From a virus (taxonomy: Duplodnaviria > Caudoviricetes): 64,000 bases of DNA. This document shows positions 1 through 64,000 of the stretch, one piece after another. The position numbers and the translations under genes were made by a program. Under the pieces are notes generated by a model. That model saw only the letters and a list, made by a program, of their open reading frames with translations, had not been told where the DNA came from and did no database searches. The stretch covers positions 32,001 to 96,000 of the IMG/VR virus record IMGVR_UViG_3300043013_000026. One strand, given 5' to 3'. Numbering within the stretch: position 1 is the first letter of the stretch; every line of letters starts with the position of its first letter.

Positions 1-74
1 CAGTGACATCTTCATTTGCGAGATTAGTATTGACGATAGCTTCGATTATTCATTCCCGATAATATTCTGACATT

Positions 75-290
75 ATGGATACTCTTAATATAGGAAAAAA
101 GACAGCTAACCAAGGTATTAATTCCAGTGGTAAGCTCACAGCGCAAGAGTTCAATCAGCTTGTCGATAAGGTCAACGAGATGATTGAAGAGCTGAACAAT
201 AAGGTATATGTTTCACAAGATGAATACGACGCTCTTGTGGCTGCTAATAACATAGTTTCTACCGTTGAATATAACATCTACGAGGAATGA
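75..290 (+). CDS. small hypothetical tail-region protein
   Basis: 71-aa ORF, ATGA-coupled to the next ORF, in the tail module. Confidence 0.6.
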   Translation: MDTLNIGKKTANQGINSSGKLTAQEFNQLVDKVNEMIEELNNKVYVSQDEYDALVAANNIVSTVEYNIYEE

Positions 291-460
291 TTGTAAGAAA
301 CAACATTGAACTGACTGCCAGATATTATGGCACAAAAGCCATAACAGCGGTTTATCGCGGTGCTCATTTGATATGGGAGGCCGTGAATAGCTGTTTTGGC
401 AGTGGTTACTGGATTAAAGAAAAAGCCTGGAGCAACACCGACTCTTGGCGTATCAACTAA
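287..460 (+). CDS. small hypothetical protein (57 aa, MIVRNNIELTARYYG...WRIN), not in the ORF track
   Basis: Manual translation; ATG overlaps the previous stop (ATGA); fills the gap before the giant gene. Confidence 0.6.
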   Translation: MIVRNNIELTARYYGTKAITAVYRGAHLIWEAVNSCFGSGYWIKEKAWSNTDSWRIN

Positions 461-471
461 TAAATACCAAT

Positions 472-3400
472 ATGGCAAAAAGAACTATTATTGACAGCGC
501 CATTCCTTCGATTGACACTCCTTGGGATGACGGAAAAAACGCCTATAGTGGTAAAGCGGTGGAGGACTTCATCAAGAGTCAGCTATCCTCTAAGATTGGC
601 TATGCGGTCATTCCACAGGAGAAGGACACTGATGGATACTACCATATATGGGGCTTCGCTTCCCAGTCCGCTTATAACGACTATTTGACTGACACCGTAG
701 GAGGTGCGTCGCTGCGTTTGTTGAATGTTGCCATCCCTCTGCTTGAAGAGCAGGGCGGCGTGAGCAACATTGTTACTTTGACTCGTAATTCGGCTGCATC
801 TTTAGTTACGAGTAAGGCGGTGGCAAGCGTAAATGTATCTTATCTCTGGCAACAGTACAACCCTGTCACAAAGGAAACTACTGACCAAGATGAAGATGCT
901 ACTATCGTTGTGTCATGTCGTACTCAAAACTCAAGTGGCACATGGGGTTCATGGGACTCCAGTAAGTCGTTCTCGGTCAATATTCAGTCCGGGCAGACTA
1001 AGACAATCGACCTTAGCTCTCTCCTGACTTCTGATGCAACTTATCAGGTGCGTTTGGTAGCCACAGGTGAAACAAGCGGAATTTCTGCGAGCCCTGTAAC
1101 AATGACTATCGTGTATTCTAACGTTTCTGCTACGTATGACGGTTCAATCGCGACTGCATACAAGGGCGGTAGTATTCAGCTCCCGTTCCGTATTACAGGT
1201 AGCGTTCAGAAGCAGCTCCGTATCAAAATCAATGGATACACAAAGAATTACACGTTGGGTACGACAACGTACACCGATAACACGTATGGCGCAGCGGTTA
1301 CTCAAACCGAGTTTGGGTTGGCTCGTGGTGCAGTGAAGGCAGAAGCATGGATTGCTTTTGGCGACAACTATTCTGCTGAGACAGAGCACCAAGAGTTCCA
1401 GTTTATCTACATTCCTGAAGGCGATACCGTTACAACGCCTATCTTGGCAGTAACGGATGTCGTAAGCGAGTTTGAAAACTGGACACGTACTACTATCTTC
1501 CGCTATGCTATCTACAATCCGCAGAAAGATTCGACAACAGTACGCCTGACCCTTCAGGACCGCGACACCGGTCAAATCTATATTCAAAAGGATCAGGAGT
1601 GCGTTAATGGGACAGCCTATGAGTTTGATGAGAACTTTGCAATGGAGTATGAAGGCGATGACCAGCCTACTACTATCAATGCACAGGTTACATTCACGAA
1701 CACTTCAGGCGTAACCTATGGTAACAGTATCAACTTCACAGTTGACAACTCGGAAAATTTCGCTCCGACAAAAGGTGCAAATGTAATTGTATCAGCTGAG
1801 AAGAAGACAATCACTATTGACGACGTTTCTTATGAGCTGAACGATCTCTTGAGCGATACTGAAGACACCAATTCAGGATGGAGCAGCAACGCCGAAACCG
1901 ATGCTACCGGTGCGTCTGTCAATGTCCCGGTCCTCAGTATTGCCGCCGGCAACCGTGTGACAATCCCTTATGAGCTTTTCGATGATAACACCGGTCGTAA
2001 TGACGGTGGCGTTGAAGGCTCTATTACAATGGAGTTTGACATCAAGGTTAAGAACATTGTAGGTGATGCAGAAATCATCGACGCTTCAGCGGATTTCAAC
2101 GGTGGCTACACAGGTTTGAAGTTTTATCCGACTCGTGCCGTTTGCCTGAGCCGAAATAACTACACTGAGGAATTGGCTGACGTTAACTTCCAAGAAGAAG
2201 TACGTGAGCATATCGCTATCAATATCATCCGTAACCTCCGTGGTGAAGGCATGAACCTTGTGCGTATCTATGTCAATGGTAAATCGAACCGCTCGTTCAT
2301 TTATACTGACGAGGATTACTTTACGCCTATCGGTGAAAAGGGCGCACAGAACATTATTATCGGTTCTGATGAGGCTGATGTTGATGTTTACGGCATCCGC
2401 ATTTACAAAGGTCAGCAGCTTGGTTCTACCCAAATTCAGAACGATTACATGGCCGGTATGCCTACGATTGAAGACAAGAAACTGTTCAAGCGTTACAATT
2501 CAATCTATAATGGCTCGGAGATTGGTTATGACCTTTGTAATGCAATGGGTCTTAACACTATTCTCCGTAAAATTCCTGAAGGCGGCCACTATCCCTCACG
2601 CGAAAATCAAAGCAAGCAAACCAACGTTACCATAGATGTTCGCATTTATAATGAGCGTGGTAATGCAGATAGCCTCGATATGAAGCACTCAGGAACTTTT
2701 GTTGGCATGACTGACAAAGGTCAAGGTACTTCAGCGAAAGGCTACTATTGGTGGAATATCACGGATGGTTTTGAGGATGATGTTGAGATTGAGCTTGCCG
2801 ACTACAATGCTTCAGACCCGACTCATTATACTTCCGATGGCAAGTACTACCGTAAGAAATCATACTTCAATTCTCTGGACGGCACAAGCCAAGTCTATGC
2901 CAGCAAGTACGAATTGGAAGATGGTCGTGGTGGCATTACAAAGCTCGTTGGTAAAGCCAACTACGCTTCTCCTATGCAGAGCCATAAGCTCGGTGCAATT
3001 TGGATGTATGATGAGCTTTGGCAAACTCTTGTCAACGATGGCTCTGATGACCGTCCTGTTCTGTCAAATACTCACGTTACCTGTTATGAGAAACCGTTCT
3101 TGTGCTTCTATCAGATAGGCAACGGTAATCCTATATTCTGTGGCTTCCAAACTTGGGGTAGCGGTAAAGGCGATAAGAAAACCTTTGGCTACGACAAGAA
3201 AAAGAGTCCGGGCTACTTGTGTATCTCAGGCGCTGATAATGGTGCAATCGCAGCACTTTTCCAGATGCCCTGGAATGTTTCTCAAAACGCTGACGGTGCA
3301 TGGGAAGGCAACATTTATGCTAAGAGTGTAACCATTAACACCGGTGACGTGAAGAACGGTTACTGCTATAAGAGCGGCACCAGCGACACATTGTCATTTG

Positions 3401-6400
3401 AGGTTGAAATCGGTAACAAATACGATGGCGGCGAAACTGACAAAGGCGTTCTCCGTATTGAGGACGAGGCGAAGGGCGAATCAGAGACTACTCTCTTTAC
3501 AACATTCGCTGAGTTCGCCAACTTTTTGTTCGCTTGCTCGCCGTTATTGAAGCCATACGCCGGCACTGAGTCTCAACTTATTGCTGACAGTGCAAATCTT
3601 ACACGTGACCATCAGTATTGGCTGTTCAACTCAGGTTCTGACCGTTACAACGTTTACTACTACAATCCTGCTACTTCTAAATTTGAGAAAGTAAGTAAAA
3701 TTCCGACTGCATGGGGTAGCGATGGTAGAGCATACGCTTATGGTAGTCCGAAACTTACTGAGCAGTTGGCCGGCGTAACCATTACGGTTGATACGGTTAA
3801 TGGCTCTCAGAGCATGACACTGGAAGACGCATTGAGTACTCTCGGTACGTCTGACATGAATGTGGTTAATGATTGCTTCTCAAAGGCGAGAGTGGCTTAT
3901 TTTGCCAACCATGCTTCAGCCTACATCGACACCAAAGACGTTATCTTCCACCAGTGTCAAATCAAGTTGCTTGGTGGTACCGATAACCGTACCAAGAACA
4001 CTTACTACTGCATTGACCCGGCTATTGACTTGTTGGTACGTTTGAAACAGGATGACTTGGATACTATCTTGAAGACCGATAACCAAGGTCGTCAAACCAA
4101 GCCTTACTATGTACTTGAACATACTAAGGATGCAAGTGGCAGCAACTACTGGAACGGTGAAAACAACGTTCTCTACACGTTGATCGAGCGTGCATATCCT
4201 GAACGTATGCGCACAATGATGCGTAACATGTTCGCTCAGATGGCACAGATTGCAGGTAGCGTTGAAAACTACTTCCAACAACGTTTCTACTGGGTTCAAG
4301 AGTACTTCCCTGCTGTTGCATATAACGAAACCAGCCGCCTTCTCTACGAGGTTGCTCAGGTTAAGTTGATGAATGGCTTGATTGATGTGAGCCAAGACCC
4401 TATCACTCAGGCAGTAGGCGACCAGCTGGAGTGCGAAAAGCAATTTATGAACCAGCGTCTTCCGATGTTGATGTCATGGTGCGAGTATGAAACCGGTGGC
4501 GATGGTACAGTCAGCTTCCGTTCAGTAAACAGTGTCAGCGGTCAATCACCGACATACGACATTGAATACACTGCATATCAATACATTTATCCGAAGCTTG
4601 CAGTCGGCGGTTACATCGCTACTCTGTATGCCAAGATTGATGGCGAATGGGTAAGCCAAGGTAGCGACCCGTATCTGTGTGCTCCCGGCGAAACGGTACG
4701 ACTGGTTATCGCCAGCACCGACTCTAATACCCAGTTTACACTGAGATGGATGCACTACGCTAAGAGCATTGGCAATCTTGGTACATTGCCTTGCGGTGAA
4801 GACGGTAGCGTCACTATCACAGGTAAGCGTTTGCGTAAACTGGAATGTTGGTCTGAAGACGGTGTGCCTATTGAGTTCCACCCGAAAGGCTTGGTAATCT
4901 CAAATTGCCGTAACTTGGAGGAAGTGAACTTGACTAACGCTTCGGCTTTCTCAGGAACATTCTCAGCCGACCTTCCACGTTTAAGAAAGCTCCTCCTCAG
5001 TGGCTCTGCTTACACCAGTGCGTCGCTTCCTAAGACTTCTACGTTGACTGAGGTCGAATTGCCGAGTACCGTCAATGCTATTACGGTTGACGGTCAGCCT
5101 AACCTTGCCAGTCTGACGATTGATGGTTTGTCAAGTTTGCGTACCCTCCGTATCGTTGGCAAGCATAAAATTCAGAAACAGACGCAATCAATCGTTCAGC
5201 TCGCTTACTCTCAGGCTGCAAACGCAAACAGCGTTCAGATTGACAATGTAAGCTGGACCGGCGTATCGGTTGACGTGATGATGTGGTTGCAGAAGTTGAA
5301 AGCTTCTTTGACCGGAACTATCAGCTTGACCGGAACTGTGACTTTTGCTAATAAGGTTGCGCTGGTTGGCATATACGGAAACATCGACTCTACTTCAAAT
5401 TCGTTGTATCTCAGCTATACCAAGCGTAGTATTAACAGTATAACTGTCAATGGCTTAACGTATATTTCAGAAACCGGAACATACCAATATGAAGTCGTTT
5501 GTTCGCCTTCAACCGGTAACGACGTGGCTATCAAGGATGGTAAGCTGGATGTTCTCTGGGAAATCGATGATGCCGCTAAAGCTTATGCTTCTTTCACTGA
5601 CTCTGTTAACGGAGTTTTGAAAGTCACTAAGCTGGATGAAAGCGGCACTGACACTCGATATGTTGCTCAGTGTACCGTGACTAAGACGGGTGGCACAACC
5701 CTTGTATCAGAGTTCCAAGTAGGCTTCTATCGCCGAATCCCGAAGATTGGCGACTTCGCTTATGCGGATGGCACTTTTGATGACCAATATCTGAAAGATA
5801 AGACGCTGGTTGGTATCATCTACAAAATTGATGAGATGTGGCAAGGTGATGGCGATGCTGAACCGACTATTTACACCGGTTATAACAAACCTACCGAAAC
5901 ATACAAAGCAAGTCACAAACTTGTTGGTTATCAGCTTAGTATCGACTGCAAAGAAAATCTTCCTTGCAAGAGCACTGATGGCTTCATCAATACCGGTAGC
6001 ACTGTTTGGGGTCTTTATCCGTCCAACGACTCGAATGGTCATACTGCAATTCAGAATGAGATTATCGCCGCAACCGGTATCTCAAGTATCTTTGACCTTC
6101 CGGGCATCAGTAATATCAGTAGCCGAGGTCTGTCTGGCGGTACAAGTAATGACTATGTGACAACCGGCAACTACATCGACACCAATGAAGACGACGGTTT
6201 CAAGGATTACAGTACCGGTTCTGGCTGTGTGACCGACTGGAGTGGCAAGAATAAGACGCTTGCAATCGTGAAACACGCAACTCAAATCATCTCAGCTTAC
6301 CTGCTGTCTGAAGCTAATGAGTCAGTTGCAACTAACTATGATGACGATGACGGCGTAAATCACGAGTTCGCTGAAGTTCCGACTACCGTTGAGGAAATGG

Positions 6401-7029
6401 CAAACGCTATGGAGATACTTTACAAGGCTAACAATAACCTGACGAAGTATCAACAGTTCCTTTACCCTGCCGGCTTTGGATGTTATCTCTATCAGCCTAC
6501 CGTTAAGGACGGCGAGGAGCTTGACCCTCAGTATGCTTCGACAAACTGGTATCTTCCCGCTTGTGGTGAAGAATATCGTCAGTATAGCTTCTTTGCTAAA
6601 TCAAGAACAGGCGGCATGGGTGATACTTATTCTGTTGGTCAGAATACATCTCCAGCTGCAAGTGTCATTGACAAAATGATTACTGACGCATTGGCTTCAG
6701 AGGAGTCAAATGAAATAAATTTGAATGTTTCTCCCTCTCATGTGGAGTACAGAAACTATACTGGTATAGAGATGGCTGCAATTAACCGCTATTTCCATAG
6801 CCTTGTAGAGGCTGAGAAACCGATTTATTCGATGGCTCTTTGGCGTGCTTTGGTGGCAAATGGTTCCGCACCGTTCACCCAGCACAGCACTGGCTACCAT
6901 TGGTCATCCACCGAGTACTCATCCAACTACTCGTGGTTCGTCTATTTCGGCTATGGTTATAGCTACTACTACAGCAAGTGCTTCACTTTCGTTGTTCGCC
7001 CTGCTGTAGCCTATCAGTTTTTTCTTTAA
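472..7029 (+). CDS. giant tail fibre / receptor-binding-like protein, DGR target 1 (LamG-like, CotH-kinase-like, LRR-like segments, C-terminal CLec-type variable domain)
   Basis: ~2185-aa ORF (likely ATG 472); C-terminal WYLPA...HWSSTE...VVRPAVA motif; 3' end matches the TR except at adenines. Confidence 0.85.
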   Translation: MAKRTIIDSAIPSIDTPWDDGKNAYSGKAVEDFIKSQLSSKIGYAVIPQEKDTDGYYHIWGFASQSAYNDYLTDTVGGASLRLLNVAIPLLEEQGGVSNIVTLTRNSAASLVTSKAVASVNVSYLWQQYNPVTKETTDQDEDATIVVSCRTQNSSGTWGSWDSSKSFSVNIQSGQTKTIDLSSLLTSDATYQVRLVATGETSGISASPVTMTIVYSNVSATYDGSIATAYKGGSIQLPFRITGSVQKQLRIKINGYTKNYTLGTTTYTDNTYGAAVTQTEFGLARGAVKAEAWIAFGDNYSAETEHQEFQFIYIPEGDTVTTPILAVTDVVSEFENWTRTTIFRYAIYNPQKDSTTVRLTLQDRDTGQIYIQKDQECVNGTAYEFDENFAMEYEGDDQPTTINAQVTFTNTSGVTYGNSINFTVDNSENFAPTKGANVIVSAEKKTITIDDVSYELNDLLSDTEDTNSGWSSNAETDATGASVNVPVLSIAAGNRVTIPYELFDDNTGRNDGGVEGSITMEFDIKVKNIVGDAEIIDASADFNGGYTGLKFYPTRAVCLSRNNYTEELADVNFQEEVREHIAINIIRNLRGEGMNLVRIYVNGKSNRSFIYTDEDYFTPIGEKGAQNIIIGSDEADVDVYGIRIYKGQQLGSTQIQNDYMAGMPTIEDKKLFKRYNSIYNGSEIGYDLCNAMGLNTILRKIPEGGHYPSRENQSKQTNVTIDVRIYNERGNADSLDMKHSGTFVGMTDKGQGTSAKGYYWWNITDGFEDDVEIELADYNASDPTHYTSDGKYYRKKSYFNSLDGTSQVYASKYELEDGRGGITKLVGKANYASPMQSHKLGAIWMYDELWQTLVNDGSDDRPVLSNTHVTCYEKPFLCFYQIGNGNPIFCGFQTWGSGKGDKKTFGYDKKKSPGYLCISGADNGAIAALFQMPWNVSQNADGAWEGNIYAKSVTINTGDVKNGYCYKSGTSDTLSFEVEIGNKYDGGETDKGVLRIEDEAKGESETTLFTTFAEFANFLFACSPLLKPYAGTESQLIADSANLTRDHQYWLFNSGSDRYNVYYYNPATSKFEKVSKIPTAWGSDGRAYAYGSPKLTEQLAGVTITVDTVNGSQSMTLEDALSTLGTSDMNVVNDCFSKARVAYFANHASAYIDTKDVIFHQCQIKLLGGTDNRTKNTYYCIDPAIDLLVRLKQDDLDTILKTDNQGRQTKPYYVLEHTKDASGSNYWNGENNVLYTLIERAYPERMRTMMRNMFAQMAQIAGSVENYFQQRFYWVQEYFPAVAYNETSRLLYEVAQVKLMNGLIDVSQDPITQAVGDQLECEKQFMNQRLPMLMSWCEYETGGDGTVSFRSVNSVSGQSPTYDIEYTAYQYIYPKLAVGGYIATLYAKIDGEWVSQGSDPYLCAPGETVRLVIASTDSNTQFTLRWMHYAKSIGNLGTLPCGEDGSVTITGKRLRKLECWSEDGVPIEFHPKGLVISNCRNLEEVNLTNASAFSGTFSADLPRLRKLLLSGSAYTSASLPKTSTLTEVELPSTVNAITVDGQPNLASLTIDGLSSLRTLRIVGKHKIQKQTQSIVQLAYSQAANANSVQIDNVSWTGVSVDVMMWLQKLKASLTGTISLTGTVTFANKVALVGIYGNIDSTSNSLYLSYTKRSINSITVNGLTYISETGTYQYEVVCSPSTGNDVAIKDGKLDVLWEIDDAAKAYASFTDSVNGVLKVTKLDESGTDTRYVAQCTVTKTGGTTLVSEFQVGFYRRIPKIGDFAYADGTFDDQYLKDKTLVGIIYKIDEMWQGDGDAEPTIYTGYNKPTETYKASHKLVGYQLSIDCKENLPCKSTDGFINTGSTVWGLYPSNDSNGHTAIQNEIIAATGISSIFDLPGISNISSRGLSGGTSNDYVTTGNYIDTNEDDGFKDYSTGSGCVTDWSGKNKTLAIVKHATQIISAYLLSEANESVATNYDDDDGVNHEFAEVPTTVEEMANAMEILYKANNNLTKYQQFLYPAGFGCYLYQPTVKDGEELDPQYASTNWYLPACGEEYRQYSFFAKSRTGGMGDTYSVGQNTSPAASVIDKMITDALASEESNEINLNVSPSHVEYRNYTGIEMAAINRYFHSLVEAEKPIYSMALWRALVANGSAPFTQHSTGYHWSSTEYSSNYSWFVYFGYGYSYYYSKCFTFVVRPAVAYQFFL
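6883..7010 (+). repeat. DGR variable repeat VR1
   Basis: Ungapped match to 7715-7842; 18 mismatches, all opposite TR adenines. Confidence 0.97.
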
Positions 7030-7061
7030 TCTTCCTGGCGAGTTGCCTCTGGCAACTCGCC
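7023..7061 (+). promoter_or_regulatory. DGR target-recognition element downstream of VR1: TCTTTAATCTTCCTG plus hairpin GGCGAGTTGCC-TCT-GGCAACTCGCC
   Basis: Perfect 11-bp stem (7037-7061); the same 15-mer plus a hairpin follows VR2. Confidence 0.75.
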
Positions 7062-7089
7062 TATAACTGTTAAATAAATTTAAAAATCA

Positions 7090-7605
7090 ATGGAAATCCA
7101 AGGCAAACAAATGTCTTTTGAAGAGGTATGCGACCTGTTTGATACTGGCGTACCCACCGAACCCGGAGAGCAAGTTATTCTCTCTAACGATGAAATTAAC
7201 CGCGCTCGCCGCAACAAAAGAGCAGCACAAAAGAAGGCTGCTGGCTTTCAAAACACGCCCATTTACAGGTCGTTACATTCTTCAATGAGACTGCTTATAG
7301 AAATTGTACAACTTATGCCGAGGAAGACTGTCAAGATTACTGACATGCTTCTTCAAAACTATGCTGAGATGATCCGATGGACCGCTTCGGCATACAATCA
7401 CCGTGATCCGCTACTTAAACAAAATGCTATCGAAGAATCTATTTCTTTAATGAGCGTGATAAAGATCATGCTCAACTGTATGTCCGGTCTCGTTAGCGAT
7501 AAGAAGCACAAGCAGCTGACTGCATCATTTGATGCCGTGACGCGCCAACTCGTAGCATGGCGCAGCTCATTAGAACAAAGCGAGGGTCCCGATGATGAAG
7601 CCTGA
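7090..7605 (+). CDS. avd: DGR accessory variability determinant (Avd-like four-helix bundle)
   Basis: Lies between VR and TR/RT; TPIY...MPRK...RQLVAW pattern typical of Avd; helical and basic. Confidence 0.8.
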   Translation: MEIQGKQMSFEEVCDLFDTGVPTEPGEQVILSNDEINRARRNKRAAQKKAAGFQNTPIYRSLHSSMRLLIEIVQLMPRKTVKITDMLLQNYAEMIRWTASAYNHRDPLLKQNAIEESISLMSVIKIMLNCMSGLVSDKKHKQLTASFDAVTRQLVAWRSSLEQSEGPDDEA

Positions 7606-9073
7606 TAAACGCTACATCGGGAGAGAGCTTAGAGCTTTGCTCGGATATGGGCGGTTGACTCCGTGGCATGGTATTAACTATGTCCGGAGTTACGAAGCTG
7701 CACAACCGCATATAAACAGCACTGGCAACCATTGGTCATCCACCGAGAACTCATCCAACAACTCGTGGAACGTCAATTTCGGCAATGGTAATAGCAACAA
7801 CAACAACAAGTACAACACTAACGTTGTTCGCCCTGCTGTAGCTCATCCGACAAAGGCTTGGCTTCAACTTAGGCAGACTCTCCAATTAGCCTATGAGGAT
7901 TGTTGTCGAGGTAAGACTTCCAGTCAACAATGTCAAGACTATATCCCTATCGCTAACGAGGACCTGGATATACTTACTACCGAACTTATAGAAGGAACAT
8001 ACAAGCCCACTACATCAACATGCTTTCTCGTCAGATTTCCGAAACTTAGAGAGGTATTTGCAGCCGCTTTCCGTGACCGTATCATACATCACTGGATATG
8101 TATGCGATTAGTGCCGCATTTTGAGGAACTGAACGAGAGCATAGGAAACGTTACGCATAACTGCCGTGTTGGATTTGGAACACGTTCAGCGGTTAACAGC
8201 GTATTCAACGCAATCAAAGAAGTAACTTACAGCTATGGTCAGGAAGCCTATCTTTTTAGAGGTGACTTGGTTGGCTTCTTCATGTCCTTACCTCAGCGCC
8301 GTATGTGCGACCAGCTTATTGAGTTTACACAGGCGCAATATCATGGCGATTTCAAGAACTTGCTCATTTGGCTCATAGAAGTAGTTGTTATGCACCGACC
8401 CGAATTGAATTGTATGTTCAATTCCAAGCCCGCTGATTGGGCTGGGTTGGCGCATAATAAATCTCTATTCCGTTCCGGCAAGGGACGAGGTGCGCCTATT
8501 GGAAATCTAACCACCCAGCTATTTGCCAATTTCTACATGACGGACTTCGATGCTTTTATGATGGATTGTGTAAAGAAACTGGAAGCTCAAGGCATCCGTT
8601 GTTCATTCCAGCGTTTTGTAGATGACTTTATCATTGTTTGCAACAACAAGAAAGCATTGAAGTGGATGATTAAAGCGGCTGAAATCAAAATCAAAGCAAT
8701 GGAGCTGACGATGCACAAGGACAAGCGTTACATCCAACCTACGAGCAAAGGAGTGATGTTTGTCGGCTCATACCTGAAGAACGGTCGCATATATCTCAGT
8801 AATCGCACACTTGGCCGTTTCCGTGATAAGGTTATCGGCATTGAGCGTTACATGAAAGTTTCGGAACGAGAAATCACCTCAGCCGACCTCGATCATATAC
8901 TTGCTACTCTCAATTCATATCTTGGCTTTTGTAAGGACCGCAAAACATATCGTTTGCGCCGACGTATTATGAAGCCGCTTATCTATTCGCATGAGTTTAA
9001 GCGTTACTTCAAAATCTCAAGATATGTCACAAAAGTTACTCTGAAAAAGAAATGGAAAACTATTATTAGATAG
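7592..9073 (+). CDS. DGR reverse transcriptase
   Basis: PKLREVFAAAFRDRIIHH, GDLVGFFMS, GAPIGNLTTQLFAN (DGR PIGNLTSQ-like), RFVDDF, FVGSY. Confidence 0.95.
   Translation: MMKPDKRYIGRELRALLGYGRLTPWHGINYVRSYEAAQPHINSTGNHWSSTENSSNNSWNVNFGNGNSNNNNKYNTNVVRPAVAHPTKAWLQLRQTLQLAYEDCCRGKTSSQQCQDYIPIANEDLDILTTELIEGTYKPTTSTCFLVRFPKLREVFAAAFRDRIIHHWICMRLVPHFEELNESIGNVTHNCRVGFGTRSAVNSVFNAIKEVTYSYGQEAYLFRGDLVGFFMSLPQRRMCDQLIEFTQAQYHGDFKNLLIWLIEVVVMHRPELNCMFNSKPADWAGLAHNKSLFRSGKGRGAPIGNLTTQLFANFYMTDFDAFMMDCVKKLEAQGIRCSFQRFVDDFIIVCNNKKALKWMIKAAEIKIKAMELTMHKDKRYIQPTSKGVMFVGSYLKNGRIYLSNRTLGRFRDKVIGIERYMKVSEREITSADLDHILATLNSYLGFCKDRKTYRLRRRIMKPLIYSHEFKRYFKISRYVTKVTLKKKWKTIIR
7715..7842 (+). ncRNA. DGR template repeat (TR)
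   Basis: AAC/AAT-rich copy of VR1 and VR2 that retains A at all variable positions. Confidence 0.95.
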
Positions 9074-9085
9074 AAGGACTCTGAT

Positions 9086-9733
9086 ATGAAACAAGTATAT
9101 AAATTCAACACGGAGCCTGCCACAATCAGTAATGGCGGCTATAAAAAGGGCAGCTGGATAGTCTGGCTGAACCTTAATGTGGCTGAAATCGAAGAGCCGC
9201 AAGAAAACCAACCTGAGCGTTTTGAGAGCGTGACTGACCGTTACGTGCTCTCTGATAAAACGCTCTCAGCATTTTTGGATGTAGTTGATCCGGCACATCT
9301 GGCTATGGCATCTAATACCGAACTGGAGGCGATACTGCGTTATTTCCAGGTTGATGAGGATATTGATAGCTGGAAGGCAATCCGTAAGGTTCAAATACAA
9401 GGTTACGACAGCAGCAATAAGGTGAATCAATTCTACCTGAACGATGTCGCTTTGTGGCTTGACAAGGCTACCAGAGTCGGGCTTGTTAACTCTATCACTA
9501 TCGAAAAGGAGGCAGGACGAGAAGAAACCTGTTTGTGGTTCGATGGATTGATGGTTCGCATGAAAGTTACCGATGCACTGGCAGCGCTTTCTCAGCTTGA
9601 ATTGTATGCTTTGGATTGCTATAACGTGACCGCTCAGCATCAAGTAGCTATCACTCAAGCGCAAGCTATTGATGAATTACGTGACTTTGACATCACTGCC
9701 GATTACCCGGAAATGCTCCAGTTCAAAATGTAA
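9086..9733 (+). CDS. DUF4376-like tail-associated protein
   Basis: WLDKATRVGLVNS...LELYALDCYNVTAQH...YPE pattern recalled from Bacteroidota phage DUF4376 proteins. Confidence 0.65.
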   Translation: MKQVYKFNTEPATISNGGYKKGSWIVWLNLNVAEIEEPQENQPERFESVTDRYVLSDKTLSAFLDVVDPAHLAMASNTELEAILRYFQVDEDIDSWKAIRKVQIQGYDSSNKVNQFYLNDVALWLDKATRVGLVNSITIEKEAGREETCLWFDGLMVRMKVTDALAALSQLELYALDCYNVTAQHQVAITQAQAIDELRDFDITADYPEMLQFKM

Positions 9734-9753
9734 GAATAAGAGCAGCGTCTATC

Positions 9754-9780
9754 CCCTTTATGAAGGAGATTTGACTATTC
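9754..9780 (+). promoter_or_regulatory. putative phage late promoter CCC-N18-CTATTC
   Basis: Same bipartite motif and 18-nt spacing at five intergenic sites upstream of start codons. Confidence 0.55.
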
Positions 9781-9802
9781 TCTATAAAAGACCAGAACAG
9801 AT

Positions 9803-12800
9803 ATGGGTACAATCGCAAAAGGTGAAATAACTCTTAATACGGTAAACGACGCTTATACAGTGGCGATTACCCCGGCGTCTTGTACCATTAATGCTGATTT
9901 CGATGGCTCGAACCCTAAGCTGGATAATGCTAAGGGTGTGATTACGGTTAAGCGTGGTTCAAAAGACCTTCTCTTTGGATTGGTTAACGTGACGACAAGC
10001 TCCTCAGATGTTTCAGTCTCGGTTTCTGCGTCAAGTGGCGTAGCAATTCAATTCCTTTTAAGCTCTATCTCTAACACAACTCTGTCAGGGTATGTGGATT
10101 TTGAGATTGTCGTTCTTGATAACACTAATTATCAAACCACTGTGCGTTTCTCGTTCTCAGTGATTCGTGAAGCAACAATGCTTGATTGGATTCAAGACTG
10201 GGAAGGCACTAAGACAAAAGTTGGTGGTACATACATTATGACCCCTAAGCTCTTTGTCGGCAAGAAGGAAGATGTCATCACTTATGTTGATGATGTTCCG
10301 ACATGGAAAGAAGGTGCGCTTACAGGCGTTTATATCGGTCCGGACCTTCTCAGTTCGGGCGAGAATAGCGTCGGCATTTATGGTTATCTAAAGGACAAGG
10401 AAATCTTTCATATTAACGCTGAAGGAGGCTTGATTGGTGGCTGGACTATTAATGAGACCGGTCTCCAGTCTTCTGACGGCGTGCTCAATATTTTAGCTGA
10501 AGGCTCGATTTATGCGCAAGATCCAAATTCATCAGACCCGTATTGGGGGCTTTATTCTGATGGTAGCGCGATTTTTGCTAAGGGTAACGTGTCTTTCAGC
10601 TCAAATGGCGATGCTTCATTTGCAGGCACTATTAGGGCTTCAGGCGGTAATATCGCTGGGTGGACTATCAATACTCGTCAGCTGTATAACAATAAGACTA
10701 TTATTGATTCAAACGGTTGGATTGGTATTGATGCGTCACTCTTTCAAAGCATAAACATAAAGACTGGTATTATTGACTTTCCGGAAACCCCAACCGGCGG
10801 TGTGAAAATGTGGTACACATCAACCTCAGATTTCGGCTTTGCAGGTTGGAGCGTATCTGGTAAGGTGTTCCAACTTGGCTCAACCAATATGATTGCCGGC
10901 TGGAACTTCAACACTGCTGCTATATGGACCGGAAGTGATGCCCCGTATCTTACACAAAACGCTTATGCGACCAATTCAGGAGAGTTGACATTAGCTCCCA
11001 ATGGATTGCGCTCTAATAAGTGGTACATTGACGCTGACGGTACTGCCGCTTTTGTAGGCGGTTCTGTTAGCTTTGGAACGGAGACTGCTGAGATGTTCGG
11101 GTGGCTGATGAGAGACGGAAGATTTTCATCCTCTCATGCCGCACTCATATCTCAGGATTCGTATTGCGGTTTGTTTGTGTCTCCAGCTGATTTGAGTGAG
11201 ATAAGTTCATCAGCGTTATTGACTACCATTAATCGTAATGGTGGCATTTACATATATTCTGACGGAGCAAACTCTATAATGAGGGCTTATGATAAGTCAG
11301 GAAATAAGAGCTTTTATCTCAGTACTGCCGGCTATAATTCAATCGCTGCATGGATATTTGATGATACCGCATTGTATGTTGGCTCATCAACGTTGGCAGA
11401 TGACGGATTTGCTCAAGCAAATTCTATGTTGCTGCTAAATAGTGGTATTTATGGACATTTATGGAAGCTTGTTAAAGATGGCTCTGGCGCTTTAGCCGGA
11501 GGTAAAATCAGTTGGGACACTGATGGCGCCGGCTATGTTGCTGGAGGTAATGTAAGCTGGGATGCGAGTGGTGCCGGTTCAATCGCTGGTGGAAAAATCA
11601 CTTGGGATGCAAATGGCGTGATGTCTTTTGACGACTCTGTTAAGTTGTTCTGGGAAGAAGGCATAACCGCTGCTCAGATGATGGCATTTGGCACTATGCT
11701 TTATCGTGATCCAGAATTTGCAAGTGGATATAACGATACAAAATCATACTTATATAGTCGTAACGTCAGCTTAACGGTTGGCGACTATTTGTCATTCCTT
11801 CAGACGAATGGCATCAAGCTTATTGGCTCAGCTCGAATTACTAAAATTCGCATTAAGGGTATTGATACTCCGCTATGGACCGGTTATCAATGGCTGTCTA
11901 ATTCTACGTCTATCCAGTTCGTAGAAGCTGATGCGTTGAGCGATTTAACTGCATCCTCAGTAATCGTGTTTGAAGGCGATGGAGAAGGAGGCACAATCAC
12001 TTTAACCGACGACAGCACGACTGATTATTGTTTGTATGACCCTGATGATTCAAGCGCAATAGGCACAGCCAGTGTTAATTTGACGAAAAGTATAGCCGAT
12101 GACGATACTGCCCCTAATGATAGTGGCAAAGTATTAAGCATGTCCGTTTCTCGCTGGCGTAATGCTTCAGATTTACGATTAGCGGGCTTTGCGTTTGCAA
12201 ATGACTCAAAAAAGAATGGTCAGTTTTTGGTGCGCATTGTGGCTAAGATCCCGGTTGGCTGGAAGATTAGTAATTTTCACAATGCCTATGGCGATGGAGG
12301 CACATCTAAGTGGCTCACGTCTCGTAGTGGCACTGGCGCATATACTGAATATCTTTGTCTTGTAACGTGCGGTGAGGATGGCACATTTAGCACCATTAAT
12401 CATTTTGCACTGGAGATTGATAACGATAGTGGCTATGCTGTGTATGGTGATGTAACAGATGGTTCTTTAGCTATCCGCATACGTAATGGTCTTACCCCCC
12501 CGCAATTAGTTCTATCAGTAACATGGAAGGTTGCAGTTGCTACGGTGTATGACGCCACATCCTCAGATAAGGTTACTACATATATTGATAAAAATGGTAT
12601 TTATACCGGAACACTGAGAGCTGACCAGATTGCTGCTGGTACGATTACGAGTGATTTGATTGATACAGATAGCTTAATCGTTAAGCATTTTTTTGCTGGC
12701 TATAGTGACGCTCAACACATTGAAATTGAGCCAGATAATAAACAGATAGCTATCTATGATGAAAACGGCATACTTGGAACTGCACTTTCAGGCAATACGT

Positions 12801-13996
12801 ATTCCGATGGCGCTGATGAAATTTACAAAAATAGCACAAAAGGTACAGTCGATTTAACCCCAACCGTTAGCGCTAACTCGATTCAAAAAGGAACGATTGA
12901 AAATGTTGGAACTGTTGGCGTTCAAAGAAAATTTGCATTGTATTCAACCGCATGGTACAGTGAAGACCCAGTACGCCTAACTTTTGATGCAGGTAAGGTT
13001 GTATTGCAGGTTTATTCAACAGGCTATAGCGAAACAGATAGTGGCACATCTTCTAACAACAGTAGCCAAGATATATTGCCGCCAACATTTGAAACGGCCA
13101 CAAAATCTTATGCTGAAGCGTATGTGTGCTTTTCACTTGAGGTTGCAGATGACGCTGATTTTACCACCAACGTTAAGTCGTATTATATATGGAGTAAATC
13201 AGCTTACGCATCATCGTCTCAAGCTGTTGTTACCAGTAGTGGGTCGCATCCGGCTATTTCGAGTAGCAATGTTGGCTCAGGCTCGTTAGCGTCTGATTCA
13301 CTAATGACTTCACGCACTGTGACATCACAAAGTAAAGGGTATCACAGAGTTGTGATGAGTGGTTATGTTGTCGCCAAAATGAGCGGTAGCTATGCCAAAA
13401 TCACTTGGGGAAGTTCATATTCCGGCGGCGCAAATTTGGCAGCTACATATCTAAATGAATTTTATATTAGCCGATACTTCGCAAATGGATTTTGCCTCGG
13501 TATTTCCGCTTCTCAGTACGTTTCCGTATGGAAAGATGCAAAAGATAAAATGCACTTTAAGGCAGAGGAATCCGGGTATGGCTTGATGCTTTCAGACCAA
13601 GGCCTGCAATATAAACATCATAGTGGTAGCTGGATGAAGATGCCGTTGCTTGTTTGGAAAGGGCAAATCACATGCAATTCATCAAGCAGCACATATTACG
13701 CAAGTAAGCATTTGTCTTTTAATGGACTGTCTATTACATCAGTTACAAGAAAGACAAATAGCGACGACTCAAATATTTCTAAGAATCACATCCATTTAGT
13801 ATGTGCTTTCCCTGATTCGTGGAGTACACTAAATCTGTCTGTTAGCAACACTATTGTTAATCTGACAGGATATGGCGATACGATGATGAAAGGAACATTA
13901 GTGTCGATGTCAAATACGTCGATGACAATAGAAATAAGCGATGATGCCTCTGCTAATGACGGAGATTTGTTAATTGAAATTTATACAATAAGCTAA
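9803..13996 (+). CDS. large tail fibre/spike-like structural protein
   Basis: 1397 aa, Gly/Ser-rich, repeated I(A/G)GW.I motifs and 15-aa tandem repeats (G.G..AGG.(I/V).WD). Confidence 0.7.
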   Translation: MGTIAKGEITLNTVNDAYTVAITPASCTINADFDGSNPKLDNAKGVITVKRGSKDLLFGLVNVTTSSSDVSVSVSASSGVAIQFLLSSISNTTLSGYVDFEIVVLDNTNYQTTVRFSFSVIREATMLDWIQDWEGTKTKVGGTYIMTPKLFVGKKEDVITYVDDVPTWKEGALTGVYIGPDLLSSGENSVGIYGYLKDKEIFHINAEGGLIGGWTINETGLQSSDGVLNILAEGSIYAQDPNSSDPYWGLYSDGSAIFAKGNVSFSSNGDASFAGTIRASGGNIAGWTINTRQLYNNKTIIDSNGWIGIDASLFQSINIKTGIIDFPETPTGGVKMWYTSTSDFGFAGWSVSGKVFQLGSTNMIAGWNFNTAAIWTGSDAPYLTQNAYATNSGELTLAPNGLRSNKWYIDADGTAAFVGGSVSFGTETAEMFGWLMRDGRFSSSHAALISQDSYCGLFVSPADLSEISSSALLTTINRNGGIYIYSDGANSIMRAYDKSGNKSFYLSTAGYNSIAAWIFDDTALYVGSSTLADDGFAQANSMLLLNSGIYGHLWKLVKDGSGALAGGKISWDTDGAGYVAGGNVSWDASGAGSIAGGKITWDANGVMSFDDSVKLFWEEGITAAQMMAFGTMLYRDPEFASGYNDTKSYLYSRNVSLTVGDYLSFLQTNGIKLIGSARITKIRIKGIDTPLWTGYQWLSNSTSIQFVEADALSDLTASSVIVFEGDGEGGTITLTDDSTTDYCLYDPDDSSAIGTASVNLTKSIADDDTAPNDSGKVLSMSVSRWRNASDLRLAGFAFANDSKKNGQFLVRIVAKIPVGWKISNFHNAYGDGGTSKWLTSRSGTGAYTEYLCLVTCGEDGTFSTINHFALEIDNDSGYAVYGDVTDGSLAIRIRNGLTPPQLVLSVTWKVAVATVYDATSSDKVTTYIDKNGIYTGTLRADQIAAGTITSDLIDTDSLIVKHFFAGYSDAQHIEIEPDNKQIAIYDENGILGTALSGNTYSDGADEIYKNSTKGTVDLTPTVSANSIQKGTIENVGTVGVQRKFALYSTAWYSEDPVRLTFDAGKVVLQVYSTGYSETDSGTSSNNSSQDILPPTFETATKSYAEAYVCFSLEVADDADFTTNVKSYYIWSKSAYASSSQAVVTSSGSHPAISSSNVGSGSLASDSLMTSRTVTSQSKGYHRVVMSGYVVAKMSGSYAKITWGSSYSGGANLAATYLNEFYISRYFANGFCLGISASQYVSVWKDAKDKMHFKAEESGYGLMLSDQGLQYKHHSGSWMKMPLLVWKGQITCNSSSSTYYASKHLSFNGLSITSVTRKTNSDDSNISKNHIHLVCAFPDSWSTLNLSVSNTIVNLTGYGDTMMKGTLVSMSNTSMTIEISDDASANDGDLLIEIYTIS

Positions 13997-14688
13997 TGCG
14001 TAAAGATATAGAATTACATATTCAAACAGGCGACGTTGCTCTTGACGCTCAGAATAAATTGAGACTGAGAACATTCAAGTGGGTTGATGACGACGAAACA
14101 GCCGCCATGTTATCTCGCTATATATATGGCGAGATAGACGTTCCGTATTCTGTAAGCACACGCACCATCCAGAATAATGGCTTATATTTTGAAGTGCCTT
14201 ATACCCCTAAATATAAGGAGTTCAAATTAAGGATACGCCGTGTATATGAAGACGGCACTTACGAATATTTGCAAAACGAGGTTGATGGCTCTCATTGGTT
14301 CTTAGCTCAAACGTCGCTGTATGGTACCGGCTTGAAGAATGTGTATGCGTCGATGTTGCCGGCAATCTCGGAAACGAGCTTTTATGCCTCTTTGCATGAT
14401 GGTATCGCTGAGATATATTCCAGCAGCCAATCCGATTTTAATATCGTCAAGGCAAATAGACAGAACGCTAACTGTTTACTTGCGTGTTTTCCAGGCGGTA
14501 ATTACCGATACCCATTAACAGGAGTCGGTTTGGCGCGTTGGATAAACTCTACCAATGTGATTTCTACGGACTTAACCACAGTGCTTCAGGACGAGTTTAG
14601 CGCTGATGGAGTGACAGTTAAGAACGCTGCATATAATTACGATACTCAACAAATGGAACTTGACTTGTCAGTTCAAGAAGACGATTAA
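13996..14688 (+). CDS. baseplate-region hypothetical protein
   Basis: Translationally coupled ORF in the tail operon. Confidence 0.6.
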   Translation: MRKDIELHIQTGDVALDAQNKLRLRTFKWVDDDETAAMLSRYIYGEIDVPYSVSTRTIQNNGLYFEVPYTPKYKEFKLRIRRVYEDGTYEYLQNEVDGSHWFLAQTSLYGTGLKNVYASMLPAISETSFYASLHDGIAEIYSSSQSDFNIVKANRQNANCLLACFPGGNYRYPLTGVGLARWINSTNVISTDLTTVLQDEFSADGVTVKNAAYNYDTQQMELDLSVQEDD

Positions 14689-14689
14689 T

Positions 14690-15586
14690 ATGGCTACATA
14701 TACAGTAAAACCTAATCAAAATTTGTACGATGTTGCATTATATTTATATGGCAGCATTGAAGGGCTGTTTGACCTATTGATCAGCAATGAAGATATTAAC
14801 ATGACCACTGATTTAGTATATGGTCAAGAATTGACGTATCACGAGGAGTTTATCTTGAACTCAACAATCGTGGGTGAGTTTGCTGATAAATCAATCGTTC
14901 CGGCTTCAGGCGCACGAAAGGTATATTTCAAGCGCCCTGAAGAAGACTTGATTATGATTGTCGGAGTTAATGCTGACATGACATACGCCACATTCAAGGC
15001 ATCAGGAGAAGGTTCTATGGTGATTGACTGGGGTGACAACTCGGAGCTTGAGACTATAACTCTTTCAACAAGTGTGCAAAAGGTTGAGCATTATTTTGAT
15101 AACGAAACTGAAAAGCGTAGAATCAGAATCTATGGCGATAACAGCACATTAAAATTCATCCAGCTTGACACAACAGGACTGGGTGGGGCTTTGGTAATGT
15201 GTCGGCCATTGACTGTTGACGAATACACTTGTGTTGGTTGTGGGTATGTACTAACAGGATTGACATTGTTTGACGGTACATATAAAGTTGATTTACATCG
15301 AAGTACAATCGCTAATCTGTTGCCTATTGGAGACATGGGACTTCAGGAACTTGATTTAACGGATGCTCGTTTCGTAAACGATAGCGCAATCGACGATTAT
15401 CTTGAGTATGTCGTTAAACATTATGAGGACCGCAGACCATGTACTGTGTATCTCACAACAGAGCCCGGAGCACGTGGATATGCGGCTATTGACACAATCT
15501 TAGGTGAACCTGAGTGGAACATCTCAGATACTTGGAAATTTTATATTAACAATCAATTATATCAATCAGATGGCACGAACTCTTAG
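14690..15586 (+). CDS. LysM-like N-terminal domain baseplate protein
   Basis: YTVKPNQNLYDVALYLYGSIEGLFDLLISN...L..GQ.L LysM/gpX-like pattern. Confidence 0.65.
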   Translation: MATYTVKPNQNLYDVALYLYGSIEGLFDLLISNEDINMTTDLVYGQELTYHEEFILNSTIVGEFADKSIVPASGARKVYFKRPEEDLIMIVGVNADMTYATFKASGEGSMVIDWGDNSELETITLSTSVQKVEHYFDNETEKRRIRIYGDNSTLKFIQLDTTGLGGALVMCRPLTVDEYTCVGCGYVLTGLTLFDGTYKVDLHRSTIANLLPIGDMGLQELDLTDARFVNDSAIDDYLEYVVKHYEDRRPCTVYLTTEPGARGYAAIDTILGEPEWNISDTWKFYINNQLYQSDGTNS

Positions 15587-16475
15587 TGAAATATATGCGG
15601 TAGCTAAAGCGCAACGTGATAGCTATTTGGAGCTGACAGAATTTGAAAACAGCTCTAAGATGTCGGTGCTGGACGCATTTACATGGGTCACTTCTGCTTG
15701 TATATGGACGTTTGAGAATGTCGTTGATGTGTTTAAGATTGACCTTGCAAAAGACCTTCAGAACCGCATTAACGGCACTCCGGCTTACTTCGCTAACGCA
15801 CTGCTGAAATATCAGTCAGGCGATGAATTGGTGATGAATGACGAGGGTACTTCTTTCTCGTATGCCAGTGTTGATACATCAAAACGTGTTATCACAAAGG
15901 TCGCATACTATGAGGAAGATGAAGCTGGATTTCACGATAAGCTCGTCAGATTTAAGATTGCAACCGGCGACCCCGGTTCGTACTCTCGAATTGACGATAG
16001 CGAACTTGTGTCTATCCGTGCTTATCTCAACCAAATCTTGTTTGCCGGTCAACACGCGAAAGTTGTAAGCCGCATTGGTGACATCTTGGTTCCAAGAGTA
16101 GTCGTGTACTATGATGGAGCGGTGACTGAAGACGACCTGTACACGAGCATTGAAACAGCTCTCAACGACTTCATCGCCAACATCGACTTTAACGGTGTGA
16201 TATACGCTCAGAAAGTGATTGACTGCATCCAAAATGTAGAGCACGTAACTGACGTATCAGTATCGTCTAAAGACACCGACTATCAAGGCATTTATATAGC
16301 CTCGTATGACGACGATAACAACCTCATCAAAACCAATGATGACCCGTTGGTGAAGATTGACCGTTACGTTGTTCCAAACTCAGGTTATATCAAACAAAGC
16401 TCCGGCACTGGCGAGGAAGTTGACATTCCTTTGTGGCGTGATACAATAATCCTTAAACTGGAAGATAACGTATGA
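15570..16475 (+). CDS. putative baseplate wedge (J-like) protein
   Basis: Position and ...IETALNDFIANIDFNG...VIDCIQNVEHVTDV pattern. Confidence 0.55.
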   Translation: MARTLSEIYAVAKAQRDSYLELTEFENSSKMSVLDAFTWVTSACIWTFENVVDVFKIDLAKDLQNRINGTPAYFANALLKYQSGDELVMNDEGTSFSYASVDTSKRVITKVAYYEEDEAGFHDKLVRFKIATGDPGSYSRIDDSELVSIRAYLNQILFAGQHAKVVSRIGDILVPRVVVYYDGAVTEDDLYTSIETALNDFIANIDFNGVIYAQKVIDCIQNVEHVTDVSVSSKDTDYQGIYIASYDDDNNLIKTNDDPLVKIDRYVVPNSGYIKQSSGTGEEVDIPLWRDTIILKLEDNV

Positions 16476-17002
16476 GGTACTTCATTAACTTCGATAAGAC
16501 AATAAATCAGCTTGTGCCCTACTACATGGGAGGGCGCAGACTGATTCTGTACTTACAGGCCCTCATGTATCCGTTACGACAGGTTAATGATGAGTTTGTA
16601 GAGTACGCTAAGGAAACCCGTATTGAGGCAGCTATGACCTCTCAGATATTCAAGTTTGAGTGGTATCTCAATCGAAAATTCAGTAAGTACTTCGCTAACG
16701 GTGGTCGTATAGCAATCACCAGCTCCGAGACTCTTGGCGTTCCTTTCTATCTGGAGTCTGCCAATATTGCTAATAGTGAAAACCCGGTTGTCCGCTTTAA
16801 GTCGGAAAACAATAATGCCAATCAGCTAATTCTCTATCGGAGCGATGAGCAAACCGGCAAAAGTAGTGTGAGCTTCATCGTCACTACTCCCAAAATTGAT
16901 ACGAAACTCATTAGTGAGCAAAAATATACCGCAATGCTGAAATATGTCATCGACAAGTATCGGCTTGCTAACAAAACATATATCATCAAATACGAATCGT
17001 AA
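16472..17002 (+). CDS. putative baseplate wedge (I-like) protein
   Basis: Coupled to the preceding gene; ends IDKYRLANKTYII. Confidence 0.5.
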   Translation: MRYFINFDKTINQLVPYYMGGRRLILYLQALMYPLRQVNDEFVEYAKETRIEAAMTSQIFKFEWYLNRKFSKYFANGGRIAITSSETLGVPFYLESANIANSENPVVRFKSENNNANQLILYRSDEQTGKSSVSFIVTTPKIDTKLISEQKYTAMLKYVIDKYRLANKTYIIKYES

Positions 17003-18765
17003 TGAAAGAATTTAGCGCAGAAACTGGTGGTCGCTATACTTACGCCGATGACATTGAGAACCTTCAGGAGCTGTCATTGGCTTTCGCCCAGATTTTCGAT
17101 GATTGTGACAACTTCATAGTTAGCGGCTGTGAAGTTTCTTCCGGCTCGATCAGCGCCGGCTATGTGTACCTTAACGGAAGGCTGCGCAAGTTCTCAGGCG
17201 CAACCGGTATCTCGTCATGGCCTCAGTACATATATGAACTCAATTCAACTGAGAGCGTGCCGTATGAAAGTGGCACGACTAAGGTCGGTCGTAACGTATA
17301 TGGCTGTGCGGTTGCCAAGTCCGTTCCTGTTACTAAAGACCCTCTTACCTCTAAAGTTCCTCAATCTATCTCTATTGCATCGACTGGTGGCAAGCGAATG
17401 AAGGATGCGTTCATTGGTAAATATGCGCTTCTGCTTAATCCTGCCAGTGACACTCAGACCGTAAACAGCGCTGTGAACTTTTCTAAGACGTTGCAAGCAC
17501 TGGGCAGCTTGGTGGCTAACAAGGATGTGAAGATTGTCAGTGGTTCTCTGACCACTACACTGAGTTATGACAGTTCAGCCTTCAATGTAATACTGTCAGG
17601 TGGCACGAATACATACAAATTCTCGTTGATTGACGGCACCGGTTTTGGTTTTTATGTAAACGGTAACTTGGTTGCAAAAATCAATGCGTCAGCCATCACT
17701 TTTAATCAGCCGGTTACAGCTTCCAAGGGTACTTTCGGTGGGCTTGTGATGCACGATAATTACCTGTATCAAGGCACTGCCAACGCCGAGAGCTCGTTGT
17801 ACATCAACTACTATGGTTACGGCAATAGTTCTTCATATTACCGCAACACTTATATTGGCAATGGCAAAGGCTCAATCCTGCTTGCTATCAATGGCGCATC
17901 AGGTTCTATCAGCGCAAATGGGCAAACTACTATAACCACAAATGAGGTAGATGCGCTCATTCTCAAGAATAAGACTTATTCTAAGAATAACGCAAGCCTT
18001 GTCAACGCTATCTCTTGGAAAGACAGCGCCGGTAGTGTTATGGCTCGTGCCGGTTTTACCAGCACCGCCGACCAGATTTTCCGTATCATTTGTTCTTCAT
18101 ACGATATTGAGGTTACAGCTGGTACGGCGGTCAACATTGGTCCGGCTATTAAAGAAGGCGGCGTTCTATTGTCTGAGAAGTATGTGCTTGTTTCAGATTT
18201 GGAAAGTGCTCTTGGCGGTAAAATCAATGTGTCAGACGTGTACTCCACTACACAAGCCGATGCAAAGTTTGCGACCAAGGCCGGCGGTCTCTCTCAGTTT
18301 GTAAACAGTACAAATACCGCTGCCGTGTGTCGCACTCAAATTGGAGCGGTCGGTTCATCAGAGCTTAGCAGTTATGCCAAACTGAGCAACTTCCTCTCTG
18401 ATATGGCTACGTCAGATGCCAACAAGAAGAAAATCCGCGATAACATTGGAGCTGCTGCTGTTGATGAGTTCCAGACTAAGCTAACAGACTCTGGTTGGAT
18501 TCTCGTTAAGGATTCTCTTTATGTGCGTCAGATTGGTAATATCGTCAGCGTACAGGGTACAGTAAAGACGGTTCACTCAGGTACAGTATTCACGATACCG
18601 AACTCTATCCAAGCTCCTACACACGCTGTTAAACATTGTATCTCTTTTGCCAACAACCGTAACTGGGTGTGCAAGATTGACGCAGGACAGAGAGCTTGTA
18701 CGGTTGTCTATTGTGACAGCAGTTGTAGCCGCAATACAGAATTTTCACTCTCATATATGATATAG
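17002..18765 (+). CDS. tail fibre-like structural protein
   Basis: 587 aa, follows baseplate genes; C-terminal DSGW...YVRQIGNIVSVQG fibre-type domain. Confidence 0.6.
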   Translation: MKEFSAETGGRYTYADDIENLQELSLAFAQIFDDCDNFIVSGCEVSSGSISAGYVYLNGRLRKFSGATGISSWPQYIYELNSTESVPYESGTTKVGRNVYGCAVAKSVPVTKDPLTSKVPQSISIASTGGKRMKDAFIGKYALLLNPASDTQTVNSAVNFSKTLQALGSLVANKDVKIVSGSLTTTLSYDSSAFNVILSGGTNTYKFSLIDGTGFGFYVNGNLVAKINASAITFNQPVTASKGTFGGLVMHDNYLYQGTANAESSLYINYYGYGNSSSYYRNTYIGNGKGSILLAINGASGSISANGQTTITTNEVDALILKNKTYSKNNASLVNAISWKDSAGSVMARAGFTSTADQIFRIICSSYDIEVTAGTAVNIGPAIKEGGVLLSEKYVLVSDLESALGGKINVSDVYSTTQADAKFATKAGGLSQFVNSTNTAAVCRTQIGAVGSSELSSYAKLSNFLSDMATSDANKKKIRDNIGAAAVDEFQTKLTDSGWILVKDSLYVRQIGNIVSVQGTVKTVHSGTVFTIPNSIQAPTHAVKHCISFANNRNWVCKIDAGQRACTVVYCDSSCSRNTEFSLSYMI

Positions 18766-18767
18766 CA

Positions 18768-18977
18768 ATGAAAAAGTACAATTCACCAGCGCAGGCCCGT
18801 AGCCTTCGCGAAATCGAAGCTGCTGCTTATGCGCCGGCTATCGAAAACATTCAAAACGTTACTTGCGATGTTCAACCCGTATGTACCGCCGAAGCGACAG
18901 AAGAAGCGGGGGCCGAAGCCCAAGCCGAAACCAAAGCCAAAAAAGCGCGGAGCAAAAAGAATACCGAGACGGTTTGA
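18768..18977 (+). CDS. hypothetical protein
   Basis: ATG 2 nt after previous stop; overlaps the next ORF. Confidence 0.45.
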   Translation: MKKYNSPAQARSLREIEAAAYAPAIENIQNVTCDVQPVCTAEATEEAGAEAQAETKAKKARSKKNTETV

Positions 18978-19272
18978 TGAAGTTCCGCTGGGCTATAATT
19001 TACGCTTAAAGGCACCATTAGAGTACGACCTCATATTACAAGTGGTCGGCCCTAATGGGAAGCCTGAAGCGGACTTAGTGGAAGCCATCAGTTATTGCTC
19101 AGCCAACCCATACTTCCGAACCGAACAATTCCGAAAGGCTCTGATAAAGTATCGTGAAAGGGGCTGTACGACAGACCATGTAAAGAAGCCGCCATCCCCA
19201 GCGACCATCGCCAGAGCCATCACAATAAGAAAAAATGGTCTAAAAAGACAGTTTTCAAATGAGTGCGAATGA
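18829..19272 (+). CDS. basic hypothetical protein (PK-repeat N-terminus)
   Basis: 147-aa ORF; start uncertain. Confidence 0.5.
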   Translation: MRRLSKTFKTLLAMFNPYVPPKRQKKRGPKPKPKPKPKKRGAKRIPRRFDEVPLGYNLRLKAPLEYDLILQVVGPNGKPEADLVEAISYCSANPYFRTEQFRKALIKYRERGCTTDHVKKPPSPATIARAITIRKNGLKRQFSNECE

Positions 19273-19387
19273 TTAAAAATTATTCGCACTTTTCTTTATA
19301 ATTTTGAAAATTATTTGTACCTTTACACCGTTTTTCAAATTGATATAGTACAGAATCCAGTAATAAACATTATGCAAATCCCTATAA

Positions 19388-20116
19388 ATGAAGGACTTTA
19401 CTGTGTCTGTACGCAAGCTTACAGACATTGAACTTTTAAGGGAAGCGTGCGAAACGACTTTCTTGGGAACGAGTCATGCGTCGTTAAGTTCTCTTTACAA
19501 GTCTGAACACTCCCCGGTGAGGACCCAACTCTTCTGGATCAGCCTTAAAAACATCCCGCTCTTTGTGAGCACTCATCTCCTTCGGCATCACGTTGGTTCT
19601 GTTCCATTCCAGCTATCTTGCCGAGATGACCGCAAAGGTGGCAACCCAGGTTTGCCCGGTCGAGTAGAGGAAATCAAAACACAGTTGCAATCTATTTTGG
19701 ACCATTTTTCAAAAGGAGGCAGCTACCACAACGGTATTCATACCGAAGCCGAAAACATTATCACAGAATTAGATTGGATTGCAGAAAACACAGACCGTCA
19801 AACTCCGGTGAACCTCAGTCTGTGTATCAATGCCCAATCCCTTATTGACATGGCGAAACTCCGTCTTTGTACTGGGTGCGCTTCAAAAGAAACAGTGATT
19901 GTCTTCCGCGCCATTAAAAATGAAATCGCAAAAATTGACCCTGAGTTAGCTGCTATGATGGTTCGCAAGTGTGTGTACCGCAATGGCCTGTGCGGAGAAC
20001 CACGCTGTTGTGGATTTAATCACACTTCAGAGTTCCAAGCTGAACTTGGAGATTACGTTTCTCACTTCTCAGAGAAACAAATAGGAATAAACCTCAAATC
20101 CGATACAACAAAATGA
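19388..20116 (+). CDS. thyX: FAD-dependent thymidylate synthase
   Basis: EHSP, STHLLRHHVGSVPFQLS (RHx-x7-S-like ThyX motif). Confidence 0.75.
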   Translation: MKDFTVSVRKLTDIELLREACETTFLGTSHASLSSLYKSEHSPVRTQLFWISLKNIPLFVSTHLLRHHVGSVPFQLSCRDDRKGGNPGLPGRVEEIKTQLQSILDHFSKGGSYHNGIHTEAENIITELDWIAENTDRQTPVNLSLCINAQSLIDMAKLRLCTGCASKETVIVFRAIKNEIAKIDPELAAMMVRKCVYRNGLCGEPRCCGFNHTSEFQAELGDYVSHFSEKQIGINLKSDTTK

Positions 20117-22347
20117 CCATACAAGAATGGCTTAACAACGAGGATTTGCCTATCACCATTTGGAAGAAGAAATACCAGCAAAACGGAGAAGACTTCGAGC
20201 AATGGCTTGATAGAGTTTCAGGACAGGACGAAGAAGTAAAAGCTCTAATTCGTGATCAAAAATTTATCTTCGCCGGTCGAATTTTATCTAATCGTGGCGT
20301 AACTGGAAGGCACTTAACTTTAAGCAACTGTTACGTGTGTACACCGCCTGAAGACAACTTGGAATCAATTTTTGAGGCCGGCGCAAAAATGGCGCGTACC
20401 TTTAGTTATGGCGGTGGATGTGGACTTGATGTAAGCAAACTGCGTCCGAAAGATGCGCCTGTAAACAATGCCGCAAAGACCACTTCAGGTACTGTCAGTT
20501 TTATGGACTTCTACAGTTACATAACTGGATTAGTGTGTCAGCAGGGCCGACGTGGAGCAACAATGCTCAGCATTTCTTGCGAGCACCCAGACCTTATTGA
20601 CTTCATTAATCTCAAGTCAAATCTGGACGTATGCACCAAAGCAAACATCTCAGTGCGCGTAACCGATGCCTTTATGAAGGCGGTAGAAAACAACGCTGAC
20701 TTCACACTACATTTCACATTGGAAGATGGTTCAGAAATCAAAAAGGTTATCAACGCTAAAGAAGTATTCATGCTCTTGGCGAAACGTAATTGGGAGATGG
20801 CTGAACCCGGTATCCTTTATTGGGACCGAATTGCTAACTACAATTTGCTCCAGAATACAGGATTTCAATATGCTGGTGTGAATCCATGCGCCGAAGAACC
20901 TCTGCCGCCCGGCGGGAGCTGCCTACTTGGTAGCATCAACCTCAGCAAGTTCGTCGTGCATCCATTTACCAACGTTGCTTTCATTGATACTGACCGTTTG
21001 GCTGAGACGGTGGAGGTAGCTGTAAGGGCTTTAAATGATGTGCTTATGGAAGGCTTACCGCTTCATCCGCTTCAGGAGCAACGTGACGCTGTGAGGGACT
21101 GGCGACAAATCGGTCTTGGCACTCTTGGTCTTGGTGATATGCTTATTATGTGCGGATTGAAATATGGCTCTCGTGAATCATTAGAGACAATCCGCTCAAT
21201 CTATCATATTATCGCTGCTTCAGCAGTTCACGCCTCGCTTCAGATGGCAAAACAGTATGGGGCGTTCCCTAAATGTTCATCAGAAATCAAAGAAGCAATC
21301 GTTAAGTCTGATTTCGTTCAGTACTTAAATTTGCCGGATTCAATTCTGGATGAAATTAAGGAGTACGGTCTTTACAACTCTCAGCTTTTGACTTGCGCCC
21401 CGACCGGAACAATCGGCACAATGCTTCAGGTGAGCACCGGCGTTGAACCAAACTTCGCTTTCTCTTATAATCGACGCACCGTTTCTTTGAACTCTGAAGA
21501 AACAACATATAAAGTAGATACCAAAATCGTATCTGACTTCAGAAAGGCGACCGGCATGACGGAGCTTCCAGACTATTTTGTATCCTCTGCTGATATTGAT
21601 TACCATGATCGTGTTCGCGTTCAGGCAATGCTTCAGAAATACATCGACGCATCAATTAGCTCTACCGTTAATCTGCCTAACAGTGCCACTATTGAAGATG
21701 TCGCCGACCTTTATATGGAAGCCTGGATAAATGGTTTGAAGGGTATCACAATATGGCGTGACGGTTGTCAACGTCAAGCTATCCTCTCAACCGATAAAAA
21801 GGAAGAGCCTAAAAAAGAATCTGAGCCTGTTGACGAAAACGCTCCGACAAAAGTTAAGAAGGCTTCAGACGACTGTATCGGTCGTAAACGCACTCTTGTT
21901 ACCGGTTGTGGCACTTTGCATCTCACAGCGTTCTTTGACCGTCACACTGGGCAATTACTGGAGACATACTTCAGCAAGGGCTCACAAGGTGGCTGTGCAT
22001 TGTTTATGGTTGGCTTGTCGCGCATGGTCTCTTTGGCTGCTCGTGGTAACATTTCAATCCATGACATTGTTGACCAGCTAAAGAGTGCTGGCACGTGTCC
22101 GTCTTACGCTGTTAGAAAAGCCACTCGCAAAGACACTTCAATCGGTTCGAGCTGCCCGGTGGCAATCGGCTATGCTTTGATTGATATGTATAACGAGTTG
22201 CAAAAGGAGCTTCATGGTGAGCAACATCAGGAAGAAAATAAGCAACCCAGTGTGGACTCTCCAAAGTGTCCTAAATGCGGTGAGCCTATCCAGATGGTAG
22301 AAGGTTGTATGACCTGTGCATCGTGTGGATACTCCAAATGTAGCTAA
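20113..22347 (+). CDS. nrdJ: adenosylcobalamin-dependent (class II) ribonucleotide reductase
   Basis: SNCY, GGGCG, QQGRRGATM, NPCAE, APTGT, ISSTVN, TSCPD-like domain and C-terminal Zn ribbon; no small subunit nearby. Confidence 0.9.
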   Translation: MTIQEWLNNEDLPITIWKKKYQQNGEDFEQWLDRVSGQDEEVKALIRDQKFIFAGRILSNRGVTGRHLTLSNCYVCTPPEDNLESIFEAGAKMARTFSYGGGCGLDVSKLRPKDAPVNNAAKTTSGTVSFMDFYSYITGLVCQQGRRGATMLSISCEHPDLIDFINLKSNLDVCTKANISVRVTDAFMKAVENNADFTLHFTLEDGSEIKKVINAKEVFMLLAKRNWEMAEPGILYWDRIANYNLLQNTGFQYAGVNPCAEEPLPPGGSCLLGSINLSKFVVHPFTNVAFIDTDRLAETVEVAVRALNDVLMEGLPLHPLQEQRDAVRDWRQIGLGTLGLGDMLIMCGLKYGSRESLETIRSIYHIIAASAVHASLQMAKQYGAFPKCSSEIKEAIVKSDFVQYLNLPDSILDEIKEYGLYNSQLLTCAPTGTIGTMLQVSTGVEPNFAFSYNRRTVSLNSEETTYKVDTKIVSDFRKATGMTELPDYFVSSADIDYHDRVRVQAMLQKYIDASISSTVNLPNSATIEDVADLYMEAWINGLKGITIWRDGCQRQAILSTDKKEEPKKESEPVDENAPTKVKKASDDCIGRKRTLVTGCGTLHLTAFFDRHTGQLLETYFSKGSQGGCALFMVGLSRMVSLAARGNISIHDIVDQLKSAGTCPSYAVRKATRKDTSIGSSCPVAIGYALIDMYNELQKELHGEQHQEENKQPSVDSPKCPKCGEPIQMVEGCMTCASCGYSKCS

Positions 22348-22357
22348 ATAAATCTAT

Positions 22358-22398
22358 CTATACCCCTTCTGCCTTCGGGAACAACGGAAGGGGTATAG
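22358..22398 (+). terminator. stem-loop after nrdJ
   Basis: CTATACCCCTTC...GAAGGGGTATAG inverted repeat. Confidence 0.5.
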
Positions 22399-22517
22399 CT
22401 TTAGACAAAACAGTTTCATTATTAATCCTTTTGACATAAATGAAACTTTTTTCTTTCTGTTTTTCAATTACTTAGATAATTTTTCATTTAACTTCTTGAA
22501 AATTTTTTCCAAAATAT

Positions 22518-22548
22518 TTTGTTAAGTTAAAAATTCATCTTATCTTTG
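22518..22548 (+). promoter_or_regulatory. Bacteroidota housekeeping promoter (TTTG ... TATCTTTG)
   Basis: -33 TTTG and -7 TAnnTTTG consensus upstream of the replication operon. Confidence 0.65.
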
Positions 22549-22592
22549 CAACGTATTAATAAACCAAAGTTATCAAAAATGAAAGAAATGAC

Positions 22593-23066
22593 ATGATTAG
22601 AAGTAAGGGCATAGTCGAAGTCCATGAGGGCTATGCCGACTCCAGCGAGCTAAAAGAGGCTGTGGACATTTTGCCGGACGGAGAGTATGGTTATCTCCTT
22701 TTCGACAAAAAGAAAAACCGCTCGCTACCTCAGTTGAAGTTTCTATTCGGCTACCTACTCAAAACTCTCAGCGAGGAGTTAGAAGGAAACCCGGACGTGG
22801 AAGCACTATACAGTTATTTTGAAGAGCTATACGCACCGATTCATCACTGTAAAATCCCAGGAGAAAAGGAAGAGTTTGAATACTTTGACCTTAAAAACGA
22901 ACCAGCAACTGAGATGGATTATGTCATCAACAAGATTATCCATCATGCCAAGACAGAATGGGACATCGACCTGTTAACCCGTGAACGGCTCAAAGCCGCT
23001 GAAGCAAGCGAACTCTACGCAGGTGCCTACGCTGATACTTGGAAAAATTACCAAAGAAAAATATGA
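22593..23066 (+). CDS. NinB-like hypothetical protein
   Basis: RSLPQLKFLFG motif resembling the NinB RS..QN family. Confidence 0.45.
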   Translation: MIRSKGIVEVHEGYADSSELKEAVDILPDGEYGYLLFDKKKNRSLPQLKFLFGYLLKTLSEELEGNPDVEALYSYFEELYAPIHHCKIPGEKEEFEYFDLKNEPATEMDYVINKIIHHAKTEWDIDLLTRERLKAAEASELYAGAYADTWKNYQRKI

Positions 23067-23084
23067 TAGACCAATTTTATCATT

Positions 23085-24494
23085 ATGATGGATCAAGACA
23101 ACGCACGTTCAATCTTCAGCGTGTTTGCCGCCTCTCAAGAAACATTCGAGGAAGCAAAAAAGAAGAGCAGTGAAGAAAGTAGAAAGAAAGCCTCATTCTT
23201 CCGTTTTGCCAAAGATGGCACTTACAGTATTCGTATTCTCCCCCTTGCACCGGTTATGGACAAGGATGGCAATTTCCTTCCTTTGGACCGTAAGGGCTAC
23301 GAATATCCCCTCCGTTCTCTGATGCTCAAGATTGAGAACAACAAGAAGCTCATCAAGGGCAAACCCGAAATCCACTACGTTACAGTCTGCAACGCTAAGT
23401 ACGCCTTCAAAGACATTGAAGCAGACCTTATCGACACCTATGTATCAACCGCATGTGAGCAATACGCCGACGATGAAGCTCTTTGCAAAAAACTCCGCGA
23501 GGGCAGTTTCTCAGGTGGCCTCAAATGGGATTCACGTCGCTGCATGTACATTATTGACCTCGACAATGTAGGTGACGGTATCCAAATCCTTCAACTTTCC
23601 TACTCTCAGTACAAGGACCTGGAAGAACGCAAGCTCAACCTTTGGGGCAAGCTCAACAAGAATGGCAAAAACGTCCCCTGTCCTATCTCGTCAATCGACG
23701 CTGCTTATCCGGTCGAAATTATCCGCAAGACTGAAAATGGCAAAGCAAGCTACAGCTTTAACATTGACACTGTAGCCGACAAGCATATCCTCGAAGAAAC
23801 AACCCTTCAGAACCTGCTTGACATGCCTCGCCTGCCGGAGCAAATCTATCGCTACACTCGCTATCACCTCGAAGCTACTGTTGCATATCTCACCCAGTTG
23901 GATGAGAAATTCGACATCGACGTTGTAAACACTGACGCGGTTCAGAATTGCATCGCTCAAATCAAGCTTCTTCTCCCTGCTGACGACCAATCTCACTTCA
24001 CTCTTGGCGACAAGGATGGTGACGACTCAGACGCAAATGCCAACGACATCGACTCGCTCTGGAAACGTTACGATGAACTCGTAGCTGCTGACCTCGATGA
24101 CCAGACCGCAGAAGGTCAGGAACTCCGCACTGCAATCTTGGCGTTCATCGACGCTAACGGTCTTGAGGTTAAGGTTGGTCGCAAGAAAACCAATGAGGAC
24201 ATCCTCAACGAAATCGAAGACGAGTTGGCTGCTATTGCCGATGAAGCAGATGAGGACGAGGAACCCGCTAAGCCTGCTTCAAAGCGCAAGCCTGAGCCCG
24301 AACCTGAAGCTGATGATGATGAAGACGATGACGAGCCTGAAACACCAGCTGACGAACCAGAAGACGATGAAGATGATGAGCCGGAGGAACAACCGGAACA
24401 CACATCTCGCCGTCGCAGCCGCAACGATGACACTAACGAACCTGCTGTTCGTGGAAGCCGCCGTGGAGCTCGTCCTCCTCGCCGCCGTGACTAA
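23085..24494 (+). CDS. putative single-stranded DNA-binding protein (T4 gp32-like) with acidic tail
   Basis: IRILP motif, D/E/P-rich C-terminus, upstream of the Mre11/Rad50 pair. Confidence 0.6.
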   Translation: MMDQDNARSIFSVFAASQETFEEAKKKSSEESRKKASFFRFAKDGTYSIRILPLAPVMDKDGNFLPLDRKGYEYPLRSLMLKIENNKKLIKGKPEIHYVTVCNAKYAFKDIEADLIDTYVSTACEQYADDEALCKKLREGSFSGGLKWDSRRCMYIIDLDNVGDGIQILQLSYSQYKDLEERKLNLWGKLNKNGKNVPCPISSIDAAYPVEIIRKTENGKASYSFNIDTVADKHILEETTLQNLLDMPRLPEQIYRYTRYHLEATVAYLTQLDEKFDIDVVNTDAVQNCIAQIKLLLPADDQSHFTLGDKDGDDSDANANDIDSLWKRYDELVAADLDDQTAEGQELRTAILAFIDANGLEVKVGRKKTNEDILNEIEDELAAIADEADEDEEPAKPASKRKPEPEPEADDDEDDDEPETPADEPEDDEDDEPEEQPEHTSRRRSRNDDTNEPAVRGSRRGARPPRRRD

Positions 24495-24565
24495 TCTCAA
24501 CATCACTAATTAAAATGTTCGCCCAGTATTGTCTGGGCGGGCATTTTCCTAACATCCTCTACATT

Positions 24566-25615
24566 ATGTTGAAATGCTTTCCATGTGCGTTGTTGATAAA
24601 TGACATTCACGTCAGCAAGGACAATATCGCAGAGTTCCATAAAAACTGGGATGAAGCACTTGAGATTTGCAAGGCTAATAAAATCCAATACTTGATTGTT
24701 GGTGGCGATATGTGGCTCTCACGTAGTGCGCAAACATTGGCAACGCTTATTGCCGTCAGAGATGCAATCCTGAAGGCAACCAAAATATATGACTTGTATG
24801 TGGTTATTGCAAATGGCAATCACTGCAAGGTTAATCAGGAAGATATTGCAGGCTATAGTCATATCTTCTCAGACTACGAATCGGTCGAAGTGGTAAACGA
24901 GTTTACTTCGATTGAACTTTCGGACTCTACTTCAATATGGATTATGAGCTACTTCCCTGAGAATGGTTCGTTCATCCAGCATTATGAAGCGGTTAAAGCC
25001 CATCTTGAAGGACACCGCAGCGCTTATAATGTCTTATATATCCATGAAGGCATTAGAGGTGGCTTAGCAACACCCAGTGATGATGAGCTACCGGCTAATT
25101 TGTTTAGCGATTTTGATGCTACTTTTGTAGGCCATTACCACAATCGTAAACGAGTACCAGGCACCAACATCGAATATATTGGCGCTTCTCGTCAGCACAA
25201 TTTTGGCGAAGATGAGGAAAAAGGCTACACCATACTTAATTCAGACGGTTCGATTAAGTTTATCAAGAACGAGGTCAACCAGCGCTATCTCGTTCTTGAG
25301 GTCGATATTGCAGATATGGACGATGACTTTATGGCTCGTTTAGCAGAAATCAAAGCAGACAGCCGATACAAGGTCAAAGTACGTATCAAATGTGACTCAG
25401 CTCAGTCATCTTCTGTCAATAAGCAAAAGCTGGCAGAATGTGGCGCAAATAAAATTGAGCTTGTGACAGAGCAAACCGAAGTGATGAACGCAAATCATCA
25501 AGCCATCACTCAGAAGTTTGACAAGTCCGGCATTAAAGAGGAGTACACTAATTTTTGTGCTCAGAAATCAATCGACAATCAACTGGGACTCCATTATCTC
25601 GAAAAACTGAATTAA
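24566..25615 (+). CDS. Mre11/SbcD-like metallophosphoesterase nuclease
   Basis: DIH, GGD, GNH, GHYH motifs. Confidence 0.9.
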   Translation: MLKCFPCALLINDIHVSKDNIAEFHKNWDEALEICKANKIQYLIVGGDMWLSRSAQTLATLIAVRDAILKATKIYDLYVVIANGNHCKVNQEDIAGYSHIFSDYESVEVVNEFTSIELSDSTSIWIMSYFPENGSFIQHYEAVKAHLEGHRSAYNVLYIHEGIRGGLATPSDDELPANLFSDFDATFVGHYHNRKRVPGTNIEYIGASRQHNFGEDEEKGYTILNSDGSIKFIKNEVNQRYLVLEVDIADMDDDFMARLAEIKADSRYKVKVRIKCDSAQSSSVNKQKLAECGANKIELVTEQTEVMNANHQAITQKFDKSGIKEEYTNFCAQKSIDNQLGLHYLEKLN

Positions 25616-25617
25616 GT

Positions 25618-27954
25618 ATGTGGCACTTGAAATCCATTCACGCTAACAATCTGTGCTCTTTCCTGGAGATGGATTATACTCTCAAGCAAGGAGAGGCAAC
25701 ACTTATCTTTGGTAACAACTTGGATAGCGATTCCCAGAACTCTAATGGCTCTGGTAAATCAGCCCTTATTGAAGCCATCGCTATCGCATTGACCGGTGAG
25801 CCTTTGCGCAAGGTCAATGTCGATGAAATTATTAACGATACACAGGACGAAGCAGCGATTTCTGCCGTTCTGACCAATGACATACTGGGAGAGCAAATGA
25901 CTATCAATCGCAAGCTCTCTCGTAAACAGCCTCAACTCATCCAAATTCTCAAGCAAACCGGAGAATTTGATAGCGAGGTTGAAGAAATTAGTCAAGCTAC
26001 TGTTGCGGACTACAACAAGTATATTCTCGATCAACTTGGTTTGACTAAAGACGATATATTTGCGAACTTCATCCTGACTGCTCGCAAATACAAATCTTTT
26101 CTCTCCAGCTCTGACAAGGAGAAGAAAGAGATTATCAACCGCTTCAGCAACGGCGTATTGGTAGATGAGTCTATCGAAGAACTTCATACCGATATGGCGC
26201 CGGTCCAAGAGGAATTGAACAAAGCTGAAAAAGAGGTAGCCACATGCACAGGTAGAGTTGAGGCTCTTGCAGGTGAGATTGAAAAGACTATCAACGAGTC
26301 AGCGGAACGTAAAGCTACTAACGCTTCCAGAATCAAAAACTGGGAGGACGCTATTGTTGCAAAGCGTTCAGAAATTCGCTCTGTATCGGACAATATCGCT
26401 AAGGTCGAAGATAGTTTAGATTTGCTCGACGCTCTTGATAAAGCCATGCAAAAATTAGAGAAAGGCAAATCTGATGCTAACGAGGCTCTTGAAACAATCA
26501 ACGAGCAATTCAAAGCAAATGATTTGGCTTTGACTACCGATTATGCTCGTGAAATTGTTGTTCTCCACTCTCAGTACGAGCAAGCTCAAAAGACTGTTGA
26601 AGAAGCCAACCAAGAGGTTGAAAAGCTTCAAACTGCTTTGAAAGACGCTGAGAAGGAGCGTGACCAAGCTCTTAAAACTCTCAACGCAAAGTTCAATAAG
26701 AACAAAAAAGACAGTGAAGATTGTGCCAGCAGTCTATCTAAGCTTTCTACTGAGGTGCGTGAGCTTCAGAAAAAAGCGGATGATTTAACTGCTGAGCGCA
26801 CATCTACAAAAAATCTGTGCATGACGCTTTCAAACCAATTAGCCGGCGTTATTGAGTGTCCGAAATGTAAGCATGAGTTTATACTCAACTCTCAGCTTGA
26901 TGTTACAGACGCTCGCCATAAACTCGACACTCTCCAAGAAGCCTTGCGTCAAATCGCAAACAAGATTGAAGAGAATGAGGCAAAGTATAACAAAGTTGTG
27001 GCTGATGGCAAGAAACAACGTGAAGCAGAAGTTACTCTTGACGAAGAACGTCGCGCTCTTAACCAAGAAAGTCGCGACATCGCTGCTAAATATGAGGCTG
27101 CTGCTAACAAATGCGATGATTGTTCCAAGAAGGTTGAGCAGATCAGCGCAAGCTTGAAAGACGTTCAAAACAAGATTTCGAGAATCCGCAAACGTATTTT
27201 TGACGATGTGTTTGAAGTGATTGACGAAGCTTACAAACGTCGTGAGGCTGCTATCAAATCGTATGAGGAAGACATTGAAACTCTAAAAGGCTCTATCTCA
27301 TCGTTTGAGAACGCCATCCAGCAAGCTAAGAGTGCATCTGAAGAAGATATGCTCATCTCTCTCAAAGAAAGTCAAGAACAATACCAAAAGGAGCTTCAGA
27401 CCGCTATCCAAGTTAAGAATGAGGTAGAAGGTCGCTTGAGTGAATTGCAAGCTCAGGAAGCCACTTTTGTAGAGTTCAAAACTTATCTTGCAAATACAAA
27501 AATCAATGCCATCTCCCAGATAACCAACGAGTTCCTGGAGACCATTGGCAGCGACATACGAGTTGCGTTGTCCGGATACACAGTGCTTAAATCCGGCAAA
27601 GTGCGTGACAAAATTTCCGTATCACTTTTACGTGACGGTGTGGACTGCGGTTCATTTGAAAAGTTCTCAGCTGGAGAACGAGTACGAGTTGAACTTGCAA
27701 GTATCCTAAGCATGAACCAGTTGACGAATATGAACTGCGAAGATGGGAAGGGCTTGGACCTTCTTATCGCTGATGAAGTTCTTGATAGTGCCGACGAGCA
27801 AGGTCTCGCCAGTGTATTCAAAGCACTTAATAAAACACAGCTCACTTCATTAGTGGTTAGCCACGGTTTGACAAACGAAGGCTACCCCAACAAAATTACT
27901 GTAGTTAAAAGTAATGGGGTATCCTCTATTTATGAAACCAATCACATCATCTGA
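25618..27954 (+). CDS. Rad50/SbcC-like SMC ATPase
   Basis: NGSGKS Walker A, coiled coil with CPKC hook, FSAGE signature, IADE Walker B. Confidence 0.92.
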   Translation: MWHLKSIHANNLCSFLEMDYTLKQGEATLIFGNNLDSDSQNSNGSGKSALIEAIAIALTGEPLRKVNVDEIINDTQDEAAISAVLTNDILGEQMTINRKLSRKQPQLIQILKQTGEFDSEVEEISQATVADYNKYILDQLGLTKDDIFANFILTARKYKSFLSSSDKEKKEIINRFSNGVLVDESIEELHTDMAPVQEELNKAEKEVATCTGRVEALAGEIEKTINESAERKATNASRIKNWEDAIVAKRSEIRSVSDNIAKVEDSLDLLDALDKAMQKLEKGKSDANEALETINEQFKANDLALTTDYAREIVVLHSQYEQAQKTVEEANQEVEKLQTALKDAEKERDQALKTLNAKFNKNKKDSEDCASSLSKLSTEVRELQKKADDLTAERTSTKNLCMTLSNQLAGVIECPKCKHEFILNSQLDVTDARHKLDTLQEALRQIANKIEENEAKYNKVVADGKKQREAEVTLDEERRALNQESRDIAAKYEAAANKCDDCSKKVEQISASLKDVQNKISRIRKRIFDDVFEVIDEAYKRREAAIKSYEEDIETLKGSISSFENAIQQAKSASEEDMLISLKESQEQYQKELQTAIQVKNEVEGRLSELQAQEATFVEFKTYLANTKINAISQITNEFLETIGSDIRVALSGYTVLKSGKVRDKISVSLLRDGVDCGSFEKFSAGERVRVELASILSMNQLTNMNCEDGKGLDLLIADEVLDSADEQGLASVFKALNKTQLTSLVVSHGLTNEGYPNKITVVKSNGVSSIYETNHII

Positions 27955-28414
27955 ACGATTAAATCGAAACCAAGTTGCAGCCCTGGACATCGCAACTCAC
28001 ACAGGATTTTTCTGCTTAAATGAGCGAGGTACTTGGGATTTCACCGAGTCCATGCGTCGCAACAACAATAAGCAACACAAAGCCTTTCGTGACACCTTAA
28101 TTGATTTTATTCAACGCAATGACATCAAACAAATAGTCGCCGAAGACGTTAGTGTAAACAATCATTTCACAGACACCAGAAAACTGTCTGAATTTCGTGG
28201 AATTTTATTCGAGGTGTGCGACACTCTCGATCTTCCGGAGCCTGTCTTTATTAATCCTATGACTGTCAAAAAGTTTGCCACTGGAGATGGTCACGCTAAG
28301 AAGGACAAGATGATTCAATTCTGTAAGCTCCGATGGCAAATTGAGCCCGGCGACGACAACGAGGCCGACGCAATACACATATTCTTTTGTTACATCAAGC
28401 GTTTTAACCTCTGA
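27932..28414 (+). CDS. RuvC-like Holliday junction resolvase
   Basis: ALDIATHTG, VAED, TVKKFATGDGHAKK, DNEADA. Confidence 0.85.
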   Translation: MKPITSSERLNRNQVAALDIATHTGFFCLNERGTWDFTESMRRNNNKQHKAFRDTLIDFIQRNDIKQIVAEDVSVNNHFTDTRKLSEFRGILFEVCDTLDLPEPVFINPMTVKKFATGDGHAKKDKMIQFCKLRWQIEPGDDNEADAIHIFFCYIKRFNL

Positions 28415-28418
28415 AATC

Positions 28419-28700
28419 ATGCAACGACCAATCACGAATCACAGTGTTTCACCGGTACCATCGAAAGAAGTAAAGAAGCATAAGAAAGCTCTAAATGCTC
28501 ATCTGAAGGAATTTTTTAAGCTACTTGACTCTCGTCCCAAACCGACCACAGAGACAATCCGAGCTGAGTTCATAAGACATGAAGCGGAGTGGCATCTCTA
28601 CTGCGCTAAGCATCGTCTTGGGGCACGTTTAGCAGAGTTGTTCAACGCTAACGTGTCGCTCGAATGGGAACGAAAGTACACTGCCCAACAGAACCAGTAA
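28419..28700 (+). CDS. hypothetical protein
   Basis: ORF in the operon. Confidence 0.55.
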   Translation: MQRPITNHSVSPVPSKEVKKHKKALNAHLKEFFKLLDSRPKPTTETIRAEFIRHEAEWHLYCAKHRLGARLAELFNANVSLEWERKYTAQQNQ

Positions 28701-29317
28701 CTGATCCGGAGAGTGACCCCGAAGTAATTGCTCGCAGGACAGCGCTATTTAACAAGTACATCACGCCATTCATCAACATGATATTTAAGCTTGTTGTGCG
28801 ATATTCAAATAGCCCTGATAACGTTGAAGAAAACTATTCTGAGGTGTTGGTAAATTTCTATCGTTACATTGAAACTTACGACCCCAGTCGTCCGATTAGA
28901 ACGTGGATTCACATTTGCGTTAAACGACAGGTTTTTGCCTGTGAACGCCAGCGTCAAGCCCACAATAATAAGGACTACGACAACGACATTGAGGATTACG
29001 AGGAAGAACTCTTTGCTGATGACCACATCAGCAGTAATATGCTTGGTGTGGATAACTGGAGAGAGCTATACAGTGCAGACATAGTTTCAGTGCTGGATGA
29101 ACTCAAACCACGTCATCGGGATGCTCTAATTCTGCAAGAAGCAGGATACTCTCTAAAGGAAATTGCGGAGATTGAATATGCTAAAGGTTCACTAAAAACT
29201 CCGAACATCGAAACGATTAAAAGCCGACTTAGATTGGCCCGACAACACTTAAAAAACAATATCACAAGAGATGGTAAACGAATACCTCGTCAAGCAGACG
29301 CTGAAGATGTTCCATGA
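28664..29317 (+). CDS. ECF-type sigma-70 family RNA polymerase sigma factor
   Basis: Region 2 (YDPSRPIRTWI) and region 4 (GYSLKEIAE...TIKSRLRLAR). Confidence 0.85.
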   Translation: MGTKVHCPTEPVTDPESDPEVIARRTALFNKYITPFINMIFKLVVRYSNSPDNVEENYSEVLVNFYRYIETYDPSRPIRTWIHICVKRQVFACERQRQAHNNKDYDNDIEDYEEELFADDHISSNMLGVDNWRELYSADIVSVLDELKPRHRDALILQEAGYSLKEIAEIEYAKGSLKTPNIETIKSRLRLARQHLKNNITRDGKRIPRQADAEDVP

Positions 29318-29858
29318 GATTGCGTCTAAGCTTATCCACCCAGGTTACAAGCTCCCCCAAGGCGGGGAGCCAACCAGGGTGATACGCACGGCATTGCAAC
29401 GATTGGAAAAACAATATGGGGCGCTTACAGGACAGCGTATCGTGGACTACGTGATATGTTCGGCTCATGCTTTCAAAGACCGTGGGTCTAATTGGAAGCT
29501 GAACCAAGTGTTCGGACCGAAATCTATGGAACGGTTCAACACCGATAAGGGGCGTGTCTATTACGAGAATAAATGGCTGAGCGGCGCAGATTTGAGCCGC
29601 AACGATTTATTGTCGATGATAGTGGACCGCAGCGAACATCCGAAAGCAAAGTACGTCTTGGTTCCCAGTGAAGAAGGGACAAAGATGAGATTGCTCAACC
29701 GCGAAGTAGGATTTGTCATTTGCCAGACTTCTACTTTAGGTTGGTCTCCGCTTTCTGAGGCTTGTTCCCAGTGCAATTTTATAGAAAAATGTAAAGAAGA
29801 AACGCAAAAAAAATTCCCGGAGATATACCGGTTAAGAACAGAATATGTCAGCAAGTAA
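29271..29858 (+). CDS. hypothetical protein (Cys-rich C-terminus)
   Basis: ORF coupled to the helicase. Confidence 0.6.
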   Translation: MVNEYLVKQTLKMFHEIASKLIHPGYKLPQGGEPTRVIRTALQRLEKQYGALTGQRIVDYVICSAHAFKDRGSNWKLNQVFGPKSMERFNTDKGRVYYENKWLSGADLSRNDLLSMIVDRSEHPKAKYVLVPSEEGTKMRLLNREVGFVICQTSTLGWSPLSEACSQCNFIEKCKEETQKKFPEIYRLRTEYVSK

Positions 29859-31191
29859 TAAAACAAACGTACTATCAGAGGCTTTCATCGAAGACTTGTT
29901 CATCACATGTATCGAGGATAGCTACATTCTTTCAATGGTATGTGAGTATCTGGAGGAGGAACATCTTCCTGACAGAAATACAGCTGCTGTTTTGAAGGCT
30001 TTTAAGGACTACTATAGGGAGTATCGCCGTGTTCCCAACTACTCTATCATCCAGCAAAAACTGGCTGGTAAGAATGGTGCTCTCAGGTTCTGGAAGGAAG
30101 CGTATGATGATGGAGAAGCGTTTGATACCGATGAATGTCTTGGATTGCTGGAAGAATATTTGAAACGAGTTGAATTTCAGAAGGTATATAAGAAAGCCGG
30201 CGAAATTTACAACCGTGACGGACTTGAAAATGCTCAGACAGAACTATCTAAATACATTGATTGGGTTCGCACATTTTCATTAACAGAATCGACATTTACC
30301 GATGTGATTAACACGTTTACATCACGTCACATTCAAAATAGAGCTAAGAATAATGCTCGCGGTGCAATCAGGGCAATTACCAGATTCTACATCGACGAGC
30401 TCGATCATCTCAATCAAGACCGTGACTTGCGTGGTCAGCTCTCTTGCATACTTGCCCCGACCGGCGTAGGTAAGAGTCACGCATCACGATGGATTGGGTC
30501 TCAGGCATGTATCGACGGATTTAACGTACTGCATTTCCAGCTGGAAGGTAGCCGTGAGGAAGTTGAAAATGCCTACTCCGCAGCGCTCGTAGCCTGTAAC
30601 GCTTATAGTTATGAGAAAGGCTTTATCAAGGATAAGGATATGGACGAGTTCGCTAAGGAGATTGAAGATATTGCCGGCAAGTTGTTCGTGCGCAGTTATC
30701 CTAAATTTAACCAGCATGTATCGACTATCAATATCAAGGAAGCCATTGCAGAGTTCCGCAAGAACTACAATGTGAAGCCCGACATCATTATCATAGACTC
30801 GATGGACCTGCTTACGGACTCATCAGGTCGCAAATATGGTGATAGCGGTGAGCGTTTGAAACGTATTGCAGTTGCCAATGACCTTAAAGATATTGCCAGC
30901 GAGGAAGAAGTCTGGGTGGTGACAACATATCAGGCCCGTATCGAAAATCCTGATTGGGTTAATGATGAGAAAAATGTATTGACTGAGTATTCTTCATCAG
31001 AGGCAAAAGGTATTGCTCAGCCGATGACTCACCTCATCACGCTTAACCAGTCAGCTAACGAGCGCAGAGAAAAGACCATGCGTATTCACATAGCAAAGAG
31101 CCGTTTCTTCACGAAAGGAGATACGTTCAAAATTGCTACCGATTACGACCACGAGAGATTTTTTGACCGTCAACGAACCGCTAACTTATAA
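29845..31191 (+). CDS. DnaB-like replicative helicase
   Basis: APTGVGKS Walker A, IIIDSMD, IAKSRF. Confidence 0.9.
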   Translation: MSASNKTNVLSEAFIEDLFITCIEDSYILSMVCEYLEEEHLPDRNTAAVLKAFKDYYREYRRVPNYSIIQQKLAGKNGALRFWKEAYDDGEAFDTDECLGLLEEYLKRVEFQKVYKKAGEIYNRDGLENAQTELSKYIDWVRTFSLTESTFTDVINTFTSRHIQNRAKNNARGAIRAITRFYIDELDHLNQDRDLRGQLSCILAPTGVGKSHASRWIGSQACIDGFNVLHFQLEGSREEVENAYSAALVACNAYSYEKGFIKDKDMDEFAKEIEDIAGKLFVRSYPKFNQHVSTINIKEAIAEFRKNYNVKPDIIIIDSMDLLTDSSGRKYGDSGERLKRIAVANDLKDIASEEEVWVVTTYQARIENPDWVNDEKNVLTEYSSSEAKGIAQPMTHLITLNQSANERREKTMRIHIAKSRFFTKGDTFKIATDYDHERFFDRQRTANL

Positions 31192-31202
31192 AGACAAGGC
31201 TT

Positions 31203-32246
31203 ATGTACATTAGTAAGGAAGAAAAGGATTACTTAATACGTGAGCTCCAAGTAGAGCTTCACGCAAGGTTAGATGGCGGTCGTAAGAACCTTATTGTGCC
31301 TGAGTGTCCTTATTGTGGCAAATCAGGAGGCAAGTTCGGCATCTACGTCGGTCCTGAAAAAAACAACAAGATATTCGGCATGGGGCATTGCTTTTCATGC
31401 GGTCATACTTGCAAAGACCTCAATCGTTTACTTGAGGATATTGGTCGCCCGGATTTGCAAATCAAGGAAACCGCTCAGTTTACACCGATAGAAGTACCGG
31501 AGTTTTTCGGACTGGAAGAAGATGAGATTGACGATGAGCTTGCAGTGATAGAAATGCCTGAGTCATGGAAACGCTGCTATAAAAATCCATATCTTAAATC
31601 TCGTGGCTTTACGGTTGATGATTACGCTTACTTCCCAGTTGGCACTACTCGTGGACTGAACTTCAAATTTGACAATTATGTGATATTCCCTATCTATGAC
31701 AACAACGACATTGTAGGCTATGTTGCACGCCATACTTGGAGCAAGGATGAGATTGATGCCCATAACGTGAAAGCAAAACTGAACGGTAAGTATCAAATTC
31801 GTCGCTATAATAACAGTATTGAGAACGATTTCGTCAAGCTACTCTACAATTATGACGCGGTTATCGAAGATGAAACCGACACCGTAATCTTGGTAGAAGG
31901 TGTGTTCGATGTTATCGCTCTCACACGAAAACTGGAGTTGTACGACAATCATCGAATTGTTCCGGTATGCACATTCGGAAAGAAGATTAGTGACACCCAG
32001 ATTTATAAATTGCAATCTAAGGGTGTGCGAGATATAATAGTTGGCTACGATACTGATGCTTCAGATGCAATTAACGTAGCCGCTGACAAATTGAACGAGT
32101 ACTTTGAGAACGTATTAATCGCAAAGCTCGTAGGCGAAGGTAAAGACTGGGATGAGGCTTCATTCTGGGATATTTATGACACCTTTTCAGAATCACTTTA
32201 TACTCCAATCGAATATAAATTGAGCAACGTCGATGGCAAAATCTAA
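31203..32246 (+). CDS. DNA primase (Zn finger + TOPRIM)
   Basis: CPYC...HCFSC; LVEGVFD; GYDTD; KDWDE. Confidence 0.88.
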   Translation: MYISKEEKDYLIRELQVELHARLDGGRKNLIVPECPYCGKSGGKFGIYVGPEKNNKIFGMGHCFSCGHTCKDLNRLLEDIGRPDLQIKETAQFTPIEVPEFFGLEEDEIDDELAVIEMPESWKRCYKNPYLKSRGFTVDDYAYFPVGTTRGLNFKFDNYVIFPIYDNNDIVGYVARHTWSKDEIDAHNVKAKLNGKYQIRRYNNSIENDFVKLLYNYDAVIEDETDTVILVEGVFDVIALTRKLELYDNHRIVPVCTFGKKISDTQIYKLQSKGVRDIIVGYDTDASDAINVAADKLNEYFENVLIAKLVGEGKDWDEASFWDIYDTFSESLYTPIEYKLSNVDGKI

Positions 32247-33960
32247 TCGCATTAATGAGTTATACGATTGGCTGGAGCATAACAAAATCCAGTACTCGCA
32301 AGTAGATGCCGATGTCATAGAGATACCGGGACTTGGTAAGGCGTATTTCCAAGACACCCAGCGATCAACCTACAATTCAATATTCAGAAAGGATCAAGCA
32401 GGAGAGCTGATATTTAATAGCCTCGTGCGCCCTGAAGAATTGCTAAATGACGGCATCGAATACATAATATTCAAGTTTGGTGACAACTTCTACTATCACA
32501 ACGTTAACAAGGAGTTTGCACTGAATATTCTCAAGTATGTTGGCGAGCGCACGCCGCTCCAGCACAACGTTCCATTCGTTCATCTGGGCGTACATACTCC
32601 GTTTGAATTACTGAACGGTAGCTTTATGCCTGAAGAATGGATACGCAAAGCTAAATATCTTGGTCACACCGCATTAGGCGTGTGTGATTACAACACTATG
32701 GCTGCTTGCTTCATATTCCAGAAAGAATGTGACGCAGCTGGCATTAAGCCCGTGTTCGGCTATTCTTTGACAGTTGATTGCGGGGATTATAAGTTTGACG
32801 CAAAAGTATATGTGCAAACCCAACGAGGATTCCGCAATCTTCTCAGGATACAGAAGGCTATCATGGTTGACAACGTAGAAGAAAAGACTATCAGCATTGA
32901 GGAGTTGCTTAACCGTGCTGAAGGAAACGCTCTTGTGCTTGACAAATATACGCCTACTTCGCTGAGAGATAACCTTGACCTGATTCCAACGCTAACAGAA
33001 GCGTTTGACTCTATCTTCTATCAAGTGGACCTCTCAGAATACAAAGCTGAGCGCATTGACATCAGAGTGCTTGAGGCTACCAAAACTTATTTCCACGAAT
33101 GGTATAAGAACGCAAATATGCCACGTCCTATCTTACTTAGCGATAGCTACTACCTTGATAAGGACGATGCTAAGAACAAGATTATTCTTAACAAGGTAGC
33201 TGATGGTGCAGCGCATGAGCAATCGGATGACCAGTATTTCAAAGATGCTGACGAGCATTTCGCTTTGTTCGAGGCTCTGTTTAGTGACGCCTGGGATGAG
33301 GTTGCAATTTTTAGGGAGTGCGCTCAAAACACATTTAAGATTGCTGACAATGCCGTTGGTCGCATGGATACCACCAGGAACTATATGCCGAAGTACGACT
33401 TAACTCCTGAAGAAGTGGAGAAGTATGGCACAGCGCATAACATGTTCACACAACTGTTGGAAGAAGGCTTACAAAAGCTTGCTCCTAAAGACCAGATGGA
33501 TAAGTATCGTAAGCAGATGGAATACGAGAAGTATATCATTGAGTCAACTGACAATGTGGATTATCTTCTTGTCCAGTACGACACCTGTAACTGGGCCCGC
33601 AGCAACAACATTTTCGTAGGTTGTGGTCGTGGTTCAGCAGCCGGTTCTCTGCTACTTTACCTACTGGGCATAACGCTTATTGACCCTATCAAGTATGACC
33701 TCATCTTTGAGCGATTCTTGCTTCCTGAACGTGCCGGTTTACAGCCAGCAGATACTACGGTTATCGGAAATGACATCGACTCTAAAAAGTTCTTTGCTCT
33801 GACGCTTGAAAACGGCAAAACTATCAATGTTGATTTTGATGCCGAGTTCATGGTAAAGCGTGGCGACGAAATTGTCAGGGTGTACGCCGACGAGTTAGAA
33901 AAAGGCGATGACATCATCTTCGATAACAAAGATATTCTTTTTACAATCAACGAGTTATAA
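32233..33960 (+). CDS. dnaE: DNA polymerase III alpha, N-terminal fragment ending in a degenerate intein-N-like segment
   Basis: PHP motifs (HLGVHT), GRGSAAGSL, FERFLLPER, then Hint-like LTLENGKTI...YADELEKGD. Confidence 0.88.
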   Translation: MAKSNRINELYDWLEHNKIQYSQVDADVIEIPGLGKAYFQDTQRSTYNSIFRKDQAGELIFNSLVRPEELLNDGIEYIIFKFGDNFYYHNVNKEFALNILKYVGERTPLQHNVPFVHLGVHTPFELLNGSFMPEEWIRKAKYLGHTALGVCDYNTMAACFIFQKECDAAGIKPVFGYSLTVDCGDYKFDAKVYVQTQRGFRNLLRIQKAIMVDNVEEKTISIEELLNRAEGNALVLDKYTPTSLRDNLDLIPTLTEAFDSIFYQVDLSEYKAERIDIRVLEATKTYFHEWYKNANMPRPILLSDSYYLDKDDAKNKIILNKVADGAAHEQSDDQYFKDADEHFALFEALFSDAWDEVAIFRECAQNTFKIADNAVGRMDTTRNYMPKYDLTPEEVEKYGTAHNMFTQLLEEGLQKLAPKDQMDKYRKQMEYEKYIIESTDNVDYLLVQYDTCNWARSNNIFVGCGRGSAAGSLLLYLLGITLIDPIKYDLIFERFLLPERAGLQPADTTVIGNDIDSKKFFALTLENGKTINVDFDAEFMVKRGDEIVRVYADELEKGDDIIFDNKDILFTINEL

Positions 33961-33962
33961 TT

Positions 33963-35294
33963 ATGATACTTACAGACGAAATGAGTCGTGCCTTCCAGAT
34001 GATTGAAGAAACGACAGACAGCCTTTTCATAACCGGTAAGGCTGGCACCGGGAAAACCACATTCCTGAAGTACATAGTTGAACACACCCACAAAAACATT
34101 GTCGTAGCTGCTTCAACTGGGATTGCAGCTATCAATGCCGGCGGTGTGACTTTGCATAGACTTTTTAATATCCCATTTGAACCGCAAGGCCCATACTCTA
34201 CAATCAAAGGGCATTTGTATCCGGACAAATTCAAGCTCTTCAAAATGCTCGATACCCTTATCATTGATGAGGTTAGTATGGTGCGCCCTGACGTATTGGA
34301 TTACGTTGACCGTAAGCTCCGTTTGTATCGCATGAACCAGCTTCCCTTTGGTGGCGTGCAGATTGTCATGTTTGGAGACTTGTTCCAACTTCCTCCGGTT
34401 ATGACTAAGAAAGAGGCTGAAGTGCTTCAGCAGTTCTATCGTGGAAACTATTTCTTCCACTCTTTCGCTCTTAGACAAGCTGGCTTCCAGATTATCGAAT
34501 TGACACAGGTGTTCCGTCAACAAGACACTCGCTTTGTCAATATCCTTAATCGTATCAGAGAGTATCAGCTGCTCCCTATGGACATAGATGACTTGAGCGA
34601 ACTGAGAGACAGTCGTAAGAGCAAGGATTTTACTTCACAACATATCCATATCTGTTCATTACGCAAAGATGCTGATGAGATTAACCAGCAGATGTTGGGG
34701 GAAGCTACGGATGTGTTCCATGCGGAGTTTAAGGATGACTTCAGCTCTAAGAACGCTCCATGTGATGTCGAGCTGAGATTACGTGAAGGGGCTCGTGTTA
34801 TGACATTGACCAATAATGCAAGCCTTGGTTATTACAACGGTTCAATGGGCACAGTTACCAGTATCGCTTCAGATAAAATAGGCGTTCATCTTGATTCCGG
34901 ACTTGACGTTATGATCGAGCCTTACACATGGGTAAACCGCGAGTTCAAAGTGCAAGGCAACGAAATCAAGACTATTCAAAAAGGAAGTTGCACTCAGTTT
35001 CCTCTCGCTTTAGGCTGGGCGATAACTATCCATAAAAGTCAGGGATTGACGTTTGACAATATCATCATTCATTGCCCCTATGCGTTTGCACCGGGTATGC
35101 TCTACGTTGCCCTTAGTAGATGTACTTCTATGGACGGTATCATTACTGACTTTTTCATCAGTCGCAGAGCAATCAAAGTTGACAACGAGCTGCTGGCTTT
35201 CAATAAAGCTTGTCAAGCTAATAATAACAAGTTCAATCTGGACGTATATCGCGCCCTTTGTAGATATATGGGTTATGAAGACGACTCAGATTGA
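33963..35294 (+). CDS. PIF1/RecD-like helicase
   Basis: GKAGTGKT, IIDEVSM, GDLFQLPPV, TIHKSQGLT, YVALSR. Confidence 0.92.
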   Translation: MILTDEMSRAFQMIEETTDSLFITGKAGTGKTTFLKYIVEHTHKNIVVAASTGIAAINAGGVTLHRLFNIPFEPQGPYSTIKGHLYPDKFKLFKMLDTLIIDEVSMVRPDVLDYVDRKLRLYRMNQLPFGGVQIVMFGDLFQLPPVMTKKEAEVLQQFYRGNYFFHSFALRQAGFQIIELTQVFRQQDTRFVNILNRIREYQLLPMDIDDLSELRDSRKSKDFTSQHIHICSLRKDADEINQQMLGEATDVFHAEFKDDFSSKNAPCDVELRLREGARVMTLTNNASLGYYNGSMGTVTSIASDKIGVHLDSGLDVMIEPYTWVNREFKVQGNEIKTIQKGSCTQFPLALGWAITIHKSQGLTFDNIIIHCPYAFAPGMLYVALSRCTSMDGIITDFFISRRAIKVDNELLAFNKACQANNNKFNLDVYRALCRYMGYEDDSD

Positions 35295-35832
35295 AGCCCA
35301 AGAAGAATGGCGAGACATACATGGCTTTGAGGGCTATTATCAAGCCAGCAGCCTTGGAAGGATAAGAAGCGTAGATAAGATAATCACACGCAAAAACGGT
35401 GCTTCATATTTCCGAGCAGGACGTGTGCTTATTCCGTTCAAAGGAAAGACATGCAATTATCTGAGCGTACAATTCTCAGTTAATAGCGTTCCATCTAAGC
35501 ATCTTATTCATAGACTAATAGCTTATACATTTTTAGGACTTGAGCCGGATTCGATTTTGGAAGTTAACCATAAAGACGGCAATAGATTTAATAATGCGGT
35601 AAGCAATTTAGAACTGGTAACGCATCAAGAAAACATCGACCACTCTGTCAGAACAGGGTTAAAGCATGATTATGGCGAATGTCACGTACACGCCATACTA
35701 ACTAATGCACAGGCAGCAGAGATCCGAGAAATATGTGGTCGTGGCGTGAAGCAAAAAGACGTAGCCAAACTCTTTGGTGTGTCAAAGCAATGTGTCAACA
35801 ATGTAGTAAACTATAAAACTTACTTCAGATGA
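35275..35832 (+). CDS. NUMOD4-HNH homing endonuclease
   Basis: EEWRDI..FEG.Y..SSLGRIRS; IHRLIA; VNHKDGNRFNNAVSNLE; C-terminal HTH. Confidence 0.9.
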   Translation: MKTTQIEAQEEWRDIHGFEGYYQASSLGRIRSVDKIITRKNGASYFRAGRVLIPFKGKTCNYLSVQFSVNSVPSKHLIHRLIAYTFLGLEPDSILEVNHKDGNRFNNAVSNLELVTHQENIDHSVRTGLKHDYGECHVHAILTNAQAAEIREICGRGVKQKDVAKLFGVSKQCVNNVVNYKTYFR

Positions 35833-38013
35833 AAATTTTAAAGGTTCAACTAATTAAAAGCACAAAAGCTGTCAAAGTTATTGACACTTTTGTAGATGGA
35901 GGATATGTGCAGGGAGCTTCGGGCTCCCTGCCGTAAGTCGGATGTCGATAACGATTTTCAGTCAGATAAGCGTCAAGATGTAAAGGAATATATCGAGAGA
36001 CGCTACAACCACGACGGCAAGCAACGTGTGTTCTCAGCCGGCACATTCACAACTCTGAAGGCAAAGGCAGTGATTAAAGATGTGGCTCGTACTATGCGTA
36101 TTAGCCCATCATTAGTCAACTACCTCACAGCTATCTTTGAAGATGACAATGCTACTTACACTGATATTTTCAAGCTGGCTGCAACCAACCGCAAGGTGGC
36201 TAAATTCGTGCATGATTATCCTCAGCTGTTTGAGAGTATCCGCACGTTAATGTTCCAGCCTCGTTCAAGTTCTGTTCACGCTTCAGCACTTCTCGTTACT
36301 CCTGACGAAATGGACGGCGAAGATGTTGAGTGCTTTGATTTCGTGCCTATTAAAAAAGTCGATGACATTCTTGTCAGCGAAAACAGTGGTTATGACTTGG
36401 ATGAGCTTGGACTGCTGAAGAATGACTGCTTGGCTACCAAGGAATTATCTAAGCTTCACCAGACATTTGACTTGGTTAACGAACACTACGGCGCAAATCT
36501 CACAATGGAAGCAGTAGTGGAAAGCGACCTTTCAGATGAGCGCACCTATGAGCTGCTTCGACAAGGCTATACGCAAAACGTCTTCCAGCTTTCTTCAAAA
36601 GGCATGACAAAGTTCCTTATTGAAATGCAGCCGACTTGTATCCATGACCTGATTGCCGCCAACGCATTGTTCCGTCCGGCAACATTGGAAAATGGTTCTA
36701 CTGAAGCGTATGTGGACCGCAAAAAAGGATTAGTAGCACCGACCTACATGTGGGGAACTTATAATGCTCTGAAGGATACGTTTGGACTAATTTCATTCCA
36801 GGAACAAGTAGCCCAGATTGCTCGTGAGGTTGGCAACTTCTCGTTAGGCGAAGGTGTGAAACTCGTCAAATTCATTTCCAAAAAGAAGACTGAGAAAATC
36901 CAAGCTATGCGTGAGAAGTTCTTAAAAGGAGCTGAAATAAACGGATGCCCGATTGACGACGCTATTGCAATCTGGCAGCAGATCGAGGCATGTGGTTCGT
37001 ATCTGTTCAACAAATCTCATGCTACTGCCTACGCCGTGACCTCATATATAGGCGCATATCTGAAAGCTCAATATCCAACCGCTTTCTATACGGTTGCGCT
37101 TGAGTGGGCAGACGATAAGGAACTTATTCCTATCATGTCAGAAATGGAAGCTTGTAGTGAGGCAAAAGTGGTTGCACCTGATATTAACAAGAGCGCAATG
37201 AACTTCTATACTGATTACGCTACCAATCAAATCTTCTGGTCTCTTTCCAGAATTAAAATGGTTGGTACGAAAGCCGTTGACTGGATTATCAACGAGCGAG
37301 AAAAGAACGGCGAGTTCACCAGCATTATCAACTTTATTGAGCGCGTTTTCAAATACAAACTCAAGAAGTACCAATACTGGGATGACCCGGACAATGAGGA
37401 TGAAGTTCAACGCTGCCCGGTTAATGCCCGTCACGTCCTTAATCTCATTCTTGCCGGATGTTTCGACAAGGTTGAAAATGCGTTCTCAGTTGTAGAACGA
37501 TTTGCTATCGTTGAGAAAGCCGCTGAAGCACTTGGTTTTGAAATCAAACAAAAGGATTTTCCTGACGACCTGAGAAACAAGCATTACTTCTGGTCTCAGC
37601 AACAAATCAAAGTTTCAGGACTTGGCGCCATTGACTACAAGCGTATTTATGACAACAGTGAGATAAAGGCTCAAATTAAGGGACGTGCGTCTTACACAAC
37701 TCTGAAGGAAACCCTCAACGATGATAAGGACGGTCGCAAAGCCGCCATTGCTGCTACTATCGTTGAGATTGAAGAAAAGAAGTTCACCAGCAAAAAGACC
37801 GGTGAGCAAGAAACATTCGCAAAGGTCACTCTCCAGCAAAACAACGACATGGCAGAGCTGGTGATATGGCCCGAAGAATACCGTAACGTCCGTGCCATAT
37901 TGACCGGAATGAAGAACAAGTTGATAATCTGCATGGCTCAAATCAAGTACAGCGAGTACGTGGGTCATAATAATCTCATGCTGACACGTAACCAATTAGT
38001 TGAAATAATATGA
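35829..38013 (+). CDS. dnaE: DNA polymerase III alpha, C-terminal fragment; intein-C-like leader, then TAA plus frameshift at 35934-35940
   Basis: MKILKV...GSLP (35829-35933), TAAGTCG, then DVDNDF...HASA...KNDCL...FQEQ...FNKSHA in another frame. Confidence 0.8.
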
Positions 38014-38549
38014 CAAAGACAATAGTTTTCCGACCCACAATCGTATGCGTTGTAGGCCCTTCAGGAGCAGGCAAAACAACAATGGCTCGCTTCATCGAAA
38101 AGACTTTAGGCGTTCAAATGCTCGTTTCATATACAACTCGCCCAAGGAGAGTAAACGAGATAGATGGTGTAGATCATGTTTTCGTAACCGAAGCGGACAT
38201 GCCATCTCAGGACCAAATGCTCGCTTACACCGAGTTTGGCGGCTATCATTACTGGATGCCAATCAAAGATGAAATGTTCACAGGTCTTGGTGTACTTACT
38301 TATGTCATTGACGAGAAAGGTATGCAGACACTGAAAGAGCGTTTCTCAGAGGATTTTGAAATCGTCAGCCTGCTCATCAAACGAGACGCTGACCTGCTCG
38401 TGCAACAAGTAGGTGAGGAGCGTGTAAGACGTGACCTTGACCGTATCAGCATACCTGAGAGCGAATATGATTATGTCATCACAAACAACGCTCGTATCGA
38501 GGATTTCCTCGCAGATTCATTTCTAACATTCCAAAAAATCATAAAGTAA
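38010..38549 (+). CDS. guanylate kinase-like protein
   Basis: GPSGAGKT, SYTTRPRR..EIDGVDH.F. Confidence 0.85.
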   Translation: MTKTIVFRPTIVCVVGPSGAGKTTMARFIEKTLGVQMLVSYTTRPRRVNEIDGVDHVFVTEADMPSQDQMLAYTEFGGYHYWMPIKDEMFTGLGVLTYVIDEKGMQTLKERFSEDFEIVSLLIKRDADLLVQQVGEERVRRDLDRISIPESEYDYVITNNARIEDFLADSFLTFQKIIK

Positions 38550-39325
38550 TGGCAGCACCTAAAGAAGAATCACCCGTATTGGTGGCATTTACACTTGACT
38601 TTGAAACCGGTAGTCTGGATTGCCAAACCGGAGCTTGCACCCAGATTGCCATTCACGCCACCCGTCTTGACACATTTGAAAAGATTGGCTCATACGTCAG
38701 CTATATCTTACCCTACAATCGCAAGGAAGTAGCCGGCGCAACTAAGAAACGTAAAGTGCTTAAATCGGTGTACGACAATGAGCCTGAATCAATGGACTAC
38801 ACCGCTGATGCGCTCAAATACTCAGCTATTACGATGGAAATGCTGGAGACACAAGGCAAACCGATTGAAGTCGTTGCTCAGGAAGTCTATCAGTTCATCG
38901 TTGACAACACTCCGAAAGTTCCGCGTAACTTCAAGCCGTTTCTTATCGGTCAGCACGTGTACTTCGATGAGGGCTTCTTCTGTCAAATGATGGAGTACAC
39001 CGGCATGATGGAGAAGGTCAAAAAAGTCCTCCGTGGCGATAAAGACTTCTACGGAAACTGGCACCCGCTCTGTCTCGACACGATTGCACTCGGTCAGCTT
39101 GCGCTTTGCCACAACCCTAACGTAGGCTCATACAAGCTGGAAATCATGTGCGAAAACCTTGGCATTGAACTGGATGACGCTCACGATGCCGATGCTGACG
39201 TATCCGCAACTACCAATGTGGTTGCAGTTCTCACCCAGCGCATGAGAAGCGTAGGTGGTGAATATGAAGGTGATGACCTCGCTATGTCTAAAGCAGAAAA
39301 GTCACGTAAACATTTCAAAATATAA
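38549..39325 (+). CDS. DEDDh 3'-5' exonuclease (DnaQ-like)
   Basis: LDFETG, FD, HDADADV. Confidence 0.85.
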   Translation: MAAPKEESPVLVAFTLDFETGSLDCQTGACTQIAIHATRLDTFEKIGSYVSYILPYNRKEVAGATKKRKVLKSVYDNEPESMDYTADALKYSAITMEMLETQGKPIEVVAQEVYQFIVDNTPKVPRNFKPFLIGQHVYFDEGFFCQMMEYTGMMEKVKKVLRGDKDFYGNWHPLCLDTIALGQLALCHNPNVGSYKLEIMCENLGIELDDAHDADADVSATTNVVAVLTQRMRSVGGEYEGDDLAMSKAEKSRKHFKI

Positions 39326-39329
39326 CGCT

Positions 39330-39608
39330 ATGGCAGAAGAAGAACAAACCCAAGAAGGAGTTTACTCCAAGGTTAATGAACCGACGGTCAAGTTCAAATT
39401 AATCTCTGACCGTATCATCCGTGAAGTTATCAATGCCGAAACCAAGCAAACGCTGGTTCACATCTCAGGTTATGACCTACAAATCAACTTCAACATGCAG
39501 TTCCTGAAGTCGGTTGAGGACGTAGAAGCCGCCTGTGAGGGCATAGCACAGCTTTTTAGGGATATGATTATGACCCAATTACTCAAAGGTAATAAACAAT
39601 CCGAGTAA
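39330..39608 (+). CDS. hypothetical protein
   Basis: ORF following the exonuclease. Confidence 0.6.
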   Translation: MAEEEQTQEGVYSKVNEPTVKFKLISDRIIREVINAETKQTLVHISGYDLQINFNMQFLKSVEDVEAACEGIAQLFRDMIMTQLLKGNKQSE

Positions 39609-39681
39609 AAATCCACTATTCGTTAATGAAAAGGATGTGTGCTTGATGCGTCCTTTTCATTAACTTAAATAGTGAATTACA

Positions 39682-40167
39682 ATGGAAGCTAAAAATACTC
39701 AACTCACTGAACAAGAAATACTGTTCTGTGACCTCTACGCAAACGGCGAGGCTCCCTTTGGTGGCAACGCTGCAAGATGTTATCAGGAAGTATTCAACGA
39801 CCATACAAACAGAGCTAAAAGCCATGCTACGACAATGTTATCCCGCCAAGAGATTCAGGACTACCTGAAATCTCTTGACGAGTTAACTTATGAAGAAGCC
39901 AAGTACATGAAGACTTTTCTTCGTGAGAACCTGATGGGCATTATCAAAGAGTGCTCAACTGCGGAATATCGTGACCGTCGAGGCACGCTTCTCTCCCCAG
40001 CCGCTCTCCGTAGTGTAGCCGTCAGTGGTATTAAAGCTCTGATGGACCTCTACCCGGTTAAGGAAGCATCGGTAAGCAAACTGAGCATTGACGGCGCCGG
40101 TGAAGGAGGCATTACTTTCAACGTGATTATGCCAGAGCAGTCTAAATCAGAAGCAACGGAGAAATAA
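39682..40167 (+). CDS. putative terminase small subunit
   Basis: LTEQEILFCDLY...GNAARCY...IQDY helical N-terminal pattern. Confidence 0.6.
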   Translation: MEAKNTQLTEQEILFCDLYANGEAPFGGNAARCYQEVFNDHTNRAKSHATTMLSRQEIQDYLKSLDELTYEEAKYMKTFLRENLMGIIKECSTAEYRDRRGTLLSPAALRSVAVSGIKALMDLYPVKEASVSKLSIDGAGEGGITFNVIMPEQSKSEATEK

Positions 40168-40170
40168 GCC

Positions 40171-40560
40171 ATGTTGGAAACCATCTTAGCAATAATCGGA
40201 AGTTTGGGTGGCGTTACAGGCGTAGTGTCGTTGCTTTATGTAAAGCAAGAGCGCAAATCTAAGGAGCTTGACAACCAAACAAAAGACCTTGACAATGAAG
40301 CCAAGCAATCTGAGGAGTGGAAGAAGCTCTATGATGAAGAACGCGCTTGCTTACAGAAAGCCAGACAAGACTACGACAGTACCATCAAAGAAAAGGATAC
40401 AAAAATTGATGAGCTGTTTGACGAAATATCAAATCAGCGCAATCAGAAGGTAGAACTACATAATCAAATTGCATCAATGACGGTCGAGCTAACCAAACTA
40501 AAGATGCTTAAATGCGAAGTAGCTAATTGCCCGAACCGTAAACCGCCCACAGGGTATTAA
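40171..40560 (+). CDS. membrane-anchored coiled-coil protein (holin-like)
   Basis: N-terminal TM helix; lysis cassette. Confidence 0.5.
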   Translation: MLETILAIIGSLGGVTGVVSLLYVKQERKSKELDNQTKDLDNEAKQSEEWKKLYDEERACLQKARQDYDSTIKEKDTKIDELFDEISNQRNQKVELHNQIASMTVELTKLKMLKCEVANCPNRKPPTGY

Positions 40561-40561
40561 T

Positions 40562-40762
40562 ATGAAACCAGGGGACACTATTCTCATTCTGCCTTCCGTG
40601 TCTCTAACAAATTTGAGACTGGAAGCATTAGTTGGGTTGAACGCAACAATCGTTGAGATTAATGGCAACTTTGACGACATCAAAGGCTGCTGGGTAGAAC
40701 TCCCAGGCACATATCTTGGAGAACGAGAATGGTACATTCCCTATAATTCCATAGGTATATGA
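40562..40762 (+). CDS. hypothetical protein
   Basis: Coupled ORF. Confidence 0.55.
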   Translation: MKPGDTILILPSVSLTNLRLEALVGLNATIVEINGNFDDIKGCWVELPGTYLGEREWYIPYNSIGI

Positions 40763-41277
40763 AATTCAACTCATTCCTGGGCGGTTGCTTAACCACTATC
40801 GCTGTGGTTGGAGCAACCGCTTTCTTTTACAACCAATGTCACCAATCGTCAGTAACAACTCAGGTCGAGAAAACTACTGACGTAAAAGTTGACACCGTTA
40901 TCAGATTCATTGACGCACCCATACCGAAAGATAGTTTAGTCCTTCGGTATGAAACTGTCAAAGTGCCTGTTAACGACACTACGTACATATCTGCTGAACA
41001 CGCTTTCCCTGATACGCTAACTGTTTCAATTCCAATCACCCAGAAAATCTATCAAGACTCTACGTATCAGGCTTGGGTAAGTGGATATAAATCTTCACTT
41101 GATAGCATCAAAATCTATCAACCGGTGACAACGATAACCAACACAGTCACAAACACTGCCGTCCAGTATAAGACGAAACGCTGGGGTGTTGGTGTGCAGG
41201 TTGGGCTTGGAGTAACGCCTTCTAAGATTGAACCGTACATTGGCGTCGGCGTTACATACAATATTTTTTCGTGGTAA
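40759..41277 (+). CDS. putative spanin-like membrane protein
   Basis: N-terminal TM; C-terminal KRWGVGVQVG.G...YIGVGVTYN beta segment; upstream of amidase. Confidence 0.5.
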   Translation: MKFNSFLGGCLTTIAVVGATAFFYNQCHQSSVTTQVEKTTDVKVDTVIRFIDAPIPKDSLVLRYETVKVPVNDTTYISAEHAFPDTLTVSIPITQKIYQDSTYQAWVSGYKSSLDSIKIYQPVTTITNTVTNTAVQYKTKRWGVGVQVGLGVTPSKIEPYIGVGVTYNIFSW

Positions 41278-41282
41278 ACTAA

Positions 41283-41309
41283 CCCACGTAAATAAATTAC
41301 TTTCTATTC
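41283..41309 (+). promoter_or_regulatory. putative late promoter CCC-N18-CTATTC
   Basis: Shared motif upstream of the endolysin. Confidence 0.55.
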
Positions 41310-41334
41310 TTTAACGAAAACAACATTCAAATAT

Positions 41335-41934
41335 ATGAAGATACTCATCGACAACGGACACGGAGCTGAAACAAAAGGAAAATCATCTCCCGATGGCAAG
41401 CTTAGAGAATATGCGTGGGCACGTGAAATTGCCAAGCGCGTAGAGGCTAAGTTGGTCGCATTGGGCTATGATGCTCAGCGTATCGTCACTGAGGAAAACG
41501 ACATCTCCATAAATACCCGTATTAATCGCGTCAATGCTATCTGTAAGACCACTGGCGCTAAGAATGTGCTTCTCCTTTCCATTCATAACAATGCAGCCGG
41601 TAGTGGTCAATGGATGACCGCTCGTGGTTTCAGTGCTTTTGTATCTAAGAACTCTTCCAGCAACTCTAAGAAATTTGCCGCGCTTCTCACTGATGAGGCT
41701 ATTGCTCGTGACCTTATGGGCAATCGCTCAATCCCATCCGGCAAATATTGGACTTGGAGCTGGACTACTTCAGACATCGGTATCTTGAAGGGTACTAACT
41801 GTCCTGCGGTACTTACTGAGAACCTGTTTATGGATAACCAAGAAGATTGCGCTTATCTGCTTTCTGAAGCCGGCAAGGAAACTCTCGCCGACCTCCACGT
41901 ACAGGCAATCGTGAAATACGTCAAATCACTTTAA
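41335..41934 (+). CDS. N-acetylmuramoyl-L-alanine amidase (endolysin, Amidase_3)
   Basis: IDNGHG, LREY, SIHNNA, PAVLTENLFMD. Confidence 0.93.
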   Translation: MKILIDNGHGAETKGKSSPDGKLREYAWAREIAKRVEAKLVALGYDAQRIVTEENDISINTRINRVNAICKTTGAKNVLLLSIHNNAAGSGQWMTARGFSAFVSKNSSSNSKKFAALLTDEAIARDLMGNRSIPSGKYWTWSWTTSDIGILKGTNCPAVLTENLFMDNQEDCAYLLSEAGKETLADLHVQAIVKYVKSL

Positions 41935-41945
41935 TTAATAACAAT

Positions 41946-42278
41946 ATGGAACTCAACGTTATTGACCGCATTTACATTCCCACTATTCTCCCAACAGAGA
42001 ATACATTCATGGACTTCAACATGAAGCGGGAAATCATCAAGAAAGTTGCGCTTACCGCCGAGGACGCAAAAACTTATAACATCCAGGAAGACGTGGAAAA
42101 CAAGCGTACAACCTGGGACATCAACAAGGACCGCGAAAATCCGCTCGTTGTTGACTTCTCAAAGCAGGAGTTGGAATACCTCAAAGCAGCTTGTGAAAAA
42201 CTTGCTGACAAGCCCGCTCCAGACAATCTTTGGGCTACCGTAGAAAAAATTTACGCTGCTGTGCAAGCCTCTGCATAA
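41946..42278 (+). CDS. hypothetical protein
   Basis: ORF after the endolysin. Confidence 0.65.
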   Translation: MELNVIDRIYIPTILPTENTFMDFNMKREIIKKVALTAEDAKTYNIQEDVENKRTTWDINKDRENPLVVDFSKQELEYLKAACEKLADKPAPDNLWATVEKIYAAVQASA

Positions 42279-42310
42279 AGGCATACCTTGATCCTTTTAT
42301 TTCCATAAGC

Positions 42311-42345
42311 CGAAACCGTGTTCAATTCAATTTGGGCACGGTTTC
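42311..42345. terminator. bidirectional terminator between convergent genes
   Basis: GAAACCGTG...CACGGTTTC inverted repeat. Confidence 0.55.
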
Positions 42346-42739
42346 ATTCATTTTCATAGTTCCATGCCAGCCCCTGATTATAGCCGTCATGGTAGCCATC
42401 TTCATAGCCTTCCATATAAGCCGCTGCAAATCCTGGGTATGTTGGCTCATCATTATAGTAGTAGCCAAATTCCAGATGATGAGTAGCGTCAGTATAGCCT
42501 TCTTGTTCGCCGTTAATATAGCCCTCGTCATACGCTTCTTGCTCTGAGGTGAAACGATTATCATCTGAAGATTTTGCTGGCGTTGCAGGGGCTTCTACGG
42601 GCTTCTGGACGGTATCTACAACTACGACGCTATCTGCCGGCTCGCTGATGGAGTCGGAAACCTGCGTCTGTTCTGTCTTTACGCTCCCAGTACAAGCGGT
42701 TAGCACGAGAGACAATGTGGTGAGATAGAGAGTTTTCAT
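42344..42739 (-). CDS. putative lipoprotein (moron) with Y..GY..G repeats
   Basis: MKTLYLTTLSLVLTA-C lipobox; own TATATTTG -7 element just upstream. Confidence 0.65.
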   Translation of the reverse strand: MKTLYLTTLSLVLTACTGSVKTEQTQVSDSISEPADSVVVVDTVQKPVEAPATPAKSSDDNRFTSEQEAYDEGYINGEQEGYTDATHHLEFGYYYNDEPTYPGFAAAYMEGYEDGYHDGYNQGLAWNYENE

Positions 42740-42772
42740 ATCGCAAATATAATAATTTTTTCTGGATTTTCA

Positions 42773-42799
42773 CCCATTTGAAGATTGTCATCTCTATTC
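42773..42799 (+). promoter_or_regulatory. putative late promoter CCC-N18-CTATTC
   Basis: Shared motif upstream of the terminase operon. Confidence 0.55.
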
Positions 42800-42824
42800 T
42801 TCAATGTAATAAACCAAACTCTAT

Positions 42825-43139
42825 ATGAATAAGAAGAAACGAGAATTTGACAACACTACCCCTACAAGAGCGGTAGGTTTCCTGGTTTGGTTCAGAAACC
42901 AATACCAGCTATGGACCAACGACACCTTTTACAAGATGGCTGAGAAGTATGGTCAGGGCAATTACGGTACATGCCGCAACATGATTTTGGAATTGGCAAA
43001 AGCCGGTTACATCAAAATCTGGACGGATGGTGGTCGCCGCCGTCGCTACTATCTCGACCTCAAAAAGTACAATGAATTAGTTCACCCTCATGTTTTCCAA
43101 CGTTATGATCCCAGGACTAAAACCACCTACGAATCTTAA
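42825..43139 (+). CDS. winged-helix-like hypothetical protein
   Basis: TCRNMILELAKAGYIKI...RRRYYL wHTH-like pattern. Confidence 0.5.
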   Translation: MNKKKREFDNTTPTRAVGFLVWFRNQYQLWTNDTFYKMAEKYGQGNYGTCRNMILELAKAGYIKIWTDGGRRRRYYLDLKKYNELVHPHVFQRYDPRTKTTYES

Positions 43140-45801
43140 AATTGACTTCGCGCCTTCGCCTCGTCAATACTCCGTCTGGAAGAACCTGCAACCGGAGTGC
43201 CCGGTTTGCGGCGGTACGGTACGTCAAGTACAAAACGGAGTCGATAGAAATGGCAATCCAACATACATATCTGTATGCCAAGATTGCGGCAATGACAACA
43301 TTCCCCAAATAATTTTATGTGGAGGAGCTGCCGGCGGCGGGAAAATGACCTCACTTAACAGCCTGATTTGCACGCCGTTTGGCTTTAGACCGCTGAAAGA
43401 TTTAAAAGTTGGTGACATTATCACCAACCCAACTACAGGCGGTCAACAACGAGTTCTTTGGATACACCCAAAAGGTAAACATCCATTTTACCGTGTACAT
43501 TTTGTTGACCAAACATACACTGAATGTTCAGAAGGTCATTTATGGAGAGCGCATCAGAGTCGCAAAAAGTCAAAATTAGCCAAGCGCTATCCAGAACATT
43601 ACGCTGAATATGGAGACGATAAAATTTGGTCCACAAAGCAAATGTATGAATGGTACCAGCGAAAAAAGAATGGTGTGAATGAAAGCAACAATCTAATCAT
43701 TCCGCTCACTAAACCTGTGCAGTTTACTCTTGGCAATAACGATCCTCTATTGATTGAGCCGTATATATTAGGCGCAATTATTGGTGATGGGTGTATCGCA
43801 AATAGCTGTATATCCCAAGGTGTTGTTGAAATGATTACAATGGACGAAGAAATCAAAGCCCGTTTTATCAATGCTGGATACGATATGTCTAATTATTACA
43901 TGAAGCCGAATAACAAGGCTGCGCATTATCGTATTCGCGACGCTAAACTCATTGATTCACTACGTCAGCTTGGCATCGCTGGAAATACCTCCATAAATCA
44001 CATGATTCCTAAAAGGTATTTATACGCTTCTATCGAAGACCGATTAGAACTTATGAAAGGGCTTATGGATACTGATGGATATGTTGATAACAGAGGGCAC
44101 ATGAGCTATACATCAATCAGCAAGCAATTAGCTGAAGATGTGGCGTTTGTTGTACGCTCTTTAGGCGGTGTCGCAACCATTACAACCAATCCTGCTGGTT
44201 ATAAAAATGAGAATGGCGAATATATCAAATGTAATGATACATGGGACGTACAAATTCGCATTGAAGAACTGGCACCAGAATTTGTCGGCTTAACGCGCAA
44301 AAAAGAGCGTACCAGATTAACTTTCAACGGTGGCGCTTCCAAACTCGGTAAACGCATTACAGATGTCGAGTATATTGGCGAGCAAGAGAGCTTCTGTATC
44401 ACCGTTGACGACCCGTCAGGACTTTACATCACCGACAACTTCACTGTCACTCACAACTCGTACCTCGGTTCATGCTGGCTCATCAGTAGCTGCTTGCGTT
44501 GGTCCGATATGCGTATGGTTGTCGCTCGTAAAACTCTCAAGAGCTTGCGCGAGTCAACTTGGAACACTATCCAGAGCGTAGCGAAATCCTGGGGACTTGA
44601 GGAACAGGTTCACTACAAAATCAATAACCTCTCAGGGGAAATGATATTCTGGAACGGTTCCAAAATCATTATGAAGGAAATGGCATATTCGCCATCAGAC
44701 CCGGACTATTTGCGCTTCGGTTCATCGGAGTTCTCAGGAGGTTTCATTGATGAGGTCGGCGAAGTTGACCAGCGAGGCGTTGACGTTTTGTTCTCCCGTC
44801 TCCGTTGGCGAGTTGCCGACACGACCAAAGTGCCCAAGCTCCTGATGTCAACCAACCCGTGTATGGGATGGGTACGTGATAGGTTTGTGCTGGATGAGAA
44901 CGCAGAGCCGGTGGTTTGCCGCCCCAACGAAATATACATCCCCTTCAGCGTTTACGACAACCCAGACAAGAACTTTGTCAACGCTTACGTTTCCTCGCTG
45001 TATAAGATTTCCGACCCCAGCGTAAGAGAACGTCTGCTCTTTGGTAACTGGCTGTATGTTGATGTCAACGATGCTGCCTGCTATTGGAAGTTTGACGGAG
45101 CAAAGCACTTGGTTGACGGATTGAAAGAGTCTAAATACGACCCTCTGAAGCCGTTAATCCTCAGCTTTGACTTCAACGTTGCGCCTTACATGAGTTGTTT
45201 GGTAGCTCAGATTGATTACGACAACAAGGTTGTTTACATCCTGGAAGAAATTCTCGGAAGACCTGAGCAAAAGGAGAATAACACACCCAAGTTCGCCGAA
45301 AAAATCCGAAACCATCTGCTTAATGCCGGTCATGCGGGAGGCGTGGTGGTTACAGGCGACCCGGCAGGATTGTCACGCACAACGACAACTGAAGATGGCG
45401 TGAACAACTACACCATTCTGCTTTCAATCCTTGACAGCCCTCTACTTAGACCGAAGAAGAAGCTGCTCAATAAACAACCATCCCAGATTACCCGCTTGGA
45501 ATTTGTCAACAATATCTTCGATGGGTATCAAGGCTGGAGCATACAAATTGACCTCAAATGCCGTAAGTTGATTGAAGACCTCATCAACCAGCGCAAAGAA
45601 ATGGACGGTTCCAAGAGCAAGGCGAAAATCATGGATGCCAAGCTTGGAATAAAATATGAACGATACGGCCACTTCTCTGACACCTTAGACTACCTTCTTG
45701 TACTATTCTTAAATGAACCGTGGAAGAAGTTTAATTCCAGCGGAAGTTCCGGAATAACGACATTCAATGGGACTCCGATATACGGGTCATTTGAATATTA
45801 A
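43090..45801 (+). CDS. terL: terminase large subunit containing an intein
   Basis: GGAAGGGK|S Walker A, FIDE Walker B, STNP, SFDFN nuclease, GHFSDTLDY. Confidence 0.92.
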   Translation: MFSNVMIPGLKPPTNLKIDFAPSPRQYSVWKNLQPECPVCGGTVRQVQNGVDRNGNPTYISVCQDCGNDNIPQIILCGGAAGGGKMTSLNSLICTPFGFRPLKDLKVGDIITNPTTGGQQRVLWIHPKGKHPFYRVHFVDQTYTECSEGHLWRAHQSRKKSKLAKRYPEHYAEYGDDKIWSTKQMYEWYQRKKNGVNESNNLIIPLTKPVQFTLGNNDPLLIEPYILGAIIGDGCIANSCISQGVVEMITMDEEIKARFINAGYDMSNYYMKPNNKAAHYRIRDAKLIDSLRQLGIAGNTSINHMIPKRYLYASIEDRLELMKGLMDTDGYVDNRGHMSYTSISKQLAEDVAFVVRSLGGVATITTNPAGYKNENGEYIKCNDTWDVQIRIEELAPEFVGLTRKKERTRLTFNGGASKLGKRITDVEYIGEQESFCITVDDPSGLYITDNFTVTHNSYLGSCWLISSCLRWSDMRMVVARKTLKSLRESTWNTIQSVAKSWGLEEQVHYKINNLSGEMIFWNGSKIIMKEMAYSPSDPDYLRFGSSEFSGGFIDEVGEVDQRGVDVLFSRLRWRVADTTKVPKLLMSTNPCMGWVRDRFVLDENAEPVVCRPNEIYIPFSVYDNPDKNFVNAYVSSLYKISDPSVRERLLFGNWLYVDVNDAACYWKFDGAKHLVDGLKESKYDPLKPLILSFDFNVAPYMSCLVAQIDYDNKVVYILEEILGRPEQKENNTPKFAEKIRNHLLNAGHAGGVVVTGDPAGLSRTTTTEDGVNNYTILLSILDSPLLRPKKKLLNKQPSQITRLEFVNNIFDGYQGWSIQIDLKCRKLIEDLINQRKEMDGSKSKAKIMDAKLGIKYERYGHFSDTLDYLLVLFLNEPWKKFNSSGSSGITTFNGTPIYGSFEY
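43345..44457 (+). mobile_element. class 3 intein with LAGLIDADG homing endonuclease inserted in terminase Walker A
   Basis: Starts Met, GHLW block B, FCITV block F, VTHN/S end; LGAIIGDG and KGLMDTDG motifs. Confidence 0.88.
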
Positions 45802-45803
45802 AC

Positions 45804-46835
45804 GTGATTGATATGTCTCAAAGATTTCTCAATAACAACGACTATATGAGTCAGATTTCGGATGAGTTGTTTAACCAGCTTATCCGAGGTCAGCAAATAC
45901 GTGTTGAGCAAGCTGAGGAAGCCGCAGAAGCATCAATCGTCGAGTACCTGACGGATAACTATGAGGTGGAAAAGGCACTTCAGGTTGGCAAAAATCTTCG
46001 CGAGTATAATTCACGCATCACCTATCCGGTAGGCGTTCATTTCTACTACGAAGGGAAAATTGTAGAGGCGCTTCGGTCCATTAACGGTATTAAGGCACCG
46101 GCTTCCAAAGAGTACTGGCGAGAATATGAAGATTTTGACGGCGCACAAGGCAAGTCTGTTTCCCCATACTCTCAGCTGATGAATTACCGACCGGGAGATC
46201 TCGTTTTCTTCAACGGTACGATTTACGAGTGCATGGAATATAACGGACTGGATTACGCCGACATTCGCATCCCAGGCATTATCGCATGGGAAACGGTTGA
46301 AGTATCCACTTGGGAACCTAATTTGGAGTATGAACTTTGGAACGTAGTAGAGTGGGAAGGTCAGTTCTTCGCTTTGATTAGCCTGGATAACATTGACCTT
46401 ACCGTTAACCCGATGGACTCTGATAATTGGGGTCTTATCGGCAAGTACGACCCAGAATACGAATACGAGTTCAAAGATACAGAATACGTGGAGTTCGACG
46501 GTAAAGTTTGGATTCCTACAATGACACCCACCGCCGATAAACTCGTCGAGGGGTATAACTTCAGATACAATGACCCCAGAAATACCAACCTCAAAAAACA
46601 CATGGTCAAAATCGCGCTATACGAACTGCATAAACTTATCTCGCCGAACAACGTTAGCTCGGCTCGCATCACAGACTATGAGGCGACTATGCAGTGGCTA
46701 CATGACGCGAACCGTTGCAAAATCAATCCGCAAATCCCAAGAAAGATGGATGAGGAGAAGAAACCGGTCAGCGAAATAGCGATAGCAACTTTTCAGAGCG
46801 ATTACGACCCAAGAAAAAATCCGTGGCAGATATAG
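45804..46835 (+). CDS. putative head-tail adaptor (DUF1320-like) with inserted domain
   Basis: DPRN...KIALYELH...R..DYE...WL pattern; follows terminase. Confidence 0.5.
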   Translation: MIDMSQRFLNNNDYMSQISDELFNQLIRGQQIRVEQAEEAAEASIVEYLTDNYEVEKALQVGKNLREYNSRITYPVGVHFYYEGKIVEALRSINGIKAPASKEYWREYEDFDGAQGKSVSPYSQLMNYRPGDLVFFNGTIYECMEYNGLDYADIRIPGIIAWETVEVSTWEPNLEYELWNVVEWEGQFFALISLDNIDLTVNPMDSDNWGLIGKYDPEYEYEFKDTEYVEFDGKVWIPTMTPTADKLVEGYNFRYNDPRNTNLKKHMVKIALYELHKLISPNNVSSARITDYEATMQWLHDANRCKINPQIPRKMDEEKKPVSEIAIATFQSDYDPRKNPWQI

Positions 46836-46866
46836 TGCGACCGCCCGGAGCTAACCCGACAAGGTG

Positions 46867-46900
46867 CGAATCCCGACTATTATGGCCGGGATTCGTTTTG
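46867..46900. terminator. terminator between convergent genes
   Basis: CGAATCCCG...CGGGATTCG followed by TTTTG. Confidence 0.6.
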
Positions 46901-46911
46901 TCTATAGGCGT

Positions 46912-48183
46912 TTACTCAGCAGCCATCATAAAGGCTTCAGTAAGCTTATCGCGGTTTTGCTGACACTCTCCATTATAATAATGTTGCTGTATCATTTCTA
47001 TGCTGGTGCCGGCGGCATTAGCAACGTATGATACTGAGAGCCCGTGGTCGATAGCAACGGTTATGGCAGTGTGGCGAAACACGTAGGCATAAAGGTCGAA
47101 ATGCAACCCAAGTTCTTTGCCGACAACTTTCAGCCATTTGTTCAGAAACTCACGGAATTTTTTGAAAGTGTAATCCTTGGTCGTGTACTTCTTTTCCTTC
47201 TCATCGTCCATGATAGGAAAGATGTAGCCGTCCTTTGATTGGCCTTTATACTTATCTATAATCGCACGCATAGCAGGAGTCACCGGAACTTCAACGGGAC
47301 GGTGCGTTTTCTTGCGTCTAACGGCGATTGTCCCTTTTCTGGTAATGTCCCTCCACTTTGCTTTTATCACATCACAGGGAGCAAAAAACGAGTGAAACAT
47401 GAACACGCAAAAGTCGTAATAGATTTCCACCATTTTGCGGTCCTTATACTTCGGTGTCAAATCCTGAACACTGAGGTTGAGGAACATTCTCAGCTCGTCG
47501 GCAGAAAGCACATCAGGCTCTCGCATTTCCACAGCGTATCTGTCAGGGTTGTAATCTACGAACTTGAAATCGCCAATCTGAGTTAGCTGGAAGGAGACAT
47601 CTCGATCCTTGCTTGCTTTCCCCAGCAAGGCACGAAAACGTTTTGAGTGGTGCACGTATGCCTTACCTTTGGCGAAGATATTGGCAATCTGCACCATCTT
47701 ATTGTAATCAAGGGTTGAGAACGGCATTGCTTCAAAGCCCGGAATTTCTTTGCGGCATTTCTGAAGGAGCTTGTAATATCCCTCAAAATTGCAACCGGCT
47801 TTCGCCTTTTCTCTAAGTGTGATTACCTCCAGATATTTGGCTACAGAATTAGAATACTGCTCAACGGTCCAGTCAGCAAGCTCAACAGGCTCGCTTCCGG
47901 TGTGGCGGCTTTCATTCTTGTAGTAGTCGGAGATTTGCCTTGCGGTCAATTCCGGGTGTTCGGTCACGAGCTTCCAGTACACCTGCTTGAACTCGGAAAG
48001 GGCTTGGTTGTTTTCTACGTGGCAAGGGGAGTAACCTGAGAACTGTTCCTTGTCAGCTTTCCAGTGTTTGAGGTCAGGAGAACCTTTAAGAAGATACTCC
48101 ACGTTCTTGTAAAACCGGTCTTTGTTTTCGGAAATTCTCAGGACAAGTGAGCCGGACCGGATAATGATTTTTAGTTTCACCAT
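46912..48183 (-). CDS. int: tyrosine integrase
   Basis: RKKT, YVFRHTAIT, AGTSIEMIQQHY; Bacteroidota Arm-type N-terminus. Confidence 0.88.
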   Translation of the reverse strand: MVKLKIIIRSGSLVLRISENKDRFYKNVEYLLKGSPDLKHWKADKEQFSGYSPCHVENNQALSEFKQVYWKLVTEHPELTARQISDYYKNESRHTGSEPVELADWTVEQYSNSVAKYLEVITLREKAKAGCNFEGYYKLLQKCRKEIPGFEAMPFSTLDYNKMVQIANIFAKGKAYVHHSKRFRALLGKASKDRDVSFQLTQIGDFKFVDYNPDRYAVEMREPDVLSADELRMFLNLSVQDLTPKYKDRKMVEIYYDFCVFMFHSFFAPCDVIKAKWRDITRKGTIAVRRKKTHRPVEVPVTPAMRAIIDKYKGQSKDGYIFPIMDDEKEKKYTTKDYTFKKFREFLNKWLKVVGKELGLHFDLYAYVFRHTAITVAIDHGLSVSYVANAAGTSIEMIQQHYYNGECQQNRDKLTEAFMMAAE

Positions 48184-48245
48184 GACTATTCATGCTTTTA
48201 TGAAAATGATTATGATGAACCAATGAGTCGAGGTGAATCCGGCGT

Positions 48246-48543
48246 CACAAATTTTGCACACTCGAAGTCAAGATTTCGGCGATTGCACACCATTTTTGCC
48301 TCAAAAATGCACACTCGGAAAATTCGACTTAACAGTTTCCGCGTCCTTTTGGACTCAATTAGATGTCTTGATTTTCAAAGAGTTACCAATGAAATTCGTC
48401 TTAACGAAAAACGGTCAAACTTTTCTGTTTGACCGTCGATTGTGGTGCCACCAGGACACGTATTTTTAGACGACGCAAACATCTAATTTCCAAACTATTA
48501 GCCTTTGATTTCCTCGCTCAAATGCACAAATTTTGCACACTCG
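48246..48543. other. putative attP: core GTGGTGCCACCAGGA (48442-48456) flanked by 19-bp direct repeats CACAAATTTTGCACACTCG
   Basis: Core is the reverse complement of TCCTGGTGGCACCAC, recalled as the Bacteroidota tRNA-Phe 3' end; repeats at 48246-48264 and 48525-48543; next to int. Confidence 0.7.
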
Positions 48544-48779
48544 GCTTCAGCAGGACTCTCAGTTGCTGCTGCAAAGATATAACATAAATCTCGTTTTTCC
48601 AAATCCGTATAACAAGGTTCATGTCAGCGAAATAATCAAAAATCTCCCGTATTTTCATCTTAACATAAATTATTTGCGATATTGTTGCACATCACACCTC
48701 TCAAAAATAGAAAACCCTCTCGTTTCACAACGAAAGGGAAAACCACGTGTAATTAACAACAAACAAGAAAAGAAACAAC

Positions 48780-49190
48780 CTAAAAATCACCCAATACCTT
48801 AAAAACTGCCTTGATGTTTCCGGACTGACAATAACGAACAGCGTCATCGTAGTCCAAGTCAACAAACGCAATCATGCCATCAGGTTTTACGCAAAGAAAA
48901 CGATAGCCAAAGAGATTAGATTCGAGGAGCTTTCCAACTACGATTTCCGTATGAGAAACGGAGTACGTACCGCCCAGTTTCAAATCAGTTAGTCCTTCAA
49001 TGCTGGTGGAATAAGTTCCATGTTCCAGTCGAACAGCCTCTTTGCGTTTATATCTGCAAGAAGCGAGATTGCCATATTTGTCAACCGTATATATTCGACG
49101 ACCCGATTTGATTACCAAGCCGTCGCCTTTACCTTCTCCAGTCCACTCCAATATTTCAGGAGCGTCTGTTAATCGTTTGTCTTGTCCCAT
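48780..49190 (-). CDS. hypothetical protein
   Basis: 136-aa ORF. Confidence 0.6.
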   Translation of the reverse strand: MGQDKRLTDAPEILEWTGEGKGDGLVIKSGRRIYTVDKYGNLASCRYKRKEAVRLEHGTYSTSIEGLTDLKLGGTYSVSHTEIVVGKLLESNLFGYRFLCVKPDGMIAFVDLDYDDAVRYCQSGNIKAVFKVLGDF

Positions 49191-49191
49191 G

Positions 49192-49449
49192 TTAGAAGAT
49201 GATTAGATGGATACCATAGCCCACTGCGCCACCCAAAACGGTAGCAGCCAGATCGAGCCAGTCAAATCCGTTTCCAACGACCCATCCAAAGATACCGCCC
49301 TTCTTACCGTTCCACAACCAGTCTTTAACCTCTGCGGTACAAGCAGCGGAGATAACGGCGATGTAGCCAAGCGTTAAACCAAGAAGAAAACCGACCACGA
49401 TATGCTGAGGACGATTGCTTTCAGTAAGCCATTTTAAGTACTTCTTCAT
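49192..49449 (-). CDS. small membrane protein
   Basis: Hydrophobic helices, FDWLDLAATVLGG. Confidence 0.65.
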   Translation of the reverse strand: MKKYLKWLTESNRPQHIVVGFLLGLTLGYIAVISAACTAEVKDWLWNGKKGGIFGWVVGNGFDWLDLAATVLGGAVGYGIHLIIF

Positions 49450-49464
49450 AATCTTTTTATTTAT

Positions 49465-49491
49465 GAATAGCTTGTGGGCGCACGCGATGGG
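49465..49491 (-). promoter_or_regulatory. putative late promoter CCC-N18-CTATTC
   Basis: Shared motif on the minus strand. Confidence 0.5.
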
Positions 49492-49557
49492 GCATAAAAA
49501 GAGGGATATAGCGCTTTCGAGCCATACCCCTCTCCAATCTCAAAAATTAGCGCACGG

Positions 49558-49968
49558 TTATTTATTGCCAAAGTCAGCCGGGGTCTCTCCCCAGCGCTTG
49601 TTATCCCAATGAATTACTTGGATTGTATCTACGTCCGCTGAGAGAGCCCGTAAGAACATCTCAGCGCGTTGAAGGTCACGACATGGTTTCACAGAAGACG
49701 TTTTCTTACTGTCGAACCATGTGATTGCAGTAGTGGAGTCTGTAAATATGATACGAGGCTGGAAGTCGTTTTCGATAATGTATTTGACTGCTTCTATCAC
49801 GGCAAGGAACTCACCTATATTGGTAGTTTGATTGCCCAGATCACGGTAAAAGATACGCTCCTTTGTTGCGAGGTTTATGCCTTGGTATTCCGTTTTCCCA
49901 TTCTTCATGGAATGGGCGGCATCAGTGGCGATTCCCTCTGTTGGTCTTGTGAGTCTTTTTGTTGCCAT
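49558..49968 (-). CDS. ribonuclease H (RNase HI-type)
   Basis: IATDAA, TTNIGEFLA, IFTDS, WGETPADFG. Confidence 0.85.
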   Translation of the reverse strand: MATKRLTRPTEGIATDAAHSMKNGKTEYQGINLATKERIFYRDLGNQTTNIGEFLAVIEAVKYIIENDFQPRIIFTDSTTAITWFDSKKTSSVKPCRDLQRAEMFLRALSADVDTIQVIHWDNKRWGETPADFGNK

Positions 49969-50539
49969 TAATCTGCATCATGTCTTGTTTCATCAGCTCG
50001 ATAAGGTTGGTGGCAGCAGTAGTGAAATCGTCAACCACATCCATCAGGTCTTTAACGTCGCAACGCCTTTCCAAAATAGCTCGGCACGCCGGTAAAGATT
50101 TGACAGATTCCTTTTGACCACGGAACGGGTCGAAGCGGATGATTTTGTTGCCGAAGCTAACTTCGACATTATACTTAATACCACGAATGTATTTAGTAGA
50201 GATAGTCGCTTTGAACTGTACCGGGTTAGCCTCGATAGCAATATAGCCTGGAACATGCTCCTCACCAGTCTTTTCGTTGAGCGTTTTGCCCATCGGAATC
50301 AGCGTACAGTCGTATAGCACGTTGATGAGGATGTTATTGGACATCTCACGGTCAATGATGACGATTTTCTTCGGGTACGGTGAATCCTGACGAACACCGC
50401 AAACGACATCATTAACTGGGTTTTGAGATACGAAGCTAATGAGCGCTCCGTTCTTGTCAGATTTGATGAACTTGAGCTTTGTGTGGATTTTCTCCACGCC
50501 TGCCCCAGTAGATTCGATTTTATTAGTCTCTTTTTCCAT
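49922..50539 (-). CDS. hypothetical protein
   Basis: 205-aa ORF; TAACTTTG -7 element upstream (~50611-50618). Confidence 0.65.
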   Translation of the reverse strand: MEKETNKIESTGAGVEKIHTKLKFIKSDKNGALISFVSQNPVNDVVCGVRQDSPYPKKIVIIDREMSNNILINVLYDCTLIPMGKTLNEKTGEEHVPGYIAIEANPVQFKATISTKYIRGIKYNVEVSFGNKIIRFDPFRGQKESVKSLPACRAILERRCDVKDLMDVVDDFTTAATNLIELMKQDMMQINGNKKTHKTNRGNRH

Positions 50540-50791
50540 TATGGCATTGTTTCTATTGATTATTCAAAATAAATGTACCGCCAGGAGCATATATGTAATG
50601 ACTGGTGGTACAAAGTTAACTTATAAAAGCCAAAAATCCTCAAGAAAATCGAAGAAAATTTCGTCTAAATATCTGATTTACAAGATATTATCATTTAGAC
50701 GATTTTTGCATACAATTTGCTTGCGGAAGATTGGCTCTCAGCTGCTTAGATTCGATTTAACGAACCTATTTATTGTTAAGACGAAAAATTT

Positions 50792-51097
50792 TTAGTAGTC
50801 CATATCTTTTTCTGCTTTAATGCGTTTCACATCCGGAAAATCGAGGATGCCATCGCGGTTTCTGTACGTGATGAGCTGTATTTCGATGCCAAGGTTGCTC
50901 AGCGTCGATAAAATAGAAATGTCGTTGGGCAAAAGTCCAACGCCGGGCTCTGAAACATAAATTGTCGGGATTAATTTTGACACCATTTCCACGTTGTCAC
51001 CAAGAACTGCATAATGATTGGTAAGCTGGTAGAGAATGAGTGCTTCGGGATACATGGCTTTATAGTAGTCATGCACTTCAATTTGTCTTGCGTTCAT
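50792..51097 (-). CDS. MutS domain-I-like small protein
   Basis: YYKAMYPEALILYQ...Y...G pattern. Confidence 0.45.
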   Translation of the reverse strand: MNARQIEVHDYYKAMYPEALILYQLTNHYAVLGDNVEMVSKLIPTIYVSEPGVGLLPNDISILSTLSNLGIEIQLITYRNRDGILDFPDVKRIKAEKDMDY

Positions 51098-51107
51098 ACT
51101 CGTATTG

Positions 51108-51467
51108 TTATAATTGGATATTGTCTATCACACATTGGTCACACAAGCCATCGTTCCTCTTGTGCTCAAGTTTAGTGATTTCCTTATTGCAGTTTGTGCA
51201 ATAATACACAGGCCGCTCTCTGGCATACAAATACTTGCGCACTTTTGCGACAGGCATACCGTACTTGTTTGCAATAGCCTGGACAATGAGCTTGGGTAAG
51301 ACCTTATTCTTGCGTTGAAGTTTATACTCATACTCAAAAACAATACGCACCGCAACTTCGTTCACCAGCAATCCCATAGCATCGAGTTTCTGGAGTTCCA
51401 TAGCCGTCAACCCGACTACGGCAGAGAGCTTATTATACTCTTCCTCGGAAAACTGGTAACGTCTCAT
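51108..51467 (-). CDS. hypothetical protein with C-terminal Zn finger
   Basis: CTNC...CDQC. Confidence 0.6.
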   Translation of the reverse strand: MRRYQFSEEEYNKLSAVVGLTAMELQKLDAMGLLVNEVAVRIVFEYEYKLQRKNKVLPKLIVQAIANKYGMPVAKVRKYLYARERPVYYCTNCNKEITKLEHKRNDGLCDQCVIDNIQL

Positions 51468-51715
51468 GCTTTCTTCTTTTTCTTCGGCTTCGCGTACTCT
51501 TCTATCTTGTTGCGAATGTCAATGATGGATTGCTCGAAGCCGTCCAGCACATCCAAAGCATCTTCCATCGCAGCACCCCTGGAAGACATCTGTAATCCTT
51601 CAGGCAGTGCGTCGTAAGCGTCTTGTTCTTCGTCGCGTATATCGTTGAGACAGTCAACCGCTTCATCGAGCAGTTGAGTTACGTCGTATAATTCTTCACG
51701 TCTTTCTTTATTCAT
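51464..51715 (-). CDS. hypothetical protein
   Basis: Coupled ORF. Confidence 0.65.
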   Translation of the reverse strand: MNKERREELYDVTQLLDEAVDCLNDIRDEEQDAYDALPEGLQMSSRGAAMEDALDVLDGFEQSIIDIRNKIEEYAKPKKKKKA

Positions 51716-51716
51716 A

Positions 51717-52124
51717 TTATAAAATTATGTCAGCGTCCAAAGCAGCGACAATGCTGAGGAATGAGTCCAGCTTCAAATCGCCGCGACCGCTTTCAAACGC
51801 TGTGATTACATTACCGGGGACGCTTGAACGTCTTGATAGTTCAGGCGTGCTCCATTCTATTGATTTTCTCTCGGTTATCAATGCCGTTCTCAGGTCCGAT
51901 ATATCCATGACGCTGGAATATTCATACCCCACAATTTCAAATGAGGCGTGACACATACCCATATAGTTCAGCGCATCGCTCATGTTGATATTGTCGGCGG
52001 CATTGTCGATAGCTTCAATCTTTTGCTTAGTCAGCTGAAGCATAAAAGGAAGCGACTCTACAATGCGCACAGTCGCCAGTTCCTTTCTTAGTGTTAGCCA
52101 TTTACAAAACTCTTGGCGTGTCAT
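51717..52124 (-). CDS. XRE-family HTH protein
   Basis: RKSIEWSTPELSRRS.V....I...ESG...KLD. Confidence 0.65.
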   Translation of the reverse strand: MTRQEFCKWLTLRKELATVRIVESLPFMLQLTKQKIEAIDNAADNINMSDALNYMGMCHASFEIVGYEYSSVMDISDLRTALITERKSIEWSTPELSRRSSVPGNVITAFESGRGDLKLDSFLSIVAALDADIIL

Positions 52125-52570
52125 TTGCCGTCAGATTTATGCTCTTGATAATACGTCCATCCAAACCATATTAAGCCCACTAAAAAAATTATGCCAAATA
52201 TGGCAGGAACGATAACATCAATCCATTCAGTGCAGAACGTATAATACAAGCCAACAATTAATAAAACAACTAAAGCAAATCCTCCGATGATAGTTAAACA
52301 CCATAGCGCAACTTTGAATAGATATGCGCTAAGCGAATGGCTAAACTTTTCATCTGAATTATCAAAATTATCAGGAGTATAATGTGCAGCTACACACATG
52401 ATAATACCCAACGCCATCACTCCAAGCAAAATCCACCAGTAATCATCGCTATACAACTCAGGCATCTTGATTTGATAGCGTACTGGATATAGCGCATACC
52501 ATAGTGGTATGGGCCAAAGCATACTTAATATGATAAGCAGCTTTCCGATTGTTAATAGACACTTTCGCAT
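52121..52570 (-). CDS. multi-pass membrane protein
   Basis: Four hydrophobic segments. Confidence 0.65.
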   Translation of the reverse strand: MRKCLLTIGKLLIILSMLWPIPLWYALYPVRYQIKMPELYSDDYWWILLGVMALGIIMCVAAHYTPDNFDNSDEKFSHSLSAYLFKVALWCLTIIGGFALVVLLIVGLYYTFCTEWIDVIVPAIFGIIFLVGLIWFGWTYYQEHKSDGK

Positions 52571-52573
52571 AGC

Positions 52574-52930
52574 TTACAGAAATGACGTTAGTTTTATAGC
52601 CACAATGCCGGCAGATAGAAATGCCAGCACTCCAAGTAGTATTCCAAAGCCATTTAGTGCTGGCTTGAGAACACCAGATTTCCGTGGAACAAGCCACCAA
52701 TAAAGAGCCGCAATAGCGTTTATCGCAGCCCCAATGCCGATGTATATTATGCCCTCCCAGATCATTGACCATTGCCATGCTTTGTGGTCTGCGGATTCGC
52801 TAATAAGCCCTACGGTTCCGACCAAAACACCGGAAGCCAAGAAGCCTAAAGTTGCTCCAGCAAATACCATAGTAGGTATGTCTGTCAGCGCAAATTTCTT
52901 AGTTTTCTTTTCTTTATCTTGCTTATTCAT
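52574..52930 (-). CDS. membrane protein
   Basis: Three hydrophobic segments; TATCTTTG -7 element upstream. Confidence 0.65.
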   Translation of the reverse strand: MNKQDKEKKTKKFALTDIPTMVFAGATLGFLASGVLVGTVGLISESADHKAWQWSMIWEGIIYIGIGAAINAIAALYWWLVPRKSGVLKPALNGFGILLGVLAFLSAGIVAIKLTSFL

Positions 52931-53100
52931 TATGTACTTATCAGTTTGATTTAGTGCAAAGATACAAATAAATAACGGAAATGGTTTTGCAACTATTTGG
53001 GTATGCGCAAATTAATTTGTATATTTACAGAAGAAAAGGGAGATGCCGAAGTGTTGCGCATCCCAGCATCTCCCACACAGATAGCATGATTTGAGCCTAT

Positions 53101-53313
53101 TTACGCCGGCTTCAAATCGGACTCACGGGCGATTCCTTTTAGAACGGCATTGTCAACTTCAACGCGATAGAAGAAGTCGCGTTCTTCCGCATCGTTCTCG
53201 CTGAAAGCGGCATAAACCTTCTTTACTTTACCAACCTTCCCCTTAAACTGAGGCTGAAGGCTGTTGCTCGTGATGATCACCTTGTCGTCTGTCTTAAACT
53301 TACTTGATGCCAT
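53101..53313 (-). CDS. small KOW/SH3-like protein
   Basis: FKTDDKVII...GKVGKV...YRVE. Confidence 0.55.
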   Translation of the reverse strand: MASSKFKTDDKVIITSNSLQPQFKGKVGKVKKVYAAFSENDAEERDFFYRVEVDNAVLKGIARESDLKPA

Positions 53314-53319
53314 AACGTT

Positions 53320-53580
53320 TTATGCGTTAAATTTTTCTTTCCAAGCCAGATAATCGACACGCGATTGTGCCAGCAACTCAGGCGCTTTGACCTTCAAATC
53401 GTCAACGCGCACAATGGGCACGCCTTTGTACGAGATGTAAAGACGACCGTTAAACTCGGTTACGTTAATGTTCTCGCAGCTCAGATTTTCAAGGTCGCGA
53501 ACCTGCTGTTGCTGCTTGGCTTCTTGTGACTGGGTGCGATACTTCTTCAGCCACTCGCGAATAGCATTTAAAAAATTCAT
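53320..53580 (-). CDS. hypothetical protein
   Basis: ORF. Confidence 0.6.
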   Translation of the reverse strand: MNFLNAIREWLKKYRTQSQEAKQQQQVRDLENLSCENINVTEFNGRLYISYKGVPIVRVDDLKVKAPELLAQSRVDYLAWKEKFNA

Positions 53581-53665
53581 TTACATAGCTATATAAATTT
53601 AAGAAAGAATTATTGCGACCGAAGCCGCCGTATCAATTTGACGATATTATAATTGCCAACAATTA

Positions 53666-54037
53666 TTAGCCATTTTCCCAGCGTTCCTGAGTATAGTAGA
53701 AGCCGACACCGCAGGTATATCCCTCATATACGAGTGGGCGAGCAATGAGGCCTTGGTCCGCAGAATCGCGATTAACAAGAGCGCAATACTGCTCCACAAT
53801 ATTGCGAGTGTTCTGCATTTCATACCCGCTTTTATAAAGAGGCTTCAAATAGAACGAGTTGTCGCCAAACGACCAATTCAACATGTATGGGCGGTCATCA
53901 ATGCCACCCAGTACGCAGCCATGACCGACTTCAACATAACTGCTGAAATCGAAAATCTCCTCGAAAATGACGTCAGACATGACATCTTTTTCGTTTATCG
54001 GAGCTTTGTACAATTTGCCGTATTCAATGTCTATCAT
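53666..54037 (-). CDS. hypothetical protein
   Basis: ORF. Confidence 0.6.
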   Translation of the reverse strand: MIDIEYGKLYKAPINEKDVMSDVIFEEIFDFSSYVEVGHGCVLGGIDDRPYMLNWSFGDNSFYLKPLYKSGYEMQNTRNIVEQYCALVNRDSADQGLIARPLVYEGYTCGVGFYYTQERWENG

Positions 54038-54042
54038 AACGC

Positions 54043-54420
54043 TTACTTTGAGGGGAATATTGCCTGGAGCTTTACGACAAGACTTTGCGTTTCCTTATCA
54101 TAAAGCTCAATGGTCTTTTCATCAAAATCTACCTGAACGTCATAGTCTGTGACGATACGCTCAGGCTCTATGTACATCGTATTGTGAGCCAATACGTCAA
54201 AGATGTTAGAGAGCAGGTCTTTTTCATTTACGTCGATTGTGCCATTGATGAACTCCAGCTCGTCTTCATTATAGCTGATGTCTTCATCGTTGACGCATAC
54301 GTAATCGACCATTTCTATCTCACCTTTTGGCGAATAGACGCTTCGAGGTTGAACCTCGACAACCTTTCCGTTATCTTTTACTCTTGCTTTCATAACCTTG
54401 TCAGATAAATCGTTTGACAT
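54043..54420 (-). CDS. hypothetical protein
   Basis: ORF; likely start MSNDL. Confidence 0.55.
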   Translation of the reverse strand: MSNDLSDKVMKARVKDNGKVVEVQPRSVYSPKGEIEMVDYVCVNDEDISYNEDELEFINGTIDVNEKDLLSNIFDVLAHNTMYIEPERIVTDYDVQVDFDEKTIELYDKETQSLVVKLQAIFPSK

Positions 54421-54555
54421 AATCGTATGGTCCTGAGAGCGAGAAAACGTGCTCCCCATGTACCGATACGCATTTCAGGAGACAACAGCGCTTAGTTCCG
54501 GTAATCGTATAGTTGTCTCCGTTCCTATCTTTACCGGATTTGAGAATGTTTGTTT

Positions 54556-54780
54556 TCATACGAGTTTGTATTTTTTGCGGTAATTCTTCATGCACTTACG
54601 CGCTTCTTGCTTAGTGCGGAACGGACCTGCAATCTGGAAGGATTCATCCCAGTGGATAAACCATAGCAATGTTCGTTCAATCGTGATACTCACGCCATAA
54701 CTGTCACAGCCCCAGAGAGGATCAGTGCTCCATACACGGGTGACGTTGATGGATTTAATTTTCTTTTGAAAGAGTGACAT
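54556..54780 (-). CDS. hypothetical protein
   Basis: ORF. Confidence 0.5.
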   Translation of the reverse strand: MSLFQKKIKSINVTRVWSTDPLWGCDSYGVSITIERTLLWFIHWDESFQIAGPFRTKQEARKCMKNYRKKYKLV

Positions 54781-54804
54781 GTGATAATGAGGTTTGATAT
54801 TGGG

Positions 54805-55374
54805 TTAGTTAGTGTAGATTGGTATCAGTTCGCACACCGGCACTTCCGCTTCAGAATGGTCGTTTCCGATTAAAACAACCGTATCCAACGAGAAATCGTC
54901 CGGGTCAATAGGTTCACCATGTTCGTTAAATTCAAAAGGTACTTCAAATACAGTGTACTCTCCAGAAGTAAGTTCCTCCGGGTCGTTCCACCATACCTTT
55001 GCCCCTTTCTTGAGGAAACGGTAGAAGTAGCCGATGTCCTCGTCCTCGAACTCGTTGATGTATGTCTCAGGACATGCCCACTCAAGTCTGTGGAATAAAT
55101 AGTCACACCACTCACGATTGCCAAAGCATAAGTCAAGCAAGTCGTTATGAGTGTATCCTTCGATGGCGAAAAACCCGTCTTCATCGGGCTTAACGTCGTC
55201 AAAGTCGTGCTCTGGAATGTAACAAACTGCATCCCAGTCTTTCTCATAGGCATCTACGTCCTTGTAGATATTGCCAAACGCAAGCCCATTGTCAAAATAG
55301 CCCGGTGCAAATCGGTATGCGCCATCGACTATCTTCAGCTCGCCGCATGAAACTTTTTTGATTTCCATTGTCAA
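54805..55374 (-). CDS. acidic hypothetical protein
   Basis: ORF. Confidence 0.65.
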   Translation of the reverse strand: MTMEIKKVSCGELKIVDGAYRFAPGYFDNGLAFGNIYKDVDAYEKDWDAVCYIPEHDFDDVKPDEDGFFAIEGYTHNDLLDLCFGNREWCDYLFHRLEWACPETYINEFEDEDIGYFYRFLKKGAKVWWNDPEELTSGEYTVFEVPFEFNEHGEPIDPDDFSLDTVVLIGNDHSEAEVPVCELIPIYTN

Positions 55375-55375
55375 T

Positions 55376-55663
55376 TTAGTTTAGGTGGAAGTTCGCTTCC
55401 ATTGCAGAGATGACTTGATTGCCAATCGTGGCAAAATAATGTTCACGAGGCCCGTTTCCGGTCTGGATGAGGCTACGTATATTGCCGTTAGCCATATCTT
55501 CAACTTTGAAATGATATGGAGCTTCCACAATCATTTTACAAATGGCATTAAATAGCACATCCTTGGGGTTGGAACTGGTGACAGAGCCGATACTAATCTG
55601 CTCTCCGTCATCAGCCAACCACACAAGGCGATACTCTTTAGCTGGTTTTCTTATTTGCGCCAT
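55376..55663 (-). CDS. hypothetical protein
   Basis: ORF. Confidence 0.55.
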   Translation of the reverse strand: MAQIRKPAKEYRLVWLADDGEQISIGSVTSSNPKDVLFNAICKMIVEAPYHFKVEDMANGNIRSLIQTGNGPREHYFATIGNQVISAMEANFHLN

Positions 55664-56706
55664 TCAGCAATCTTACGGTTAATGTTAATGCCGTTGTCTT
55701 TGATGAGCTGCTTCATCACGCCGAACAAGCGCCAACCCTCATCAGAGTAGAGGTTAGCCTTCTCATCCAGCTTAGTGAGAGAAGCTGACTGCGACAAGAA
55801 GCGACCAGCGTCTGAACGGAACTTAGCGCTGTGGAACAGGATGAGGTTGCGCATAGTGAAGTATGCACCGGCACCCTTGTAAGCATCCTTGAACTCGTTA
55901 GCCATCGGGATTGTGTAAGATACCCAGGTTTTCTTCACGAGAGCGTAGAAGGAAACGGTGTTGACGTACAGCTCAGTGGCGTTCTTAGACGCTTTGATTT
56001 TGAGCGCAAGGTTGAGAAGCGGCTGAGTGACCTTTGCCGGAACGTCCTCGACAAAGATATTCTGACCCTTCAGACGGATGTACGGAACTCGCTTGCAGCG
56101 TTTCTTCGGCATGACGCGAATGTGGTCACGGAGCTTTTCGATGTAATCCATAGCAATGAGATATACACGCTCCTTGTTGAAGTAGAGGTTACGCTGGGCG
56201 AAATTCTCAGCGTCACCACGGGTTTCCATCTTCGACTGAGCCAACAGTTCCTCCACGATCATCTTCCACTGGTAGGCATAGCCCTTGTTCTGGAGTGCTT
56301 GGAGGAAGTTGCCATCAGCAAGCATGTGGAAGACCTGTGCCATCACCCAGCGACGGAACAGCTGAGGATTGCGAACCGTTCCGCCTCCGAGAATAGAGGC
56401 GAAGATTGGGTCGTCATCAGGAACGACGGTGAGTTGTCCGTTGGTCAGACGGGCTACGATTTCTTGACCGGTGGCACCCTTCATGCTGAAAAGGTTGTCC
56501 ACGTTCACACCGGCTTTGCGGAGTGCTTCGATTTTAGCTTCTGCTTTCATATCCTTACGATTGGGTTTTGATTGACCTACGACGGTCGGGTGAATTGTTC
56601 CGAGATTACTGTCAGCGCCAATTACTACGCCAACTGCTACATGGGTTGTTTCCGGGATTGCGAACTCTGCGCCACATTTAGGGCATACGATTTTAGTCTT
56701 GCTCAT
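55651..56706 (-). CDS. hypothetical protein with N-terminal Zn ribbon (CPKC)
   Basis: 351-aa ORF downstream of the RT array. Confidence 0.75.
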   Translation of the reverse strand: MSKTKIVCPKCGAEFAIPETTHVAVGVVIGADSNLGTIHPTVVGQSKPNRKDMKAEAKIEALRKAGVNVDNLFSMKGATGQEIVARLTNGQLTVVPDDDPIFASILGGGTVRNPQLFRRWVMAQVFHMLADGNFLQALQNKGYAYQWKMIVEELLAQSKMETRGDAENFAQRNLYFNKERVYLIAMDYIEKLRDHIRVMPKKRCKRVPYIRLKGQNIFVEDVPAKVTQPLLNLALKIKASKNATELYVNTVSFYALVKKTWVSYTIPMANEFKDAYKGAGAYFTMRNLILFHSAKFRSDAGRFLSQSASLTKLDEKANLYSDEGWRLFGVMKQLIKDNGININRKIAEWRK

Positions 56707-56717
56707 TGTTATAAGAT

Positions 56718-57194
56718 TTATTTGTTGTTATTAATTTGTTTATCCTTGTTGTTTTCAATCCATTTCTTCAGGATGATAAGAGATGGATGTGTACTTGATT
56801 GCCAGAACCATAATCCGCTGGCAAAACTATTCCAATCTAACGCGCTTTGAATTAGTTGGCAGAGTATGAAAAGCTCCAACTCTACCTGCGCTTCCTCACG
56901 ACGAATACCGTATAGCATATCCTCGTCAGCAAGCTTCTTCTCTGGGAGGGCTCGGAAATAGCTGCGAGTCTTCTGCTCACTGCGCTGAGAAGGTACGCTG
57001 TGATAGAAGCGTTCATACAACCTCTCAATCTCTTTCAGAGGTTCATTAGACGGAGCGCATCCGAGATTGCCCTCATACTTTCCGTCTTTGATGACATATC
57101 TGCCATCAACTCTCAGGCTTCGATGCTCGAAACTAACTGAGAAGCGAGCGCCTTTAGCGACGCGACCAAGTGTTTCCTTATAGATGTTACTCAT
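56718..57194 (-). CDS. hypothetical protein immediately downstream of the hairpin array
   Basis: Likely start MSNIY, 31 nt after the last array unit. Confidence 0.7.
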   Translation of the reverse strand: MSNIYKETLGRVAKGARFSVSFEHRSLRVDGRYVIKDGKYEGNLGCAPSNEPLKEIERLYERFYHSVPSQRSEQKTRSYFRALPEKKLADEDMLYGIRREEAQVELELFILCQLIQSALDWNSFASGLWFWQSSTHPSLIILKKWIENNKDKQINNNK

Positions 57195-57225
57195 ATAAAT
57201 TAAAATTGTGCAACTCAAGTCAGTG

Positions 57226-58344
57226 ACGTATAGCTTTATTCAAACTGATCGGGTCAGGTTTGTTGCCTCCTGAGCTTGGACTGTGTGTCTCAAGCTCGGA
57301 GGTCATACAAGTCCTGAGTAAGTGAATTTTTGACTCCTTGTTGCGAAATGTTACGTTACATATCCACGTCCTCATCAGCGTGGCGCATTACTGTAATCAC
57401 CATGATTAAGGAGCTGGTGATTGAAGGCGGGCGCCTGCAAGTAGGCAAGGCGCCCGCCTCTCTTTGAACCAGCTACGATGAAGTGGCTGACCTCGGACGA
57501 AACCTTTGCGCTTAGTAATGTATAGCTATCAAACTCACGATGCGTTGCTTTACAGGGGCGATTTGAAACAGTATTGGCTTCCTGGGCACCGGCGTGAAGC
57601 GGGTGACAACCGGAAGCACGCCGGTTCCCAGCGATGATTAAATACTGTTCACAATAAATTTGAGTTTCTTTAGCTACGGGCTGACGCATTTCAGTGATGA
57701 TGTGGATGGCGTTGTATGTATCTGCATCAAGGCGATAATAAAGAGTAAGAGCCTTGTACGCGACGATCGAGGTGTTGATCGTCGCGAACAGGTTAACGTC
57801 CTCTTTAATTAAAGTTGCCATCATCATTCATCGACCGCATACACGGTTGTTCAAAATTGTTAGCTGAGTGATTATCCGTATGTTGCTATATCACGTTGAT
57901 CCGATTGCGGATATGTGACGTTGAGACTGTCCAGCCTGGACGTCGAAAACGTCATCCCAGCCGCATAAGGTGAATGTGACAATCGTTCAACTAACTGCTG
58001 CATACCCAGCTTATTGATTGGCGTATAGAGTGCCATGTTTCTGTACCGTTTTGATGTGAGTCATCAGTGGATACGGGTACCTGGAAGGCTTGATATTGGC
58101 ATGTAAGGTACCCGTATAAACCGATGAATCCTGAAATATTCTATTCTTCCAATCAAACCCGCATGTCCGGGTTTTCCAGTAGAAGTCATATCGCATTGTA
58201 TGTTTCTATATCAATTTGATGTAAACTCGAATTGCCAGATCGGTGAAGCACTGGGACAGATAGTCAGCCGTCCCAGGGCTCTCACCGATCTGGTTAAGAC
58301 TCGATGTTACTGAATTGTGCAATCATTCTTCTACTCCTTCATAC
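57226..58344 (-). ncRNA. array of seven structured ~160-bp units (putative RT template RNAs)
   Basis: Seven long hairpins (57254-57317, 57412-57474, 57567-57649, 57740-57806, 57906-57965, 58061-58127, 58227-58304), each next to a degenerate motif; units closed by covarying end pairs; strand inferred from flanking genes. Confidence 0.75.
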
Positions 58345-58358
58345 TAAGGTTTCGGGAA

Positions 58359-59621
58359 TTACAACGACTCTACCAAAGTTAAGTACGCTTCACGATTAGT
58401 AACCATAGCGTTCTGCATACAACTGATAGTGAGATAGCCCTCGATTTCTTGCGGAGTTTTCTCGCGGTTAGCCTTCACATTGCGACCGAGGCCACGCTGG
58501 ATACAACCGCCAGACTTGCTTGCTACATAGCCGAGACCGCCAATCTTCGTCTTACCGGTCATCACTGCCCTCAAGCAATCCATCACAAACTTATCCAGTT
58601 CGTGAATATCACTTTTGACGTTGCATATCGGTAAAATCTGAGTAGCCCAACTAAACTCACCATCGCCTTTGTAGAGATAACGGTTCACTGCATTGACAGC
58701 CTTACGTAGAGTTACGTCAGGCTTGCGAATTGTCCGGGATAAAATTTCCTTCTGGAAGGTTTTGAGACGAGTGCTACTGAGTGATATGTCAGAGCCTTTG
58801 ATTGAATATCCCAGAAATTTAAACCAGTGAGTCGGTGTGAGATATTCAACTTTCTTCGGATTTAGTGACATGTTCATTTGTTCAAGCTCAGCCCTCAAAA
58901 TGAACATTGCCTCCTCGTAATCCGGTCCGACAAACAGCATGTCGTCGGAGTAGCGTATATACTCACCGTTCAGCTCGTCTATCCTTGAATCAATGTGGTA
59001 GAGGAGCACGTCAGCGAGCCAGGAAGCAACGGCACAACCCTGCTTTAGTGATTGGTAAGCCTCATGCAGTTCTCCGTCCGGCGAGAAGTACCAATCACTG
59101 TTGTAATACTTTCTCAGAACGTCGATTAACGCAGAATGTCCATATTTGTTTTCAACCTTATGGAACGCTTGCTCAATGAAGCAGAGAGGAACGCTGTCGA
59201 AGTATTTGCTGAGGTCCGACTTCCAGCCGATAACCTCATCCTTCGCTTTGCAAATCTCTTTGGAAATCTCCTTCACAATTTTTCCACAGCCCATACCTTT
59301 TTGATAAGAGCGGCATTTCGGATGAACCATCTCAGGCATCAACTCAAACAGCAGGTCGTTAGCGATACTGAGAAGTACGCGGTCAATCGGCTCGTTGATA
59401 TAGACGGTTCGGAAATCGCCGTTGTCCTTGGGGATTTGAGCGGTGTGCGGCGGCGCTATTTGATAGCGACCATCGCGAATAGCCTCATACATCTCAAGCC
59501 TCACTTCAGGCTTAGTGAGCTGGTAGAGGTCTCGTTTCGGGATGTGCTTTCCAACGCCTTTCTCGATGGCATATTCCCAGCGAGGAAGCTCGAAAAACTT
59601 TTCTAATATTATGTCGCTCAT
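58359..59621 (-). CDS. stand-alone reverse transcriptase (non-DGR, unclassified)
   Basis: IPKDNGDFRTV, DLSKYFDSV, LKQGCAVASWLADV, YIRYSDD, LNPKK, FKFLGY. Confidence 0.93.
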   Translation of the reverse strand: MSDIILEKFFELPRWEYAIEKGVGKHIPKRDLYQLTKPEVRLEMYEAIRDGRYQIAPPHTAQIPKDNGDFRTVYINEPIDRVLLSIANDLLFELMPEMVHPKCRSYQKGMGCGKIVKEISKEICKAKDEVIGWKSDLSKYFDSVPLCFIEQAFHKVENKYGHSALIDVLRKYYNSDWYFSPDGELHEAYQSLKQGCAVASWLADVLLYHIDSRIDELNGEYIRYSDDMLFVGPDYEEAMFILRAELEQMNMSLNPKKVEYLTPTHWFKFLGYSIKGSDISLSSTRLKTFQKEILSRTIRKPDVTLRKAVNAVNRYLYKGDGEFSWATQILPICNVKSDIHELDKFVMDCLRAVMTGKTKIGGLGYVASKSGGCIQRGLGRNVKANREKTPQEIEGYLTISCMQNAMVTNREAYLTLVESL

Positions 59622-59636
59622 ATTAATACATTCTAA

Positions 59637-59858
59637 TTAAAACCATCGAAGAACTTTTGGTGTTTCCCAGTAAAAGCTGCAACCTGGACAAGCTCTCTGA
59701 ATAATTGAAAGAACTTTGTCGCGGATCGAGCTCTGGAAAATTCGTAGTTGATTGCGCTTCAAGGTAAAATCCTTGCCACGCTTCATTCCATTAAGAGTGA
59801 GCACCGCTTGAATAGCCTTGTGACTTTCTACGGGCTGATTTTCGTTTATTGATGTCAT
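59637..59858 (-). CDS. hypothetical protein
   Basis: Likely start MTSIN; directly upstream of the RT. Confidence 0.5.
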   Translation of the reverse strand: MTSINENQPVESHKAIQAVLTLNGMKRGKDFTLKRNQLRIFQSSIRDKVLSIIQRACPGCSFYWETPKVLRWF

Positions 59859-60138
59859 TAATTTTCCCTGATTTGAAAAGAAGTTGTTTACGCTGTCGGT
59901 ACTCTCTCTTCTTCTCAGCCCAGTAAGCAGGAGACCGCTTCTTAGGTATGCTCCTAACTGGAGGATGAGCAATGTTTTGAATCGTCCATTTGCTACAATG
60001 AAACATTGCAGCCAGTTGACGATAGCTGTATCCCTCGGAAATCAATATCTTGATTGCGCTTACCGAGTCTTGGCTGAGCTTTCTTCGTTTATCATATCGA
60101 GTGCCGGCAATTAATATTTTCTCACTTTTGTATGGCAT
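59791..60138 (-). CDS. HTH DNA-binding protein
   Basis: GYSYRQLAAMFHCSKWTIQNI helix-turn-helix. Confidence 0.7.
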   Translation of the reverse strand: MPYKSEKILIAGTRYDKRRKLSQDSVSAIKILISEGYSYRQLAAMFHCSKWTIQNIAHPPVRSIPKKRSPAYWAEKKREYRQRKQLLFKSGKINDINKRKSARRKSQGYSSGAHS

Positions 60139-60498
60139 TTATGAGTTCGGTTTGTTCCCCATCAAGTCCACTGCCAGACCATTGGGGCATCTCTCGTCAA
60201 ACCAATGCCAAATGCTATATCGGTCAGTTCCTTTCTCGAAGAATAGAAAATCTTCTTCAATACATTCATCCTTGTCAATCGGAACATCTTCCAGCAACTC
60301 CCACATTTCAGGCAACGTCATCAGCTTAACGTGACTGTTACATGAATTGCAGTAATTGTTGTCTTCATCGTAGAAAGAGCCTACATACTCCTCTATTTCT
60401 CCGGTTGCATCGTTAACCCAAGCCAATGAACTTACATTACTTGAGCCGCATTGAGGGCAGTAACGAGTAAATAAGAATTTGTCCATTATCATTTGCAT
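60139..60498 (-). CDS. hypothetical protein with Zn ribbon
   Basis: CPQC...CNSC; FEKGTDRYSIWHWFDE. Confidence 0.65.
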   Translation of the reverse strand: MQMIMDKFLFTRYCPQCGSSNVSSLAWVNDATGEIEEYVGSFYDEDNNYCNSCNSHVKLMTLPEMWELLEDVPIDKDECIEEDFLFFEKGTDRYSIWHWFDERCPNGLAVDLMGNKPNS

Positions 60499-60503
60499 TT
60501 AAC

Positions 60504-60541
60504 GCCGGGGCAGAAAACTGCCCCGGCAGGAAGATTAAAGA
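60504..60541 (-). promoter_or_regulatory. DGR target-recognition element downstream of VR2: TCTTTAATCTTCCTG plus hairpin GCCGGGGCAG-TTTT-CTGCCCCGGC
   Basis: Same 15-mer and a similarly placed hairpin as after VR1. Confidence 0.75.
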
Positions 60542-61222
60542 TTAAACCTTACATGCTACAGCAGGGCGAACAACGTAAGTGTTGTACTTGTTGTAGTAGC
60601 CGCCGCTATAACCATTGCCGAAATTGACGTACCACGAGTTGTAGGATGAGTTCTCGGTGGATGACCAATGGTATTCCTTGCGAAGAGGAGAACCACCTAC
60701 CGCTTCCAGTGCGGCATTGACAGCTTTGACATTTAGGAGAATGAGATATAATTGGGCGAGGGATGGGATGTATTGATTAGGCTGGAGATCAATCTCTGGA
60801 TTGAGCGCTTCACCGTAATCAGCGGTGTTATCTTCGCCTCTCCAGTCTGAGATAGCATCGAAGAAATCGCTGTGGAAGAACTCAGGCGTACCACATTCTT
60901 CAACGGTAGTAAGAGCTACTTCTTCACCATCGCAAGCATCGTGAAGCGCAACGGTAGCGATTTTGTCACCCATCCTGACAGCCACTCCGACCACAGAATC
61001 CTTAATAGCTTCCACGTTTTCAAGGACCGTCAGTGAGCCATTGTTGAGTACGTAATAAACACCGTCAGTGTTGTTGAGCTGAGAGGGAGCCACTTGAGAA
61101 ACGGGTGTCTTACCATTGCCTATAATAAAATCAAAGCACTCTTTTGCTTTGGCGACATCATAATTGAGTCGTTCTACGAGTGTAGCCCTGAAAGACTGCA
61201 CCGGATTAAGTTTTATTTCCAT
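60542..61222 (-). CDS. DGR target 2 (DUF1566/CLec-like domain protein)
   Basis: YIPSLAQL...YHWSSTE...VVRPAVA; 3' end matches the TR. Confidence 0.9.
   Translation of the reverse strand: MEIKLNPVQSFRATLVERLNYDVAKAKECFDFIIGNGKTPVSQVAPSQLNNTDGVYYVLNNGSLTVLENVEAIKDSVVGVAVRMGDKIATVALHDACDGEEVALTTVEECGTPEFFHSDFFDAISDWRGEDNTADYGEALNPEIDLQPNQYIPSLAQLYLILLNVKAVNAALEAVGGSPLRKEYHWSSTENSSYNSWYVNFGNGYSGGYYNKYNTYVVRPAVACKV
60555..60673 (-). repeat. DGR variable repeat VR2
   Basis: Matches the TR except at adenines, plus one extra NNC codon. Confidence 0.93.
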
Positions 61223-61251
61223 TGTTGTAATCAGTTTGATTGTTTATTTAC

Positions 61252-61278
61252 GAATAGATTTGTTGTTCGTTTTAGGGG
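61252..61278 (-). promoter_or_regulatory. putative late promoter CCC-N18-CTATTC
   Basis: Shared motif upstream of DGR target 2. Confidence 0.55.
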
Positions 61279-61308
61279 TGAAAAGATGTACACTTTAACA
61301 CGGGATTA

Positions 61309-61339
61309 TAAAAAAGACCGAGCGTTTCCACTCGGTCTT
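61309..61339 (-). terminator. intrinsic terminator
   Basis: AAGACCGAG...CTCGGTCTT stem with U-tract on the minus strand. Confidence 0.65.
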
Positions 61340-61362
61340 CCAAACCTCAGAAAATGTACTTA

Positions 61363-61950
61363 TCACTCTTCAAACTCTATTTGGTAAAGAGCATAGTCTT
61401 CAACATCAGAAGCGTTAACATATTGCTCAAGAACATCTTGCACGTCCTCGAATGTCTTAGCTCCTTTGATTCCGGTGGCACGCTCAACCGCTTTGATGAG
61501 TTCTTTCAGCGATGAATAATAATTTCCATCATCGCCGTCAAATCCTTCCATATAGAAGTAGTAGCGTTCATCGAAATACACACTGTTAACATCGTTAGTC
61601 ACCCAATACTCACACCCGAACTCCTCAGATATGTAGTAAAGCTTCACACCTGGGAATTTCTCTTCAATCAGGTGTCTTGTTCCATCAGCCTCTGCCCATG
61701 CGGTTTCCGTAAAGAACGAGAGGTGAGTTTCGTCGTCACGAGTCACTTCGGTATAATATCCTCGGCATCGCACCTCATTGTAGTCTCCACCAAGAGCGGC
61801 TACGATATTGCCAAGCCAATTAGCACCGAAATCGTTTTCTATTAGCCCTGAGCCCGGCATTGCATCCAAGCACACCATCATATCTTCCAGTCGCTGTATT
61901 TGTTCTTTCGGGCCTTCAGCGACGTATGATGAAAAACACCAATTAGGCAT
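61363..61950 (-). CDS. hypothetical protein (MPNWC...F.TAW family)
   Basis: MPNWC start and TETAW motif common in phage accessory proteins. Confidence 0.65.
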   Translation of the reverse strand: MPNWCFSSYVAEGPKEQIQRLEDMMVCLDAMPGSGLIENDFGANWLGNIVAALGGDYNEVRCRGYYTEVTRDDETHLSFFTETAWAEADGTRHLIEEKFPGVKLYYISEEFGCEYWVTNDVNSVYFDERYYFYMEGFDGDDGNYYSSLKELIKAVERATGIKGAKTFEDVQDVLEQYVNASDVEDYALYQIEFEE

Positions 61951-62530
61951 CGTCTTCAGTATTTAAGCGTTCAAGTCCAACATATTCACAAGTATAGATG
62001 AGGGAGAGACGGAAATCGTCGTAGTCCAAGTGCTTTCCCAGAGCGTTAGCTACATGCTTCAACTCTTCATCTGAGATGTTTGAATTAAAGCCGACAGCTT
62101 CAATGTCATCACGGGTTAAGTACTTCACAGGAACACCGTCTTCAGTCTCGGAAACATCTTTAACATCGTCCGTTTCCGGAATTAAACTGGTGATGAAACT
62201 GATGTGGCTAAACTCAACCGAATCAAGCGATTGTTCATCAGCAGGAGTATCGCCAGATTTGCGGAAGCCGTATATCTCAGGGGTGCCATACTCATTGACT
62301 CTGACACGTGAGATATAATAATCTTCGCTTTCATCGTTGTAGCGGTTAGAACCGAGAATGATAGGAGCGTTTTCGTCTTCGTCATTCTCAAACCATTTAT
62401 CTTCAGCGTCATCACTATCGCAGTCGATGAAGATAAATTCGCCGCCATGAGCATTTACGGCGGCAGCAAGCTCACGACGCTCCTGGGCGTCAAGCTCTTT
62501 GTATTTCTTGTATAAATCAGTACATTTCAT
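61943..62530 (-). CDS. acidic hypothetical protein
   Basis: ORF; likely start MKCTD. Confidence 0.6.
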   Translation of the reverse strand: MKCTDLYKKYKELDAQERRELAAAVNAHGGEFIFIDCDSDDAEDKWFENDEDENAPIILGSNRYNDESEDYYISRVRVNEYGTPEIYGFRKSGDTPADEQSLDSVEFSHISFITSLIPETDDVKDVSETEDGVPVKYLTRDDIEAVGFNSNISDEELKHVANALGKHLDYDDFRLSLIYTCEYVGLERLNTEDDA

Positions 62531-62828
62531 TTGTTTGTAAATTTTGAGAGTAAACATCTGCCCAGATTTCGTAAATATCCGCACCCTTCATTTCACAAAG
62601 CTCTTGCGCTTCTTCCATGAGGCTATTGAAATAGTCACATTCTTCAGGGGCGAATACTGGGAAACCGGTGTTAAGGTCAACGTATTCTTCAAACGGGTCA
62701 TCCGGGTGAGAATTTGTTTTTCGAGTGTATAGGAGATATTCAGCAAAATTCCGAACATCTCCTATGTTACGCATTTTAGTCGGGAACTTCGGGCTCATTC
62801 GTCTTGATAGGTTGTGTCGAGCTCCCAC
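62517..62828 (-). CDS. hypothetical protein
   Basis: ORF with HPDDPFEEY motif; start uncertain. Confidence 0.55.
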   Translation of the reverse strand: MGARHNLSRRMSPKFPTKMRNIGDVRNFAEYLLYTRKTNSHPDDPFEEYVDLNTGFPVFAPEECDYFNSLMEEAQELCEMKGADIYEIWADVYSQNLQTNEMY

Positions 62829-63331
62829 TCACCAGCCTCAAAAGAACTGAGAGGAATCTCGCGGTTTTTCATCATTTCTTCCACGATGTCTTCAGCCTCG
62901 TACTTGTCCTTGGCAATCACCTTTATGGAGCGCTGGAAGGTCCAGTAAATGTCCACGTTAAAAGATGACGGAGGCAGCGGGCTTTCATCAACAAAGCAGC
63001 CGTACCATTCTTTAAGCGTTTTCTCGTTGTCATAGTACTCGTGGCATAGCTCCAGATAAGCAGTTTCGCAATCGCGATCGTATTGAGCAGGATTAGCTTC
63101 GTCCTTTGTAACCGAAGCACAAGCCTTTTCCCAAAGATGATCTTCCTTGGCAAGCTCCTCAGTGTAAGAGTCCCAGAAACTTGTGAAAAAATCACATACA
63201 GCTTGCTCAGCGATGCCGAACTTGTTGTAATAATCGGAAACATACATGCTTCCGAGAACTATTTGTTGACGTAACGGCCAGAGATATTCTTCTTTTAGCC
63301 AGCCGTTTTCAAAATAATCAGCCGTTTTCAT
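62795..63331 (-). CDS. hypothetical protein
   Basis: ORF. Confidence 0.6.
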   Translation of the reverse strand: MKTADYFENGWLKEEYLWPLRQQIVLGSMYVSDYYNKFGIAEQAVCDFFTSFWDSYTEELAKEDHLWEKACASVTKDEANPAQYDRDCETAYLELCHEYYDNEKTLKEWYGCFVDESPLPPSSFNVDIYWTFQRSIKVIAKDKYEAEDIVEEMMKNREIPLSSFEAGEWELDTTYQDE

Positions 63332-63633
63332 TGTTGTGCATACTTTAAGAGAGATTGATAAAATTCTTCACCAAGGGCATCCCAGCTAATCATTTGCTGG
63401 AGGCCCTCATCAAACGCTCCGATTTGACCGGCGAAATAATACGCTTGGTCACGGATTTCATCAGAGATTTGCAAGCGTCGTTGCTTGTTTGTCTCACGCT
63501 TGTAATCCTCAAGGAGATCAGAAATAGGAGTCTCGTATTCACCGCAAACGCAGCAAACATACTCCATTCCATTAATGCTGTCGTCTAACAGGTCAATCTG
63601 TTCCCCATTAGGCATTGTAACGATTGGTTTCAT
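63328..63633 (-). CDS. hypothetical protein
   Basis: Coupled ORF. Confidence 0.6.
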   Translation of the reverse strand: MKPIVTMPNGEQIDLLDDSINGMEYVCCVCGEYETPISDLLEDYKRETNKQRRLQISDEIRDQAYYFAGQIGAFDEGLQQMISWDALGEEFYQSLLKYAQQ

Positions 63634-63980
63634 TCTAATCCTGGTATTTTAGGTAAGCTCCTTTCAAAGGCAATGCGGCGCTGTTCTGCATCGTAAGCCT
63701 CTGCATATTCAGACCACATTTCATTGTATTCATCCCAGTCAAGAACGATGAACTTCGGTCCCCAGCTCTTGTTGGGATTTTCATATCGGTGAGGGTGCTC
63801 ATTTGCCCAGTCCGTATAGACTTTGCCATACTTCTGGTACACTTCCCATTCAGCCTTAGCGTCATCGCTTTCAGGGCGTGGATAGTGTAGGTCTGTCTCT
63901 GTGCTAACGTAGGAATAAATATCCCAGTTGAGCTGCTTGAGACATCCGGGGCAAACAGCGTTAGCGAGGTAGCCAATCAT
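63630..63980 (-). CDS. hypothetical protein
   Basis: Coupled ORF. Confidence 0.55.
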   Translation of the reverse strand: MIGYLANAVCPGCLKQLNWDIYSYVSTETDLHYPRPESDDAKAEWEVYQKYGKVYTDWANEHPHRYENPNKSWGPKFIVLDWDEYNEMWSEYAEAYDAEQRRIAFERSLPKIPGLE

Positions 63981-64000
63981 GCAGGAAATATAGCGGTCAT

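Follow-up and report, generated by a model that had tools for sequence, protein, structure and literature searches.

Reverse transcriptases (RTs) of the UG27 type belong to class 2 of the UG/Abi RTs and are common in phages from the human gut (Mestre et al. 2022, PMC9226505). They are accompanied by partner proteins from two clusters, 346 and 337, both of unknown fold, and a putative structured ncRNA 'with three long stem-loops' has been described in the same gap, between the RT gene and the gene of cluster 346, which is the subject of this analysis (PMC9226505). UG27 was reported to have no association with defence islands (PMC9226505). The text of a preprint from September 2026 (bioRxiv 10.64898/2026.09.22.753630) contains the terms 'UG27' (74 occurrences), 'ncRNA array' (10), 'pseudoknot' (12), 'cDNA' (24) and 'hairpin' (33).

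The locus described here was found in a stretch of 64,000 nucleotides of phage DNA, which was analysed as a whole (the window) and to which all positions refer unless a related locus is named. Three of its genes are required for the following description.

58359-59621, minus strand: UG27 reverse transcriptase gene, 420 aa; PADLOC model RT_UG27, E 4.8e-221, residues 1-420 of 420
56718-57194, minus strand: RTas346 helper gene, 158 aa from the ATG at 57194; PADLOC model RTas346, E 2.6e-61
55651-56706, minus strand: RTas337 helper gene, 351 aa, with CPKC near the N-terminus; PADLOC model RTas337, E 8.2e-120

The gene order on this single strand is RT, array, RTas346 and RTas337, with the helper genes directly downstream. 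A gene-free gap of 1.15 kb holds positions 57226-58344, and the neighbouring genes all run on the minus strand. The next-best PADLOC model for the RT is RT_UG26 (7e-36), followed by Drt9/UG28 and UG17; the Pfam family RVT_1 is matched at 3.5e-19, and the YSDD core is invariant among 17 homologues. RTas346 and RTas337 also adjoin the RT gene in a related locus (L004). The AlphaFold model is confident for RTas346 (pLDDT 88) and fair for RTas337 (pLDDT 76.5), but neither model has a fold match in the PDB at E 0.001 or better, and no Pfam or PHROG family was matched by the helper proteins. An identical RT (100%) occurs on two IMG/VR viral contigs, and a total of 80 related viral loci could be retrieved. 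Neighbouring genes match PHROG families. With its full-length match to the RT profile, helper genes from clusters 346 and 337, a structured gap between them and the RT gene, and its location in a phage genome, the locus is a UG27 system (class 2 UG/Abi RT) as defined by Mestre et al. (2022). The first-pass annotation had compared the array units with the a1/a2 inverted repeats of retrons. As far as membership in the retrons is concerned, this analogy fails, since the RT is of the UG27 type (4.8e-221, while the retron RT model reaches only 1.3e-11) and since the array is located downstream, not upstream, of the RT gene. Over the array region, Tandem Repeats Finder, a tRNA scan and Rfam returned nothing, and a megablast search against a phage collection gave no match. 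At a distance of 0.9 kb from the UG27 RT gene, a gene for 226 aa (60542-61222) shows a weak Pfam match to Lcl_C (C-type-lectin-like, E 9.5e-4).

The gap encodes seven back-to-back structured RNA units, each of ~150-175 nt. On the plus strand, the elements of a unit follow each other in the order 5′ strand of a helix P1, 3 nt, a 5-mer, a motif, a hairpin P2, the tetranucleotide TRAA, 3′ strand of P1, and a small stem P3. The motif reads T..CT.TA on the plus strand, followed by 6-7 nt and YGAT; it is almost invariant and single-stranded, with the T, CT and A positions being invariant. P2 is a long, unit-specific hairpin in the centre of each unit, and the P2 region has a length of 97 nt in unit 3 and of 95 nt in unit 7 versus 76-81 nt in the others. 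In the following list, unit boundaries run from P1 to P3, and the minus strand is given because we infer that the RNA is of this sense, for reasons discussed below.

58177-58349, minus strand (presumed): unit 7, the first after the RT stop codon, covariance-model match of 68.8 bits; P1 58178-58196 with 58317-58335, 5-mer GTATG 58198-58202, motif 58203-58220, P2 58221-58315, P3 58336-58339 with 58346-58349, loop CATACT 58340-58345
58013-58174, minus strand (presumed): unit 6, assigned by motif and fold, below the E 0.01 threshold of the model; P1 58014-58031 with 58138-58156, 5-mer CCATG 58033-58037, motif 58038-58055, P2 58056-58136, P3 (7 bp) 58155-58161 with 58168-58174, loop CATGTC 58162-58167
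57858-58010, minus strand (presumed): unit 5, covariance-model match; P1 57859-57876 with 57978-57995, 5-mer GTATG 57878-57882, motif 57883-57900, P2 57901-57976, P3 57997-58000 with 58007-58010, loop CATACC 58001-58006
57694-57849, minus strand (presumed): unit 4, covariance-model match; P1 57695-57710 with 57817-57833, 5-mer GTATG 57714-57718, motif 57719-57736, P2 57737-57815, P3 (6 bp) 57832-57837 with 57844-57849, loop CATACA 57838-57843
57522-57695, minus strand (presumed): unit 3, covariance-model match; P1 57523-57537 with 57661-57676, 5-mer ATGCG 57540-57544, motif 57545-57562, P2 57563-57659, P3 57680-57684 with 57691-57695, loop CGCATT 57685-57690
57366-57512, minus strand (presumed): unit 2, covariance-model match; P1 57367-57379 with 57486-57499, 5-mer GCGCA 57383-57387, motif 57388-57406, P2 57407-57484, partner of the 5-mer TGCGC 57507-57511
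57208-57361, minus strand (presumed): unit 1, the last before RTas346, covariance-model match; P1 57209-57223 with 57330-57345, 5-mer ACGTA 57226-57230, motif 57231-57249, P2 57250-57328, P3 57348-57351 with 57358-57361, loop TACGTT 57352-57357

Neighbouring units abut with 0-8 nt between them. Between the stop codon of the RT gene and the start codon of RTas346, the array leaves only ~15 nt or less free on either side. Two of the units deviate from the common pattern. In unit 2, a P3 stem was not found in the usual register, and P3 is therefore not universal. The counterpart of unit 2 in a related locus (L008) has a P3 which, judged by eye, looks weak as well. In unit 6, only four of the five pairs between 5-mer and partner are formed, with a C-T mismatch at the outer end. 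The 5-mer of unit 6 and its partner (CCATG/CATGT, starting at 58033) differ by one base from their counterpart in L008 (ACATG/CATGT), where all 5 bp are formed, and the broken pair thus looks like a single recent substitution.

As a result of the search for homologues, the number of units available for comparison could be largely expanded. At E 1e-20 or better, 4,500 proteins are related to the RT. An alignment of 17 RT homologues was used to fetch 80 IMG/VR loci, the RTs of which show 67-100% identity. The motif (T..CT..A, 6-7 nt, YGAT) occurs 3-7 times per locus antisense to the RT gene, as compared to 0-2 times in sense direction, and has a period of ~160-175 nt across the loci. From 57 units, a covariance model was built which contains only P3 and both parts of P1, the 5-mer helix being omitted. 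A total of 96 units, distributed over the window and 21 loci, are found by this model, including six of the seven window units (unit 6 is below the threshold of E 0.01), and all its matches are antisense to the RT gene except for one weak match of 23.7 bits. As the MAFFT alignment of the motif-defined units was ragged at both ends, pair counts were made on the model alignment; a comparison of all columns against each other, with G-T pairs allowed, was too noisy. P1 and P3 are only 64-76% paired on the model alignment, which is probably due to alignment slippage. In two loci, model matches were observed downstream of the helper genes (three units at 7945-8478 of L066, one at 7683-7847 of L067), which indicates that some UG27 loci carry a second array.

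According to the first-pass annotation, the 5-mer which starts each motif has its reverse complement on the other side of the hairpin, and the two sequences change together. The fourteen strings were indeed found at the positions reported, with 5 bp in six pairs and 4 bp in unit 6. The separation of ~120 nt, with higher values in units 3 and 7, was also reproduced (126, 124, 145, 124, 123, 128 and 142 nt in units 1-7), and the longer spacing coincides with the longest central hairpin regions. That 5-mers and partners change together is seen with RNAalifold on the seven units as well as in the alignment of 96 homologous units. RNAalifold returns the 5-bp helix as the sole consensus structure, with compensatory changes at six of the six predicted pairs.

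Several controls were made for the specificity of this pairing. When foreign 5-mers are used, 8.4% of the trials give an exact reverse complement within the same search window of 90 nt, from which binomial arithmetic gives a chance of ~2e-6 for six exact partners among seven units. For the 333 non-identical motif-defined units of the 80 IMG/VR loci, an exact partner is found 95-185 nt downstream in 80.5% of the cases. With shifted 5-mers, the same 333 units yield mostly 3-19%; the value of 45% at a shift of 8 nt is explained by the neighbouring P1 helix. In a smaller set of units, for which pairing was not required, 78% contain an exact partner of their own 5-mer versus ~8% for foreign 5-mers, and 26 different 5-mers occur together with an exact partner. 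The 5-mers follow the pattern N-Y-R-Y-R, and changes thus occur mostly by paired transitions.

The first-pass annotation had proposed a covariation check across homologous loci, and the pairing that it describes stands up to a check of this kind. On the model alignment (96 distinct units from 22 sources, with a model that does not contain this helix), pairs are formed in 96.5% of the cells of the 5-mer helix, and for each of the five pairs there are 30-44 sequences in which both sides have changed. The covariation score of the whole structure is 0.742, while shuffled alignments give 0.26 (none of 500 reaches the observed score) and slid partners give 0.08-0.18. The helix is almost purely Watson-Crick, with 5 G-T and 10 A-C among ~480 cells. 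The covarying 5-base pairing in the units is thereby confirmed as real. It is true that GTATG/CATAC is common to three of the seven window units, which are thus not independent evidence, and the pairing might have been attributed to a chance match or to a by-product of repeated sequence. However, 26 different 5-mers, each with its exact partner, the match of 78% for own versus 8% for foreign 5-mers, and the failure of all 500 shuffles to reach the observed covariation speak against this. Having been refuted by the results with shifted 5-mers, foreign 5-mers and shuffles, such an origin is practically out of the question.

The helix does not occur in isolation. Bases just before the partner 5-mer pair with bases which follow it after one further nucleotide, a T in 89% of the units, and this stem is P3. 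Its three loop-proximal pairs are Watson-Crick in 81-84% of the units, with four pair types at each of them, and a shift of the register by one or two positions abolishes the signal. In the window, P3 consists of 4-7 bp in six units, and its loop of 6 nt is made up of the partner 5-mer and the T. P1 is a two-part helix of 10-13 bp, with an outer part of 5-7 bp and an inner part of 4-6 bp, which are separated by an internal loop with a conserved CTCA opposite CTTG. The 5′ strand of P1 corresponds to the 15-19 nt upstream of the 5-mer and pairs with a segment of the same unit which is located just before P3. The duplex energy of P1 is -15.4 kcal/mol with its own partner, versus -7.2 kcal/mol with the partners from other units or other loci and -5.8 kcal/mol with the respective segment of the previous unit. 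The own partner was the better one in 258 of 259 units. P1 is a real helix and it closes each unit.

As the strands are arranged in the order P1 5′ strand, 5-mer, P1 3′ strand, partner, the 5-bp helix crosses P1 and a pseudoknot is formed. The connectors between the P3 arms and the 5-mer are 0 nt and 1 nt long (the T found in 89%), and the 5-bp helix is an H-type (loop-to-strand) pseudoknot beside the invariant motif T..CT.TA. The conserved fold is thus one in which P3 is clamped by the pseudoknot to the strand immediately adjoining the invariant motif, within a domain that is closed by P1.

This topology changes the picture drawn by the first-pass annotation in several respects. There, the 5-bp helix was considered to be the terminal stem which closes the unit; this is not the case, since its 3′ strand consists of five of the six bases in the P3 loop and since it crosses P1. 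The proposal that each unit is an independent closed domain is retained insofar as the units fold separately and have a variable central hairpin, but closure is by P1 and not by the 5-bp helix. Similarly, the spacing of 24-35 nt between the units as originally delimited is correct, but what had been taken for linkers is the 3′ arm of P3 together with the 5′ strand of P1 from the next unit. Constructs which are cut at the original unit borders would contain only one half each of P1 and P3; for the cloning of single units, the true borders, from P1 to P3, matter. The 5-bp helix is the best-conserved pairing and is located beside the invariant motif, which makes it an obvious target for mutation, both when the site and the manner of initiation of DNA synthesis by the UG27 RT are of interest and when the central hairpin is to be swapped for a designed template.

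We attempted to determine which of the two strands is the RNA. Whole-unit folding energies are lower on the plus strand for all seven window units. When the helices are considered separately, P1 energies favour the RT-sense strand (70 versus 19 cluster representatives), while P2 energies favour the opposite one (76 versus 15). On the plus strand, P2 hairpins contain 45 G-T versus 23 A-C, and P1 shows the reverse bias. Controls with mismatched partners and with shuffled hairpins went in the same directions and reached more than half of the size, so that most of the strand bias reflects base composition. Substitution events within clusters of near-identical units do not show a clear bias (21:25 for P1, 35:22 for P2), and counts of G-T versus A-C on the model alignment were 62:65 for P1, 5:10 for the 5-bp helix, and 32:18 for P3. 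With the five approaches in conflict, wobble counts are ambiguous as to the RNA strand. The region is represented, with small shares, in nine public sequencing runs, and the three 'RNA' runs and one DNA run compared with it are low-depth contigs, uninformative as to strand.

Two other features of the locus bear on the strand indirectly. A sigma-70-like promoter was not found on either strand, and a terminator scan yielded one terminator-like site, fewer than in shuffled sequences. With the gap taken up by the array, promoter and terminator of an antisense transcript would have to be located within coding sequence. In RT-sense direction, the elements appear in the order P3 arm, one A, 5-mer, P3 arm, long loop, partner. 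In the classical H-type arrangement, the deep groove of a second stem of 5 bp is bridged by a first loop of 1 nt (Pleij's rule). We take it that only the RT-sense strand has the 1-nt connector as the first loop over the deep groove, while on the plus strand it would presumably have to cross the shallow groove, which is unfavourable. Operon packing and the loop geometry of the pseudoknot favour the RT-sense strand as the RNA.

We consider it likely that the locus produces a seven-unit pseudoknotted RNA array in RT-sense direction which serves as a scaffold for the RT, with DNA synthesis starting at the motif and P2 being copied into hairpin DNA. The RNA would be made on the RT-sense strand (the minus strand of the window) as part of the operon transcript. 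On this strand, P3 would come first, with its loop reading A plus the 5-mer, and the pseudoknot would be formed with the classical first loop of 1 nt. Pseudoknot and P1 may then represent the scaffold that is bound by the RT. The pseudoknot would set the start of DNA synthesis at the invariant motif, and the P2 hairpin would be copied into a short hairpin DNA.

The same pseudoknotted fold could also be that of an antisense transcript from the plus strand, convergent with the RT gene. Wobble counts are compatible with such an RNA (on the plus strand, 32 G-T versus 18 A-C in P3 and 45 versus 23 in P2), but the space outside the coding sequences does not accommodate a promoter or a terminator, the scan yielded no promoter-like site, and the loop geometry of the pseudoknot would be unfavourable according to Pleij's rule. 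In addition, the characterised ncRNAs of UG/Abi RTs and of retrons lie, as far as is known, on the strand of the RT, and we consider an antisense RNA to be unlikely. A plus-strand RNA is also assumed when the 5-bp helix is interpreted as a terminal stem similar to a1/a2 of retrons, with self-priming from a 2′-OH and with linkers of 24-35 nt that are truly single-stranded. What speaks for it is that the helix exists and is found near the ends of the units as originally delimited, that folding energies are lower on the plus strand in all seven units, and that P2 has more G-T than A-C on that strand. However, this difference in energy is for the most part due to base composition, the 3′ strand of the helix is inside a hairpin loop, and the supposed linkers pair with the interior of the unit in a helix that crosses the 5-bp helix. 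The RT does not belong to the retron RTs, its gene precedes the array, and the 1-nt connector would again be placed over the shallow groove, unfavourably so by the same rule. We regard this interpretation as quite improbable; a functional analogy to a1/a2 would fit P1 better than the 5-mer helix.

Two further interpretations concern the nearly complete absence of wobble pairs from the helix. The pseudoknot might be a built-in mimic of a primer-template, in which, in RT-sense direction, the 5-mer of the P3 loop resembles a primer with its 3′ end abutting the invariant motif. DNA would then start from a hydroxyl of the last loop nucleotide, resulting in a branched RNA-DNA as in retrons, or from a nick at this position. 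A helix that is near-pure Watson-Crick and has a fixed length of 5 bp would be accounted for in this way and, if true, retron-like branched RNA-DNA would be possible in a non-retron RT. We consider such a primer mimic to be improbable. The other interpretation is that pairing acts not in RNA but in single-stranded DNA, either cDNA or replication intermediates. An almost purely Watson-Crick helix (5 G-T and 10 A-C in ~480 cells) would be explained by this as well, and P1 shows no wobble asymmetry. On the other hand, the combination of a conserved single-stranded motif with an H-type geometry is typical of protein-bound RNA, and we hardly expect pairing in DNA to be the explanation. The RT-sense RNA scaffold thus remains our preferred reading.

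The presumed template, P2, was analysed separately. A BLAST comparison of the array with the whole 109-kb genome for DGR-like or donor-like targets gave only chance matches of 12-14 nt; as the hairpins have no similarity elsewhere in this genome, a DGR-like or donor-like role is unlikely. The base of P2 keeps a sequence that is specific for the position in the array, e.g. GAGCTGG...CCAGCTC in unit 2 (57412-57420 and 57470-57478), and this is also kept in L008, L009, and L016, although their RTs are only 70-76% identical. The conservation of position-specific sequences indicates that the hairpins are old paralogues and not free-running variable inserts. Palindromes of 6 bp are found in four of the seven P2 stems (GGCGCC in unit 2, 57407-57484; CGATCG in unit 4, 57737-57815; GACGTC in unit 5, 57901-57976; GGTACC in unit 6, 58056-58136), with a rough chance expectation of about two of seven. 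Apical stems of the CCWGG or CCGG type occur in many related units. Isolated 1x1 mismatches in the P2 stems of 259 units, from positions 57250-58315 of the window and from loci L008-L085, comprise 45 G-T, 23 A-C, and 171 others, which suggests that P2 hairpins may tolerate or even conserve non-wobble mismatches.

An unusual case is L004, with an RT that is 62% identical, where the entire gap between RT and RTas346 (6294-7520 of that locus, plus strand, RT-sense) is a stop-free frame of 408 codons. The frame matches no Pfam or PADLOC family, its composition is unlike that of a real protein, and three model matches are located antisense inside it. In a set of 78 loci, the arrays have slightly fewer stop triplets in RT-sense direction than expected (0.043 versus 0.053), and the longest open run has a mean of 99 codons versus 82 in shuffles, where the maximum was 173.

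With the UG27 systems from gut and rumen phages, the locus shares a full-length UG27 RT, both helpers, the gene order, the structured gap, and the location in a phage genome. It differs from the description by Mestre et al. (2022) in having a tandem array of seven units instead of one ncRNA with three long stem-loops. The resemblance to retron msr-msd RNA with its a1/a2 inverted repeats consists of a structured RNA that is dedicated to the RT, a long-range helix by which it is closed (P1 in this case), a central hairpin which is possibly the template, and a helix beside the likely start site. In contrast to retrons, the RT is from another clade, the RNA follows the RT gene as a series of seven units, and the 5-mer helix is a loop pseudoknot rather than a terminal duplex. 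An invariant branching G was not found at the comparable place, the last loop base in RT-sense direction being A in 56% and G in 36%.

DRT2 (UG2), DRT9 (UG28), DRT3, and DRT10 resemble UG27 in being UG/Abi RTs with a dedicated structured ncRNA. These systems have one ncRNA each and act in host defence, while UG27 is phage-borne, the number of different units ranging from 3 to about 9. DRT10 is reported to make tandem-repeat DNA in a telomerase-like way. The core of telomerase RNA consists of a template, a pseudoknot, and a boundary helix. By analogy only, the conserved single-stranded stretch between the pseudoknot helix and the stem may be called telomerase-like, but the presumed template is a long hairpin and not a short repeat.

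The UG27 system as such is already published (Mestre et al. 2022, PMC9226505) and, by all signs, array and pseudoknot are published as well (2026 preprint, bioRxiv 10.64898/2026.09.22.753630). The locus does not add a new kind of system; what it presents is an RT carried by a phage together with seven hairpin units that differ from one another.

Follow-up and report, generated by a model that had tools for sequence, protein, structure and literature searches.

A small, remote protein with a predicted C-type-lectin fold as probable second target of the single DGR of a Bacteroides-type gut phage

The stretch of DNA analysed here, called the window, comprises 64,000 nucleotides and corresponds to bases 32001-96000 of a complete 109,334-bp phage genome in IMG/VR that carries direct terminal repeats; the source virus is a Bacteroides-type gut phage. 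On the minus strand of the window, an ORF at 60542..61222 encodes a protein of 226 aa, here named target 2, located among small genes of unassigned function, 3' of an intergenic region and in the orientation opposite to that of the long plus-strand block that carries the DGR cassette and its tail-module target. A repeat, VR2 (60555..60673, minus strand), encodes the C-terminal ~40 residues of target 2 and has at its 3' end a 20-nt GC-rich, IMH-like block, GTTGTTCGCCCTGCTGTAGC (60555..60574, minus strand). The stop codon of the gene is followed by a 14-nt motif, CTTTAATCTTCCTG (60527..60540, minus strand), and a perfect, GC-rich hairpin of 10-11 bp is found about 27 nt after VR2 (60503..60528, minus strand). 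Downstream of target 2, in the same orientation, come the genes of a Zn-ribbon protein (60139-60498) and of a protein matching the HTH_38 profile (59791-60138), and thereafter, 0.9 kb downstream of target 2, that of a UG27 reverse transcriptase (58359-59621, minus strand), matched over its full length by PADLOC RT_UG27 (E 4.8e-221). These genes, within 58359..60498, are context and lie outside the DGR. The presence of a UG27 RT beside target 2 had not been mentioned in the earlier note on this DNA; UG27 is a class-2 UG/Abi enzyme, reported in Bacteroidetes gut phages together with a non-coding RNA (PMC9226505). An Rfam search of the region 56.5-61.5 kb gave no match.

The DGR cassette is found at 6.9-9.1 kb on the plus strand, in the order VR1, Avd-like gene and TR/RT. 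VR1 (6884..7010, plus strand) encodes the C-terminus of a tail-module protein of 2194 aa (ORF 445-7029). The accessory gene that follows (7090..7605, plus strand, 171 aa) matched PHROG 3206, 'Avd protein of DGR', with an E value of 1.9e-4 and Pfam bAvd with an E value of 0.007, two weak profile matches that suggest its assignment as Avd. The reverse transcriptase ORF (7592..9073, plus strand, 493 aa) was matched by PHROG 1423 (E 8.5e-50) and RVT_1 (E 4.6e-8), with the motifs IGNLTTQ and FVDD being visible, and its context and motif point to membership of the DGR clade. Both the RT and the Avd-like gene are intact. The TR (7716..7842, plus strand), being the adenine-rich copy of the repeat and the sole TR in the genome, lies within the 5' part of the RT ORF, and the part of it shared with VR2 spans 7727-7842. 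The first ~85 N-terminal codons of the RT are TR-encoded, and no in-frame ATG was found within the ~50 codons translated past the TR, to nucleotide 8000.

Searching the whole 109,334-bp genome for copies of the repeat gave three, namely TR, VR1 and VR2, and one TR therefore serves two VRs. All mismatches of VR1 to the TR over 127 nt were found at adenines (17/17). In the alignment of the VR2 core (60673..60555, minus strand) with TR positions 7727-7842, nine of nine substitutions fell on TR adenines and there were no non-adenine mismatches, an outcome having a probability by chance of ~0.336^9 = 5e-5, with 39 adenines in the 116-nt core. VR2 is separated from the TR by 52.7 kb on the map and by ~56.5 kb the other way round, on opposite strands, which is about as remote as the genome permits. 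The earlier note had described a minus-strand match to the TR at 60555-60673 having substitutions just at TR adenines, and its coordinates proved exact; the codon changes that it quoted, AAC to TAC or GGC and AAT to TAT, are all present in VR2. Its further claims of a remote target about 53 kb from the TR on the opposite strand, of one TR shared by the 2194-aa tail-module protein and the 226-aa protein, and of the latter showing no relationship to the tail target other than in the VR agreed with our results as well, the last of them at the level of sequence, as the BLASTP similarity between the two proteins was confined to residues 149-223 of target 2, that is the VR and a few residues before it. 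A detail absent from that note is that VR2 has one codon more than the TR in the (AAC)4 tract (five versus four), reading GGC GGC TAC TAC AAC where the TR has four AAC.

As for the nature of target 2, an AF2 model built from an alignment of 82 diverse family members reached a pLDDT of 93 and superseded an earlier AlphaFold model from 85 close homologues, which had given a pLDDT of 53 (about 31 in the VR region). In this model the protein is predicted to consist of a helical hairpin (residues ~7-33), a low-confidence linker (~36-50) and a DUF1566-type C-type-lectin fold (~49-226). The best fold match was the C-terminal domain of the Bacteroides ovatus fimbrial tip protein BACOVA_04982 (4EPS_A), with a Z score of 15.0 and an rmsd of 2.6 A over 170 residues, followed by the C-terminal domain of Legionella Lcl (PDB 8Q4E, Z 10.6). 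The DGR targets TvpA (Z 5.9) and Mtd (Z 5.5) were more distant, and canonical CTLDs matched at a Z score of about 5. The same two adhesins were found when the family profile was searched against the PDB (1.1e-8 for 4EPS and 1.1e-5 for Lcl). Among predicted viral structures, the best matches were the C-terminal ~190 residues of large tail-fibre proteins (TM 0.57-0.63), together with a 228-aa DUF1566 protein of 'uncultured phage cr10_1'. The Pfam profile PF07603 Lcl_C (DUF1566) matched target 2 itself below its gathering threshold (19.9 versus 34.9 bits, E 9.5e-4, residues 182-220), and 48 of the 82 family members matched that profile at E <= 1e-3. The fold and profile-to-PDB matches speak for a distant relationship, and the label of a DUF1566-like fold is thus justified; formal Pfam membership of the target 2 sequence is not. 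The identity that the earlier note had guessed, a CLec/DUF1566-like protein, was in this way borne out by fold match and profile search, and the structure prediction that it had proposed gave a fold of this type with confidence. No signal peptide was apparent by eye, and no recognisable tail-attachment domain was seen in the model, which predicts just the 30-residue helical hairpin at the N-terminus. The family is large and mostly viral, with 739 clusters at 50% identity reaching E <= 0.001, and most of its members are of 210-250 aa.

Whether VR2 is still being rewritten was evaluated through comparison with related phages, collected by an IMG/VR scan for the invariant 20-nt 3' block and complemented with the GenBank record of BS-TP1, a cultured Bacteroides salyersiae phage of 111.7 kb. 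Seven genomes of ~100-kb phages, including that of BS-TP1, were found to have TR, VR1 and VR2 in the same layout. With cores of 109-119 nt, all of the 91 mismatches between VR2 and TR in these genomes fell on TR adenines, with no exception. The TRs of the seven genomes differ mutually at 15 columns within the VR2 core, and at all 15 of these VR2 has the base of its own TR wherever that base is not A. A private AAC-to-AAT codon in the TRs of two genomes is thus mirrored in their own VR2, and a three-codon tract in the TR of another genome is mirrored in both its VR2 and its VR1, while the remainder of the target 2 protein is just 56-60% identical between these clades. Such a concerted pattern, as seen in these sequences, would be explained only by repeated copying from the TR. 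It also bears upon ordinary gene conversion between VR1 and VR2, which might maintain their similarity without any TR cDNA and for which the 3' block and downstream motif common to both VRs could be cited. The two VRs differ, however, at adenine-derived positions while both equal the TR at every non-adenine position, VR1-specific non-adenine slips of some genomes were not copied into VR2, and the TR is the sole copy with unsubstituted adenines, for which reasons we give gene conversion practically no credence.

A closer comparison was offered by a relative present as two contigs in sample 3300043105, which we take to belong to one phage and of which the second provided the TR. On either side, 9-10 kb of its flanking sequence are 97.2-97.3% identical to the window, and no difference is seen between the two TRs, yet VR1 differs at 22 positions, 21 of them at adenines, and VR2 at 19, of which 17 are adenine or tract sites and two lie at the 5' edge of the homology. 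At that edge, VR2 of the window has the TR-derived ...TACCAT... in place of the ...TGGTAT... found in relatives and in most of the family, so that a homing event in the lineage of the window probably extended slightly further upstream than usual. Variation confined to the expected positions was also clear at the level of protein. In one cluster at 90% identity from a sister lineage (97 members, of which 15 were read), all 15 proteins had unique tips, with residues 1-187 being essentially identical and the tips varying just at AAY-coded positions. In the alignment of 85 family proteins entropy was likewise high only at AAY-coded positions, these being flanked by invariant W, S, F, G and VRPAVA scaffold residues.

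These results are hard to reconcile with VR2 being a frozen duplicate, a relic of past homing or duplication that the DGR no longer rewrites, a reading that the earlier note would have drawn from a lack of A-specific variation at VR2 across reads or related phages. It is true that VR2 of the window has just nine substitutions to the 17 of VR1, that it carries an indel relative to the TR, and that the recorded VR2 alleles of the lineage to which the window belongs number just two, both recurring unchanged on 6-8 contigs each. The relative having an identical TR and flanks of 97% identity nevertheless shows 19 differences in VR2, a number close to that in VR1, and VR2 follows the private non-adenine changes of its own TR in the seven genomes, and because of these two findings the notion of a frozen duplicate fails. 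The imported, TR-derived ACCAT at the 5' edge, where relatives have GGTAT, is moreover a sign of lineage-specific homing, and the same tract shows indels also in BS-TP1, there in VR1, and in two proteins out of 15 near-identical ones. We consequently hold it very improbable that VR2 is frozen. The recurrence of each allele on 6-8 contigs indicates instead that homing is episodic and not constant, and from comparisons of this kind we infer that VR2 is subject to homing in the window's own genome too. As for the searches, a protein-pattern scan of IMG/VR gave two loci, the DNA pattern on the invariant 20-nt block being more productive. Megablast of the region against GenBank phages gave no match, as did a metagenome scan using the lineage-specific 3' flank of VR2, and a second metagenome scan returned just VR1/TR loci of other phages, with no further VR2 alleles of the window's lineage.

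The length of the (AAC)n tract was found to vary within the family, with three, four or five codons in 4, 71 and 10 of the 85 proteins, respectively. In one genome TR, VR1 and VR2 all have three codons, and among 14 pairs the tract of the VR departed from that of its TR in three, these being VR2 of the window, VR2 of its close relative and VR1 of BS-TP1. The near-identical proteins of the sister lineage had an extra residue in 2 of 15 cases. This variation is most simply explained by slippage recurring on the (AAC)n template. VR2 of the window and VR2 of the relative both have five codons while both TRs have four, and yet the two VRs differ from each other both 5' and 3' of the tract; a plain replacement over the full length by a four-codon cDNA does not account for this combination.

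With regards to sequence elements that might distinguish the recipients from the template, the 20-nt block GTTGTTCGCCCTGCTGTAGC is identical in TR, VR1 and VR2 and invariant in all of the related genomes, and 3' of it the three sequences diverge. The 14-nt motif CTTTAATCTTCCTG found after the stop codon of target 2 occurs also after VR1, at 7024-7037, and is absent after the TR. The hairpin following VR2 has a folding energy of -16.2 kcal/mol (z -5.6), and an 11-bp GC hairpin lies 26 nt after VR1 (7037..7061, plus strand, -14.9 kcal/mol, z -6.4), while DNA folding against shuffled sequences gave no comparable fold after the TR (z -0.65). Neither of the two hairpins is followed by a T-run, and neither was called as a terminator. 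The hairpin of BS-TP1 differs from that of the window by a compensatory G/C swap, and in VR-bearing homologues with protein identities of 43% and 31% the VR is followed by a similar motif, along with a hairpin whose sequence differs. In BPP-1, the IMH and a downstream hairpin mark the recipient. By analogy, the hairpin after VR2 is a candidate DGR target-recognition hairpin, and block, motif and hairpin together may mark the VRs as recipients.

We accordingly consider VR2, with a probability of roughly 0.9, to be a genuine, naturally diversified second target of the single DGR of this phage. By analogy with BPP-1, the avd-TR-RT cassette (7.1-9.1 kb) would make an adenine-mutagenised cDNA of the TR, which would act in trans and replace either the adjacent VR1 or the remote VR2. 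A VR would be marked as recipient by the 20-nt 3' block, the ~14-nt motif and the GC hairpin ~27 nt downstream, the TR being devoid of these elements past its end. The outcome would be randomisation of ~13 AAY-coded positions on the predicted ligand-binding face of the lectin domain of target 2, with slippage on (AAC)n adding a length variation of plus or minus one codon, and two scaffolds not otherwise related would thereby draw the same type of binding-site library from one template. The features shared with BPP-1 are the adenine-specific transfer from TR to VR, a VR at the C-terminus of a C-type-lectin fold, a GC-rich 3' element common to TR and VR, a hairpin downstream of the VR only, and a match of the Mtd structure to the lectin part of target 2 (Z 5.5). 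In contrast, the single, adjacent target of BPP-1 is a proven tail-fibre receptor-binding protein, whereas target 2 is remote, small and encoded outside the structural module, and the present clade has its own hairpin spacing (~27 nt) and the 14-nt motif common to both VRs. A GC skew sign change near 46-47 kb was considered as a possible sign of a lagging-strand preference in homing; that idea was rejected, since the skew changes where gene orientation flips in the ORF map, and replication direction is therefore inseparable from coding-strand bias.

The packing of target 2 together with the UG27 RT gene might suggest that this second RT serves VR2, or that target 2 is a working part of the UG27 system. 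The order target 2, Zn-ribbon gene, (HTH gene) and UG27 RT is indeed tight, and it is kept in at least eight further related loci, with identities of target 2 down to 43%. However, no TR-like copy is found near the UG27 RT gene, there being just the three repeat copies in the genome, and the UG27 RT and the DGR RT are unrelated beyond the common RT core. A target-2-like gene does not accompany the UG27 RT everywhere, as the phage contig MT835776 has a UG27 RT (64%) with a downstream partner of 166 aa and no target 2 within 5 kb upstream. Conversely, homologues of target 2 exist in Bacuni_F1 and in two other phages where no UG27 RT is close by, the homologues being located next to DNA polymerase A (Bacuni_F1), near an integrase, and next to SMC-like and RecT genes, and in Bacuni_F1 the homologue is the one that bears a VR. 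A role of the UG27 RT in the diversification of VR2 is in our view largely refuted and scarcely to be expected. Because of MT835776, the homologues elsewhere and the lack of a TR-like copy near the UG27 gene, we do not think that target 2 and the UG27 RT are functionally tied, and the two appear unrelated. From the text of the paper by Mestre et al., target 2 could not be identified as their 'cluster 337/346/336'.

That DGRs may have several targets was known, as the earlier note had stated, and an arrangement of one TR with a near and a remote target is already published for related phages, so that target 2 joins a known kind. The Bacteroides uniformis phages Bacuni_F1, F2 and F4 have two DGR targets, one of which is remote (PMC8143477); this remote target, locus Bacuni_F1_00026, is described as a 'putative fimbrial tip protein, DUF1566' (PMC8143477). 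The remote target of Bacuni_F1 has ~225 aa, is 34% identical to target 2 over residues 5-197 and carries its VR at the C-terminus, with the repeat copies and TR ~13 kb away in the genome. The likeness thus comprises a homologous remote target of ~225 aa with a C-terminal VR and a larger second target beside the RT. It differs in that the Bacuni_F1 target is found among replication genes, beside DNA polymerase A, whereas the neighbours here are the Zn-ribbon, HTH and UG27 RT genes, and in that target and TR are here 53 kb apart in a 109-kb genome, on opposite strands, with a near target of 2194 aa. The Quimbyvirus ('Quimbyviridae'), also a Bacteroides gut phage with a two-target DGR, places its first target behind the tail-fibre genes, the second being encoded away from the structural module and on the other strand (Benler et al. 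2021, PMC8008677). That second target was read as non-structural by its authors, who proposed a role in phage-host conflict (PMC8008677). This arrangement is analogous to ours and is here set beside target 2 by description alone; the genes neighbouring the remote target there, in contrast, encode methyltransferases, a nuclease and a tRNA ligase, and the RT is divided among three reading frames. As to fold, target 2 shares the DUF1566/Lcl_C type with 4EPS (Z 15.0) and Lcl (8Q4E, Z 10.6), but these are secreted, surface-anchored bacterial adhesins, whereas target 2 is a phage protein lacking a signal peptide and having another N-terminal part.

The role of such small remote targets had been called unclear in the earlier note, a fair statement, as our own judgement stands close to even between two readings. 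Target 2 could be a virion-attached accessory adhesin or a second receptor-binding protein, a proposition that concerns its role and leaves its diversification by the DGR as described. The adhesin-like fold favours such a role, as the closest structural relatives of the model are adhesin tips and tail-fibre ends (4EPS at Z 15, Lcl at Z 10.6 and the C-terminal ~190 residues of tail-fibre proteins at TM 0.57-0.63, the lectin part alone being similar to such fibre ends); a binding-site template is common to target 2 and the tail-module protein, and the lack of a signal peptide is compatible with virion assembly. On the other hand, a long distance separates the gene from the structural module, from which it also differs in strand, here as well as in three other phage contexts, and the model has no recognisable tail-attachment domain but just the helical hairpin of 30 residues. 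Between Bacuni F1 and F2, 15 SNPs were reported in the secondary VR, yet the two phages have the same host (PMC8143477), and that VR, which in our reading is the remote one, has thus varied with host unchanged among the strains tested (PMC8143477), a finding that favours a non-virion role. So does the placement of family members in early, replication and accessory modules, where in four distinct phage contexts their neighbours are genes of replication or recombination or encode an integrase or an RT. A role in the virion is accordingly plausible, at somewhat less than an even chance. Our own slight lean, at little better than even odds, is towards an early or accessory protein acting inside the infected cell, and target 2 would then be a soluble variable binder devoid of a signal peptide.

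A more specific proposal, which we put forward tentatively and deem rather unlikely in its entirety, is that target 2 is a hypervariable intracellular binder and not a virion protein, expressed along with the early or accessory genes and possibly co-transcribed with the Zn-ribbon, HTH and UG27 RT genes, with the DGR evolving its recognition of a variable factor of the host or of a rival element. If this were true, recognition in defence, counter-defence or superinfection control would evolve in parallel with receptor recognition, and the ~225-aa DUF1566 proteins encoded in replication or early modules of phages would form a general class of 'phage antibody'. Since the family is large and mostly viral, the role of target 2, whichever it may be, should be common in gut phages. 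The locus also offers a clean natural case of one TR serving two scaffolds that are unrelated and lie across the 109-kb genome from each other, for which the related genomes provide evidence that both VRs are kept up to date. The motif and hairpin after both VRs, together with the one-codon slippage in (AAC)n, give leads on how remote targets may be recognised by the cDNA.

BS-TP1 is cultured and has the same layout, so the role of the small target should be directly testable in that phage. In the available part of the BS-TP1 paper just a protein of ~2000 aa (gp27) is named among the modelled DGR targets (PMC12694917), and a second target seems not to be pointed out in that part of the text. 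In the GenBank record of BS-TP1, gp76, which is its homologue of target 2, is annotated as 'DUF1566 domain-containing protein' and the UG27 RT is labelled 'tail protein'.

The AAC tract is a point at which the variable repeat of target 2 (VR2) and the template repeat (TR) differ in length, with five codons in VR2 (60594-60608, minus strand) versus (AAC)4 in the TR (7795-7806, plus strand). The same was seen in the 97% relative, the VR2 tract of which likewise has five codons and its TR four, and the VR2 sequences of the two phages carry differences on either side of the tract despite this equal five-codon length. Within the target-2 family as a whole, the tract is polymorphic, being 3, 4 or 5 codons long, and in BS-TP1, the cultured Bacteroides phage relative, the tract of VR1 is one codon longer than that of its own TR.

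The TR itself lies within the 5' end (7592-7846, plus strand) of the reading frame of the DGR reverse transcriptase (RT), and its lectin-like coding sequence explains why this ORF scores against Lcl_C. As the approximately 50 codons translated after the TR (to nt 8000) contain no in-frame ATG, the RT would bear a TR-encoded lectin-like peptide if translated from 7592.

With regard to target 2, the sequence GACCGAGTGGAAACGCTCGGTC TTTTTT, in which a run of T comes after a GC hairpin, is found at about 61300-61336 on the minus strand, just past the upstream 195-aa gene. On the basis of this sequence feature, target 2 may thus be the first gene of a separate transcription unit, together with the Zn-ribbon and HTH genes and perhaps that of the UG27 RT. 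The latter, a class 2 UG/Abi enzyme and the second RT of the window, is encoded 0.9 kb downstream of target 2 (58359-59621, minus strand; full-length match, PADLOC E 4.8e-221). It is directly followed by a stretch of approximately 1.1 kb (57210-58358), partly covered by a 150-aa ORF (57375-57827) and a 166-aa ORF (56718-57218), the latter being a conserved partner that accompanies the UG27 RT in every related locus reaching far enough downstream.

In the GenBank record of BS-TP1 (PQ571274.1, L001), the UG27 RT is labelled 'tail protein' (7488-8750) and the second DGR target, gp76, merely a DUF1566 protein (6001-6672); in the accessible part of the BS-TP1 paper, gp27 is the only DGR target of the phage shown as modelled (PMC12694917). 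The target-2 scaffold seems also to exist without DGR control, since two distant members of the family have tips that do not appear A-diversified, one adjoining SMC-like and RecT genes (L044, 232-891) and the other, annotated as DUF3988, in the large human-gut phage csAssE-Sib of 151 kb (L040, 4677-5513).

In contig WFLX010028142.1 (L047; about 1280-2260), which comes from a metagenome and belongs to a related phage, the ambiguous base N stands at adenine positions of both VR1 and the TR-like copy, and the VR1 tract has an irregular insertion; this is probably a consensus assembled from a population in which the TR/VR sequences were polymorphic or mixed. The exact target-2 allele of the window (P0271, 60542-61222) is on record on seven contigs, the longest of which measures 218,412 bp. 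As this is nearly double the genome length of 109,334 bp, the assembly appears to be of the concatemer type.
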